From positions 70,561 to 134,560 of the IMG/VR virus record IMGVR_UViG_3300030616_000016: DNA of 64,000 nt. The stretch is one strand, 5' to 3'. Both the position numbers and the translations under genes were made by a program. Of this stretch, positions 1-64,000 are shown one piece after another; positions within the stretch are counted from its first letter, which is position 1; every line of letters starts with the position of its first letter. This stretch comes from a virus. The notes under the pieces were generated by a model. That model was not told where the DNA came from. It did not search any database and saw nothing but the letters and a program-made list of their open reading frames with translations.

Positions 1-576
1 CTTTGTTCTACCTTTAACAAGGAAGAAGATGTCATTGGGCTTATCAAAACCTATAGATCAAACGATAGCTCGCGTGAAACTAATGTTGTCAGAACGGTGT
101 TATCTGAATGGAAGAAGAGCCTAAACATTCCAGATGCTTGTAGTTTCTGTGGAGTTCATTCTATTCTCTCCGAGTCCCAGATGGTAGCGTTGCTAGACAC
201 TATTGATTTATATGTGTGTACTTCTCGGGGAGAAGGAATGTCAGGCCCATTAATTCATGCTATGGCAATGGGAAAGCCTGTTATTTCTTCTGACTTTAGT
301 GCTATGAGTGACTTTATTTATGGCGATACATCTTTAAAGGTTGTTCGATACTGTCTAGAACCTGTTCATTCTATGTCACACATACCTTGGTATGGTCATA
401 GACAAGACTGGGCTAGACTAAACGTTTCTGATATTAGGGAAGGAATGCGTGAAGGATATGAATTATGGAGAGATGACAGAGATAGATTTGAAGAGATTGG
501 ACAGCGTGGAAGGGATTTTGTCAGAAAGATCTACTCTGACGAAGCAGTCCAGAAACGAATTAAGGAACTTATCTGA
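1..576 (+). CDS. Glycosyltransferase family 1/4, C-terminal part (gene starts before the window)
   Basis: Frame 1 is open from base 1. Motif GEGMSGPLIHAMAMGKPVISSD matches the GT1/GT4 EGFGLPLLEAMAxGxPVIAS nucleotide-sugar binding region. This is the only long + strand gene. Confidence 0.6.
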   Translation, partial: LCSTFNKEEDVIGLIKTYRSNDSSRETNVVRTVLSEWKKSLNIPDACSFCGVHSILSESQMVALLDTIDLYVCTSRGEGMSGPLIHAMAMGKPVISSDFSAMSDFIYGDTSLKVVRYCLEPVHSMSHIPWYGHRQDWARLNVSDIREGMREGYELWRDDRDRFEEIGQRGRDFVRKIYSDEAVQKRIKELI

Positions 577-712
577 TTGCAATATATTAAAGTCAAGTCT
601 TCCTAATAAACAAATTGCATATCTCTTATTAAATGGCTATAAGCCTAAAGAGATATGCAATATGTTACGCATTTCTATAAGATCGTTTTATCGTAGACTT
701 AAACAAAACTAA
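449..712 (+). CDS. Small helix-turn-helix protein (LuxR / sigma-70 region-4-like HTH at C-terminus); start uncertain
   Basis: C-terminus LPNKQIAYLLLNGYKPKEICNMLRISIRSFYRRL resembles LuxR/GerE-type HTH. The 5' end overlaps the glycosyltransferase in another frame, so the true start may be downstream. Confidence 0.3.
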   Translation: MKDMNYGEMTEIDLKRLDSVEGILSERSTLTKQSRNELRNLSDCNILKSSLPNKQIAYLLLNGYKPKEICNMLRISIRSFYRRLKQN

Positions 713-877
713 ATACTTATTTTTACTAAACAGGGTTTAGTAAAAATGGTTTTAACCCATGCTATTGGGCTTGTCCATATTCCCATCAGGCAATGTGTAC
801 ACTGCCCTATTCTGTATAAACTATCACCAGAAATTTACTATTTAGTTATTTTTAGTTTAGTCTTATAGAAATACTCT

Positions 878-2026
878 TTAGAACGAGTCAGCGCTTTCCT
901 TTTCTCTAACTGCTCTTTTTATTTGACTACTTAGTCTTGCGTGTGATTGCTTTTCTTTTGCTATGTCTTCTAATATTTCTATATCTTTACTGCTTAACAA
1001 CTTTCTTACTCTGATAATATCAAGGTGAGCAGCATATGATAGAGTTGCAAACAATGTTTCCAACTCCTTTTTATCACATTCATAATTCATGACTTTATGG
1101 ATCCACCCTTTATATTGCTTATATTTTTTGGATCCTATTCCACTAATTCTTCTTGCCATTGTTCTACGACTTATGTCAACTCCAAATACAACACCCAATG
1201 CACTTATTCTATTTATACCGCTTAACATAACTTTTGACTTATGTTTATTAAATCTCATTCCTTCTACTGCTACGGCCTTATTTGCGCACTTGAAAATATC
1301 ATTTATCCATTCTTTCCAGAATCTTTTAGATATGTAAGGCATAGAGCTACTTAGTTGTATGTCGTCAGCATATCTTGAATATCTGATCCTTCCATATGGC
1401 CAACCCATGCTTGACATTGTTATATCAAACTTTCTCATACATAGATTTGATATTACAGGACTTGATGGAGCACCTTGTGGTAATCCATTTGTCATTGAAA
1501 CAAGAGGTATTAATGGTATCTTATATTTTCTGCAGCATGTATCTACAGTATGTAATGATATAAGCATCTTTCTAATATGTTTTGCTTTAATAGATGGAAA
1601 GAAGTTCTTAATATCCATACTAATCATTATTCTAGCTCCATCATGTATCGACTGTAATTTGTTAATTGCAGTTTGGAAGCGTCTAGAACGTCTTAGTATT
1701 CTTCTAAAAGATTCTTGTGTTGTAAACAGCGGTTTTGGACTATATGCTAAGCTATGTCCATTTCTGTCATACTTTTGCAATAGCCATGAGACATATCTTT
1801 GTGCCGTTTTTAAGTCTTCGTCTGGCTCATGTAAATGCCTGATGCCACCTGATCTTTTTCTTATCATGTGGTGTGTATATCTTGAGTCTCTATCGTTTGA
1901 GTTTTGTTGTAAGTCTTCAAACAATTGCTGAATTGTAATACCAGATGGCAAGACTAGACTTAGAAAATTGTCAGGAGTTATATCATGAAGTCTCAGTTTC
2001 TTCTTTATCTGATTCTGTTCCATCAT
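878..2026 (-). CDS. Reverse transcriptase (retron/group-II/Abi-like RT domain, unclassified)
   Basis: RT motifs read in order: IRKRSGGIRHLHEP (RT1), ISMDIKNFFPSI (motif A), GLPQGAPSSPVISNL (motif B'), YADD (motif C catalytic), ALGVVFG (motif E). Length 382 aa. Start overlaps the stop of the upstream RecA-like gene. Confidence 0.8.
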   Translation of the reverse strand: MMEQNQIKKKLRLHDITPDNFLSLVLPSGITIQQLFEDLQQNSNDRDSRYTHHMIRKRSGGIRHLHEPDEDLKTAQRYVSWLLQKYDRNGHSLAYSPKPLFTTQESFRRILRRSRRFQTAINKLQSIHDGARIMISMDIKNFFPSIKAKHIRKMLISLHTVDTCCRKYKIPLIPLVSMTNGLPQGAPSSPVISNLCMRKFDITMSSMGWPYGRIRYSRYADDIQLSSSMPYISKRFWKEWINDIFKCANKAVAVEGMRFNKHKSKVMLSGINRISALGVVFGVDISRRTMARRISGIGSKKYKQYKGWIHKVMNYECDKKELETLFATLSYAAHLDIIRVRKLLSSKDIEILEDIAKEKQSHARLSSQIKRAVREKESADSF

Positions 2027-3107
2027 CTCCGCCTTCCGATTCCGTATTGTCAGATATTAATTTGGTTATATCATTGTTTGCTGCAAATTCATATAGTGCT
2101 ATTATTCCTTGCACGCTTTCTTCGCCTATGTAGTAGTATCCACCACGCTTGGTGATTTTACCATCTACAATCATTTGATCTACTAAAAATCTTTCTTCAC
2201 TAAACCCATGATTAAAGATGAATGGATATTTTACTTCGGCTCCCTCCGGCATAGTACCAGACTGTCTAGTCTTATTGATTTTCATGTAATGCATGAAGCC
2301 AATAATTTTCTCTTTCTTCTTTCCATCTTCTTCTACAATGGCAGCTGGAGCTTCGCTTTTGCTACCTCTACGAGTCATCAGCCTTACGTGTGTAAAATGC
2401 TTAACCGCATTTCCTCCCTTAACGAGAGTTAGGTCACCATATCCACCAATATTGGTGTATATTTGACCAATCATTATGATTGTTGTGTTTGTCTTTGCTG
2501 CAGGACCACAAGCAAGTCTTAGGAACTGGCTCATTTTTCTTTGAAGAACACCGATGGTATCATCGTTTAGGCTACGGTTAGTACCGGTTTTACTTTCGAG
2601 TTCTGCGCGTGGAAGCAGACCGCCAATTGAATCAATAACTACGATGTCTACTAAATTCTCTCTCATAATGTCGAGACATTTATCTAGCATGTTCTCCATC
2701 GTATCTTTCTCAATTATAAAGAGCTCATCTGTATTGACTCCTTGTACTTTTAACCACTCTTTATCCAATGCTTCTTCTGCATCAACCCAGCATGCAATAC
2801 CATGGTTTTTCTGAACTTCTGCTACACATCTTGCACATGCAGTGCCTTTAGCTGTCTGTTCTGGTCCGGCGATTGTAACAATTTTACCTCTAGGAAAACC
2901 TCCGCCTAAATAGTCATCCCAGCCTTTAATGCCGGTTGATATTCTACCGTAATCCTCTAGTCCAAAATGTACAATTTGATTTTCATCATCGATGTCTTTG
3001 TTAATAGAAGTCGCTACTCTTTTTAGACGAGCCATCTTCTCTGCTTTTATATCTTGTGGAGATACAATCTTTTCTTCACTAGTATCTTTGCTTTTTCTCT
3101 TAGCCAT
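1983..3107 (-). CDS. RecA/UvsX/RadA-family recombinase
   Basis: Colinear with RecA core: KIVTIAGPEQTAKGT (P-loop region), ACWVDAEEALD, VDIVVIDSIGGLLPRAELES, MIGQIYTNIGG...GGNAVKHFTHVRL, acidic C-terminal tail. Walker A is atypical (AKG in place of GKT). Confidence 0.85.
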   Translation of the reverse strand: MAKRKSKDTSEEKIVSPQDIKAEKMARLKRVATSINKDIDDENQIVHFGLEDYGRISTGIKGWDDYLGGGFPRGKIVTIAGPEQTAKGTACARCVAEVQKNHGIACWVDAEEALDKEWLKVQGVNTDELFIIEKDTMENMLDKCLDIMRENLVDIVVIDSIGGLLPRAELESKTGTNRSLNDDTIGVLQRKMSQFLRLACGPAAKTNTTIIMIGQIYTNIGGYGDLTLVKGGNAVKHFTHVRLMTRRGSKSEAPAAIVEEDGKKKEKIIGFMHYMKINKTRQSGTMPEGAEVKYPFIFNHGFSEERFLVDQMIVDGKITKRGGYYYIGEESVQGIIALYEFAANNDITKLISDNTESEGGDDGTESDKEETETS

Positions 3108-3110
3108 GTG

Positions 3111-3287
3111 TTATTCTTCCAAACAAGTTTTACAGATTAAATTCCCAACGTCATCATGACTGCTACAATCTAAACAGATTGTTTTGCCACATGAACTACA
3201 TGATCCTAGATATGTGTCGGCCATAGTTTCCATAAACATTTGGTCGCATATTTCACAGTAGTTATCATTATCGTTGTTGTCACTCAT
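3111..3287 (-). CDS. Small zinc-ribbon protein (58 aa), not in supplied ORF track
   Basis: Hand translation MSDNNDNDNYCEICDQMFMETMADTYLGSCSSCGKTICLDCSSHDDVGNLICKTCLEE. Three CxxC pairs. Sits exactly between the RecA-like start and the next gene. Confidence 0.35.
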   Translation of the reverse strand: MSDNNDNDNYCEICDQMFMETMADTYLGSCSSCGKTICLDCSSHDDVGNLICKTCLEE

Positions 3288-3651
3288 TATCTATGCCCTG
3301 CATTAAATATAGTAAATGATCTAGCTTCAAAGTAACAAGAGTGGTTTCATTACTAGGCTTAGCACTTCCTGAAGTACATAAGATAGGAAATCTACCAGTA
3401 TTTCTTGCTTCGCCTATCAATTTCTTCCAATCTGATTTTGATGGCATAAATATTCCATCTTTATTTGTTCTTTGTTTAGCTTCGATCTGTAATAATCGGT
3501 TTTGTATATCGCTATCAGATGCAAATACATTTCCAGAGCCTGCTGTTTCTCTTAAAGATATACCATATTGCTGTGCTCTTTCAACAATGTATCGTTGCAT
3601 TAATGCAGCGTTTTTATTCCTTCCGCCAACTCTTGACATAGGAATCTCCAT
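3280..3651 (-). CDS. Putative PD-(D/E)xK nuclease, Hjc-like Holliday-junction resolvase fold
   Basis: GSGNVFASDSDI...LLQIEAKQ fits the D...E-x-K catalytic pattern of Hjc/archaeal-type resolvases. Adjacent to the recombinase. Confidence 0.4.
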   Translation of the reverse strand: MEIPMSRVGGRNKNAALMQRYIVERAQQYGISLRETAGSGNVFASDSDIQNRLLQIEAKQRTNKDGIFMPSKSDWKKLIGEARNTGRFPILCTSGSAKPSNETTLVTLKLDHLLYLMQGIDNE

Positions 3652-3752
3652 GCTTATTGCCTTTAAGTTTCTTATAGCCTGTCCATACTAATTCCCAACA
3701 GGCTATCTTAACTACCGTAGTGTATAATCTCCAGAGAATATATCCACAATGC

Positions 3753-4139
3753 CTATTCATGGCCCATATCCTCCTCAGGATTATACAAATAGGTTTTTCT
3801 GCCTATCATAAATCCTAATATACACATCTTTGTCATGCATAAATAGATATTCTTATCAAATTCTTCATCAGTATCACTATTTTCTAATATCCATTCTAGA
3901 TGGTCTTCACATACATTATCTATGAAATGCATGAGTGATCCTTCACATTCTTCTAACCAATCTTGTATCTCATTGCTCGTCTCTCTTTCTTCGAGCAATC
4001 TGTGACATTCGGAGATTATTTCTTTGGATACCATGTTGTAATCATCAAGTGTTATTTTCTTCATTGGTTTTTGGTCTCCATGTATATTTTGCATGCCAGG
4101 TTTTCTTTGCTTCAGTTGCATTGTCGTTTGTATTATCAT
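3753..4139 (-). CDS. Hypothetical protein
   Basis: ORF of 128 aa, phage-like codon usage, no recognisable motif. Confidence 0.4.
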   Translation of the reverse strand: MIIQTTMQLKQRKPGMQNIHGDQKPMKKITLDDYNMVSKEIISECHRLLEERETSNEIQDWLEECEGSLMHFIDNVCEDHLEWILENSDTDEEFDKNIYLCMTKMCILGFMIGRKTYLYNPEEDMGHE

Positions 4140-4584
4140 CCTGCTTTGTTTCCTGGCTCTCGTTGGCTTCGTTCTCTGGTTTAGGATCTTCTTTCTTTTC
4201 TTCTTTGATGCGATTGTGTTGATCTAAAATATCTACATTACATGTTTTGATAAATTCATTAAAGTCTGTTTCACTTAAACAGTAATCATTAACATGAATG
4301 TGATAATGTAGATGTTCAGAATCCATCTCAGAAGAAGTTACCAGTTTACCAACAATATACAATGTAGAATCCAAATCTACAGCCTTATCTATCTCCTCTT
4401 CTTCAGGATATTCGAAGTGTAGTTCGTATATATTACTATCATTTGGAGATATACTAGTACCTCTTGCTTTATATACTTTTGTAGATAGAGCTCCTTTCTT
4501 GTCATTGTCTACGGCATCGCTCATTAAATCAATCTTGATCGCCTTCAGAACTGTCATTCCTTGATTGAACCTCTGTATTATCAT
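4045..4584 (-). CDS. Hypothetical acidic protein
   Basis: 179 aa, strongly acidic C-terminus. Overlaps neighbouring ORF in a different frame. Confidence 0.45.
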   Translation of the reverse strand: MIIQRFNQGMTVLKAIKIDLMSDAVDNDKKGALSTKVYKARGTSISPNDSNIYELHFEYPEEEEIDKAVDLDSTLYIVGKLVTSSEMDSEHLHYHIHVNDYCLSETDFNEFIKTCNVDILDQHNRIKEEKKEDPKPENEANESQETKQDDNTNDNATEAKKTWHAKYTWRPKTNEENNT

Positions 4585-5764
4585 TATTTGCTCCTACAAA
4601 AAATCCTTCTCTCGTGTTCGATGAGTCTGATTGCTCACCGTGTTGTTCTTCTACTTTCCATAGTACTATGTTATTCTCTTCATGCTTAAGTATTTTAAGC
4701 TTGATGGTATTTGTTGCACAGCATTTAATCTGTTCTGCAAACTGTTTGATCGGCAGTAATATAGAGAAATCTTCTTCTGTTTCAGTTGTACAATTTAAGA
4801 TAATATTTGTACTGCCTTCCTCGCCATTAATATTTATTCTTATCCTTTTAACATTGTCATCGCTACCTTCTTCACCTGGAATAACAATAAAGTTAGCTAA
4901 TATTAGGCTTGGATCTTTTAGTATAAACCCTGTGAGATTAATACATTCTTCTCTATTAATAATGAAGGACGCCATTTCTATAGACTGTTCTTCTATTAAA
5001 GAAACACTATTCCATTCCGGTACAGCTTGATCAATATTGCGTTTCATACACTCAATGTTAATATACCATCTAGTGTCTGCATCAAAATGCGTGAGTCTTA
5101 TAAAGTTTAAATTATCAAATACAATAAAATTAAAGCTTGGTGAATGATTTATAATACTGCTCACGTTTGATAATACATCTCTTGTAAGTATAGATGGATT
5201 GTTTATGTCACTTAGGTCTTGTGATCTAATAATACTACTTTGAATTCTATCAATACAATACATTTTTGAGTTATCAATTGTAATTATATCGCCTAGCTGG
5301 TTAAATTCAAGCTTTGTTTTTGCCATAGCTTTAATATATTGTGGTGAAAATATTATTTTCGGTAATCCAATAGCATTAGGTGTAGCACTAAATTCATCTA
5401 TTCCGTTAGTTCCTTCTTCACATAATCTAAAGTCTCTGTTGATGTTGCCGCCGTTAATACTAATAAATCTATTATCATAGCTTATATGTATGACATCATC
5501 ACATGCAGAAATAAAATCAAGTAGCTTTTTGCAGTCATATTTAGTAATGACATTAGACTCAAGCTGTTCTTCTAGAGCATTAGCTGCCATAAATTTACCT
5601 GCTTGAGATCTTAGGCACATCATAAAGATTGAGTGACTTGTAACAAAATTGTTATCGTCATTCCAGAATCCAAAATATATGTCTGATGATTGAGCTATTT
5701 TAGTGGCATTTTGAAGTAGCTCAATCAAACGTGATTTATTAATTTGCATCTCTTCTCCCATCAA
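4529..5764 (-). CDS. Hypothetical protein (411 aa)
   Basis: Long uninterrupted ORF with no confident motif. Confidence 0.55.
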   Translation of the reverse strand: MMGEEMQINKSRLIELLQNATKIAQSSDIYFGFWNDDNNFVTSHSIFMMCLRSQAGKFMAANALEEQLESNVITKYDCKKLLDFISACDDVIHISYDNRFISINGGNINRDFRLCEEGTNGIDEFSATPNAIGLPKIIFSPQYIKAMAKTKLEFNQLGDIITIDNSKMYCIDRIQSSIIRSQDLSDINNPSILTRDVLSNVSSIINHSPSFNFIVFDNLNFIRLTHFDADTRWYINIECMKRNIDQAVPEWNSVSLIEEQSIEMASFIINREECINLTGFILKDPSLILANFIVIPGEEGSDDNVKRIRININGEEGSTNIILNCTTETEEDFSILLPIKQFAEQIKCCATNTIKLKILKHEENNIVLWKVEEQHGEQSDSSNTREGFFVGANNDNTEVQSRNDSSEGDQD

Positions 5765-6218
5765 TAGTTGCTCTTTTTAATGCTTCGTCTAGTTTATTAA
5801 CTAGCTGACCAGCGCTATACGAAATTCTATTAATCTTATTATATCCTGCTATTGCTTCGACATGTGCAATATACATATCTTTAGTATTCACACGTGCTTG
5901 TCTTAATGCTTCATCTCCTGTATAGTTCTTGTTAGTTGCTTCATTCTTTGTGCCTCTTAATTCGTTATATTCCTCATCTCTAGCAATTTCTCGCTCATAG
6001 TCTGCTTGTTTCTCAGCGCCTATTAATTCTCCAACCATTGGCGAGATGCTTACTAGCAATGCAGATAGGTGTAGAAGGTCATTTTGCATATCATAGTAGT
6101 TATCCCAAGTGTTTGGTTCTCCGCCAAACTCTTCTGGTGCATACTTTTGGGAGATTCTCATAATCTCCCTTATTTCCAGCTCGATGCTTCTTCTACCTTC
6201 TTCTGTTACTTCAATCAT
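5739..6218 (-). CDS. Hypothetical protein
   Basis: ORF of 159 aa. Confidence 0.45.
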   Translation of the reverse strand: MIEVTEEGRRSIELEIREIMRISQKYAPEEFGGEPNTWDNYYDMQNDLLHLSALLVSISPMVGELIGAEKQADYEREIARDEEYNELRGTKNEATNKNYTGDEALRQARVNTKDMYIAHVEAIAGYNKINRISYSAGQLVNKLDEALKRATIDGRRDAN

Positions 6219-6231
6219 AATTTACACCGCC

Positions 6232-6777
6232 TTAGACTGTTGTGAAATAGAACCTATGTGACATAAGCTCGCAATCTCCGCCACAATACGGGCAGGCAAT
6301 AGTTAATGCAACCATATCTTGTTCACTATCTGATTCAACATCATCGTGAATCAGATCACAATCTTCACATATATATAATTCATTCTTGTCAGATGCATAC
6401 ATGGTAACGATGTCGCTTAAGAAATCAGATATGAATAGTTCTAGAGACACTTTATTTTCTAGAAGACCTAAAGCATAGTCTTCTGCATCTATGGGAGATA
6501 ATGTACTTGCTTTCACAAACTTAGTCATTTTGTCTATGTCTGACTTCCCATCATTTATAATATATATAAGAGCATTGTCTTTATCAATGTGTAGCATGCT
6601 CATTCCATGTTCAGCATTTGTCGACTTTGATTCACTTATTAAGTCTTCCCACATATAGGCTAGTGCAGCTGGATGTATCATCAATTCTTTAGCTATATTT
6701 ATCAATGAAGCTTTGAATTGATCTTTCATCACATCCGAATTGACTAACGCTTTTGGTAAAATGTCTGTGTCTTTCAT
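6232..6777 (-). CDS. Hypothetical protein with C-terminal zinc ribbon
   Basis: C-terminus CEDCDLIHDD...CPYCGGDC. Distant member of the Zn-ribbon-tailed family seen later in the window. Confidence 0.5.
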   Translation of the reverse strand: MKDTDILPKALVNSDVMKDQFKASLINIAKELMIHPAALAYMWEDLISESKSTNAEHGMSMLHIDKDNALIYIINDGKSDIDKMTKFVKASTLSPIDAEDYALGLLENKVSLELFISDFLSDIVTMYASDKNELYICEDCDLIHDDVESDSEQDMVALTIACPYCGGDCELMSHRFYFTTV

Positions 6778-7069
6778 TTTTATGTATCCATCTGTAGAAG
6801 GTTCTATCGTTAGTCCATATAAACATTAGTTTGTGTGTATATGGTATTCTTTCTTTATAAAGATCACGAAGTATCTGTCTTAGCTCTCCTGATTCCTTAC
6901 CAGTATTATGTATTATAAGAAGTTCTGTTCTTGTATACAAAGTCTTCGCATAGAATATTTGAAGCCAATCTTTGTTTAAAATAGTATGCCATGTAGACTT
7001 AGCATTCTCAATTAGTTGCTCATCATAGTTGAATAGACTAAGAGATAACAACATTTTCTGGTATAACAT
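6689..7069 (-). CDS. Hypothetical protein
   Basis: ORF of 126 aa, overlaps neighbours. Uncertain. Confidence 0.3.
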   Translation of the reverse strand: MLYQKMLLSLSLFNYDEQLIENAKSTWHTILNKDWLQIFYAKTLYTRTELLIIHNTGKESGELRQILRDLYKERIPYTHKLMFIWTNDRTFYRWIHKNERHRHFTKSVSQFGCDERSIQSFIDKYS

Positions 7070-7475
7070 GATCAGGTACCAATGTTACTGTTTCATAATC
7101 ACTCTCTATATACCCATAGATAATAGATTTAGTATTCATATCAATTGGCATATCTTGGTTGACTTCACATTTAACATCATGTATTTTGCCTTCTTGTATG
7201 ACACCACAAGTTGAAAACATATTGATGAAGCAACGCTTGATTGTTGTTGAAATACGATCAACAATAATGTTATTCTTAAATACTTTTGCATCACAACAAA
7301 CAAAAGTATTTTTAGCAACGTTATCAATAGATGACTTTATTATAACGGGCACGATTGAAACATGGTCTTTACCATCTTTTACATACTCTTGATATATATT
7401 AAGAAACGTATGTTCCTTGTATATACATTTAGTTATAATATAGCCACCTATGATAGCGCTGATATTTTCACTCAC
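7038..7475 (-). CDS. Hypothetical protein
   Basis: ORF of 145 aa. Confidence 0.4.
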   Translation of the reverse strand: MSENISAIIGGYIITKCIYKEHTFLNIYQEYVKDGKDHVSIVPVIIKSSIDNVAKNTFVCCDAKVFKNNIIVDRISTTIKRCFINMFSTCGVIQEGKIHDVKCEVNQDMPIDMNTKSIIYGYIESDYETVTLVPDHVIPENVVIS

Positions 7476-7477
7476 AC

Positions 7478-8476
7478 TTATTCTCCTTGATTGTCTTGTG
7501 CACTTACACGAAACTCAATGTTCTCTGATGCATCCCTAATAGCATTGATCATCTTATTGATGCCTTTGTCCGTGGCTTCCAATACATTATCATCAGCTTC
7601 TGGACAAAGCTTCGTGATTTTGTAGTCACAGAAGTGAGGAGTAAGTACACATGTACGAGAAGGGCTATCGCTATTTAGTATATTTGTTAGAGCTTCGCTA
7701 TCAACTGATGAAGTGTTAAGACCAGTAAAGAAATCATTGTTAAATTTAAGGAAGGCAACAACAGTAAAATTATTTCTTCCACTAGTTTTTCTGCTGATTT
7801 GCTCGCTCTTATATACTTCTGTCAAGATTCTAAATCCCTTGTAATAGCGGACATAGCCTTTATAGAAGTCTTCTGCAGTGATATATGCAAGCACAACGGT
7901 TCTTGGATCAGGATCATTTTTGGAGAAAGACTCACTGATCTCAAGCTCTTTAGTATTAGCACGAACCATGTCTATATATTCTTTTAATTTCTGACGCTTA
8001 AGCCTAGCAATTCTACGCTGTTCAATAATGTTAGAGATACTTCCAATGGCTTCATCAAGTACTCTAACGTTACGAATCGCAGACATAAGATCATATAGAG
8101 AGTTCTTATATATAACCGCAAAGCTCTCCAGTCTTTCAAGAGCAGCTTTAGCAACTGCTTCAGCATAACTTTGGTCGTCTATCATATTATCCATGATAGA
8201 ATCGACCTCTTTTTTTACTAGCTCCTCAGAACTGTGACAATATTCTGGTATAGTCTCTGAAATAGAATAGCCTATTGCATTTGCTAGTTCTGATGGTGTC
8301 ATATTGATTATTCTGCTGATGTTTCTTAATGTATCTCCATTAGCAACTAACCTTGGCAAAGGATTGTTGAAGTTAGGTGTATAGGAGCCTTTAACAATAA
8401 CATCAGGGATCATGATACTTAAATTTTCTGTAAGAAAATTGCGTATCTTCTCTCTTTCTGTTTTAGGTGTAGACAT
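7478..8476 (-). CDS. Hypothetical protein (332 aa)
   Basis: Long ORF, no motif recognised. Confidence 0.55.
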   Translation of the reverse strand: MSTPKTEREKIRNFLTENLSIMIPDVIVKGSYTPNFNNPLPRLVANGDTLRNISRIINMTPSELANAIGYSISETIPEYCHSSEELVKKEVDSIMDNMIDDQSYAEAVAKAALERLESFAVIYKNSLYDLMSAIRNVRVLDEAIGSISNIIEQRRIARLKRQKLKEYIDMVRANTKELEISESFSKNDPDPRTVVLAYITAEDFYKGYVRYYKGFRILTEVYKSEQISRKTSGRNNFTVVAFLKFNNDFFTGLNTSSVDSEALTNILNSDSPSRTCVLTPHFCDYKITKLCPEADDNVLEATDKGINKMINAIRDASENIEFRVSAQDNQGE

Positions 8477-8492
8477 TAATTAACTCCGCTTT

Positions 8493-9485
8493 CTAGACTT
8501 TGTTGAAGTCTTTAATTACATGACTATGACATCTAGGACATTCCAGATTATTTTCATCATTAATTACAAACACATTATTACATGCAGGACATGTTATTCC
8601 TTCCTCTTCATCTGCATCTATAATAAGAGGATCAGTAATATGGTTATCAATTGGATCATCGATAGGATCGCCATATCCAGCCCAATTACGAATGTTTTGA
8701 GAAGTTCTGTGATGTCTGTTACCAAACCTAGGATTGTAATAGCTACCACCTATTGGAAACATAGTTGATTTTCCTTCAACTACTTCATCTTTGTCTTCAT
8801 CATATGAATGTGTAGTCATAGATTTTACAAGCTCATTTATCTCTTCTCTACATTTCTTATATGTTTCTGTGTAATCTGCAGTTACAACATTGAGATCAAT
8901 ATTGTCAATGACAAGCTTGGGGTTTTTCTGAACATATTTGACTAAGATGTTACCAGATTTATTTCCTACAAGCATTACTGCCCATCCATGTTGCTGAAGC
9001 ATCTCATCTGCAGCATCTACATCCTGTCCACTCCAGAATGTAGGCATGTTTACATGAGAATGCCAATGGAAATTCATGCGGCTGTATATTGATTTGCCAA
9101 TGTCTTGTTTAATAGTCAGCATATCTTCTTCTGATATATCATCAACAGATATATCTTTAAACTCCTCAGAGTCTTCAATATATTTGTTGATGTAGTTATC
9201 GATAATATCATGCTCTCCCTTAATGAGAGGAAGCTCAATTCTCTTACATCTGTCTTTATTACACAAACGAAAGTAGCCTGAGCTTGCTACTTGTTTAACG
9301 ATGAATACATTATCAATGATAAGATTACCATTCTTGTCTTGGATGATGGTACCAAGTCCACCACATTCGGTTGAACAAGCATTGATCCATCCTCTGATCT
9401 TTTCTCTTAGGATTGCTGGCATGTATATATTGATGCTTTCTTTAGTTTCTAAAGCATCTTTCTCGGATTCGTTCTTGATTTGCAT
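8493..9485 (-). CDS. JAB/MPN+ (JAMM) metalloprotease domain protein with C-terminal zinc ribbon
   Basis: Exact JAMM motif HSHVNMPTFWSGQD (H-x-H-x7-S-x2-D) with upstream ECGGLG Glu motif. C-terminal CPACN...CPRCH. Confidence 0.65.
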   Translation of the reverse strand: MQIKNESEKDALETKESINIYMPAILREKIRGWINACSTECGGLGTIIQDKNGNLIIDNVFIVKQVASSGYFRLCNKDRCKRIELPLIKGEHDIIDNYINKYIEDSEEFKDISVDDISEEDMLTIKQDIGKSIYSRMNFHWHSHVNMPTFWSGQDVDAADEMLQQHGWAVMLVGNKSGNILVKYVQKNPKLVIDNIDLNVVTADYTETYKKCREEINELVKSMTTHSYDEDKDEVVEGKSTMFPIGGSYYNPRFGNRHHRTSQNIRNWAGYGDPIDDPIDNHITDPLIIDADEEEGITCPACNNVFVINDENNLECPRCHSHVIKDFNKV

Positions 9486-9511
9486 ATCTTTCCTTTCTAT
9501 GCAAGGAGTTA

Positions 9512-19250: not shown

Positions 19251-19568
19251 TTATCCTCCTATGGTATAAAGTATAGCTGTGTCCCAGTTTGCTCCGCATA
19301 CTTTACATTTGTATCCGGATGTATATAAAGGTTTTAATATAGTTGTAGAACATGTTGCACATTTATATATTCTATTGTGACTCATATTGCCAACAGCATC
19401 TTCTTTATTTCTTCTATCCAGCTCTTCCATTACATAATTATCAAGAGGAGCACGAAGGGGAGTATTATCTAGCCATACTAAATATGCTGTTGGTATTTGA
19501 GCTAAAAACGTGCCTTTATGCTTTCCAAAGGGTATTCTAAAGTTCTGAGCAGACATATTTGTCACCAT
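19251..19568 (-). CDS. DUF3820-like protein (ExoX C-terminal-like motif) with zinc ribbon
   Basis: IPFGKHKGTFLAQIPTAYLVWL resembles the PFGKYKG...YL-x-WL motif. CATCS...CKVCG. Confidence 0.45.
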   Translation of the reverse strand: MVTNMSAQNFRIPFGKHKGTFLAQIPTAYLVWLDNTPLRAPLDNYVMEELDRRNKEDAVGNMSHNRIYKCATCSTTILKPLYTSGYKCKVCGANWDTAILYTIGG

Positions 19569-20196
19569 TCAAGTAATCGTCTATTTTGTTTGCTTCTAGC
19601 TCAATGCCTGGTAGAAATGATGCTTGTTTTCTACTGGCAATAAAGTCCGCTAGCTGCACAATTTTTACTTCAATATCATCACATTTTACTGCGAGATCGG
19701 CTTCAATTTTTGGTTTAGAAAATCTATACATATGGAATCTGACACACCGTGCTAGCATCATTTCAGTTACTTGAAATGAATACGTGTCTCTAAAGCTCAT
19801 AATATATTCAAAACCTAGGATGCCATGCCGATAATCTGTTTTATCTTTCCACCTATGTCCATTCTTTCTTATGTCATGTACAATAGCTGCACCGACTACT
19901 GCATCTTTCATATCTCCTGGTATGTCAAAGTATGTGGCGAGCTGTCCTGCTATATACATAACTTTGATAGTATGTCTAAGCAAGCCATGCTCTCCATTAT
20001 CTTCTGGTGGATGATATTTACCACTAGATGATGCAGCGGCATAGAAGAATTGTTCATCTGCTTCTTTCAGTGCACTTGATACTAGATTTCTTATATTTTT
20101 GTCTTTTATATTGAGTACAATACGGTTAATGAAATTGTCAATGTTCATATATTCTTCTTTCTTATTTTGATGCCCACCTATCTCTATATTTAGCAA
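19537..20196 (-). CDS. HD-domain phosphohydrolase
   Basis: H...HD signature (LLRHTIKV...AIVHDIRK). Confidence 0.7.
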   Translation of the reverse strand: MLNIEIGGHQNKKEEYMNIDNFINRIVLNIKDKNIRNLVSSALKEADEQFFYAAASSSGKYHPPEDNGEHGLLRHTIKVMYIAGQLATYFDIPGDMKDAVVGAAIVHDIRKNGHRWKDKTDYRHGILGFEYIMSFRDTYSFQVTEMMLARCVRFHMYRFSKPKIEADLAVKCDDIEVKIVQLADFIASRKQASFLPGIELEANKIDDYLNGDKYVCSEL

Positions 20197-20386
20197 AAGT
20201 GTTGTGCATTGCTTTATTCATTTCCTCTATTTTATGAGGCATGTCACACAATTCATGAACAATCTTATTGTTAAAAGATTTGCCACGGAATAGCTGTAGA
20301 GTTGCTCTGATAAATATGGTTATTATTACCCATATAATATATAGGTATAAGAACAATTTGTCAAGCAATAATAATTTATTTGTCAT
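20162..20386 (-). CDS. Small membrane protein
   Basis: Hydrophobic stretch LYLYIIWVIITIFI. Confidence 0.3.
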   Translation of the reverse strand: MTNKLLLLDKLFLYLYIIWVIITIFIRATLQLFRGKSFNNKIVHELCDMPHKIEEMNKAMHNTFAKYRDRWASK

Positions 20387-20536
20387 CTAGTTTATTCTCA
20401 AAAGAGAAAGAAAAGCTATTATCTTTGGCGCTTGCCATATAGAGTTCCCACTAAATATGAGACAAGCTGTAAATGATATACTCCTTAGTAGGTGTAGTTA
20501 TTTACTTAGATAATAGCTTTTCATAGTAATGACAGA

Positions 20537-20851
20537 CTATGTAGCACCAAGATCCCATGGTTCTTTTGGTGGTTCAGTCGCGTCTCCGTTAGTTACAGCT
20601 TGTAATGTTTGCTCCACATTGTGTTTAAATCTCATTGCAAACTGACTAGGCTTAAGGCTTGTAATACCGCAAACCTTAGTTAACGCCTCCTTATAAACAT
20701 TATAAATATTATCTCTTTCCTCAGAGCTAAGTATTTTGCCTTGTAATAGCGTCAGGCAGCTTACTATTTCAACCATACGTTTTAAATCTTCTTTGTCTAC
20801 ATAGTAATTACCTTCTAAGCTCTGCTTGTTCATAATACAGTTCCATAGCAA
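20537..20851 (-). CDS. Hypothetical protein
   Basis: ORF of 104 aa. Confidence 0.45.
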   Translation of the reverse strand: MLWNCIMNKQSLEGNYYVDKEDLKRMVEIVSCLTLLQGKILSSEERDNIYNVYKEALTKVCGITSLKPSQFAMRFKHNVEQTLQAVTNGDATEPPKEPWDLGAT

Positions 20852-21036
20852 CTGGTTTTGATTTATATCCCATACTCCTTTAAAGAGTGTAAGATAAAAC
20901 TTTTATTATATCATAAATGTGTGTAATATCAACCTTTATGTTTCAAAAAACGGGTACTTACTCTACTTCGATTAAAAAAAGAAACGGGTACTTACTCTAC
21001 TGATAAAAAAGAACTTATGCACACAAAAAACAAGAT

Positions 21037-21195
21037 TCACTTCTTTTCGTCACCACAAATAGTACATCTGTGACCTGAGGATGTTTTGTTGTGGACGCGC
21101 TGAAACTTTCCGTATCTCTTGTCCTGAAAGATAGCGCCGGCTTTATTCATCTTGCCGTTTGCAATATGACCTTCACAAGTACAAGTTTTTATCAT
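21037..21195 (-). CDS. Small zinc-ribbon protein (52 aa), not in supplied ORF track
   Basis: Hand translation MIKTCTCEGHIANGKMNKAGAIFQDKRYGKFQRVHNKTSSGHRCTICGDEKK. CxC...CxxC. Isolated in a 600-bp otherwise non-coding region. Confidence 0.4.
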   Translation of the reverse strand: MIKTCTCEGHIANGKMNKAGAIFQDKRYGKFQRVHNKTSSGHRCTICGDEKK

Positions 21196-21458
21196 GATGT
21201 GCTCCAAATTGGTAAAAGATAGAGACCATCTAAAGTAATATTCTATTCAAAGAGTATTAAAGTAGATGGTCTCATGATTTGATGCGATGGAAATTAATTC
21301 CAATCTCATCAATGAATGAAAGATAGCCCAGAGCGATTAACGCTATTTTCGTGCTATCAATTCATATATAATATTATCTGAAATTAATATTAGTGCATAG
21401 TCGCTTCTCCGTCAGAATTTAGATTTCTGGAATTGTTATTCTTGAATGTTATTTGAAA

Positions 21459-21872
21459 TTATCTGGTGTCAATTTTGCTACTCTCTCCTGTTTCTATGCA
21501 ATAATGGACTGTTGTTTCATGACCTGTCATTACTATCATATGATTTCCGCACATATTTATTACATTAGTACTTTCTAAATCATATACATTAAATACCTTT
21601 TGCAGTTCTTTGTCTTTGAATATGAAGACAAGATCCATATCGAACGCACTAAACTGTGTGTTAGTATCTGATACATTTATTATGTAGTCGAAATCTATCT
21701 TTTTATTGATGGATTCTTCAAGATATTCTTGATAATTTTCATCAATATCCTGAGGGTCTTCTACTCCATATACTTCTGATATTTCTTCTTCTGTCAAGAC
21801 TTCCTTGATTGTTTTGCCTTCGATTTCATCAATGTTTCTATACATTGAATTTCCTTTCTGAGAGAGTGACAT
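21459..21872 (-). CDS. Hypothetical acidic protein; its ATG lies inside the IS right end
   Basis: The start codon is the ATG within the IS terminal sequence GGGGTAATGTCAC. Confidence 0.5.
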   Translation of the reverse strand: MSLSQKGNSMYRNIDEIEGKTIKEVLTEEEISEVYGVEDPQDIDENYQEYLEESINKKIDFDYIINVSDTNTQFSAFDMDLVFIFKDKELQKVFNVYDLESTNVINMCGNHMIVMTGHETTVHYCIETGESSKIDTR

Positions 21873-23167
21873 TACCCCACGCCTAAAGGCGGGGGCTTCC
21901 TAATTCATCGAAAATTGCGTTCCATACTGGCTACGTCTTACATCTTCTCCAAAGGCTTTAGGTTCCCCTTGCCCAGGGGTACAAAATGCAAAATTCAAAA
22001 TATTACTAGATGCAAGGGCATCTCTATCGTGTTTGGCACCACAAGTGCAAGTCCAATATCTGTCACTTAGCTTAAGATTATTATTTATAGCGCCGCACTG
22101 GTTACACATCTTGCTGGATGGTTCAAATCTTCCTATAGTCAAAACATGCTTTCCATACCAACCTGCCTTATACTCAAGAAAGGTACGAAAAGTATACCAT
22201 CCAACATCAGAGATAGCCTTGGCCAAACAATGATTCTTCACCATTCCAGAAACGTTTAAATCCTCAAGACACACTGCTTGGTTCTCGTCAATGAGCCTTT
22301 TGGACAATTTATGCAAAAAATCTTTACGTTGATTAGAAATCTTCTCATGTATCAACGCTACCTTCCTACGAGCCTTGTTTCTATTTGAAGAACCTTTCTT
22401 CTTCTTTGATAATTGTTTTTGCTTTCTTGCCAATCTTCTTTCAAGTTTCTTTAGGTATCTTGGATTATCTATTTTCTCGCCTGTTGATAGTGTTGCAAAA
22501 TGTTTTAATCCAACGTCAACACCTACACTATTATCTCGTTCAGGATTACATTTGATAGGTAATTCTTCTCCATTGTCAACCAAAATAGAAGCAAAGTATT
22601 TCCCAGAAGGAGCCATGAATATAGTTACAGTTTTAATATTGCCTTCAAATTGTCTATGGAATTTGCATTTGATGCCATCACGGAATTTCATTACATATAG
22701 CCTATTATTATCAAAATCCACATTACTTCCTTGTGGAAATTGACAAGATTGCTTTTTGAATTTCTTCTTAAATTGAGGATATCTTGCCTGTTTCTTAAAA
22801 AACCGCCGGAAAGCATTGTCAAGGTTTCTAAAGGCCATTTGCAAAGATTGACTATTAACTTCCTTCAGCCAACCATGCTCAGATTTCATATGTTTCAATT
22901 GCTTTATCAAATCAAAACAGGAAGGAGATTTCCCCGTTTTTTGATAAGACTCTGTTTTCTTTTGGAGTCCCAAATTGTATATGAACCGTACACAACCAAA
23001 ATGCTTCACAAGAAGCTCCTGTTGTTTTTTGTTGGGGTATATTTTGTATTTATATGCTCGTATCATTATATTTATAGTATAGCACAGGTTTCTGTAAATG
23101 TCAAGAGAAAAACGCATTCTTATATCCCCATGGCTAAAGCCAGGGGTCTTACGAATGCACCTTGATA
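21866..23167 (-). mobile_element. IS200/IS605-family insertion sequence, TnpB-only (IS1341-like), with subterminal hairpin ends
   Basis: Left end (near 23167) TATCAAGGTGCATTCGTAAGACCCCTGGCTTTAGCCATGGGG and right end (near 21866) GCCCCCGCCTTTAGGCGTGGGGTAATGTCAC. Both carry GC-rich hairpins with TTTA loops. The same ends recur at 33634-33883 and 62731-62781. Confidence 0.8.
21900..23117 (-). CDS. tnpB: TnpB (OrfB) RNA-guided nuclease of IS200/IS605 family
   Basis: 405 aa. RuvC-like NQAVCLEDLNVSGMVKN (RuvC-II E), zinc finger CNQCG...CTCG, RuvC-III DRDALASSNILNFA. Confidence 0.85.
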   Translation of the reverse strand: MRFSLDIYRNLCYTINIMIRAYKYKIYPNKKQQELLVKHFGCVRFIYNLGLQKKTESYQKTGKSPSCFDLIKQLKHMKSEHGWLKEVNSQSLQMAFRNLDNAFRRFFKKQARYPQFKKKFKKQSCQFPQGSNVDFDNNRLYVMKFRDGIKCKFHRQFEGNIKTVTIFMAPSGKYFASILVDNGEELPIKCNPERDNSVGVDVGLKHFATLSTGEKIDNPRYLKKLERRLARKQKQLSKKKKGSSNRNKARRKVALIHEKISNQRKDFLHKLSKRLIDENQAVCLEDLNVSGMVKNHCLAKAISDVGWYTFRTFLEYKAGWYGKHVLTIGRFEPSSKMCNQCGAINNNLKLSDRYWTCTCGAKHDRDALASSNILNFAFCTPGQGEPKAFGEDVRRSQYGTQFSMN

Positions 23168-23335
23168 AAAGAGCAGGAGGAAGGTATCCTCTTCCCCCTG
23201 CCAGGTTTCATTATCAAAAGCTCCAGCTGCTTTCAATTATCAGTTGAACGCTGGAATTCAATGAAATGTTGCATTTATGTTGTCTACGGCGCTATAGCCA
23301 ATTTTTAGATCTAAGTACCTGCGACCTGCCATTAG

Positions 23336-23398
23336 TCCAAGGACACATAAGGAATAAAATGGAGTGTCCTGAGGGACTTGAACCCTCAACTCAGGCAT
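23336..23398 (-). other. tRNA-like 3' fragment (T-arm + 7-nt acceptor + discriminator + CCA) embedded in a hairpin
   Basis: - strand reads GAGGG-TTCAAGT-CCCTC AGGACAC T CCA. The complementary GTGTCCT lies 17 nt further on. No 5' half could be found by eye. Confidence 0.25.
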
Positions 23399-23520
23399 AG
23401 TTAATATTGGCGTTCGAGAAGACAACGCAACAAATGCTGAGCTTTCAGGGAATAGTCTGAATTTAGCGTGCTTTCATATTATCACCAGCTTTCGCCGCGT
23501 ATGCCAGTTCCGCCATCTTC

Positions 23521-23565
23521 CCATATAGTGGGAAGAGCAGGGTTCGAACCTGCACGGTGAAGGAA
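23521..23565 (-). other. Second tRNA-like T-arm motif next to an 8-bp hairpin
   Basis: GCAGG-TTCGAAC-CCTGC on the - strand. Neighbouring hairpin TCTTCCCA-tatag-TGGGAAGA. No full cloverleaf could be built by eye. Confidence 0.2.
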
Positions 23566-23608
23566 AGTACTTATTTCAGCTTAACCTTAAGCTTCAGCTT
23601 GCCCTGTA

Positions 23609-24346
23609 TTATCCGAAAATGAAGTTACAGATGTCCTTGCCGATTTCTTTGCGTTCAACAGACGTGTTGTTTGCTTCTTCTCGTGCAAACTTGACTGCTC
23701 TCATAAGAACAGCAATTTTGTCAAGCATTTCTTTCTTACGAGTTGCAGAAATACATGTACTGAGCTTTGTAGTAGTCCAGTAACCGATAATCTCATCGCT
23801 GACTACAAGCTGAGTCTGTGCAGGATGCTTTTCAGTAGCAGCATAAAGAACGATAGGTTTCTCAACCTTACGTGTTTTATGTGTCTGACGCGCGCCTGAT
23901 TTGAACATTCCGGAATCTTCATCACGAGCCCATGTTTCTGCTGGATCCAGTTCAGGAAGTTTCTCGACATATGTTTTAATATCGTTCAGCTGTTTTTCGA
24001 GGTACAGCAAGAATGTGGGAGGGGCGTCTTTTACAATTACTGTGTCGCCAACCTTAATATCTGCTTTTGCAATGGTATTGCCAAAGTCTTTAGTTGCAGT
24101 AACATCAAACAGATCTGCGAGAGATTCCGCTACTTCGTTAATTACATTGTTCAGATTTTCTTGTACCTTTACTGATTCTTCTGGAAAGTTCTCACCTTCT
24201 TCGTCTTTAGGCTCATATACTTTATGAAGGCCATTGAATATTTGTGGTGCATCTGACAAACGATGAGCCTGAGTAATGATAGAATTATGGCGGGATTTTT
24301 CGCCCTTCTCAACTGCAATAATCTGATTAAGTTTAACTTCAGACAT
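23609..24346 (-). CDS. Hypothetical protein, probably highly expressed (strong SD, elevated GC)
   Basis: Preceded by AAGGAGGTAACAA-ATG. Composition is richer in G+C than its neighbours. Confidence 0.55.
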   Translation of the reverse strand: MSEVKLNQIIAVEKGEKSRHNSIITQAHRLSDAPQIFNGLHKVYEPKDEEGENFPEESVKVQENLNNVINEVAESLADLFDVTATKDFGNTIAKADIKVGDTVIVKDAPPTFLLYLEKQLNDIKTYVEKLPELDPAETWARDEDSGMFKSGARQTHKTRKVEKPIVLYAATEKHPAQTQLVVSDEIIGYWTTTKLSTCISATRKKEMLDKIAVLMRAVKFAREEANNTSVERKEIGKDICNFIFG

Positions 24347-24371
24347 TTGTTACCTCCTTCTGTAAGATTTA

Positions 24372-25121
24372 TTATTCAATTATTTCTTTTATTTCTTTTA
24401 TGATACTTTCTTTTGATTTAATTTTTGGTTTTGACTCATGCAATATATTATTAGTACTTTCTTGTATCATATAATCTTCAACTTGGATAGATTTTAATGT
24501 GTCTTTATACAAGTCATCGATTGTTATATCTGAAATATCATTTACACTATCAGAATATGTTGATATCATGTTATTAAATTTTGATTTAAGCTCTACTTGT
24601 TTAGACTTTGCCCTCAGAGAAATGAGCTTAGAATCATATTCATTACATTTCTTTTCATATTCTTTTATCTTATTTTCCCAGCTAATCAGAATTTTTCTTA
24701 AAGAGCTTAGTGTTTCTTTTTTAAGCTTAACTTCTTCTTTCATTTTCTTTAGAACAAGTGACCTAGAATGAATCGTTTCTAGTTCTTTTAGGTTTCGCTC
24801 TACATTTGATTCTTTTAGATTTTTCTTTATGTTACTTGTAACTTCTTGTATATTTTGTTCAAGTCCATAAACTTCTTCTTCCAGAAACTTTATATCTATT
24901 TTTAACTCTATTGCCTGTGATTTACTTACTTTCAAATTACTTTTCAGGTCATCTATAACGACCTCGATTCTATCAATTTTTACATCTGTAGGAATTGATT
25001 TTTCTATCTTCTTAACAGTAGTTTTCTGTGCTGTTTTGACATAGCTTTTAACTCTGCTGTATCCAATAAATACGATTGCTAATATTGTTATTATGGCTAC
25101 GACAACAAGTTTTTTAATCAT
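24372..25121 (-). CDS. Membrane-anchored coiled-coil protein
   Basis: N-terminal TM MIKKLVVVAIITILAIVFIGY followed by a K/E-rich heptad-like sequence. Confidence 0.55.
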   Translation of the reverse strand: MIKKLVVVAIITILAIVFIGYSRVKSYVKTAQKTTVKKIEKSIPTDVKIDRIEVVIDDLKSNLKVSKSQAIELKIDIKFLEEEVYGLEQNIQEVTSNIKKNLKESNVERNLKELETIHSRSLVLKKMKEEVKLKKETLSSLRKILISWENKIKEYEKKCNEYDSKLISLRAKSKQVELKSKFNNMISTYSDSVNDISDITIDDLYKDTLKSIQVEDYMIQESTNNILHESKPKIKSKESIIKEIKEIIE

Positions 25122-26298
25122 TCAATTTCTCCTCTGATTTTGTTGATTTTTGTAGATTATATTGCATTATGTTTTTATCAAATTCTCTAATCTGTGTCTT
25201 CATTTCTTCTGATTCTTTTATAAGTTTGCTATATTTATGTTTGATAATAGCTTTAGAATGTAATAAGCCAATATGTTCAATAAGTTTATTAAATTTGTAA
25301 GCGAATCTAGTAGCTTTTGCTGGAATTTCTGTCAATGCTTCTACTTCTTGATCAGTTAGAGTTGAAGTTTTTAATTTATCAACTCTTGATTTTAATTCAT
25401 TAAGTTTACTTTGTGGTAATTTCAACTTATTTAATTGGTATTTGAAATCATCTTTGAGGAGATCTGCGAACTTTCCTTCTTTTGCTTCAAGTATATTATC
25501 AAAGAATCCTGTACCTTTCTTAGGTTCTTCTTCTATATATTTATCAAATCTAGTTACGGGTTCTTCCGGAGCACTCGCAAGTTCTTTCAGATACTCTGAA
25601 GGCTTAGGTAATGTTTTAGGTTCTTCTGTTGTTATTTTCTGTTGTAATGATCTTATCCACTCAGCACGTCCATCAAACTTGATGCTGTTTAAAGAAATAT
25701 GGTTATAATAATATTCAATAAGACAATCTGTTACATTTTTTAATATTTGTTCTTTTGGCATTTGATATATACAAGTCTTAAGACATTTTTTACTAATACT
25801 TTCCAAAACATTTTCTTTAATGTTTGGATATTCTGCTTTAATGTATTCTTTTATTAATGGAAGTCTTCTTTCAATAAGTTCATTATTTCTAAGATTATTC
25901 ATCATTAATAATATTACGATTGTTAAGCAAGTTCCAAAAATATATGGATTTATTTTGGTCTCAACTTTTGCAGCATCTCCATATAAGCTATGCCATATTA
26001 CAATAAGTTTTCCTGCTTGGATTATTGAATATACAATTAATGGGATAAATAATATGTATCCTAATGCCTCATATGCACTCATATATGGAAGTGTATTTAT
26101 ATTCATTATTGGCATTGGCTCCTTGGTTTGTGGAACATGGACATTGCTAAGTATTGATATAAGAATAAGTACAAACGAGATTATTAGTGCACAAAATAAT
26201 GACTTACTGGTTTGTATGATTTCAGATAAAAGTATTATCAATGCAAGTAATGGTAATCCAATACAAATGATTATTATAATGTATATAAGCACTACCAT
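25114..26298 (-). CDS. Polytopic membrane protein with C-terminal coiled-coil region
   Basis: Several hydrophobic segments in the N-terminal 130 aa, then a K/E-rich region. Confidence 0.55.
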   Translation of the reverse strand: MVVLIYIIIIICIGLPLLALIILLSEIIQTSKSLFCALIISFVLILISILSNVHVPQTKEPMPIMNINTLPYMSAYEALGYILFIPLIVYSIIQAGKLIVIWHSLYGDAAKVETKINPYIFGTCLTIVILLMMNNLRNNELIERRLPLIKEYIKAEYPNIKENVLESISKKCLKTCIYQMPKEQILKNVTDCLIEYYYNHISLNSIKFDGRAEWIRSLQQKITTEEPKTLPKPSEYLKELASAPEEPVTRFDKYIEEEPKKGTGFFDNILEAKEGKFADLLKDDFKYQLNKLKLPQSKLNELKSRVDKLKTSTLTDQEVEALTEIPAKATRFAYKFNKLIEHIGLLHSKAIIKHKYSKLIKESEEMKTQIREFDKNIMQYNLQKSTKSEEKLND

Positions 26299-26300
26299 AA

Positions 26301-27305
26301 TTATCTCATTAAATATAGATTGCGTAGTTCATCTCTATCATAAAACACATTACGGATTTCTTGTCTAATATTATAGTCTTGAAATATTCTATCATAAAAA
26401 CTAGTAGTATCTCCACCAAGAAATTCTATTGCATCATTTATTGGTTGAGTTGTATTATGGTCTGGAGTAATTCCAATTCCTTCTTTCTCGACTCCATATA
26501 TATCATATATAATTCCTGCTGTGTAATTGAATCCATCGCCTCTATAAAACTTATATGCTTGTACGGCTCTAAAAGCACCAAATGTTTTAGAGCCAAATAT
26601 TGTAGCTTCTGAATAGTATTTCATTGCTGAAACAAATATTTCTGCGAATTGAAATGTACAAGCACTCGTAAGTATACACATATTATTTTTATGAAGCCAT
26701 GTATTTTCTGTTTGCACAGACATATCTGCAAAATCACTAAACGCAAATGCTGTATTATTAATTGCTGCAACTAATTCATTAGAATAAGTTTTGTGAGTAA
26801 ATCCAGCAAGCAGTTTTATGTATTCGCCTAATCCGCCATTATTACAATATCTAAGATCGAGAATTAAAGAATTGCATTCGAATTCATACATGTAATGGTT
26901 GACATTAAGCATAACAGTTTCTGCCATTCCAGCAGACATTTTATCTACAGATATATATAATATATCTGGTTCAATTTTATATATTTTTAATGTTCCTGAT
27001 GCTTCATTATCTGATATGGCTGCTTCCATTTCTTCGCTGTTTATATACCTTGTATATAAATCTGTTTCAGAACGGAGTCTATTTATATATGATTCTAAAG
27101 TATCTGAAGTTAAAGGTGGTTGAACGTTTCCATAAATATAGCCTTGTGATAATACCGAATATGCTTCTTGTAGATATTCTTCATCTACGTTTGTAATTTG
27201 ATTTTCTGTATTTGGATTGCTACTATTTCCTCCTCCTCCACAGCCATTACAAAATATAATTATGATACATAATATGAACAAATTAATTTTGATATTTTTT
27301 ATCAA
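26301..27305 (-). CDS. Lipoprotein, S41 (C-terminal processing peptidase)-like domain
   Basis: Signal and lipobox LFILCIIIIFCNGCGGGG. CILTSACTFQFAEIFVSAMKYYSEATIFGSKTFGAFRAVQ aligns with the S41 LVNxxSASASEIFAGALQD...GxxTFGKG region but with a non-canonical Ser motif. Confidence 0.45.
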   Translation of the reverse strand: MIKNIKINLFILCIIIIFCNGCGGGGNSSNPNTENQITNVDEEYLQEAYSVLSQGYIYGNVQPPLTSDTLESYINRLRSETDLYTRYINSEEMEAAISDNEASGTLKIYKIEPDILYISVDKMSAGMAETVMLNVNHYMYEFECNSLILDLRYCNNGGLGEYIKLLAGFTHKTYSNELVAAINNTAFAFSDFADMSVQTENTWLHKNNMCILTSACTFQFAEIFVSAMKYYSEATIFGSKTFGAFRAVQAYKFYRGDGFNYTAGIIYDIYGVEKEGIGITPDHNTTQPINDAIEFLGGDTTSFYDRIFQDYNIRQEIRNVFYDRDELRNLYLMR

Positions 27306-27428
27306 GACTACCTCTTTCTGTTTAATAATGGTTGTAATGAATAGGAAAGTCTCTGGTAAGGCAAAAGGATGAAGAGCACGAGGGCTCTTTGGGGGAAGTC
27401 GAAAATTCTCACCAGAGACGGGATATAT

Positions 27429-28220
27429 TTAGAAATCAGTTGATTTTGCGGTTCTCATACCGCGAGCCATCATTTCTTTCACAAAGTCTTCTCCAAGACT
27501 TTCGAAGGTCGCTACATTTGAAGTTGTATCTTCAATTAATACAAACTTCTTAATATTCTCATCGCCGAAGTTATCAGCAATGTCTCTTACTGTATTTGCA
27601 ACACAGTGTGACAGAGCTTCTCCAGTTATGAGAATATCGTCTGCTTCCAGTAGGCTATCAAGAAGATTGCCATTAAGTCTTGTAGTAGGGTCAGACGGGT
27701 CTTCTACATCGGCTTTTACTGCTGAGTAGTGTTCTGTAAAAGGATTAGACCCTTTAGTAACATAGTCAATCATAGCAAACTGATTTTCCCACTCAGTTAT
27801 TGCTTCGAACACATTAGCATCGATTGAATGTCCTTGCGAACCAATAAGACAATGTGGCCGCCAGATGCAGAGAACATATCTGCCATTGTCTTCAAGTGTT
27901 TTTGTATAATCTGAAGCTTTCTGTTGAAGAGCTGGGTTATAGGAATGCCAGACACCATTTTTTACATCATCATGGGATATTACTGTAAATGGGTTTGGAT
28001 GTTTACCATCTTTATCAACCCAGAATATAGGATGTGCAATATGAATGGTTCTGTGAGAATCCATTGTAATATGGATATCATCTAATCCGTCTTTCATTCT
28101 GTTGACCATTTCTGCAAGACGTTTCATATCCTCATCTGCTCTAGGAACAACTAGGGCTCCTTTTGGATTACAGAAGTCATATTGAGGATCAATAGCAAGA
28201 AGATGAGTTTTCTTGTTCAT
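27429..28220 (-). CDS. Isochorismatase-family hydrolase, nicotinamidase (PncA)-like
   Basis: LLAIDPQYDFCNPKGALVV (LLVIDMQNDF-type), IHITMDSH, RPHCLIGSQG (catalytic Cys region). Confidence 0.7.
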   Translation of the reverse strand: MNKKTHLLAIDPQYDFCNPKGALVVPRADEDMKRLAEMVNRMKDGLDDIHITMDSHRTIHIAHPIFWVDKDGKHPNPFTVISHDDVKNGVWHSYNPALQQKASDYTKTLEDNGRYVLCIWRPHCLIGSQGHSIDANVFEAITEWENQFAMIDYVTKGSNPFTEHYSAVKADVEDPSDPTTRLNGNLLDSLLEADDILITGEALSHCVANTVRDIADNFGDENIKKFVLIEDTTSNVATFESLGEDFVKEMMARGMRTAKSTDF

Positions 28221-28239
28221 AATTGCTGACCTTTCTTAG

Positions 28240-29895
28240 TTATTTTTTAATACTGATAGAGAACATTTCTTTATCCTCTGTAAAGTATACACTGGTACCA
28301 TCAGTGTATAGTGGCATTGATGAGTCTATCGGCGGATTAGTAATAATGCGTTTTTGATTATCTTTAGAGATCTCAATCTTTTGATCGCTAAATACATCAA
28401 TGCAAACTCCATTATTAAGAACAATGAAATTGATATTATCAACATCGCGCTCTTCTTTGTCTAGCAGAATACCTTTATTTTCTTTGCTGCATAGTTTGAA
28501 TCGGAATCTATAATATTTACCAGATTCTTCTGCTATGCATACTAGAATTCCTCTGCTATGTTTTGCATTGATTATTCTAAGTCCATGGAGTTCCTCAATA
28601 GGACCTAGAAAACTACCAGAATCTTCTAATGGCGCATATGCCCAACATTTGTCTAGGAAGTTGCTAATTACTACTCCACTAAACATTTGATTCATAGTAC
28701 CAAGATTTTGGGATGGATTCGAGCATGCCGCGCTCTTATTCCCCATATTTTTTGCATATACCTCATATACTGAGGCGCCGTTTCTGCAAAATATACTACC
28801 ATTGTATATCATGGCTTTGTCTGCGGCAAATTTACCTGGTATATCCGTTTCTATTTCTACACAGCCATTATCAATTATGCCTAACACAGGGTCAGGAGAT
28901 AGATTGCATAGAAATGCCTTTTTATTGGATATATCCTTAAATATGGATTTACCACAGTATATTGCCTTATCCGTAAATGTATAGAAAATACCATTTAGGA
29001 ATTGTATTGATTTAATCGGCTCATTGTACTTATACATTGATTTAATGTCAAAATTTGCTGTGCTTCTTATAGTCTTTTGAACCATAGCTATATTAATTGT
29101 AGCGTCAGGTTTAGGTGGAGCGCTGCGTTTATTCTCAATGAATATTGACTTAAACCACTCCATATGAGCTTTAGGAATAACTGAGAAGTCTTGACATACG
29201 GATGGAATGGTAACCTTACTATCAAATACGGATATACCATCATCCATTCGCTTAGTAAATTCTCTTGGTTTATAGTCTGGGTGTTTACCCTTATAAGGAT
29301 GGATACCAACATAAAGCTGAAATGCTATTACTGCAAACGAGAACCAATCGCTTAGTTCTGTGAACTTTTTGGCTAAGCGGTCTCTTATTGAATCCATAAT
29401 AGCATTAGCTGGAAATGACTTTGTCTGATAACTGTCAACGTCAATAAAGTAAGGTACTTTATGACCTTTGTCTATCAGAAAGTTCATTTCATTCATATCT
29501 ACTATCAGGCATTGTTTAGAATGAATGTGCTCGACCGTGTCTTGTATATTGCGCACAATTTCTAATACTTGATTAGGAGATATATTATTATCTTTTCTGT
29601 ACTGCTTAGTAAAGAGCTTGCATAGAGCACTTGTCTCTTTAATATACTTCATTGTATATCCGATGACATTGCTTGTCTTTTTATCGCAAACAATATCTTC
29701 CGGTTTGATAACATTGCCGGCTGTTATATAGCCAAGCTCTTCAATCTTTCTTAATGGTATCATATGCTTGATATCATTATAAATCTTGAAGGCAATATTG
29801 TCTTTTTTATATACAGAACCTTGACCACCAGATGCAATAAAATCATTGTCTTTCAGGTCAAATGAAGCCTTTGTTCTATTTACAATGACTCTCAT
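28240..29895 (-). CDS. Ser/Thr protein kinase-like domain protein with large C-terminal domain
   Basis: Gly-rich loop SGGQGSVYKK with IAFKIY (VAIK Lys), catalytic-loop-like LIVDMNEMNFLI, DFG-like IDVDS. C-terminal ~280 aa unassigned. Confidence 0.65.
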   Translation of the reverse strand: MRVIVNRTKASFDLKDNDFIASGGQGSVYKKDNIAFKIYNDIKHMIPLRKIEELGYITAGNVIKPEDIVCDKKTSNVIGYTMKYIKETSALCKLFTKQYRKDNNISPNQVLEIVRNIQDTVEHIHSKQCLIVDMNEMNFLIDKGHKVPYFIDVDSYQTKSFPANAIMDSIRDRLAKKFTELSDWFSFAVIAFQLYVGIHPYKGKHPDYKPREFTKRMDDGISVFDSKVTIPSVCQDFSVIPKAHMEWFKSIFIENKRSAPPKPDATINIAMVQKTIRSTANFDIKSMYKYNEPIKSIQFLNGIFYTFTDKAIYCGKSIFKDISNKKAFLCNLSPDPVLGIIDNGCVEIETDIPGKFAADKAMIYNGSIFCRNGASVYEVYAKNMGNKSAACSNPSQNLGTMNQMFSGVVISNFLDKCWAYAPLEDSGSFLGPIEELHGLRIINAKHSRGILVCIAEESGKYYRFRFKLCSKENKGILLDKEERDVDNINFIVLNNGVCIDVFSDQKIEISKDNQKRIITNPPIDSSMPLYTDGTSVYFTEDKEMFSISIKK

Positions 29896-30731
29896 GGCTT
29901 ATCCTTAAGCAGTGTAGCACATGCTATATCATCAAAGTGCTTATTGTTTATTTTGGAATCCATGATGCGTATTTTCTTCATTCTTCTTTTTACAAACTCT
30001 CCTTTGAAGGTTTTATATACAGTCATTCGTATAGCGTTATCAAGCACACTTGTATTTTCAAAAGAGCTTATACCATCAGTGAACAGGCTTATGCTCATTC
30101 CTTCTGCCATTGGCGCACTAGACATTATGTATGGCTCGAACATGGGGATTGTAGAGCTCTTAAAGTCTTCGTCTGGGTTATATGACAATACTGTTTTTTC
30201 TGGATTGCCCAATATATCCATAGTATTCATATAGTCTTTAATCTTTTCATCTTCCATGCGATATGCAAGATAGTATGGCATGTTAGATGTATATGATATT
30301 TCTTCAATACGAATCCATGGATTTGGGTCATTCGCTCTATCAAAACCATCATTAAAGACAACTACTCCATCTCCCCATACTGCTATGCCAAATCCCTCAT
30401 TATTGGCTATTACTACCATAAGCGTGGCATAGAATGTCTGGATGTCAAGACAAAGAGCTATTGCTACTTTTGATAGCGCTCCCAACACTTTATTTTCAAA
30501 TGAACAAAGAGCAGTTGATAATGTCTTGTGTCCAAACATAACTATTGAGCTTCTTAATGCTTGTTCTGCAGCAATTCCAAGTATTTTTGCACCAAGGTCT
30601 GTGTTTTGTGCAGAAGAACAGCCGTCACAGACGATACCATAGGAATAACCATAGATATCGCCTGTGATAGCATAATCTTCACACATATCATGACTGGCAC
30701 CAATTTCTACAAAACTATCTTTCTGTATCAT
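29892..30731 (-). CDS. PP2C-family (PPM) Ser/Thr phosphatase
   Basis: GIVCDGCSSAQNTDLGAK (PP2C metal-binding region F-G-V-x-DGHGG-like) and FTDGIS (DG motif). Confidence 0.6.
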   Translation of the reverse strand: MIQKDSFVEIGASHDMCEDYAITGDIYGYSYGIVCDGCSSAQNTDLGAKILGIAAEQALRSSIVMFGHKTLSTALCSFENKVLGALSKVAIALCLDIQTFYATLMVVIANNEGFGIAVWGDGVVVFNDGFDRANDPNPWIRIEEISYTSNMPYYLAYRMEDEKIKDYMNTMDILGNPEKTVLSYNPDEDFKSSTIPMFEPYIMSSAPMAEGMSISLFTDGISSFENTSVLDNAIRMTVYKTFKGEFVKRRMKKIRIMDSKINNKHFDDIACATLLKDKP

Positions 30732-30747
30732 TGGTACTCCCAGTCAT

Positions 30748-31497
30748 TTAGAAGTTAAGAATTGAAGATGCCGAGCCGGATCCAAGAGACTGTGATTGTG
30801 AGGATATGCTTTGACTCACAAATTCAGCCAGCTTTGCAAGCTTGGATGGAGTAGCTTCTCCGACAGATACGTATTTATCAAGGTTTGCATTATCCTTGAA
30901 TGTAGTCAAGAAATTCTTGACTGCAGGATCTTTATCAATCCCGATAAGAACCGTAATAATTGATTCGAGGCTTTCTTCTCTTGTGATATCATCTACTAAC
31001 GTAGCAACTTGTACTGGCGCATTATTTGATTGATTATCAGCGCCATCTGTAATGATAAATACAATTGCATTTGTTAGGAGATCTACTTTATCATACATCT
31101 GCTTGCTATACTGATGTGTTGCTTCGATGCCTTCATATGTTGCATCAAATAATGCAGTTGTACCGCCTGTACGGATGATATTAGAGTATTCATCATCACT
31201 AATATCACTTAGGAGGCGGAAACCATGCATTTCGTTCAGATTAGCATTGAATGTAGTGAAGCGAACCATTAAGTTTTCTGCACGTGGAGACTTTTTGCAT
31301 GATTCGATTACAGTTTTCAGCATATCCTCAATATCATCTTTGTATGGAGACACTGAAGAAGATACGTCGATAATAATTGAAACGAGTGTATATTCAGAAG
31401 CACCTAGTTCATCAAGCTTTACAGCACTGAATCTGAAGTTTGATGCAGTCTGCATACTGGTTATGTTTGCAAGATCTTTATCCATTAATCTTGGCAT
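30748..31497 (-). CDS. von Willebrand factor A (vWA) domain protein, TerY-like
   Basis: MIDAS motif VSIIIDVSSSVSP (D-x-S-x-S), downstream T and D residues consistent with vWA. Confidence 0.7.
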   Translation of the reverse strand: MPRLMDKDLANITSMQTASNFRFSAVKLDELGASEYTLVSIIIDVSSSVSPYKDDIEDMLKTVIESCKKSPRAENLMVRFTTFNANLNEMHGFRLLSDISDDEYSNIIRTGGTTALFDATYEGIEATHQYSKQMYDKVDLLTNAIVFIITDGADNQSNNAPVQVATLVDDITREESLESIITVLIGIDKDPAVKNFLTTFKDNANLDKYVSVGEATPSKLAKLAEFVSQSISSQSQSLGSGSASSILNF

Positions 31498-31499
31498 GG

Positions 31500-32486
31500 T
31501 TATTTCCTTTCTTTGTTAAGCCTGTTTCCTTCTCCTAAATGCATAAGGGGAAGCGGTTTAGGGCTATCACCATTTAGGAAGTATACCTTGGTAGCCGGGT
31601 CTTTTGTAATTGTACCTAGTGCTTTAAGTGCTTCAAGCTGGATATATGCAGGATTATTTGCAATAGCATCGTTAACTTTCTGAATTTCATATGCTTTTGC
31701 GTCTGCAAGGATCTTCTGTTTTTCTGCTGAAAGCATTGCGGCGTCTTTATCTGCCTGAGCAGTTTTAACTTTCTTCTGCTGTTCAGTCTCAAACCTGCGC
31801 AACTCTGCTTTCTCACGTTCAGCTTCCTGCTCGCGTTTCTTCTTACTCTCAACACCTTGCTGGATTGTGTTGGGAAGTTGAATATTTCTAATGAGAACAG
31901 CTTCAACATCAAGGCCCTTTGGTGCAACGTATTCTTTAATTGAAGTAAGAAGATTTGCCTGCATCTTTTGCTGAATTTCTTCCCTAAAGAATGACTCTGC
32001 AGTTTTCACACTTTTACCTTGTTCTCGCAATAAGCTTCGGAACTTGGGTAACATGTGTACTTCCATAAGGTCTTTAGGATTACCGGTTTCTTGCAGAATG
32101 TCTGGAGCCATAGACTTGATAATTCGATACTGACAGCTTACATCGAATGTCGTAACAAGCTGGTCCATACTTGGGATGGGAACCTGGCTCATTGTAATAC
32201 TTTTCTGACGACAATCGAATTCTTCCCAATCATACAAAGGATTGGTAAGGTGAATGCCTGCTTCATAGGGCTGATCAACGACTTTACCAAAGAATGTAGC
32301 TACTCCAATATGTCCTGGAGGTATTGAGATAACACATGAAGCGATGAGAGTAATAGCGCCGACGGCTCCTACCAGTAGACCGCCAAGAATATAAGGACGC
32401 CTTTTTTCTTCTGATTTAGCCATAAGACCATATACAAACACCAACAAACCGATTAATGCAATTATAATACCAAGAGCAAGTATCAT
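31500..32486 (-). CDS. SPFH/band-7 (stomatin/prohibitin/HflKC) membrane protein
   Basis: N-terminal TM, then IPPGHIGVATFFGKV and an extended E/K/A-rich coiled region typical of SPFH proteins. Confidence 0.75.
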   Translation of the reverse strand: MILALGIIIALIGLLVFVYGLMAKSEEKRRPYILGGLLVGAVGAITLIASCVISIPPGHIGVATFFGKVVDQPYEAGIHLTNPLYDWEEFDCRQKSITMSQVPIPSMDQLVTTFDVSCQYRIIKSMAPDILQETGNPKDLMEVHMLPKFRSLLREQGKSVKTAESFFREEIQQKMQANLLTSIKEYVAPKGLDVEAVLIRNIQLPNTIQQGVESKKKREQEAEREKAELRRFETEQQKKVKTAQADKDAAMLSAEKQKILADAKAYEIQKVNDAIANNPAYIQLEALKALGTITKDPATKVYFLNGDSPKPLPLMHLGEGNRLNKERK

Positions 32487-32508
32487 ATTACTACCTTTCT
32501 AAATCAAA

Positions 32509-32646
32509 TTACTTTTTAGTATATATACCAATGAAACCATTCCACTGGTAATTTTTGTACTTAATACCACAAATGAATCCAAACAATAGTGTAGATAGAA
32601 CAACAAAGCCTATCATTATTAAAGTAGCTTTTGCTAATTGTTTCAT
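32509..32646 (-). CDS. Small single-TM protein (45 aa), not in supplied ORF track
   Basis: MKQLAKATLIMIGFVVLSTLLFGFICGIKYKNYQWNGFIGIYTKK, directly downstream of the SPFH gene. Confidence 0.25.
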   Translation of the reverse strand: MKQLAKATLIMIGFVVLSTLLFGFICGIKYKNYQWNGFIGIYTKK

Positions 32647-32921
32647 TCTACACCTCTATAATAAGTAAGTTTCCGTATAGCAGCCAACTCCTGGGGAAAT
32701 CGACATTAGGAAAGCATGTCGACTAACTATATGTCTCCATATAGAACAGGTGAAACGTTGGTTTCTCGATTAACTTTCACCTTTCAGCTGTCAACTTTCA
32801 AATCCTGAACTTTGAATTTTAAAGTTTGAGCTTTGAAGGGCTAAGTTTAGTTCGTATTATGAGTACGATACGTAATTCCTATTTTCTTTTCTCCCTCTTC
32901 GCTATGGAAAACTTATTGTAT

Positions 32922-33440
32922 TTATTCTATTGTAATAGTAGTCGTTGCATTGATCATTGACAGCTTACCGTCAATTTCATCTTCAATTTCGCCAAGCTCT
33001 TCCAGTTTCTTATGAACACTTGGTGCATCGACACTGATGACAAGTCCCGCACTGTCTTTGTCGAAGCTGTTGTTCATCGATTCTTCTTGCTTTACATGGC
33101 TATAAACTTGCATATATGAAGTTTTAATTGAAGGGAGAGTTTCTCTTCTCCAAATTAGCCATTCTGCAATTGTCATTTCATAATTGCCAATTTTAACAAC
33201 AGTTGCTTCATTTGCAAGCTGAATTGCCATTCTGATGTTCTTTTTGCGTTCGGCAAGATCAGTGATTGTTTGCATTGTATCTTGCACGAATTTTGCTGAT
33301 CCGCCTTCATTTTCGTATGGATCCTTAAATTTCTCATTCCTTATAGAAACATCAATAACTGCTTTAGTTTTCTTGTTAATCTTATTATTGATGAGTTTAA
33401 TTTCTGCGAGCCCTTCCGTAATAGTCATGTTTGATTCCAT
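32922..33440 (-). CDS. Hypothetical protein
   Basis: Start placed at MESNMTIT, which has GAGGAAAGG SD-like sequence upstream. Confidence 0.5.
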   Translation of the reverse strand: MESNMTITEGLAEIKLINNKINKKTKAVIDVSIRNEKFKDPYENEGGSAKFVQDTMQTITDLAERKKNIRMAIQLANEATVVKIGNYEMTIAEWLIWRRETLPSIKTSYMQVYSHVKQEESMNNSFDKDSAGLVISVDAPSVHKKLEELGEIEDEIDGKLSMINATTTITIE

Positions 33441-33633
33441 GCTGAACCTTTCCTCTCTATTAATTTGTTTTAACCAAAAATTCACCAAACAACACAACTT
33501 GCTTATTAAATGATAATTAGATAGTTACTTAGATAATCAAATTATTTGATAGATCGGTAACATATCTCAATTATGCAATTTTTTGGTAATATATGTATAT
33601 CACTGTGCCTTAAAATGAGTACCTATTATCGTT

Positions 33634-33883
33634 TATCAAGGTGCATTCGTAAGACCCCTGGCTTTAGCCATGGGGATATAAGAATGCGTTTTTCTCTTGA
33701 CATTTACAGAAATCTGTGCTATACTTTTGCTAATGATCGAAAACCAAGATCATTGGCAAAGAATTTAGATACCGCAGGGCATGCGGAAATTTACGCCTTT
33801 GGAGAAGATGTAAGACTTGTCTGCTTGAAAGCAGTCTTCAGTGAATTAGGAAGCCCCCGCCTTTAGGCGTGGGGTAATGTCAC
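33634..33883 (+). mobile_element. Miniature deletion derivative (MITE-like) of the IS200/IS605 element at 21866-23167
   Basis: Keeps the left end, the first 14 codons of tnpB (MRFSLDIYRNLCYT), then jumps to the last ~50 codons and the right-end hairpin. Near-identical at nucleotide level to the full copy. Confidence 0.75.
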
Positions 33884-33887
33884 CTGA

Positions 33888-35558
33888 TTAGTTTATAAGG
33901 CAAAACAGATACTTCTGAATTCTGTCACTGCCTGTTGCATATTCGTCTATCAGGCGATATAAGAGCTTGTCCCAGCCTTTAGATAGCATCAACTGCATTA
34001 CAGTGATGTATATCCTTGTTCCAGACCTCTTACCACTATTTGCATATATTCCATCATCAGATAGCTTACGACTGCATGCATGAGTATTTGTCTGGTGGCT
34101 GAACTTATCTAATACTATCCAGAACACTTTCCCAGACCATGCCTCAACTGTCTGTCCGTTATAAGTATGCTTTTGTGGCTTGCATTCTTTTATAAGAGCA
34201 GATGGTATATTCCCATCTTCTCCTTCTAGAAAGTGAGGAACGGGCGCCGGCCCTGATTCCTCTGCAATATTATTAAGCATAGCTTCTACTATCTGACCTG
34301 GATTCCTACGCTTTAGAGTTGCAAGAGCGTTGGTTACCACTTCTGCTGGTTTGCCATCTATCTTAGGCATTTGCTCGTCTGGTATAATATTTACTATACC
34401 TTTATTACCGTGACGATTTGTAATTTTGTCGCCACTTCTGAGAATATGAAATCTCTCGTATTCGACAATAAGTTTTGTACAAACTGTGTTTGCTACTTTT
34501 GTTCTTATCTCACTGATATTAGACAGTTTAGCTTCACGCTTGACATGACATTTAAGCGTGATTGTTTCTTCTCCATCAGAATAAGAACCAATTATCTGAT
34601 TTGGTCTTACAATGTCTCCGGCTTTGGCTTCCATCTTTAGGCTTTGTTTGCACCATCCTGGTACTACGAATGTCTGTTTCTCAGGAATGACACATGTCAT
34701 TTTTCTAGCTGCTGACTTACTCATAACAATCTGTTCTTTGTATACACCAGGCATGATTGCATGAACTGTAAGTAAGTGCTTGCCATTAAGATTGTTATCA
34801 TAATCTTCTGGAAACACCATAGGTTTATCTGGACTAACTAGCTTGCTGGAAGCCTTGAAATTAGATGCAGTGGTTCTGCGGCGATTATATTCTGGTACAA
34901 TAAGATTCTTATTGAGTATATCGCAATAAACCCGACCTCTTTTGGTGAAGCATCCAATATCGTTTATTTTGCATTCTTCAGCCATGTACATTGTGCGACC
35001 ACAATTCCCCGATGACTGACTTATACTTGTCCAATCAAGAATGCCTTCTGTATTGAATGGCATAAATTCATCCGTTCGTTCTTGAAATAGCTCTAATGAT
35101 ATTTTGGGTCCATAGTGAGTAGCTATTCCCTTTACGACATGAGATAATCTTGAAGTTTTAAGTAAATTATCGAGCTTCATTTGAGCTGTGGTAGAATCTT
35201 CTTGATGTCCGAACATAAAGAAGTCTGACAGTTGTGTAGCATATGCTTGCTTAATGAATTTAAGAAGAAGCTCGTATGGTGTTGATAAATATGTGTGATT
35301 AATATTCATACATCTGTTATTAAAGATTGGCATTGGATTAAGTGTATAGCATAATTGCCGGCTTATTCCATTTACAGAAAACATACCCTTGTTATCAATC
35401 TTAGGTATATTTAGTTTTACGACTGTTTGCATGCTCTGGGATGCCTCTTTAACAAGCATTTTTGTATGAAATAGGTCATCATATTCTTCTATATGACAGT
35501 CAACAGGCAAACAATTACATATAGGAAACAATCTTGCAAGATGAGACTTATTCATCAT
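33888..35558 (-). CDS. Multisubunit RNA polymerase beta-subunit-like protein (C-terminal half homolog)
   Basis: SGDKITNRHGNKGIVNII matches beta region GDK-x-AGRHGNKGV. AIMPGVY...QIVMSKSA resembles the beta AVMPWxGYNFEDAI region. Confidence 0.7.
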   Translation of the reverse strand: MMNKSHLARLFPICNCLPVDCHIEEYDDLFHTKMLVKEASQSMQTVVKLNIPKIDNKGMFSVNGISRQLCYTLNPMPIFNNRCMNINHTYLSTPYELLLKFIKQAYATQLSDFFMFGHQEDSTTAQMKLDNLLKTSRLSHVVKGIATHYGPKISLELFQERTDEFMPFNTEGILDWTSISQSSGNCGRTMYMAEECKINDIGCFTKRGRVYCDILNKNLIVPEYNRRRTTASNFKASSKLVSPDKPMVFPEDYDNNLNGKHLLTVHAIMPGVYKEQIVMSKSAARKMTCVIPEKQTFVVPGWCKQSLKMEAKAGDIVRPNQIIGSYSDGEETITLKCHVKREAKLSNISEIRTKVANTVCTKLIVEYERFHILRSGDKITNRHGNKGIVNIIPDEQMPKIDGKPAEVVTNALATLKRRNPGQIVEAMLNNIAEESGPAPVPHFLEGEDGNIPSALIKECKPQKHTYNGQTVEAWSGKVFWIVLDKFSHQTNTHACSRKLSDDGIYANSGKRSGTRIYITVMQLMLSKGWDKLLYRLIDEYATGSDRIQKYLFCLIN

Positions 35559-37074
35559 TATCTTTCTCCAATACTAGGACTCTGTCCCTGAGATACTTGA
35601 TGAGTTGATTTTTGTCTTCGTTATTCAGTACATTCATGATGTGTTCTATGGCTAGAGTATAGAAAGCGTCGCCTTCTACCATGCTTAGTCTAGGATCAAA
35701 CACTGCATAGAATATAGAATTCTCTGCGTCTACTATATCATTAATTAACTTAGGGTTATCCCTATTATATAGTAGATTAAGATATGGCTCGACTTGTTCT
35801 ACGTCTATCTCACAATCTTTAAGTATTTCGCGAGCTACGTTTATGTCGCTAATACCATCATTTTTAAGTACTTTAATGAGACTGACATATGATTCATCAA
35901 GTTTATGTTTAGAATCAAATAGGCGCTGGTTTGCTTGTTCTGATAGCTTATCTGCAGCTTTGGCTATTTCTATATTGCCATCTGCCAATACTCTTGCACG
36001 ACATGCTGCGGCTCCAGCCTTGCCAATCTCTGATTTCTGGAGAATGAGGCCTTTTGCAACCTTGATGTCGTCTTCTCGTATTTCAGATAAGGACTTGCCT
36101 TTAAAGAATCCTGTAAGGTCCTTAACGTCAATGTCTTCTGCATTACACATGGCTTTTATTGTCTCAGAATTTTCTGTGTCAATAAGGTCATGTGGTCCAA
36201 TTACTCTGAATTTTGAGATTCTTTTTACACCATCATCTATTATGTTTTCCAAGTCAGGGGTTTCTTCTTGATTATCGATAAGAAACTCTTTGTCCCACTT
36301 TGTTGTGGACCAGTCTTCTTCTATATCAATATCAGGATACCCAAGTACTGTTTCAATTAGATCTCCATCGGAATCAGCACCCATGCCATCAGTAATAATG
36401 GGATGAATAATGATCCTGTTGGATTTAGTAGGAAGTATGTATAACTTGCGCATAGAATCGTTGTGTAGCAAGGGATTTCTGAATGCAATTACATAAGGCT
36501 TCCCTTCTGTATTGGACTCTTCTTTCCTTTCTTTCCACTTTTCTATGAACTTGACATATATATGCTGAGGTAATTTTATGTGGTCATAAGGCATTCTGAA
36601 GTCGGTAGCAATATGGCCTTTACCAGAATATAATGCTCTGAAACCAAGGATATATGTATTAAACAATCCTGATTTACCGACCAGCTCTTTAGCCATTATT
36701 TTCCATACTCTTTCAGCACTATCTTCCACTACTTCTGTGTCAATATTGCCAATACCAAGTTGGCTAATTGACACAAGTAGTTTTTCTGTAGCGATTTGTA
36801 TATCATTTAATACTATGTGCCCGGCTACTGGTCCTGGCATATTCATATTAGGGATTATTACTTTTTGAACCTTCTTGCCGAAGTAATTATTTATTTCAAT
36901 CGGCAAGTGTACATACCCGCCATACTGAAGTACATCTTCATCAAGTATGGTGTTTTTGAGGTTCTTATTAAGTAAATCCGGTTTTGAAATGATCGCTTTT
37001 GTTGTATTCGAAAATAGATTTCTTCGTATCTGTATATTACCACACTGTTTCGATAAACTCGTCAGATTCATCAT
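35548..37074 (-). CDS. Multisubunit RNA polymerase beta-prime-like protein (N-terminal part with catalytic loop)
   Basis: AFRNPLLHNDSMRKLYIL...IIIHPIITDGMGADSDGD parallels the beta-prime LNRQPTLHRLGIQAF...IQLHPLVCAAFNADFDGD region. Confidence 0.65.
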   Translation of the reverse strand: MMNLTSLSKQCGNIQIRRNLFSNTTKAIISKPDLLNKNLKNTILDEDVLQYGGYVHLPIEINNYFGKKVQKVIIPNMNMPGPVAGHIVLNDIQIATEKLLVSISQLGIGNIDTEVVEDSAERVWKIMAKELVGKSGLFNTYILGFRALYSGKGHIATDFRMPYDHIKLPQHIYVKFIEKWKERKEESNTEGKPYVIAFRNPLLHNDSMRKLYILPTKSNRIIIHPIITDGMGADSDGDLIETVLGYPDIDIEEDWSTTKWDKEFLIDNQEETPDLENIIDDGVKRISKFRVIGPHDLIDTENSETIKAMCNAEDIDVKDLTGFFKGKSLSEIREDDIKVAKGLILQKSEIGKAGAAACRARVLADGNIEIAKAADKLSEQANQRLFDSKHKLDESYVSLIKVLKNDGISDINVAREILKDCEIDVEQVEPYLNLLYNRDNPKLINDIVDAENSIFYAVFDPRLSMVEGDAFYTLAIEHIMNVLNNEDKNQLIKYLRDRVLVLEKDNDE

Positions 37075-37417
37075 CTATGTCTCCGTCTTCAATTTTTGTT
37101 TTATACCAGAAAGATATTGTATCATTTCCATAGTTCTTTCCAGGGATTCTGGAACCATGGAGTTCTCCGAATGCTGCGTTGCTTTCGCAACTCCAGGGAA
37201 GATTTATATGCATCTTATTCTTTAATCTTCCGTCTTCGGCTCTTTCTAACTTTCTGACTTTAACAAAAACTGGAACAGGCACGTATACAGAACCATCTTC
37301 TTCCTTTTTAACTGGCAATCCGCATATTTTGCCCTCTTGATCCTTTGAACTTGTGAATCTTACTGCTTGATCGATAATCTCAGTGAAGCGCTGATTAGGC
37401 TTGAGAAACGTTAGCAA
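37037..37417 (-). CDS. Hypothetical protein
   Basis: ORF of 126 aa. Confidence 0.4.
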   Translation of the reverse strand: MLTFLKPNQRFTEIIDQAVRFTSSKDQEGKICGLPVKKEEDGSVYVPVPVFVKVRKLERAEDGRLKNKMHINLPWSCESNAAFGELHGSRIPGKNYGNDTISFWYKTKIEDGDIDDESDEFIETVW

Positions 37418-37525
37418 TTGGCAACTCCTTACGTCTTTTTTGAGGTAGGAAGGGAATAAAAAGAGCTGGAATACTTACCAATAAAGGTAAATATTCCAGC
37501 TCAATCCATGTTTGGAGACATTGGA

Positions 37526-47153: not shown

Positions 47154-47439
47154 TTCTATCAGAAGGTCTTTTGCGCAATTCTTGAATATAAATCGCGCGT
47201 CTTTTGGTAAGATTATCTATCCTCTCTTTTAGTTTCACTTCTTTCCTTGAAATATAAAACTTTCTTACTATTGGTGATAGAACAAACCATCTACTCTTTA
47301 GTTTTTCGTACTTTACTTTCAATAGCCATATTTCATCATTTAAATTGTTTATGGCAATAGATAAATCAGCACCTGACATTTTTGGAATAAGGTTAGTTTT
47401 CATGCTCTCTCCATATTTCATAATAATGTAGAGCCGCAT
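47110..47439 (-). CDS. Hypothetical coiled-coil protein
   Basis: ORF of 109 aa. Confidence 0.4.
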   Translation of the reverse strand: MRLYIIMKYGESMKTNLIPKMSGADLSIAINNLNDEIWLLKVKYEKLKSRWFVLSPIVRKFYISRKEVKLKERIDNLTKRRAIYIQELRKRPSDRIDAFLNVIRQQHNQ

Positions 47440-47777
47440 AAATCACAAATCTTCTGCTCTATATTAATATCTTTATTCCCACAAAATGGACATAATGCTA
47501 AATGAATGTTCTGAATGTCTGTTGATGTTAATGCTGCTGTATGCCAATAAGAGTCTATGACTATTGATTTATACTCCATGTGTATTCTAGATATTTTGAT
47601 ACTCTTGTTTGCTATAGTATTTGGAAGCCTGCATTGATACATTGTTGTACCATCTCCTTTATCATATATAGCACCATTAATAAGAGGAGAGTTTTCATCT
47701 TGTACATAAATTACAGACCATTGGTTTTCGTATGCAATAACACATTCTTCATAGGTCATTATGATACTCTCCTTCAA
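47418..47777 (-). CDS. Zn-ribbon-tailed family member
   Basis: MTYEECVIAYENQ..., C-terminus CPFCGNKDINIEQKICDLCGS. Confidence 0.5.
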   Translation of the reverse strand: MKESIIMTYEECVIAYENQWSVIYVQDENSPLINGAIYDKGDGTTMYQCRLPNTIANKSIKISRIHMEYKSIVIDSYWHTAALTSTDIQNIHLALCPFCGNKDINIEQKICDLCGSTLL

Positions 47778-47784
47778 TAATCAA

Positions 47785-48108
47785 TTAGTATTCTATAATG
47801 ACTTCTGGCTGTTTATACTCATTTGTATCTTTGTTAGTTTTAACCGGCGGCAAGACATTAATGATCCTACCATATGTGTCTTTTACTGTGCGGCTCGCTT
47901 CAAATTCTTCTTGTGTTAGTTCATTGGGATTGCCATACTGTTTGACCCATCCATTATATAGCTGCTTAGCATTTCTTTCTCTTTTTTGTATGATGCTTTT
48001 GCTGCTTCTAAATGTACATATAATCATTGATGAAAGTATGCAGATTATCGCTAATAGTACTACTAATTCAATAAAGGCAAACCCTTTATTACACTTTAAT
48101 ATTTTCAT
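47785..48108 (-). CDS. Type IV pilin / pseudopilin-like protein (prepilin N-terminal methylation motif)
   Basis: N-terminus NKGFAFIELVVLLAIICILSSMII matches the class III signal (K-G-F-T-L-I-E + hydrophobic helix). Confidence 0.5.
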   Translation of the reverse strand: MKILKCNKGFAFIELVVLLAIICILSSMIICTFRSSKSIIQKRERNAKQLYNGWVKQYGNPNELTQEEFEASRTVKDTYGRIINVLPPVKTNKDTNEYKQPEVIIEY

Positions 48109-48119
48109 GATATCTCCTG

Positions 48120-48488
48120 TTAGTCAATGTACCCATTTTTCTTAAAGCTAACTAATACTATCTTATTTTTCTCGCGATCATGTTGAAGCTTGATGTATAC
48201 TTTGGTATTACCTATTACTGTTTTGTATACATCCATATATTTTCTTACGTATAGATTTGCTTTTGTTGCATAAGCAAAATCTGGCTCTTTTAAGTTGAGC
48301 AGAGTTTCTACAACTTGGCTTTTTGAAAAGCTAAAGTCTTTTTGCGCATGATATCTCGCATCTCTTAATATCATATATCTATCATTCTTAATGAGAGTTT
48401 TTGCGCCTTCTAACTCAATAGAAGGCATGGCTCTCCTTTTTATGACAGGGAGATCTATGTCATTATTATTTGCTAAAGATACTTTCAC
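48120..48488 (-). CDS. Hypothetical protein
   Basis: ORF of 122 aa. Confidence 0.45.
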   Translation of the reverse strand: MKVSLANNNDIDLPVIKRRAMPSIELEGAKTLIKNDRYMILRDARYHAQKDFSFSKSQVVETLLNLKEPDFAYATKANLYVRKYMDVYKTVIGNTKVYIKLQHDREKNKIVLVSFKKNGYID

Positions 48489-48516
48489 TGGTCATTACTC
48501 CTCTGACAAAAAATGT

Positions 48517-48912
48517 TCATGGTAGTTCTGAATCGCAGCCGCAATTATTGCAAGCCTTATGCTTAATGTCTATATCTTGATTACCGCAATATTTGCATCT
48601 TATTACTTCAAGATCCTCAATTGATACATTTAGGTATAGAATTGTTTCTCCATCTGATACTGCAAATCCGCCTACATTCTCTGAATTTATCACATTAAGT
48701 TCATCTTTTACTATATCGACTCCTACAATATTTAGTGTCTTACCACGAAATATATCCACATAACAAGGCCCACAAATTGATGATTGTGAGACACAACCAT
48801 TTTCATCTATGTCAGCATGTCTTGCAGTTAAATTATATTCTTCATGTTCACCTATATTTAAGAATACAGGTGTTTTGTTAATATATGCCCGAACTGCCTC
48901 TTTGAACGTCAT
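48517..48912 (-). CDS. Zn-ribbon-tailed family member
   Basis: MTFKEAVRAYINK..., C-terminus CKYCGNQDIDIKHKACNNCGCDSELP. Confidence 0.55.
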   Translation of the reverse strand: MTFKEAVRAYINKTPVFLNIGEHEEYNLTARHADIDENGCVSQSSICGPCYVDIFRGKTLNIVGVDIVKDELNVINSENVGGFAVSDGETILYLNVSIEDLEVIRCKYCGNQDIDIKHKACNNCGCDSELP

Positions 48913-49036
48913 GATTTATCCTCACGGTCTTTAAAGATTATCAATAGTATTTTTAGCGAAATAACATACAGTATGAGAATACCTAGAAATAGCTTTAACC
49001 ATAGAAATAGCATCGAATATTCTTCTCGATAGTATA

Positions 49037-49381
49037 TTATTTCGCTTCACGGACATCAATCCCAAGTTTGTCTTTAATCCACTTTGCAACAAGATGTCTG
49101 TGACAAAACTTCGTTGATCCTTCCCAGCATAATAGTATGGGTTCGCCGTCTACTAGCTCATGAATTTCATCATAAACTTCAGCGGCATTTAATTTACTTA
49201 GAATCTTGTCGTATTCTCGTACATAGGCTATTTTATCCAAGTTTCTTCTATAGGACTGTAATAATTCTTGTGATGGAGCTAATGTACGATATGTTGAGCC
49301 TATATAGAATTTTGGAGGAAATAGCGCTATAGACACTGCATCTGGATGAGTACCATAATTTCTGAAGTATGAAGTTTTCAA
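49037..49381 (-). CDS. DUF488-family protein
   Basis: ILLCWEGSTKFCHRHLVAKWI matches the DUF488 LLC-x-E...CHR-x-L block. Confidence 0.5.
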   Translation of the reverse strand: MKTSYFRNYGTHPDAVSIALFPPKFYIGSTYRTLAPSQELLQSYRRNLDKIAYVREYDKILSKLNAAEVYDEIHELVDGEPILLCWEGSTKFCHRHLVAKWIKDKLGIDVREAK

Positions 49382-49614
49382 TTATCTTCTCCTTTGCTTT
49401 TATTATAATAGTATCTGTAAGCTTCTGTGGCTAATGCGCTCATCATAATTAGTGTGGAAGAACGATTGATATCATTTATTCTTATGAACTCATCAGTGAG
49501 CATACGTAATTTGCAATCGCCAATTTCTCCCTTATCTCTTAGAGTTTCATAATTAGATAGCAGTTCTTTTCTATCTTCGTCTGTCATTTCACCAATATAT
49601 TCTTCCATACTCAT
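49378..49614 (-). CDS. Small hypothetical protein
   Basis: ORF of 78 aa. Confidence 0.35.
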   Translation of the reverse strand: MSMEEYIGEMTDEDRKELLSNYETLRDKGEIGDCKLRMLTDEFIRINDINRSSTLIMMSALATEAYRYYYNKSKGEDN

Positions 49615-49617
49615 TAT

Positions 49618-50052
49618 TTAATCTCCATTGAGAGTTTCTATTGCACGCTCTTTAATGATTTCTTTTACTTTGTCTTCTATCTCATCCATTTTATCTTCAT
49701 CAAGATTATTTGATTCTGGTTTACGAGGACAGCTTGATTCCCAGTCACATTCGAAATCTACTGCAGATTTATCTGGTTCAATTGTGTATGTAGCACGACC
49801 ATGATAATCTTGATATCTCCAATCAGTACTTACTGTCTGTACTGATTTATAATTGGAGAGTTTTACTGTATTATGCTCTCTTGCTTCTTGTATATCATCC
49901 TGGATTTGTTCTTGTGTAACAATCTTATAGATTTGAGTAATATACTTTTTATTACAAGAAGTTTTCATAGCTGCATCATGTATGGTTTCTGCTTCTATGA
50001 TCTCGCTTTGTCCATTACAGCATAATACCTCAAAATGTGCTTTATTACTCAT
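49618..50052 (-). CDS. Hypothetical protein
   Basis: ORF of 144 aa. Confidence 0.45.
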   Translation of the reverse strand: MSNKAHFEVLCCNGQSEIIEAETIHDAAMKTSCNKKYITQIYKIVTQEQIQDDIQEAREHNTVKLSNYKSVQTVSTDWRYQDYHGRATYTIEPDKSAVDFECDWESSCPRKPESNNLDEDKMDEIEDKVKEIIKERAIETLNGD

Positions 50053-50294
50053 TGCTTGTCCTCCTTCTCCATGAATTCAAGTGTATTGTAATCAATAGCT
50101 TTGAAGCCCTTCTCTTCGAATGTTTCCATATATTTAAGCTGGCGCTCAAGATCTTTCAACAAAGCTTGAGCATTTGCTCTAGGAGAGCCTTCTGCAGGTA
50201 TGTTCTTCTTAACAAGATCAATTTTATCTCTGAGCTTCTGCTTAAATACATTCCTGTGTTTCATTGTCTCAGGGATATTTACTTTATGTGGCAT
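50049..50294 (-). CDS. Small hypothetical protein
   Basis: ORF of 81 aa. Confidence 0.35.
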   Translation of the reverse strand: MPHKVNIPETMKHRNVFKQKLRDKIDLVKKNIPAEGSPRANAQALLKDLERQLKYMETFEEKGFKAIDYNTLEFMEKEDKQ

Positions 50295-50295
50295 A

Positions 50296-51069
50296 TTACT
50301 CCCTTTCTAGACAGAATGTCTCCATCATGTGATTTTGAACTCCTCTGTATTGCCATTGAAAAGTACAATTGACTCCCTTAATCTTAGGAAACTCTCCAAC
50401 ATTTCTATCTTGTATTTTGCTATTTCTTGAGTCACTCTGAATAGTTATGAAAATTAACTTACAATCGCTTTTGTTCACGAGATGTTTGACTGAAGATATT
50501 CTTTGATGCGTTAGTGGACCATTATAATCTAAGTGTGCTACATCAATGTCTATACGACTACATTTCTTGAGAAATGAATCGACATTCTGGTTTATCAGTT
50601 TTACATCCTTACTTAGCTTGCTCTTTATCGAGTTTTCGCAGATTGTATATATACTGTTTTTCGCCTCAAAGGCTAGAATGTTGTATGTATCTACTCCAAC
50701 CATGTTATTAATTATTACTAATTCAGTTCCTAGGTATGGTAGACATAGAAATTTGATGCTTCTTAGTCCTTTTGAGTGAATAATATTGCCTATGCTAGTA
50801 ATGCTATACCGCTTACCTATTGTGGCATATTTATCATTATTAGCGTCAATATTATTCTTTTTCTTAATGATTGGAAGGTTGGTTCTAACTTTTGTTTTGA
50901 TGTTATGCAAATGTGTCTCAACAGTTCTTGGCTTTATATCAAGCTTAGCTGATATTTGAGGAATAGAAAGACCACGCATGAATAGATCAACATGTTCTTT
51001 TTCTCTCTTTGTAAACAAATGCTTTTTATTAGAGACATCTGACGGCAAATGAACTTTTGTCCTATTCAT
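50296..51069 (-). CDS. LuxR/GerE-family HTH transcriptional regulator with C-terminal unknown domain
   Basis: LFMRGLSIPQISAKLDIKPRTVETHLHNIKTKV matches the LuxR-type HTH. Confidence 0.55.
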   Translation of the reverse strand: MNRTKVHLPSDVSNKKHLFTKREKEHVDLFMRGLSIPQISAKLDIKPRTVETHLHNIKTKVRTNLPIIKKKNNIDANNDKYATIGKRYSITSIGNIIHSKGLRSIKFLCLPYLGTELVIINNMVGVDTYNILAFEAKNSIYTICENSIKSKLSKDVKLINQNVDSFLKKCSRIDIDVAHLDYNGPLTHQRISSVKHLVNKSDCKLIFITIQSDSRNSKIQDRNVGEFPKIKGVNCTFQWQYRGVQNHMMETFCLERE

Positions 51070-51310
51070 CTGGATTCCTTTCTGCTGAAGTATCTCTATC
51101 TGGTCCTCTTACTATTGATCTTAAACTCCATGATTTAGACTGTGGACAGGTTACGAAATGGCTTGTAAAGCATTCTGTTAAATGCCACTTCCCATTTTTA
51201 TCTTTTGTCCAAGCTTTTATTGGATCGACATCTAATGGCATACGTTTGCCATTGGCTGTTGTGATCCATTTAATATTTGCTTCACATGTTCTGCATTTCT
51301 CATATCCCAT
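51062..51310 (-). CDS. Small Cys-containing protein
   Basis: ORF of 82 aa (CRTCE...). Confidence 0.35.
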   Translation of the reverse strand: MGYEKCRTCEANIKWITTANGKRMPLDVDPIKAWTKDKNGKWHLTECFTSHFVTCPQSKSWSLRSIVRGPDRDTSAERNPDE

Positions 51311-51330
51311 ATCTTTCTCCTATCTTTGTT

Positions 51331-51621
51331 CTAAAGTCCAAACAGTTTTCTGTCTGATCCTAGGTGATCAACTATTTCACGAGCTAATCTTCTAGTAACG
51401 AGAATACGTATCATATCATCATCTGCATATGGCTCCTTTCTTTCAAAGTTCAATTGAAGATGTTCTTCTTGTGTGCGCAGTGCAATGACTATTTCAGCAA
51501 ACCACGATTCCATTTTACTGACTTCCATTTTTGCTTTATGTAGCTCGGAACTCATCTCCCAACATTTTTTATTTAGCTTCTTTTCGAGCTCTGTTTTTGG
51601 TTTTTGATTATGACAGTTCAT
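51331..51621 (-). CDS. Hypothetical protein
   Basis: ORF of 96 aa. Confidence 0.4.
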   Translation of the reverse strand: MNCHNQKPKTELEKKLNKKCWEMSSELHKAKMEVSKMESWFAEIVIALRTQEEHLQLNFERKEPYADDDMIRILVTRRLAREIVDHLGSDRKLFGL

Positions 51622-51693
51622 TTTTTTCCTTCCTGTTGGACAGAAATATATGGGGTCGGGCTCTATTCCCTTATGCTAAAATTATATGTTAGT

Positions 51694-51972
51694 TTACCAC
51701 CCTTCCAAAAAACCTAAATTTTCCCAATGGATGTTTTCTTCCTTGTCTTTTTTCCATCCTCGTACTACAGTAACTTTCCTAAACCACTTTGTTTTAAAGT
51801 TTATTGTTACCGGTAGTATGGCAAACCAAGTTTTTATTTCTATCTCTGTTTCATCTCTTTCAGGATCTAAAAATCTCGCCAGTTCCCATCTTTTATCAAT
51901 CATACATTCCATTATTGCGACTACTTGTTCCAACCATCGAGTTTCATTATTAGTTTTGCTCGTCGCTGGCAA
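51694..51972 (-). CDS. Hypothetical protein, paralog of 56787-57083
   Basis: Shared ETRWLE(Q/R)V and (S/T)WFA(I/L)LPVT blocks. Confidence 0.45.
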   Translation of the reverse strand: MPATSKTNNETRWLEQVVAIMECMIDKRWELARFLDPERDETEIEIKTWFAILPVTINFKTKWFRKVTVVRGWKKDKEENIHWENLGFLEGW

Positions 51973-52128
51973 TAATGCAAACCAAGACTTAATTTCTACA
52001 TCACCACAAACAGGGGGGGTTTACGTTTACGCTTTATTCTCATTTCTCTTATATCCTTAACAAAAAAGTCAGTGGACCGGTTACTACTCAGACTACATCT
52101 TTACCTATTAATTCTATTGCTATGAACT

Positions 52129-52560
52129 TCATGTCTTGTCCTCTCGCCTAACTAAAAATGGCCCGCTTTGGTTATCCTTCACAAGCCTTTGTATTGTACC
52201 CTCGTCCAACTCAAAGCATTCCAAATTAGCCGATGTATGAGCAGACGGGACATGCGGAGCATAATCAGGATGTGATGACAAGCCCGCAGATGTTCTTAAA
52301 ATTCCCTTATCAAAAGGAAGCTCAAATACAGTAAAGTAACCATTATCGTTAGTAGCTTGTATTGCTTTTGATTGAGCTTGCTTCGAATTAAATCCGGTTG
52401 TTCTAACTTCATAATTAAAAATACAAAGCACATCACCAGATTTCAAGTCAGAAGCGTTATGTACTACAACCAAATTAAACTTATCTTGGATTTCTTTGCT
52501 AAAGTTAAAGCATCCTCCAGCTTCTACTATTTCATCAGACATTTTTGACTCCTTATCCAT
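52129..52560 (-). CDS. Hypothetical protein
   Basis: ORF of 143 aa. Confidence 0.45.
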   Translation of the reverse strand: MDKESKMSDEIVEAGGCFNFSKEIQDKFNLVVVHNASDLKSGDVLCIFNYEVRTTGFNSKQAQSKAIQATNDNGYFTVFELPFDKGILRTSAGLSSHPDYAPHVPSAHTSANLECFELDEGTIQRLVKDNQSGPFLVRREDKT

Positions 52561-52761
52561 TAAGGTCTTTGTGCCGGTGGTGCTATATCGGGCTTTGGTG
52601 TTTTAGGAGGCTCGTTTACACCACCTTTTTGATATGCCCTTCTTTAATTGGATGTACTTGTCCCAGCACCTCCTAGCCCCGCCCTGAGAATATAAACCTT
52701 GACTGGGCAAAACAAACCTGCTTCCCCTCAGGAAATCGAAAATCCCAGTCAAGGAGGTTAA

Positions 52762-54402
52762 TTACTTATCGAGATGCCATGAATCGAATTGCGCGGCTCT
52801 TCCTTCATGCCCACCAAAATGATTAACTTTTGCGACTCTACCAATATAATCATTTGGATTGTTCATAATTTGGATTACCTCTTCGCGGCTTCCCATACTT
52901 GAAGCTCCAATCTTAAATGGCTTGCCTGATTCTAGGCTTTCGAAATTGACAACGCCGGCTATTCCGCCTTTGTCACCTGGTTTAAGATTGACACTTGTTA
53001 CTTCCCAATCTGCCTCATCGTCCTTAAACTTGAACTTTCTTCCGTCATTAATAGAGGCGTTGGCAGGAACACCAACAAACCCTTCAATATCTCTATGTCT
53101 ATCGATATTGTTTATGTCTGCCTTTTCGGGTAATTTGATTAATCCGCCGCTTTTTGATACAAGAGACTTAAGTATGCTGTGATTATCAGACTGGCTGACT
53201 TCTCCAATAGACTTATTGTCTATTTTATCTGCCCGATATGCTCTTATCTCAGGTTTGATTGTTGGATCAAGGTTAGATCCATTGAGAATACCACCAATCT
53301 CATGCGCTTTGAGATATTTGCCATCTCTCTTAAAAGTAAGCTCGCCCATTGATAGCATCTTCTTGGAAGTCTTTATTTTCTCAATACCAGGAACTTTTGC
53401 GGTATATTCAATACGCTGACCAGTCTTCTTGCTAATTCTTGGAGACCAAAGCCTTGTGCCTTTGGGTCCGCTTTCAATATAAGCACTAGCACCGTCGTAT
53501 TTTATTCTTACATCACCATCTTTACCAACAATTCTTTTGAACTTATCAATATCCTGGTCATATGTTAGATGGAGCCTGTCTTTAACAGCCGGCGCGTTTG
53601 GTTTCTTAACTCCAAGACTAATAATAGGCACACTTCTATTATCATTCTTATCCATGATTTTATATAGATAGAGTTTTCTATTATTGATAATATGAGGCGC
53701 GCTTATCTCTAGTGAGTTCTCACTACCATGCATATATATTGTCTTAGATGAAACTACCTGTCTGGATTCGCCTGCTCCATAGCCTGTAGGCCCATTCTCT
53801 TCTCCTATCCAGGATGTTTCTGCATCCTTAGGAGAATGATCAAGATTTTGTGCCAGCCAGGCATTACCTTCAAATTCAGACCTGACAAGCTGCATGATTC
53901 TATCTTTAGTTGCTTCAGTAATAGAACCATCAGTATTTTTGCTTATCTTAAAATCTTGTGGAAGACGCTTCACAATACTAATGTTACCAATGTGTATATC
54001 TACATGGTTACCTGCCTTATTTGCTTCATGTAATATAATGACCATTTTGGTAAATTGCGCCTTAGCCTTAGTAAATTCATTTGTTCTTCCTGCAGATAGA
54101 TTGTTAGCAGAAGTAGGACGGCTTGTGTTTACAATTGATGTTAGCATTCTTGCACAAGACTTTGCACATGGTTTTCTTACTGCTTTATTGAACAACATAT
54201 TACCAATATGCTCAGGAAGCCTGTCTTTCTTGTATGCATCATACAACTTGTAAGCACTTCTGAATCTTCTGGCTCTACTAATTACTTTTGCAAGTCTTCT
54301 GCTCTTGAAAATGAGCGGACCTACAATTAGCTCTTCTGCTACTTCTCTATATAGAAATTCAGCGTCATGAGTTTTCTTCTCAACTCTCGCTAGAATGTTC
54401 AT
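52762..54402 (-). CDS. ATP-dependent DNA ligase-like nucleotidyltransferase with ~270-aa N-terminal extension
   Basis: Motif I IKYDGAS (KxDG), motif III MGELTF, motif IV IEGFVGV, motif V RKFKFKDD, followed by an OB-like C-terminus. Confidence 0.6.
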   Translation of the reverse strand: MNILARVEKKTHDAEFLYREVAEELIVGPLIFKSRRLAKVISRARRFRSAYKLYDAYKKDRLPEHIGNMLFNKAVRKPCAKSCARMLTSIVNTSRPTSANNLSAGRTNEFTKAKAQFTKMVIILHEANKAGNHVDIHIGNISIVKRLPQDFKISKNTDGSITEATKDRIMQLVRSEFEGNAWLAQNLDHSPKDAETSWIGEENGPTGYGAGESRQVVSSKTIYMHGSENSLEISAPHIINNRKLYLYKIMDKNDNRSVPIISLGVKKPNAPAVKDRLHLTYDQDIDKFKRIVGKDGDVRIKYDGASAYIESGPKGTRLWSPRISKKTGQRIEYTAKVPGIEKIKTSKKMLSMGELTFKRDGKYLKAHEIGGILNGSNLDPTIKPEIRAYRADKIDNKSIGEVSQSDNHSILKSLVSKSGGLIKLPEKADINNIDRHRDIEGFVGVPANASINDGRKFKFKDDEADWEVTSVNLKPGDKGGIAGVVNFESLESGKPFKIGASSMGSREEVIQIMNNPNDYIGRVAKVNHFGGHEGRAAQFDSWHLDK

Positions 54403-54414
54403 GGTCTTTCTCCG

Positions 54415-54747
54415 TTAGTGTTGTGAGCCACAGCTTGAACACACGCGTGTATCTACTGAAACATCTCCCCCACAAAATTTGCATATAAAGTTCTTTGTAT
54501 CTTTTATGTTTTTGACACTGCACGACTCACATACGTTACTATATTTCGCTATTGTTTCTATATCTATGTTCTGTGGAACAAGGAATGCGACTATTTGTTC
54601 GTATTTCCCAGCAGTGTAGTAATCTTGACAGGTTATGCAAACGCATTCCTCGATGAACTGATATACATCATACTTATATGTATCAGGGTCTACCCATTTT
54701 TTGATTTTAATTAAGTCTCCTTGTATGAACTTTAGGTATGTCCTCAT
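54415..54747 (-). CDS. Zn-ribbon-tailed family member
   Basis: C-terminus CKFCGGDVSVDTRVCSSCGSQH. Confidence 0.5.
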   Translation of the reverse strand: MRTYLKFIQGDLIKIKKWVDPDTYKYDVYQFIEECVCITCQDYYTAGKYEQIVAFLVPQNIDIETIAKYSNVCESCSVKNIKDTKNFICKFCGGDVSVDTRVCSSCGSQH

Positions 54748-54756
54748 CTGAATCTC

Positions 54757-55101
54757 CTAAATACTTGTCTCACATCCGCAGTTCTTACAAACACCTTTTT
54801 GTATTTCATCGCTGCCACAGAATTCACAAATTGCTAATTTCGCATATCTAATCGATTCGGATATTAAAAAATATTTTGAACCATTTGATACTATAAAGCA
54901 ATCGGTAGGAAATAGTGCATCAACAGACTGTATGGTACAAATTTTATCTCTTATTAAGTCTTCCACAAGTACATCAAATAGTTCTGTGCTTCTAATTCCT
55001 TTTGCATCAGTAAGTGTTGTTTTCATAGGATATGAACGAGGTATATCGAATACGATTTTTAGCTTATGTTTTATGGCATGCATTGCTTCTTCTATGGTCA
55101 T
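54757..55101 (-). CDS. Zn-ribbon-tailed family member
   Basis: Start set to MTIEEAMHAIKHK. C-terminus CEFCGSDEIQKGVCKNCGCETSI. Confidence 0.5.
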   Translation of the reverse strand: MTIEEAMHAIKHKLKIVFDIPRSYPMKTTLTDAKGIRSTELFDVLVEDLIRDKICTIQSVDALFPTDCFIVSNGSKYFLISESIRYAKLAICEFCGSDEIQKGVCKNCGCETSI

Positions 55102-55124
55102 AATATTATCCTTTGGAAATGATA

Positions 55125-55331
55125 TTAGGCAGCAAGCTTCCATACTCCAGCTGAGGCGCCTGCTAATGCCCATGTAGAAGAAATGCCCATATATGTCAAT
55201 ATACTTGCTCCTCCAAGAGTGGAGAGGCATAGCAATGAGAATCCTTTCCAGTGATTAGCTATTCCTAAAAAGAAATTTTTTGCTGATGACACGAATGAGT
55301 TTGTAGTTCTTGTAATAAAGTCTTTCATCAA
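55125..55331 (-). CDS. Small membrane protein (glycine-zipper-like)
   Basis: GGASILTYMGISSTWALAGASAG hydrophobic, Gly-rich. Confidence 0.35.
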   Translation of the reverse strand: MMKDFITRTTNSFVSSAKNFFLGIANHWKGFSLLCLSTLGGASILTYMGISSTWALAGASAGVWKLAA

Positions 55332-55355
55332 TATACCTCTGATAAAATGTTAGTT

Positions 55356-55637
55356 TTAGTAATTTGCTATCTGACATAGTGTCACTGCAATAAGAGTTGT
55401 TACGACTATGGCGAAGCTTATTGACGCAAGTGAGCCGCATCCCATTAGATTTGTAAAGAAATATATGGCCGCGCCGCATCCTCCTCCAATAGCTCCATTC
55501 ATAAACTTCTGCATTTTTGTTAGTTTTCTTTTGTTATCGTACATGTTGGTTCTCCTAAGTATTAGTTTCACATCCACAATTGCAGCATACTTCATCTTGA
55601 ATCTCCTTACTGCCACAAAATTGACATTGTATTTCAT
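55356..55637 (-). CDS. Small membrane protein (glycine-zipper-like)
   Basis: GAIGGGCGAAIYFFTNLMGCGSLASISFAIVV. Confidence 0.35.
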   Translation of the reverse strand: MKYNVNFVAVRRFKMKYAAIVDVKLILRRTNMYDNKRKLTKMQKFMNGAIGGGCGAAIYFFTNLMGCGSLASISFAIVVTTLIAVTLCQIANY

Positions 55638-55866
55638 AAGGAATTATATATCCTTCATCTACCCAGCGTCTGAGAGTAGTTGCTGTAATTGCGCTCCAGT
55701 TACTGCCACACCCTATTTCATTTAGATTACAATCTAGTCCAATCAGATAAAATGCAGCATCGCAAACGGAATGACGTTCTACTCTGAATATTTGTCCTGA
55801 ATTGCGCTCAATTTTATCTGTCCATTGCCATAGCTCACCAACTTGTGGCATTCTTGTTTCACTCAT
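55555..55866 (-). CDS. Zn-ribbon-tailed family member
   Basis: C-terminus CQFCGSKEIQDEVCCNCGCETNT. Confidence 0.5.
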   Translation of the reverse strand: MSETRMPQVGELWQWTDKIERNSGQIFRVERHSVCDAAFYLIGLDCNLNEIGCGSNWSAITATTLRRWVDEGYIIPYEIQCQFCGSKEIQDEVCCNCGCETNT

Positions 55867-56099
55867 TTCTCCTCCTTAGATGACAGTGCGCAATATATGC
55901 CATATCTGCTATTACTCCTGCAAATAGTGAATTTGAGAAGTCGGCGCCAAGTGCCTTCATAAGAGAAAACATGATAAGTCCAATAACTGTTGCTATAAGA
56001 ATTTCCTTACTAGCATTATATGTTTCTTTAGAGCTCATTATTATATCTCCTATTATTTGCTATGCATTTCTTGTCAAAAGTTGCCAAAAACGTGTGCGT

Positions 56100-56312
56100 G
56101 CTTCTTGTTCCCATGCTATACGCCGGTCTTTTACGTCAGGGCCATCGCATTACACGTCTCAGATTTGTTCTGAGTGCGGCAAAAATGTCAAGAAATCGTT
56201 GTCCGCAAGAACCCACATATGCTCCTGCGGATTCGTTGCGAATCGAGATCACAACGCAGCGTTGAATATTTTGCGACTCGGGATGGAGTCGCTTGCAGCT
56301 TCGACTGCATAG
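56100..56312 (+). pseudogene. TnpB C-terminal fragment (a third, different family), GC-rich
   Basis: HYTSQICSECGKNVKKSLSARTHICSCGFVANRDHNAALNILRLG (TSQ-x-CS-x-CG ... C-x-CG ... D-x-NAA-x-NIL). Followed by hairpin GCTCGGCAATTCATTGCCGAGAGC. Confidence 0.6.
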
Positions 56313-56324
56313 ATGCTCGGCAAT

Positions 56325-56756
56325 TCATTGCCGAGAGCATTCACTTTTGCGTTCTTCTATAGGCATTTCTGAATTGCAGCCGCAATTTAAACATACATCC
56401 TTAATCTCATTATGCCCGCAGAATTTGCATATGGCAATAGACAGCTCACGTGGCTCGATAATTATATAGATATCTGATGTCCATTCTAAGATAACAAAGT
56501 CTATCTTCTCTCCATCATAACCCGTTTCTTTATAGACTCTTGCTATCTTCAATGGTTCGTGGTCTGCGCACTCAAGTGAGATACATAATAGCACGCCTTC
56601 TTCATCTACAATATAGCGTTCTTTATTATGTATTACATTTTGAGCCTTAAGCGCGGCAGGATTAAATGCATACCATGCATAATTATCATTAGGATCAACT
56701 ATAACCATAACCTTTAGTCCATTCTTGTAGCACTGCCTTACTTCTTTCAGTTTCAT
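56325..56756 (-). CDS. Zn-ribbon-tailed family member
   Basis: MKLKEVRQCYKNG..., C-terminus CKFCGHNEIKDVCLNCGCNSEMP. Confidence 0.5.
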   Translation of the reverse strand: MKLKEVRQCYKNGLKVMVIVDPNDNYAWYAFNPAALKAQNVIHNKERYIVDEEGVLLCISLECADHEPLKIARVYKETGYDGEKIDFVILEWTSDIYIIIEPRELSIAICKFCGHNEIKDVCLNCGCNSEMPIEERKSECSRQ

Positions 56757-56786
56757 TATTTTTTCTCCAATATGGATTCACTTGTT

Positions 56787-57083
56787 CTAACTATCAATCG
56801 TAAAATCTATTGGATGGTGTATAGTATCGCCTCCTGGTTGTACTTTTGTGTCTTCTCTACTTTGTTGGTCTGTAAATTCGACATTGACCCATTTAAGAAA
56901 ACGCATTGGCTCATATGTAAAATCACTAAATGACATTAACTCCTGTGCCTCTTGAACTACTGTTACTCGTTCCAGCCATCGTGTTTCTTTAATGTTATTC
57001 TTACATATGGTTACTGGCAATAATGCAAACCATGATTTTACACGTCTATTGCCTTCTTTCATTTCTTTCTTTTGGAATCTCAC
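56787..57083 (-). CDS. Hypothetical protein, paralog of 51694-51972
   Basis: SWFALLPVT...ETRWLERV blocks. Confidence 0.45.
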   Translation of the reverse strand: MRFQKKEMKEGNRRVKSWFALLPVTICKNNIKETRWLERVTVVQEAQELMSFSDFTYEPMRFLKWVNVEFTDQQSREDTKVQPGGDTIHHPIDFTIDS

Positions 57084-57085
57084 GC

Positions 57086-57439
57086 TTAATCTCCTCTCAT
57101 TTCCTCAAGTAGGATATTCAGTGCTTCCCTAGCACGGTCTGTAAGCCATTGTTGGTCACATGACATACGTAATAATGTGCATTTCATCGGCTTTTCTTCG
57201 CTATACATCCATTCAATAAGCTCCTCTGCTTGCTCCCTGTCTGCAACCTCGACAGTCAGGTAAACAATTTTCTTTCTTGTAAGCATATCTACTATGCCGT
57301 TAAAAGTTTTCTCTGCTTGTTCAGGGTTCATCTGTATCACCGCCTTTCTTTGCCATAATCGATCTCCTATAGCGTTAATATAACAACTGTAGCGTATCCC
57401 CTTACATCTCCTTTCAATATACGATACCGTTAATGTCAA
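57086..57439 (-). CDS. Hypothetical protein
   Basis: ORF of 117 aa. Confidence 0.45.
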   Translation of the reverse strand: MTLTVSYIERRCKGIRYSCYINAIGDRLWQRKAVIQMNPEQAEKTFNGIVDMLTRKKIVYLTVEVADREQAEELIEWMYSEEKPMKCTLLRMSCDQQWLTDRAREALNILLEEMRGD

Positions 57440-57644
57440 ATTCTTCTATCTTATTTTCTACAGGCCCGATTTTATTACCTAATATGATTCCAGCTGCAAA
57501 ACATTTTGCACATATAATACCTACATCCAAGTTACCTTGTGATCCATGTAGCTTGGAATAATTACTTTGATTTATTTCATGATGTGTTATTGTTAATCTT
57601 GATTTGCCTTCAGTTCTAACTAAATAAACATATGTTTTATTCAT
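57414..57644 (-). CDS. Small hypothetical protein
   Basis: ORF of 76 aa. Confidence 0.3.
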   Translation of the reverse strand: MNKTYVYLVRTEGKSRLTITHHEINQSNYSKLHGSQGNLDVGIICAKCFAAGIILGNKIGPVENKIEEFDINGIVY

Positions 57645-57669
57645 TGCTTATTCCTTTCATATTTTGGCA

Positions 57670-58047
57670 TTACAAAAGCATTGCGATTTCTTGAATAATA
57701 AATAGTTTGGGAGCAACGCATATTTTAACTAAGCATATTGTATTACAAATTATAAATGGTATAGAAACCAATCCGCAAGTAATTCCTGCTACCCAATAAA
57801 ACACTTCTTTATTATCGCAAGAATCAAACTCCTTGGTAATCAAGCAGTAAAAACAATAAATAGCTGTTGTCAATAATATAATGCCTGCTGTAACTCCAAT
57901 TATAGACAACCAGAAATTATACCTTAGGAGCTGATTGACTATATCTGGAGCCTGAGAAATAGCAAAATCCTTGGTTTTGACTATTGATTCCAGAATTTCC
58001 TTGACTAACGACATTGATTCTTTCTCCATATTAAATTTCCTTTCCAA
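57670..58047 (-). CDS. Membrane protein (2-3 TM)
   Basis: Hydrophobic segments WLSIIGVTAGIILLTTAIYCFYCL and WVAGITCGLVSIPFIICNTICL. Confidence 0.45.
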   Translation of the reverse strand: MERKFNMEKESMSLVKEILESIVKTKDFAISQAPDIVNQLLRYNFWLSIIGVTAGIILLTTAIYCFYCLITKEFDSCDNKEVFYWVAGITCGLVSIPFIICNTICLVKICVAPKLFIIQEIAMLL

Positions 58048-58073
58048 TAAGGGTTAAATTGGCCTAATTCTTT

Positions 58074-58403
58074 TCACGATTGTTCACTTCCGCAGTTTGT
58101 GCATGTAGTACCACTAAGATTTGTATAGCCACAATATTTACAACTGGCTGTTTCTACAACACTACTGTATGTCCAATAGTATCCTCCTGCAGATATGCAT
58201 ACCAATAAGTATTCGTCTATCTTTGATGCACTTGTTTTTATAGTATCAATTATAAATGGAATGTTAAGCGGCGGCTGCATGGTCTCAGATAAGGAGTAAT
58301 GGTCGTGCTGTGTTCCAAAACTTGGATATTCATTAGGTGTATGCCTTCTAATAACACACTTGGTTTTATTCTCCTTGGCTATTTGAAGCTCTTGAATTGT
58401 CAT
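58074..58403 (-). CDS. Zn-ribbon-tailed family member
   Basis: MTIQELQIAKEN..., C-terminus CKYCGYTNLSGTTCTNCGSEQS. Confidence 0.55.
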   Translation of the reverse strand: MTIQELQIAKENKTKCVIRRHTPNEYPSFGTQHDHYSLSETMQPPLNIPFIIDTIKTSASKIDEYLLVCISAGGYYWTYSSVVETASCKYCGYTNLSGTTCTNCGSEQS

Positions 58404-58476
58404 TTGATATTATCCTAACCATGGTAATATTCTTCAAGTTCTTCTACGAACTCATGCAATTCTTTAAAGACTGTTT

Positions 58477-58740
58477 CTACGCATTTGAGACTATGCCATC
58501 CGGCTTCTTTCCACTTTTGCAATTTCCTCTGTTGTAATATCCACTGTTGTTTTTCTCATCTACAGCCACTTTAATATCCTCCTTTGACAGATTTTTAACA
58601 AGTTTTATTTTATTTGTACACGCCTTATCCGAACATACTATACGGTCATTGTCAAATCCACATCCGTACACTGGCAACATGATTTCACCACAAATATCAC
58701 ACTTGATCTGCACCTCAATAGCCCTTATAAATTGGTTCAT
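58477..58740 (-). CDS. Small zinc-finger protein
   Basis: CDICGEIM...CSDKACTNK. The start overlaps the upstream stop (ATGA) inside a conserved junction. Confidence 0.4.
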   Translation of the reverse strand: MNQFIRAIEVQIKCDICGEIMLPVYGCGFDNDRIVCSDKACTNKIKLVKNLSKEDIKVAVDEKNNSGYYNRGNCKSGKKPDGIVSNA

Positions 58741-59105
58741 TGTTCACCGTCCTTCAATAATTCCGGGTTCTCGTGGATGTTGCCGATAATTTTGCCACTT
58801 GTGGCACCATAAAAAATTTGCCCGTCTTCGGTTTCAATATAAAAAGTTCCTCCCATCCATTTAACTACACCAATGAGGACGATTTCGAGATCGTATTTTA
58901 TAATATCACCTTGATAAACATCTTTGTCATCCCTGTCTTTAATATCGGTGAAGAACTCAGCAATACAGCCCTTTGCCAGCCTCTGAAAATAAGTGTGTCT
59001 AAGGTCAGCAACACAAAGCTCGCCGTTTGGGTTGAGGTAATATTCATCTTCGTCATGGTCATACTTGCCTTCGTTTTCATTCCATACCCTGAATTTACCA
59101 GTCAT
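58737..59105 (-). CDS. YopX-like protein
   Basis: C-terminal GNIHENPELLKDGEQ matches the YopX-family GNI(Y/H)ENPELL ending. Confidence 0.55.
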   Translation of the reverse strand: MTGKFRVWNENEGKYDHDEDEYYLNPNGELCVADLRHTYFQRLAKGCIAEFFTDIKDRDDKDVYQGDIIKYDLEIVLIGVVKWMGGTFYIETEDGQIFYGATSGKIIGNIHENPELLKDGEQ

Positions 59106-59153
59106 TGTTCTCCGTCCTCCTGTTCTGGTTCTGGTTCCGGTCCACCGTCTGGA

Positions 59154-59615
59154 CTATTGCTCTGATCCCACCACCTCAAACCACCGACACCGATATTTAT
59201 TTCCAGCTTGATGAATTTCAGATAATTTAGTTCGTACTTTAATAATCTCTACCTTATTGACACTGTATTCTTTCGCATGTCGCAAAGTGGGCCATAAATA
59301 TAAGCCGGGATGACATTCTGTGGTGCATACTGAGAAAAAATCAGCCGAGTAAAACCGACCATCTCTATATTTATCAATATGCCCAGCTTCCCGAGTTCGA
59401 TAACCAATAGCATAACCTTCGTCAATTTCGGGCCAGTCCGTTGGCGTGTTTAATGTCGCGTTCGGATCTAAAACGGTGTTCGACAAATTGGCTCCGGACA
59501 GATTAGCTCCGGACAGGTTGGCTCTGTACAGATTAGCTCCGGACAAATAGGCTCCGGACAAAGATGTCCCTTCGATCTCTTTTAACAATATTCCATCTTT
59601 ATTTTTGATTTTCAT
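59154..59615 (-). CDS. Pentapeptide-repeat protein with C-terminal globular domain
   Basis: LSGAYLSGANLYRANLSGANLSGANLSNTVL (A-[ND]-L-x-x repeats). The DNA shows 15-bp tandem GCTCCGGACAGATTA-like repeats at 59460-59570. Confidence 0.7.
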   Translation of the reverse strand: MKIKNKDGILLKEIEGTSLSGAYLSGANLYRANLSGANLSGANLSNTVLDPNATLNTPTDWPEIDEGYAIGYRTREAGHIDKYRDGRFYSADFFSVCTTECHPGLYLWPTLRHAKEYSVNKVEIIKVRTKLSEIHQAGNKYRCRWFEVVGSEQ

Positions 59616-59835
59616 TTTTTATCTCCATCAGCCACTGCCTTTCCCGATAATAATCGTCCCATCTTTCCTTCCAATACGCATCGTTCTCTTTCCTGCAATC
59701 CGGGCAGAGTGTAACCCAATTTTTCTCTTCATCAGTAAAAAGCGTGTTCTGTCTATATCTTTCAGCGTCATTTGCACCGCACGCTTGACATTTATTCTCT
59801 TTTTTAATATCCTTTAACTGAGATTCTGTTTTCAT
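59599..59835 (-). CDS. Small zinc-finger protein
   Basis: CQACGANDAERY...CPDCRKEN. Confidence 0.4.
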   Translation of the reverse strand: MKTESQLKDIKKENKCQACGANDAERYRQNTLFTDEEKNWVTLCPDCRKENDAYWKERWDDYYRERQWLMEIKNENQK

Positions 59836-60335
59836 TGTTCACCGTCCTTCCAGACGATGCCGACGATTTTGGCACGCTTAATTTTTTTGTAATCTAAATG
59901 GTATAACGAATTGTACCAGCCGCCGCTGTTTGCCCCAAACCAGCCATGAGTAGTGCTTATTATATAATTATCAGGACGGCCCGGTTCCACCTGTAGCAGG
60001 CCGAGGCATTGGTTGAGATCCATGAGTTTGGATTCTGTTTTTAAAAGACCGTATATTTTATATAGTCTTTTAGTTCCAAATCTTTCTTTGTGACGTTTTT
60101 TCTCCGGCTCAATTAATCTGTACCCCTCTGGCAACTGGTAAATAGGCTTCTCTGGCTCTAGCTCTTTGAGTTCCAAGCCGATTTCTTCTGGGTCGGTGTA
60201 TCCCATTGGGCTGTTATAACCACAACAACATACTATATAGTTTGACATTGTACTTAGTGTAAGTTTATGGCCAAGCGAGGTTGCTGCTTTGTTTATCACA
60301 TTCTCATACGGACATTTATAATCTTCAATCTTCAT
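59832..60335 (-). CDS. Hypothetical protein ending KDGEQ
   Basis: 167 aa. Shares its C-terminal KDGEQ-stop junction with the YopX-like gene. Confidence 0.5.
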   Translation of the reverse strand: MKIEDYKCPYENVINKAATSLGHKLTLSTMSNYIVCCCGYNSPMGYTDPEEIGLELKELEPEKPIYQLPEGYRLIEPEKKRHKERFGTKRLYKIYGLLKTESKLMDLNQCLGLLQVEPGRPDNYIISTTHGWFGANSGGWYNSLYHLDYKKIKRAKIVGIVWKDGEQ

Positions 60336-60634
60336 TCACCATCCTCCTGTGGTTTGATAGTTATTTTGCCATCTAAACAAAAGTGTTTGCAGTTTTTTCT
60401 TCTACCTTTTATTGATTTACATAGTATATTTTTATATGCGTAGCAAACTGCAAAATAAGAAATATTCCACGCTGAAATACCCCATGCTGAAATGTCCCAT
60501 GCTGAAATATTCTCTGCTGAAATATTTCTTGCTGAAATATCCCCTGCTGAAATACTAAAACTAATATCAATGTCACAGCATATGCACACATCATCATCAA
60601 TAACAGCAGTATTAGTTTTATCAACGTATTTCAA
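60332..60634 (-). CDS. Repeat protein (tandem ISAxx pentapeptides); start codon uncertain (TTG)
   Basis: DISARNISAENISAWDISAWGISAWNIS, encoded by 15-bp tandem repeats GCTGAAATATYYC at 60470-60560. Confidence 0.4.
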   Translation of the reverse strand: MKYVDKTNTAVIDDDVCICCDIDISFSISAGDISARNISAENISAWDISAWGISAWNISYFAVCYAYKNILCKSIKGRRKNCKHFCLDGKITIKPQEDGE

Positions 60635-60681
60635 TAACTCTTCCTGTTTTTTATTATAATCATTCTCCGTCCTCCTCTGGT

Positions 60682-61008
60682 TCAGTCAATAACGTTTCGT
60701 ATTTCATTTTCAAATGGATCGACCTCACGTACAATTCCGATTTTATATTTGCCGGGCGATAGTGTTACTGGTCCATGCTCCTGATGCATAACGATTGCCT
60801 CTTTATCAACATAGCAATAGTGTTCGCCAGTGGCATCTTCCATTAGCATAACTCCGTCTGCAACACACGAATGATGGTGCCCTGTGACTTTTCCTTCAGC
60901 AAAAGTAACAAGTCCTTTTCGTGTGTTTTTTACCGGCTTTAAATTCGCAGGTATGCTATCAACTTCCTTAAACAGTACATCTCCCTGCTGTATTAAACGT
61001 TTCTCCAT
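60682..61008 (-). CDS. Hypothetical protein (His-rich segment HHHSCVADGV)
   Basis: 108 aa. A deleted copy of this gene recurs at 63840-63918. Confidence 0.5.
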   Translation of the reverse strand: MEKRLIQQGDVLFKEVDSIPANLKPVKNTRKGLVTFAEGKVTGHHHSCVADGVMLMEDATGEHYCYVDKEAIVMHQEHGPVTLSPGKYKIGIVREVDPFENEIRNVID

Positions 61009-61019
61009 TATTTAAACTC

Positions 61020-62240
61020 CTATGTCAATTGTTCTGGAATAAGCTCGCTTTGATTTCTCCAATTTAGAGCTTGTTCCACTGTTTTGATATTTTGTGGTAC
61101 GCATTCCATGTGCCATGTACCAATGCTTGGATTTAGCATTTTAAGATAAGGCCATTTGCCGGTCTCACCCTTCAGATCTACTACAACCAATTCATAATCT
61201 CCTTGCGTGTCCAGTGATTCAGCGCCCGTAGATTTGACAATTCGTTCTATACCTACCTTTCTTATAAACTCCCTACGGACTTCTGCATTATCAAGTTCTG
61301 CGAATTTAGCAGGGTCAATGTCATGCTCATTCGTTTCTGCTAACCACTGCGGAACTCGTACATTATTCAAATGCCACAGTCCCCAACCGTCCGCAAATTT
61401 TACAGACATTCCTCCATCTTTATGCAGATGACTGGCTTTCCAGTTTATTTCGATTGGATTCCGACTTACAATAGCAACATTTTTATACAGTGCGCTTGAG
61501 GATATTTTTCTGTTGTAATTTAGAAATATATCATATTTTTCTTTCTCATATTTAACGCCTATATATTTCCCAAACTCGTAAACTCCGCACCAATCATTCC
61601 ACCATATGTTTATATACTGCTCGGTTTTTAATTTGTTGGCACTAAGCCTGTCACGAAGGCTGTCACGAAGGCTGTCACGAAGGCTGGCATCAAGACTGTT
61701 ACGAAGACCGGCACTAAGACTATCATAAAAACTATTATGAAGACTGTCATAAAGACTGTTACGAATATTGTCATGAAGGCTGTTACGAAGACTTTTATGA
61801 AGACTGGCATAAAGACTGTCATAAAGACTGGCATAAAGTTTGTCATAAAGATTGTCATGGAGACTGTTACGAAGACTTTTACGAAGACTTTTACGAAGAC
61901 TGGCATCAAGACTGTAATAAAGACTGTCATAAAGACTGGTATAAAGTTTGTCATAAAGATTGTCATGGAGACTGTTACGAAGACTTTTATGAAGATTGTC
62001 ATGAAGATTGTTATGAAGATTGTCACTAAGCAAATGTTCTGTTAGTGCTGTTGTTAATGGGCTATCACAGATTATAATTTTAATGGCATTATCTGCACCA
62101 GTCATTTTTACAATAGGCAATACTGCGTGTTTAATTTCTTCATCACTGTATTGCGCCGATATGAGGTTTAAACAGCGATTTATATGTCTTGGTATCATTT
62201 TTTCTTGTTCTTTTGTTAAACTCATAATTTCCTCTTTCAT
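61020..62240 (-). CDS. Repeat protein: ~35 tandem xSLx tetrapeptides (12-bp DNA period) plus conserved ~220-aa C-terminal domain
   Basis: SLRNSLHDNLYDKLYTSLYDSLYYSLDASLRKSLRKSL... The DNA at 61620-62030 is tandem 12-mers (GACTGTCACGAAGGCTGTCACGAAGG...). A paralogous C-terminus restarts at 63926. Confidence 0.6.
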   Translation of the reverse strand: MKEEIMSLTKEQEKMIPRHINRCLNLISAQYSDEEIKHAVLPIVKMTGADNAIKIIICDSPLTTALTEHLLSDNLHNNLHDNLHKSLRNSLHDNLYDKLYTSLYDSLYYSLDASLRKSLRKSLRNSLHDNLYDKLYASLYDSLYASLHKSLRNSLHDNIRNSLYDSLHNSFYDSLSAGLRNSLDASLRDSLRDSLRDRLSANKLKTEQYINIWWNDWCGVYEFGKYIGVKYEKEKYDIFLNYNRKISSSALYKNVAIVSRNPIEINWKASHLHKDGGMSVKFADGWGLWHLNNVRVPQWLAETNEHDIDPAKFAELDNAEVRREFIRKVGIERIVKSTGAESLDTQGDYELVVVDLKGETGKWPYLKMLNPSIGTWHMECVPQNIKTVEQALNWRNQSELIPEQLT

Positions 62241-62512
62241 TCTGCGTCCTCCTGTTCTGGTTCTGGTCTTGTTACTTTAAATCCCATGTTTTCAACTTCA
62301 TCCAAAGTATAAGCATCCTTCCGTGGTTCTTTATATTTTCTGCTTAATTCTATCCATTTATTACAACTTGGACAACGGCTATACATGTTCCTGATTTCTG
62401 TAGGGTCAACCTTATTCAGCATGCACTCTCCATCTTTGCTTTGAAATGAATCAACAGTGGTTCCACAAAAAGGGCAATACATTTCAAAGTTTACATAGTC
62501 ATACATTCCCAT
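62237..62512 (-). CDS. Small zinc-ribbon protein
   Basis: CPFCGTTVDSF...CPSCNKW. C-terminus PEPEQEDAE overlaps the conserved junction sequence. Confidence 0.45.
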   Translation of the reverse strand: MGMYDYVNFEMYCPFCGTTVDSFQSKDGECMLNKVDPTEIRNMYSRCPSCNKWIELSRKYKEPRKDAYTLDEVENMGFKVTRPEPEQEDAE

Positions 62513-62730
62513 TCTACGTCCTCCTCAATTATTTTTTGAAGACTTTTGAAATCTGACTTTAAGTCAAAAATTGCTTTTATCATCCATCCTATCGATGTTA
62601 GTATAAATGTGATAAAGCAATAGAAAACTATATCCATTTGGTATTCTCCTGTATGTGTATCCGGCCATTTATTAGGCCAAAATGGCCTGATTGATAATTA
62701 AGTTTGTTCGATAGGCGCCGCTTAACCGCT

Positions 62731-62781
62731 TATCAAGGTGCATTCGTAAGACCCCTGGCTTTAGGCGTGGGGTAATGTCAC
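62731..62781 (+). mobile_element. 51-bp minimal derivative of the IS200/IS605 element (left-end 5' arm fused to right-end 3' arm)
   Basis: TATCAAGGTGCATTCGTAAGACCCCTGGCTTTAGGCGTGGGGTAATGTCAC. The junction lies in the CTTTAG shared by both hairpin loops. It supplies the last 7 codons and stop of ORF 62761-63024. Confidence 0.7.
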
Positions 62782-63024
62782 TTCTAAATCTAGTTCATAT
62801 TTAATTGTTTTTACTAGATCATTAATTAATTCTGGACGTGTAGCCATAGTTTCTACATTCCAATTTCTGTTGATGTATTGTGGTTTACATCTTAAATTAA
62901 AATTTCCTCCAATATCAGAGATAGATTCAATTATAGCTTTGATTCTTTCAGGAGTTAAACCAGCATTATGATAGTCTTCAAAACTCAAATGGATTATTGT
63001 TGTTGTATAATAATTAAGTTTCAT
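62761..63024 (-). CDS. Hypothetical protein, C-terminus provided by the mini-IS
   Basis: Ends EVTLPHA-stop, encoded by GTGACATTACCCCACGCCTAA of the element. Confidence 0.4.
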   Translation of the reverse strand: MKLNYYTTTIIHLSFEDYHNAGLTPERIKAIIESISDIGGNFNLRCKPQYINRNWNVETMATRPELINDLVKTIKYELDLEVTLPHA

Positions 63025-63274
63025 TGTTCAATTCCTTTAGTTTAGCTTTCCATTGTTTTTCTGAATACCATTTGCCATCGAGACACCAAGCCTTATCTCC
63101 ACTAGCCCACTCAATTGAAGGTCCATCTTCTCTGTGATATTTGTCATTAATACACCAATACTTACTTCCATTGAAACCCTCAATTGCTGGAGCACCTTTT
63201 CGATGTAAGATTTTGTTTTTATCATAATGATCAAGAATGCTACCATCTTTATAATAGAATTTACTTCTTCTCAC
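63014..63274 (-). CDS. Repeat-containing small protein (two HR(K/E)(D/G)GP(A/S)IE...KYWC(I/L)-like repeats)
   Basis: HRKGAPAIEGFNGSKYWCINDKYHREDGPSIEWASGDKAWCLDGKW. Confidence 0.4.
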   Translation of the reverse strand: MRRSKFYYKDGSILDHYDKNKILHRKGAPAIEGFNGSKYWCINDKYHREDGPSIEWASGDKAWCLDGKWYSEKQWKAKLKELNNET

Positions 63275-63318
63275 GTTTAGCCCTTTCTCTTATTAAATAA
63301 TTAATCTATTTTCAATAT

Positions 63319-63792
63319 TTAAGTGGTTTGTAACTCGGCAATAAGTAATGTGTTTCGTAAGATACTGCGCACGCTCTCAAAACTAAGATACAAATCGCTG
63401 TAGCAATCATTACATGACTCATATGGATAGTTATTGTATATATTATCACTCCCACAAAATGGACATGTTAATTTATATAAACTATCAGATACACATTTGT
63501 TAATATTGAATGTGAATAATTTTAATGTTAGTGCGTTGCCTTCATCGAGCGGGACTTTGAACAATAAACTATAGGTACATATATTGTCACTCCCCTTTTT
63601 TCCTATACTTTCTAGATAAAGCGGCAATTTTCTTTGTTGGCCTATGTTAAGTTCTTGAGATACAACAGTCTCCTCCTCATCTGTCATATGGAACCTATAG
63701 TTAGTCGTTTGAGTCTCGTTAAGTGTATATGGGTTAGCAATATAAATAAGCGGCCATTTCTCTTTCATAGCCTTAAGTAAGTTCAATTCCAT
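63319..63792 (-). CDS. Zn-ribbon-tailed family member
   Basis: MELNLLKAMKEK..., C-terminus CPFCGSDNIYNNYPYESCNDC. Confidence 0.5.
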   Translation of the reverse strand: MELNLLKAMKEKWPLIYIANPYTLNETQTTNYRFHMTDEEETVVSQELNIGQQRKLPLYLESIGKKGSDNICTYSLLFKVPLDEGNALTLKLFTFNINKCVSDSLYKLTCPFCGSDNIYNNYPYESCNDCYSDLYLSFESVRSILRNTLLIAELQTT

Positions 63793-63839
63793 ATTTGATT
63801 GCTCCTTCTTGCCATCAATGTTGTTTTATACATTGATTA

Positions 63840-63918
63840 TATTAGTCACGAACCATGTTAATTTCTTTTTTGAATGGATCTACTTCTCTTACAATGTCTA
63901 TCTTTTCTCCATTGTTTG
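63840..63918 (-). pseudogene. Internally deleted remnant of a 60682-61008 paralog
   Basis: Retains MEKR at the start and VDPF..stop at the end, in nucleotide homology to 60682-60740 and 60990-61010, with the core missing. Confidence 0.5.
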
Positions 63919-63925
63919 ACTCCTA

Positions 63926-64000
63926 TGTCAATTGTTCTGGAATAAGCTCGCTCCGATTTCTCCAATTTAGAGCTTGCCGCACTGTTTTGATATTTTGTGG
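63926..64000 (-). CDS. C-terminal end of a paralog of the xSLx-repeat protein (continues beyond the window)
   Basis: 63930-64000 is near-identical to 61017-61087 (CAATTGTTCTGGAATAAGCTCGCT...TTTGATATTTTGTGG). Confidence 0.55.

What the first reader, a model, noticed from the sequence alone, without database searches (positions are those of the whole stretch)
58737..62512. Conserved gene-junction cassette GGAGGACGGAGAA(CA)ATGA reused at five gene boundaries in a GC-richer module
The same ~20-nt sequence occurs at 58741, 59106, 59836, 60647 and 62241 in - strand orientation. It provides a strong SD (GGAGGA), an ATG overlapping a TGA (ATGA coupling), and the C-terminal residues (K/E)DGE(Q) or PEPEQEDAE of the upstream protein. 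At 59106-59153 the cassette sits in a 48-nt gap and encodes PEPEPEQEDGEQ-stop in an otherwise closed frame, that is, a relic of a former upstream gene end. Such reused linker sequences are signatures of module shuffling by short-homology recombination. They define a mosaic region of YopX-like, pentapeptide-repeat, Zn-finger and repeat proteins with G+C above the genome background.
Basis: seen in the sequence. Interest (0 to 1): 0.6.

Follow-up and report, generated by a model that had tools for sequence, protein, structure and literature searches.

The report
Reused gene-junction cassette in a jumbo phage
Seven of nine consecutive gene boundaries in a small accessory-gene block of an uncultured ~232-kb phage carry copies of one 20-30-nt sequence (ribosome-binding site plus overlapping stop/start), and one copy sits exactly at the breakpoints of a strain-level gene rearrangement, so it probably both couples translation and serves as a short-homology site for swapping whole genes.

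Summary
GGAGGACGGAGAA (≤2 mismatches) occurs 7 times, not 5. All copies are on the - strand, all abut a start codon, and all lie in 58,737-62,526. There are none in the other ~79 kb of the same 231.6-kb phage contig that I could read (chance expectation 0.73).

The copies share ancestry; they did not converge. J2/J6 share 27 of 28 nt and J5/J7 share 20 of 20 nt, while 5,460 control junction pairs share at most 14 nt. The flanking genes belong to unrelated families: YopX, pentapeptide, Zn-ribbon, DUF6745 and ORFans. Their homologues lack the EDGE(Q)/PEPEQ tails.

Each copy places a strong SD 6-9 nt before ATG. Four give true ATGA stop/start overlaps. Two lie after an earlier stop.

New evidence for shuffling comes from a second sample. 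One contig there diverges from the window immediately after the ATGA of J7. Another contig starts exactly at the first base of J7.

Best reading: a translational-coupling junction that doubles as microhomology for in-register gene exchange. It is a translation-level analogue of T4 PeSLs, lambdoid boundary sequences and mycobacteriophage SASs. Recombination is inferred, not shown, and no diverged relative carries the motif. I rate it a new variant of a known kind, of moderate interest.

The parts
62510..62526 (-). J1 cassette GAGGAGGACGTAGA-ATG(G). Start of the 91-aa Zn-ribbon gene. The upstream 48-aa ORF reads it as EEDVE and runs on 7 more codons, so there is no ATGA stop here.
62237..62267 (-). 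J2 cassette ACCAGAACCAGAACAGGAGGACGCAGA-ATGA. It encodes the tail PEPEQEDAE* of the Zn-ribbon protein and the start of the 406-aa DUF6745 repeat protein. True 4-nt overlap.
   Evidence: (D10)
60660..60683 (-). J3 cassette GAACCAGAGGAGGACGGAGA-ATGA. It lies after the stop (60684-60682) of the 108-aa gene and is non-coding in that gene's frame. Its ATG opens only a 10-codon ORF.
60631..60663 (-). 10-codon uORF MIIIKNRKSY*. Its TGA overlaps the TTG start (60634-60632) of the 100-aa repeat protein (TTGA). It contains A_AAA_AAC, whose -1 frame is the TTG frame. The A6 run is identical in 4 assemblies.
60332..60350 (-). J4 cassette ACAGGAGGATGGTGA-ATGA. It encodes the tail QEDGE* of the 100-aa protein and the start of the 167-aa ORFan. 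True 4-nt overlap. GC3 rises downstream of it.
59831..59850 (-). J5 cassette (type B) GAAGGACGGTGAACA-ATGAA. It encodes the tail KDGEQ* of the 167-aa protein and the start of the 78-aa Zn-ribbon gene. Identical over 20 nt to J7.
   Evidence: (D8)
59102..59135 (-). J6 cassette ACCAGAACCAGAACAGGAGGACGGAGAACA-ATGA. Its 5' part matches J2 (27/28) and its 3' part (GAACAATGA) matches type B. Start of the YopX gene.
   Evidence: D10, D8
59106..59153 (-). 48-nt non-coding gap after the pentapeptide gene's TAG. In the +1 frame it reads ...DGGPEPEPEQEDGEQ*, apparently the relic of another gene's 3' end carried in with the cassette.
58736..58755 (-). J7 cassette (type B) GAAGGACGGTGAACA-ATGAA. It encodes the tail KDGEQ* of YopX and the start of the 87-aa gene. 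Both of its edges are breakpoints of a structural polymorphism in sample ERZ27252208.
58477..62637 (-). Tightly packed co-directional block of 10 small accessory genes. In order, with the junction ahead of each: 48 aa; J1 then 91-aa Zn-ribbon; J2 then 406-aa DUF6745/4-aa-repeat; 108 aa; J3 then 100-aa pentapeptide-like repeat; J4 then 167-aa ORFan; J5 then 78-aa Zn-ribbon; 153-aa pentapeptide; J6 then 122-aa YopX; J7 then 87 aa.
63842..63912 (-). Internally deleted relic of a second copy of the 108-aa gene (MEKR*...KIDIVREVDPFKKEINMVRD*). It follows the paralogous 371-aa DUF6745 gene. Homology to the J2-J3 module stops at the stop codon, and no cassette follows.
   Evidence: (D4)
50049..50064 (-). 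Possible degenerate eighth copy, GGAGGACAAGCA-ATGA (tail EDKQ*). It is one of only nine 4-nt overlaps in the window.

Best explanation
The element is a ~20-30-nt gene-junction cassette with the consensus [GAACCAGA(ACA)] GGAGGAYGNNGA(ACA) ATGA. It has been copied to 7 of 9 consecutive boundaries in a polycistronic block of unrelated accessory genes in an uncultured ~232-kb phage.

**Step 1, read directly from the sequence.** Each copy puts a full GGAGGA (or GAAGGA) Shine-Dalgarno 6-9 nt upstream of an ATG. In most copies the ATG is followed by A, so a TGA stop overlaps the start.

**Step 2, inferred from established knowledge of ATGA overlaps.** Ribosomes finishing the upstream ORF re-initiate on the next one (termination-reinitiation coupling), or initiate de novo on the strong SD. 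Any ORF placed behind a cassette is therefore expressed without its own promoter. As a by-product, the cassette dictates the last residues of the upstream protein, (E/K)D(G/A/V)E(Q).

**Step 3, inferred with partial support.** The same 19-28 nt recurs in direct orientation at every boundary. This gives the phage's recombination machinery microhomology; a RecA-like gene and a RuvC gene lie on the same contig. That microhomology could allow insertion, deletion or exchange of whole ORFs in register. Each event would leave a working TIR downstream and an in-frame stop upstream. Where the incoming or resident ORF has its own stop, it leaves a non-coding 'relic tail', as at J3 and J6.
For: - **Enrichment and clustering.** 7 hits against 0.73 expected, all within 3.8 kb and none in ~79 kb more of the contig.
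- **Always at a start codon and on one strand**.
- **Descent, not convergence.** J2/J6 match 27/28 and J5/J7 match 20/20, with identical synonymous codons. Control junction pairs share ≤12-14 nt. The other four ATGA/TTGA overlaps in the window have unrelated sequences, as do about 25 of 35 junctions in a control phage, the other ~10 being that phage's own repeated junction.
- **Sub-family structure.** The PEPEQ-coding extension is shared only by J2, J6 and J3. J6 is a hybrid of type A (5') and type B (3'). This points to copying events within the cassette.
- **Unrelated flanking genes**, whose homologues lack the tails.
- **Two non-coding copies.** J3 and J6 lie after earlier stops.
- **Atypical TIR for this genome.** 87 of 105 starts have a GGAG-type 4-mer core and typically an AT-rich spacer. 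Only 11 have GGAGG.
- **Population variant at J7.** L002 (99.8% identical over 5,264 nt) diverges right after the ATGA of J7 into 24 nt that are absent from 83 kb of the contig. L065 (99.9% identical, same k=141 assembly) begins exactly at the first base of J7. A 20-nt repeat cannot break a k=141 graph, so real alternative neighbours are implied.
- **Paralogous module bounded by J2 and J3**.
- **GC3 step at J4**.
- **Recombination genes on the same contig.** RecA_N and RuvC.
- **Coupling at ATGA overlaps with an intragenic SD is experimentally established** (PMC6728339).
Against: - Recombination at the cassette is inferred from two contig ends in a single metagenome assembly. The inserted or alternative gene X was not recovered, and I had no reads.
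- Phage mosaic breakpoints sit at gene boundaries even without linker homology, through illegitimate recombination plus selection (PMC3029335).
- The four assemblies otherwise have the same gene order.
- No diverged relative carries the motif, so neither conservation nor mobility across genomes can be shown.
- 19-28 nt is short for RecA-type exchange.
- Coupling itself is untested. There is no consistent RNA structure or accessibility signal.
- At J1, J3 and J6 there is no true stop/start overlap.
Confidence: 0.55

Rival explanations
1. A purely translational or regulatory element, like the start-associated sequences (SAS) of mycobacteriophages. On this reading the extended motif is kept by selection as a special TIR. 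For example, it could be the binding site of a phage translational regulator or RNase, or a device to out-compete host mRNAs for a co-regulated early gene set. Recombination would play no part.
For: - All copies are start-associated, on one strand, and contain the SD core.
- Conservation extends beyond the part that can pair with 16S rRNA.
- The TIR differs from the genome norm.
- Variation among copies is confined to positions -6, -4 and -3, while the SD and the GA-ATG are invariant.
- An unrelated phage (L005) also reuses GGAGGACGGAGA at 4 gene starts, with a near-identical GGAGGACGGAAGA at a fifth.
- The SAS precedent (PMC3203893).
Against: - The extra identity upstream of the SD (ACCAGAACCAGAACA in J2/J6, partly in J3) is absent from J1, J4, J5 and J7. 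It is therefore not functionally required, and it marks copying events.
- J7's edges coincide with a structural polymorphism.
- No candidate regulator was identified, and there is no RNA structure.
- No conservation in related phages.
Confidence: 0.2
2. A passive historical scar. On this reading the block was built by a few duplications or illegitimate joins that happened to carry one junction along. The cassette is then just an ordinary strong RBS with no special role in later recombination or regulation.
For: - Gene order is identical in all four assemblies that cover it.
- No copies exist elsewhere in 83 kb, so the motif could reflect a handful of local events.
- Tandem and paralogous duplication is active nearby: the DUF6745 paralogue, the deletion relic and repeat-number variation.
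Against: - Seven copies between nine unrelated genes need many independent events that all end at the same sequence.
- 5 of 7 upstream ORFs read the cassette in the same frame.
- The L002/L065 termini fall at both edges of J7.
Confidence: 0.2
3. A conserved acidic C-terminal peptide, (PEPEQ)EDGE(Q), selected at the protein level. It might be an interaction tag or a degron, with the DNA similarity as a by-product.
For: - 5 of 7 upstream ORFs read the motif in the E-D-x-E frame.
- J4 differs from J3 only by two synonymous changes.
Against: - J3 and J6 lie after stop codons and are non-coding.
- J5 and J7 use identical codons over 20 nt.
- Homologues of YopX and of the Zn-ribbon family have no such tail.
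- The motif is positioned with respect to the downstream start codon, not to protein domains.
Confidence: 0.03
4. Chance or convergence. On this reading any strong SD placed before an ATGA overlap would look like this.
For: - The SD plus the ATGA geometry fixes about 10 of the 17 positions and forces an E-D/E-type tail.
- Isolated identical 19-mers occur in unrelated phages: L009 and L019 carry IIDMEDGEQ*.
Against: - 0 of 100 shuffles reach 7 hits.
- The 23- and 19-nt exact matches are extreme outliers among 5,460 junction pairs.
- The other ATGA overlaps in the window and in L060 are dissimilar.
Confidence: 0.02

Closest known systems
PeSLs (promoter-early stem-loops) of T4-type phages (Arbiol et al. 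2010, PMC2839356; PMC4122927)
   Same: - Small conserved expression cassettes repeated in direct orientation between non-essential ORFans in a hyperplastic region.
- They give each inserted gene its expression signal.
- They serve as homology for modular shuffling.
   Different: - PeSLs are transcriptional (a sigma-70 promoter plus a terminator hairpin) and intergenic.
- This cassette has no promoter or hairpin. It works at the level of translation (SD plus overlapping stop/start) and overlaps the coding end of the upstream gene.
- Mini-circles or recombinants are not demonstrated here.
Short conserved boundary (linker) sequences of lambdoid phages, and the Island3 gp67/gp68 case (Susskind & Botstein 1978 and Clark et al. 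2001, as cited in PMC3029335)
   Same: - Short identical sequences at the boundaries of unrelated genes.
- In Island3, two adjacent unrelated genes share their C-terminal 18 residues and about 50 bp. This was read as the footprint of recombination.
   Different: - There are usually one or two such sites per comparison. Here 7 copies lie in 3.8 kb.
- Those sites are defined by comparing genomes. Here the evidence comes mainly from within one genome plus one population variant.
- This cassette also has a defined translational anatomy.
Start-associated sequences (SAS) of Cluster K mycobacteriophages (Pope et al. 2011, PMC3203893)
   Same: - A 13-nt asymmetric motif containing the SD core, lying a few nt upstream of ATG.
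- One orientation, non-structural genes, different gene families.
- Conserved beyond what 16S pairing explains.
   Different: - The SAS consensus is GGGATAGGAGCCC. There are 11-19 copies spread over half a genome, mostly in gaps of more than 50 bp.
- SASs are conserved across a whole phage cluster, often with ESAS inverted repeats.
- This motif has a different sequence, is confined to one 3.8-kb operon, overlaps upstream ORFs, has no inverted repeats and was not found in relatives.
Termination-reinitiation coupling at ATGA overlaps with an intragenic SD (Huber et al. 2019, PMC6728339)
   Same: A 4-nt stop/start overlap preceded by a strong SD inside the upstream gene, present at J2, J4, J5 and J7.
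   Different: That is a generic architecture whose sequences are not shared between junctions. Here one sequence is reused, including at sites without a true overlap (J1, J3 and J6).
SPO1 'host-takeover module' (Stewart et al. 1998, Virology 246:329; from my own knowledge, reference seen in PMC12282133)
   Same: A cluster of small early accessory genes with unusually strong, similar ribosome-binding sites.
   Different: As I recall it, the similarity there is limited to extended 16S complementarity. It does not involve a copied junction that encodes the upstream C-terminus. I did not check this.

Membership tests
Short conserved boundary / linker sequences (modular phage evolution) | The same short sequence at boundaries between non-homologous genes | tested here: met
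   7 copies. The flanking genes are unrelated by BLASTP, Pfam and PHROGs.
Short conserved boundary / linker sequences (modular phage evolution) | Mosaic breakpoints between genomes coincide with the sequence | tested here: inconclusive
   There is one population variant: L002 diverges right after J7 and L065 starts at the first base of J7. A paralogous module is also bounded by J2 and J3. No diverged genome was available.
PeSL regulatory cassettes (T4-type phages) | A strong sigma-70-type early promoter within the cassette | tested here: not met
   No promoter-like site coincides with the cassettes beyond chance. The scan found 40 sites against 30 ± 5 in shuffles, none of them consistent across copies.
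PeSL regulatory cassettes (T4-type phages) | A stem-loop terminator within the cassette | tested here: not met
   No terminator-like hairpin lies at any junction. The folds are unremarkable.
PeSL regulatory cassettes (T4-type phages) | Repeated in direct orientation between ORFans in a variable region, where it mediates insertion and deletion | tested here: inconclusive
   The arrangement is met. Mediation is supported only by the J7 polymorphism.
Start-associated sequences (Cluster K mycobacteriophages) | An asymmetric ~13-nt repeat containing the SD core, 3-8 nt upstream of start codons, in one orientation | tested here: met
   The spacing is 6-9 nt and all copies are on the - strand.
Start-associated sequences (Cluster K mycobacteriophages) | The consensus GGGATAGGAGCCC, with copies spread over the non-structural half, mostly in gaps of more than 50 bp, and conserved across related phages | tested here: not met
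   The sequence is different. The copies are confined to 3.8 kb. 5 of 7 overlap the upstream ORF. The motif is absent from relatives. The SAS features are taken from PMC3203893.
Termination-reinitiation translational coupling | Stop and start codons overlap (ATGA) with an SD in the 3' end of the upstream gene | tested here: met
   Met at J2, J4, J5 and J7. J1 overlaps by 22 nt. J3 and J6 follow gaps of 18 and 48 nt.
Termination-reinitiation translational coupling | Downstream translation depends on upstream translation | not testable with these tools
   This needs reporter fusions or Ribo-seq.
Programmed -1 ribosomal frameshift (at J3) | A slippery heptamer X_XXY_YYZ in the zero frame, with a downstream stimulatory structure | tested here: inconclusive
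   A_AAA_AAC is present in frame, and its -1 frame is the long ORF. There is no downstream structure: z = 0.38. The alternatives are a TTGA-coupled uORF or a fixed frameshift mutation.

The most novel reading that the evidence does not exclude
The block is an integrase-free 'gene-cassette array'. Promoter-less ORFs are exchanged within and between phage genomes as units bounded by a conserved SD-ATGA junction. Homologous recombination on 19-28 nt drops any ORF into the operon in register. The junction then automatically supplies translation (by coupling) to the newcomer and a stop codon to its upstream neighbour. This would be a translation-level counterpart of PeSLs or integron attC sites, acting as a general route by which jumbo phages acquire accessory or anti-defence genes.
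Probability: 0.3. Interest if true: 0.65.

Novelty: new variant of a known kind. Interest (0 to 1): 0.45.

Why it matters
Phage accessory regions turn over quickly, yet how new ORFs are inserted so that they are expressed at once is understood in only a few systems. The examples are T4 PeSLs and a handful of lambdoid and mycobacteriophage boundary sequences.

A reused junction that provides both the ribosome-binding site with stop/start coupling and the homology for exchange would explain how promoter-less ORFans can be shuffled in register inside an operon. It would also explain why unrelated small phage proteins can share odd C-terminal tails, which is a caution for annotation and for motif hunting.

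The case is directly testable. The prediction is that reads from sample ERZ27252208 will show an extra gene block flanked by two copies of GAAGGACGGTGAACAATGA. The cassette is also a ready-made part for building coupled synthetic operons.

Tried and rejected
**Searches for the motif elsewhere**
- Exact-pattern scans of IMG/VR with GGAGGACGGAGAA-N0-2-ATGA and with GAACCAGA-N0-3-GGAGGACGNAGAA, and of the metagenome collection with the second pattern. Nearly all hits were single copies in unrelated contigs of very different GC, about the chance level. The source phage is not in those collections.
- A search for the 24-nt L002 tail (gene X) in IMG/VR, in all fetched loci and in 83 kb of the source contig. 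It was absent everywhere.

**Searches for relatives**
- Megablast and tblastn against 50,697 phage records. There were no close relatives. YopX gave only 28-42% hits.
- The search for related loci with the 167-aa and 406-aa proteins in IMG/VR found nothing.
- The 167-aa protein has no homologue among 5.8 billion proteins.
- Relatives reached through the neighbouring 546-aa protein (≤68% identity; long contigs only at ≤46%) lack the motif within ±10 kb.
- The DUF6745 domain is widespread in phages and bacteria and tells nothing about the cassette.

**Tests on the region itself**
- Cryptic paralogy among the cluster genes was rejected.
- RNA structure or SD sequestration: there is no signal. Accessibility is 0.51 against 0.49 ± 0.13 for other starts. 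Rfam gave no hit.
- Promoters and terminators: nothing at the cassettes.
- SNPs among the four assemblies: none fall in the cassettes, but with only 11 SNPs this is uninformative.
- A -1 frameshift stimulator downstream of J3: none.
- The 365/730-nt spacing of J7-J6-J5 I treated as coincidence.

**Limit on coverage**
- Walking the whole 231.6-kb contig was not possible. Look-ups accept only window proteins, so only record 87,250-170,164 was read.

Full report
**Context.** The window is part of a 231,593-bp metagenomic contig (ENA ERZ27252234 k141_1275754). All of its genes are on the - strand and GC is about 0.36. It encodes helicases, a split RNA-polymerase beta-like protein, NAMPT, a TnpB-type transposase and a reverse transcriptase. 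Just beyond or at the window edge lie a RecA-like protein, RuvC and a PolIII-alpha. This is an uncultured jumbo phage. Megablast and tblastn against 50,697 phage records find no close relative.

**1. The observation.** GGAGGACGGAGAA with ≤2 mismatches occurs 7 times, all on the - strand and all between 58,743 and 62,524. Shuffles expect 0.73, and 0 of 100 reach 7. The junctions, read on the - strand, are:

| Junction | Sequence |
|---|---|
| J1 (62524) | ttgaGGAGGACGTAGA-ATGG |
| J2 (62252) | accagaaccagaacaGGAGGACGCAGA-ATGA |
| J3 (60675) | gaaccagaGGAGGACGGAGA-ATGA |
| J4 (60347) | accacaGGAGGATGGTGA-ATGA |
| J5 (59850) | GAAGGACGGTGAACA-ATGA |
| J6 (59120) | accagaaccagaacaGGAGGACGGAGAACA-ATGA |
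| J7 (58755) | GAAGGACGGTGAACA-ATGA |

Four are correctly placed, '60647' is about 15 nt off, and J1 and J4 were missed. There are no further copies in the remaining 60 kb of the window or in 19 kb more of the same contig. That makes 7 copies in 3.8 kb and none in about 79 kb.

The repeat finder reports J2/J6 as 28 nt at 96% identity and J5/J7 as 20 nt at 100%.

As a control I took the -30..+4 windows of 105 predicted gene starts. Among the 5,460 pairs, the longest common substrings are J2-J6 (23), J5-J7 (19) and J3-J6 (14). One unrelated pair reaches 14 and every other pair is ≤12.

Only nine junctions in the window are true 4-nt overlaps. Four of them are cassettes and one (50052) resembles a cassette. 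The other four are unrelated in sequence. About 25 of 35 junctions in another large phage (L060) are likewise diverse; the other ~10 carry that phage's own repeated junction. An SD plus the ATGA geometry therefore does not by itself produce this sequence. The copies are homologous.

**2. Anatomy.** The block from 62637 to 58477 is a gap-poor, co-directional run of ten small genes. In order, with the junction that precedes each:
- a 48-aa gene
- J1, then a 91-aa Zn-ribbon gene
- J2, then a 406-aa DUF6745 protein with about thirty 4-aa repeats
- a 108-aa gene
- J3, then a 100-aa pentapeptide-like repeat protein
- J4, then a 167-aa ORFan
- J5, then a 78-aa Zn-ribbon gene
- a 153-aa pentapeptide-repeat protein
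- J6, then the 122-aa YopX gene
- J7, then an 87-aa gene

The proteins are not paralogues of each other. They fall in different PHROGs or in none. The 167-aa protein has no homologue in 5.8 billion proteins.

Every cassette places GGAGGA (GAAGGA in type B) 6-9 nt before an ATG. At J2, J4, J5 and J7 the upstream ORF ends in the overlapping TGA, so the cassette encodes its last residues: PEPEQEDAE*, QEDGE* and KDGEQ* twice.

These tails are not family features.
- YopX homology ends at residue 118 of 122.
- The Zn-ribbon family has 812 representatives. In 24 aligned homologues its conserved domain ends at G77-F78 and is followed by short variable tails, none of them PEPEQEDAE.
- The 108-aa protein matches its PHROG to the profile end, and its stop lies before J3.

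At J3 and J6 the upstream gene stops 18 and 48 nt earlier. There the cassette is non-coding and reads (T)EPEEDGE* and DGGPEPEPEQEDGEQ* in the +1 frame. That frame happens to stay open for 34 and 48 codons respectively, so 'otherwise closed' is not accurate.

At J1 the upstream 48-aa ORF reads EEDVE and continues, because the start is ATGG.

The J3 ATG opens only a 10-codon ORF. Its TGA overlaps the TTG start of the 100-aa gene (TTGA). The uORF contains A_AAA_AAC, whose -1 frame is the long ORF. The A6 run is identical in four assemblies, and no stimulatory structure follows it.

**3. What kind of similarity is it?** Variation among the type-A copies is confined to positions -6, -4 and -3. The SD and the GA-ATG are invariant, which fits a TIR.

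The extra identity upstream of the SD (ACCAGAACCAGAACA) is shared only by J2 and J6, and partly by J3. It is absent from J1, J4, J5 and J7. It is therefore not a functional requirement but a mark of copying.

J5 and J7 use identical codons. J6 combines the 5' part of J2 with the 3' part (GAACAATGA) of type B.

The cassette TIR is atypical for this genome. 87 of 105 starts have a GGAG-type 4-mer core and typically an AT-rich spacer. Only 11 have GGAGG, and 4 of those are cassette starts (J1, J2, J4, J6).

There is no common RNA structure, no unusual accessibility, no Rfam hit, and no promoter or terminator at the junctions.

**4. Evidence on shuffling.**

(a) A duplicated module. The 406-aa gene plus the 108-aa gene lie exactly between J2 and J3. 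A second copy lies upstream: a 371-aa paralogue with 46% amino-acid identity, whose last 82 nt are 94% identical. It is followed by an internally deleted relic of the 108-aa gene at 63912-63842. This second copy has different flanks. Homology starts at the ATG and ends at the stop codon, after which copy A has J3 and copy B has an AT-rich spacer.

(b) A composition step. The five genes downstream of J4 have GC3 of 0.39-0.43, all at or above about the 88th percentile of window genes (mean 0.30 ± 0.07). The genes upstream have 0.17-0.33.

(c) A population variant. This is the most direct evidence, and it comes from sample ERZ27252208. Contig L002 is 99.8% identical to the window over 5,264 nt. 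It runs through YopX and the J7 cassette ...GAAGGACGGTGAACAATGA. It then continues with CCTACTATCACGCAATCTTCTTTA (M-T-Y-Y-H-A-I-F-F) instead of the 87-aa gene. A second contig from the same assembly, L065, is 99.9% identical. It begins exactly at 58755, the first base of the 20-nt J5/J7 repeat, and carries the 87-aa gene onwards.

The contigs are named k141_, which points to a final k of 141, and a 20-nt repeat cannot collapse a graph at that k. The simplest reading is therefore that genomes in this sample differ in what follows YopX-J7 and in what precedes J7-87aa. In other words, the two edges of the cassette are the two breakpoints. The 24-nt tail is absent from 83 kb of the source contig, from all fetched loci and from IMG/VR, so the alternative gene could not be identified.

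Caveats. This rests on contig ends, not reads. Gene-boundary breakpoints are also expected under illegitimate recombination plus selection (PMC3029335). The other assemblies (L003, L004, L063) show the same gene order, with only SNPs and a 108-nt repeat-number change in the 406-aa gene.

**5. Relatives.** Exact-pattern scans of IMG/VR and of the metagenome collection gave, with one exception (L005), single-copy hits in unrelated contigs. Two of these (L009 and L019) carry the identical 19-mer as an IIDMEDGEQ* junction in a 50% GC phage. A single occurrence can therefore arise independently.

One unrelated phage, L005, reuses AAAGGAGGACGGAGATG, or a near-identical variant, at five gene starts; three of the five match it exactly. 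Two of those copies sit within 60-nt duplicated promoter-leader regions. L060 reuses a different ~45-nt junction six times. Repeated TIR cassettes are thus not rare in phages, which tempers the novelty.

Relatives found through the neighbouring 546-aa protein reach ≤68% identity, with long contigs only at ≤46%. They lack the motif within ±10 kb. Conservation or mobility across diverged genomes therefore could not be tested.

**6. Mechanism.**
- Shown from the sequence: the cassette is a start-codon-associated SD element, copied between unrelated genes, that also encodes the upstream C-terminus and stop.
- Inferred from established knowledge: ATGA overlaps with an intragenic SD give tight termination-reinitiation coupling in bacteria, and the SD often contributes strongly (PMC6728339). 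The cassette therefore lets promoter-less ORFs be expressed in series.
- Inferred with partial support: direct repeats of 19-28 nt at each boundary act as microhomology for the phage's RecA/RuvC-type machinery. Whole ORFs could then be inserted, lost or swapped in register. The relic tails at J3 and J6, the hybrid J6, the J2-J3-bounded paralogous module and the J7 polymorphism would be footprints of this.

I put 0.55 on this dual role. I put 0.2 on a purely translational or regulatory (SAS-like) element, 0.2 on a passive scar, and at most 0.05 on a protein-level tail or chance together.

**7. Comparison with known systems.**
- Closest in logic are T4-type PeSLs (PMC2839356, PMC4122927). It fails PeSL membership because it has no promoter and no hairpin.
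- It matches the concept of short conserved boundary sequences and resembles the Island3 gp67/68 shared C-terminus (PMC3029335). Here the sequence is reiterated seven times and has a defined translational anatomy.
- It resembles mycobacteriophage SASs in position, asymmetry and SD content (PMC3203893). It differs in sequence, distribution, overlap with coding ends and lack of conservation across phages.

I therefore file it as a new variant of a known kind: regulatory or junction cassettes associated with modular shuffling. It is not a member of any named family.

**8. Verdict.** The feature is real and non-random. It is more extensive than reported, and its translational role is clear from its anatomy. 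Its role in recombination is plausible and has one piece of direct population evidence. Interest is moderate at 0.45: the concept is decades old, but clean multi-copy examples at the level of translation, with a breakpoint at the cassette edges, are uncommon and directly testable.

Noticed in passing
window 60631-60663 (- strand): The J3 ATG opens only a 10-codon uORF (MIIIKNRKSY*). Its TGA overlaps the TTG start of the 100-aa gene. The uORF contains the slippery heptamer A_AAA_AAC, whose -1 frame is the long ORF. The A6 run is fixed in four assemblies. This could be uORF coupling, a -1 frameshift, or a fixed frameshift mutation.
   Followed up: partly
window 63842-63912 (- strand), continuing beyond 64000 (L001 5298-6500): A second copy of the DUF6745 gene (371 aa, 46% identity, last 82 nt 94% identical). 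It is followed by an internally deleted, stop-containing relic of the 108-aa gene.
   Followed up: yes
L001 5040-5200 (same contig, about 1.2 kb beyond window position 64000): About eight tandem ~20-nt repeats (ACTTTTTATAAGTTAATCTG and variants) in the intergenic gap upstream of the 371-aa paralogue. They look like an iteron or an array of regulator-binding sites.
   Followed up: no
window 61600-62056 (- strand); L063: The 406-aa protein contains about 30 copies of a 12-nt (4-aa, SLxD-like) repeat. A contig from SRR8554434 carries a 108-nt (36-aa) shorter version, which is either repeat-number polymorphism or assembly collapse.
   Followed up: partly
window 60444-60563 (- strand gene 60332-60634): The 100-aa protein has 15-nt (pentapeptide-like, xISAx) tandem repeats, and a canonical pentapeptide-repeat protein lies at 59154-59615. 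That makes two five-residue-repeat proteins, which could be DNA mimics, in one small block.
   Followed up: no
window 55971-56312 (+ strand) and 21900-23117 (- strand): The first site is a TnpB C-terminal fragment (CSECG...HICSCG...NRDHNAALNI) lying antisense to the gene flow. The second is a full TnpB/IS200-605-type transposase gene (phrog_506, E = 1.5e-133) elsewhere in the window.
   Followed up: no
window 878-3107 (- strand): A reverse-transcriptase gene (RVT_1) lies immediately downstream of, and overlaps, a RecA-like gene in a jumbo phage.
   Followed up: no
window 60736-60812 and 59711-59755: The SNPs that separate L002 and L003 from the window are clustered: 5 within 77 nt inside the 108-aa gene and 3 within 45 nt inside the 78-aa gene. 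These may be short gene-conversion tracts.
   Followed up: no
window 50049-50064 (- strand): The junction GGAGGACAAGCA-ATGA (tail EDKQ*) resembles the cassette. It is 8.7 kb away from the cluster and may be a degenerate eighth copy.
   Followed up: partly
L005 1-4110 (IMGVR_UViG_3300033149_002004): An unrelated, GC-richer phage reuses AAAGGAGGACGGAG(A)ATG at four gene starts and AAAGGAGGACGGAAGATG at a fifth. Two of the copies sit in duplicated promoter-leader regions of about 60 nt (92% identical). It is an independent example of a reused TIR cassette with the same 12-mer core.
   Followed up: partly
L060 9530-13320 (181.7-kb phage contig, ERZ27313161): Six copies of a ~45-nt junction, CAGGTCCGCGATCAGGTCAAGGAGATAGTCA-ATGGATAACA, lie between small genes. 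L060 and L061 differ by indels in this stretch.
   Followed up: no
window 58736, 59101, 59831: The start-to-start spacing of J7, J6 and J5 is 365 and 730 nt, exactly a factor of two. I take this as coincidence.
   Followed up: no
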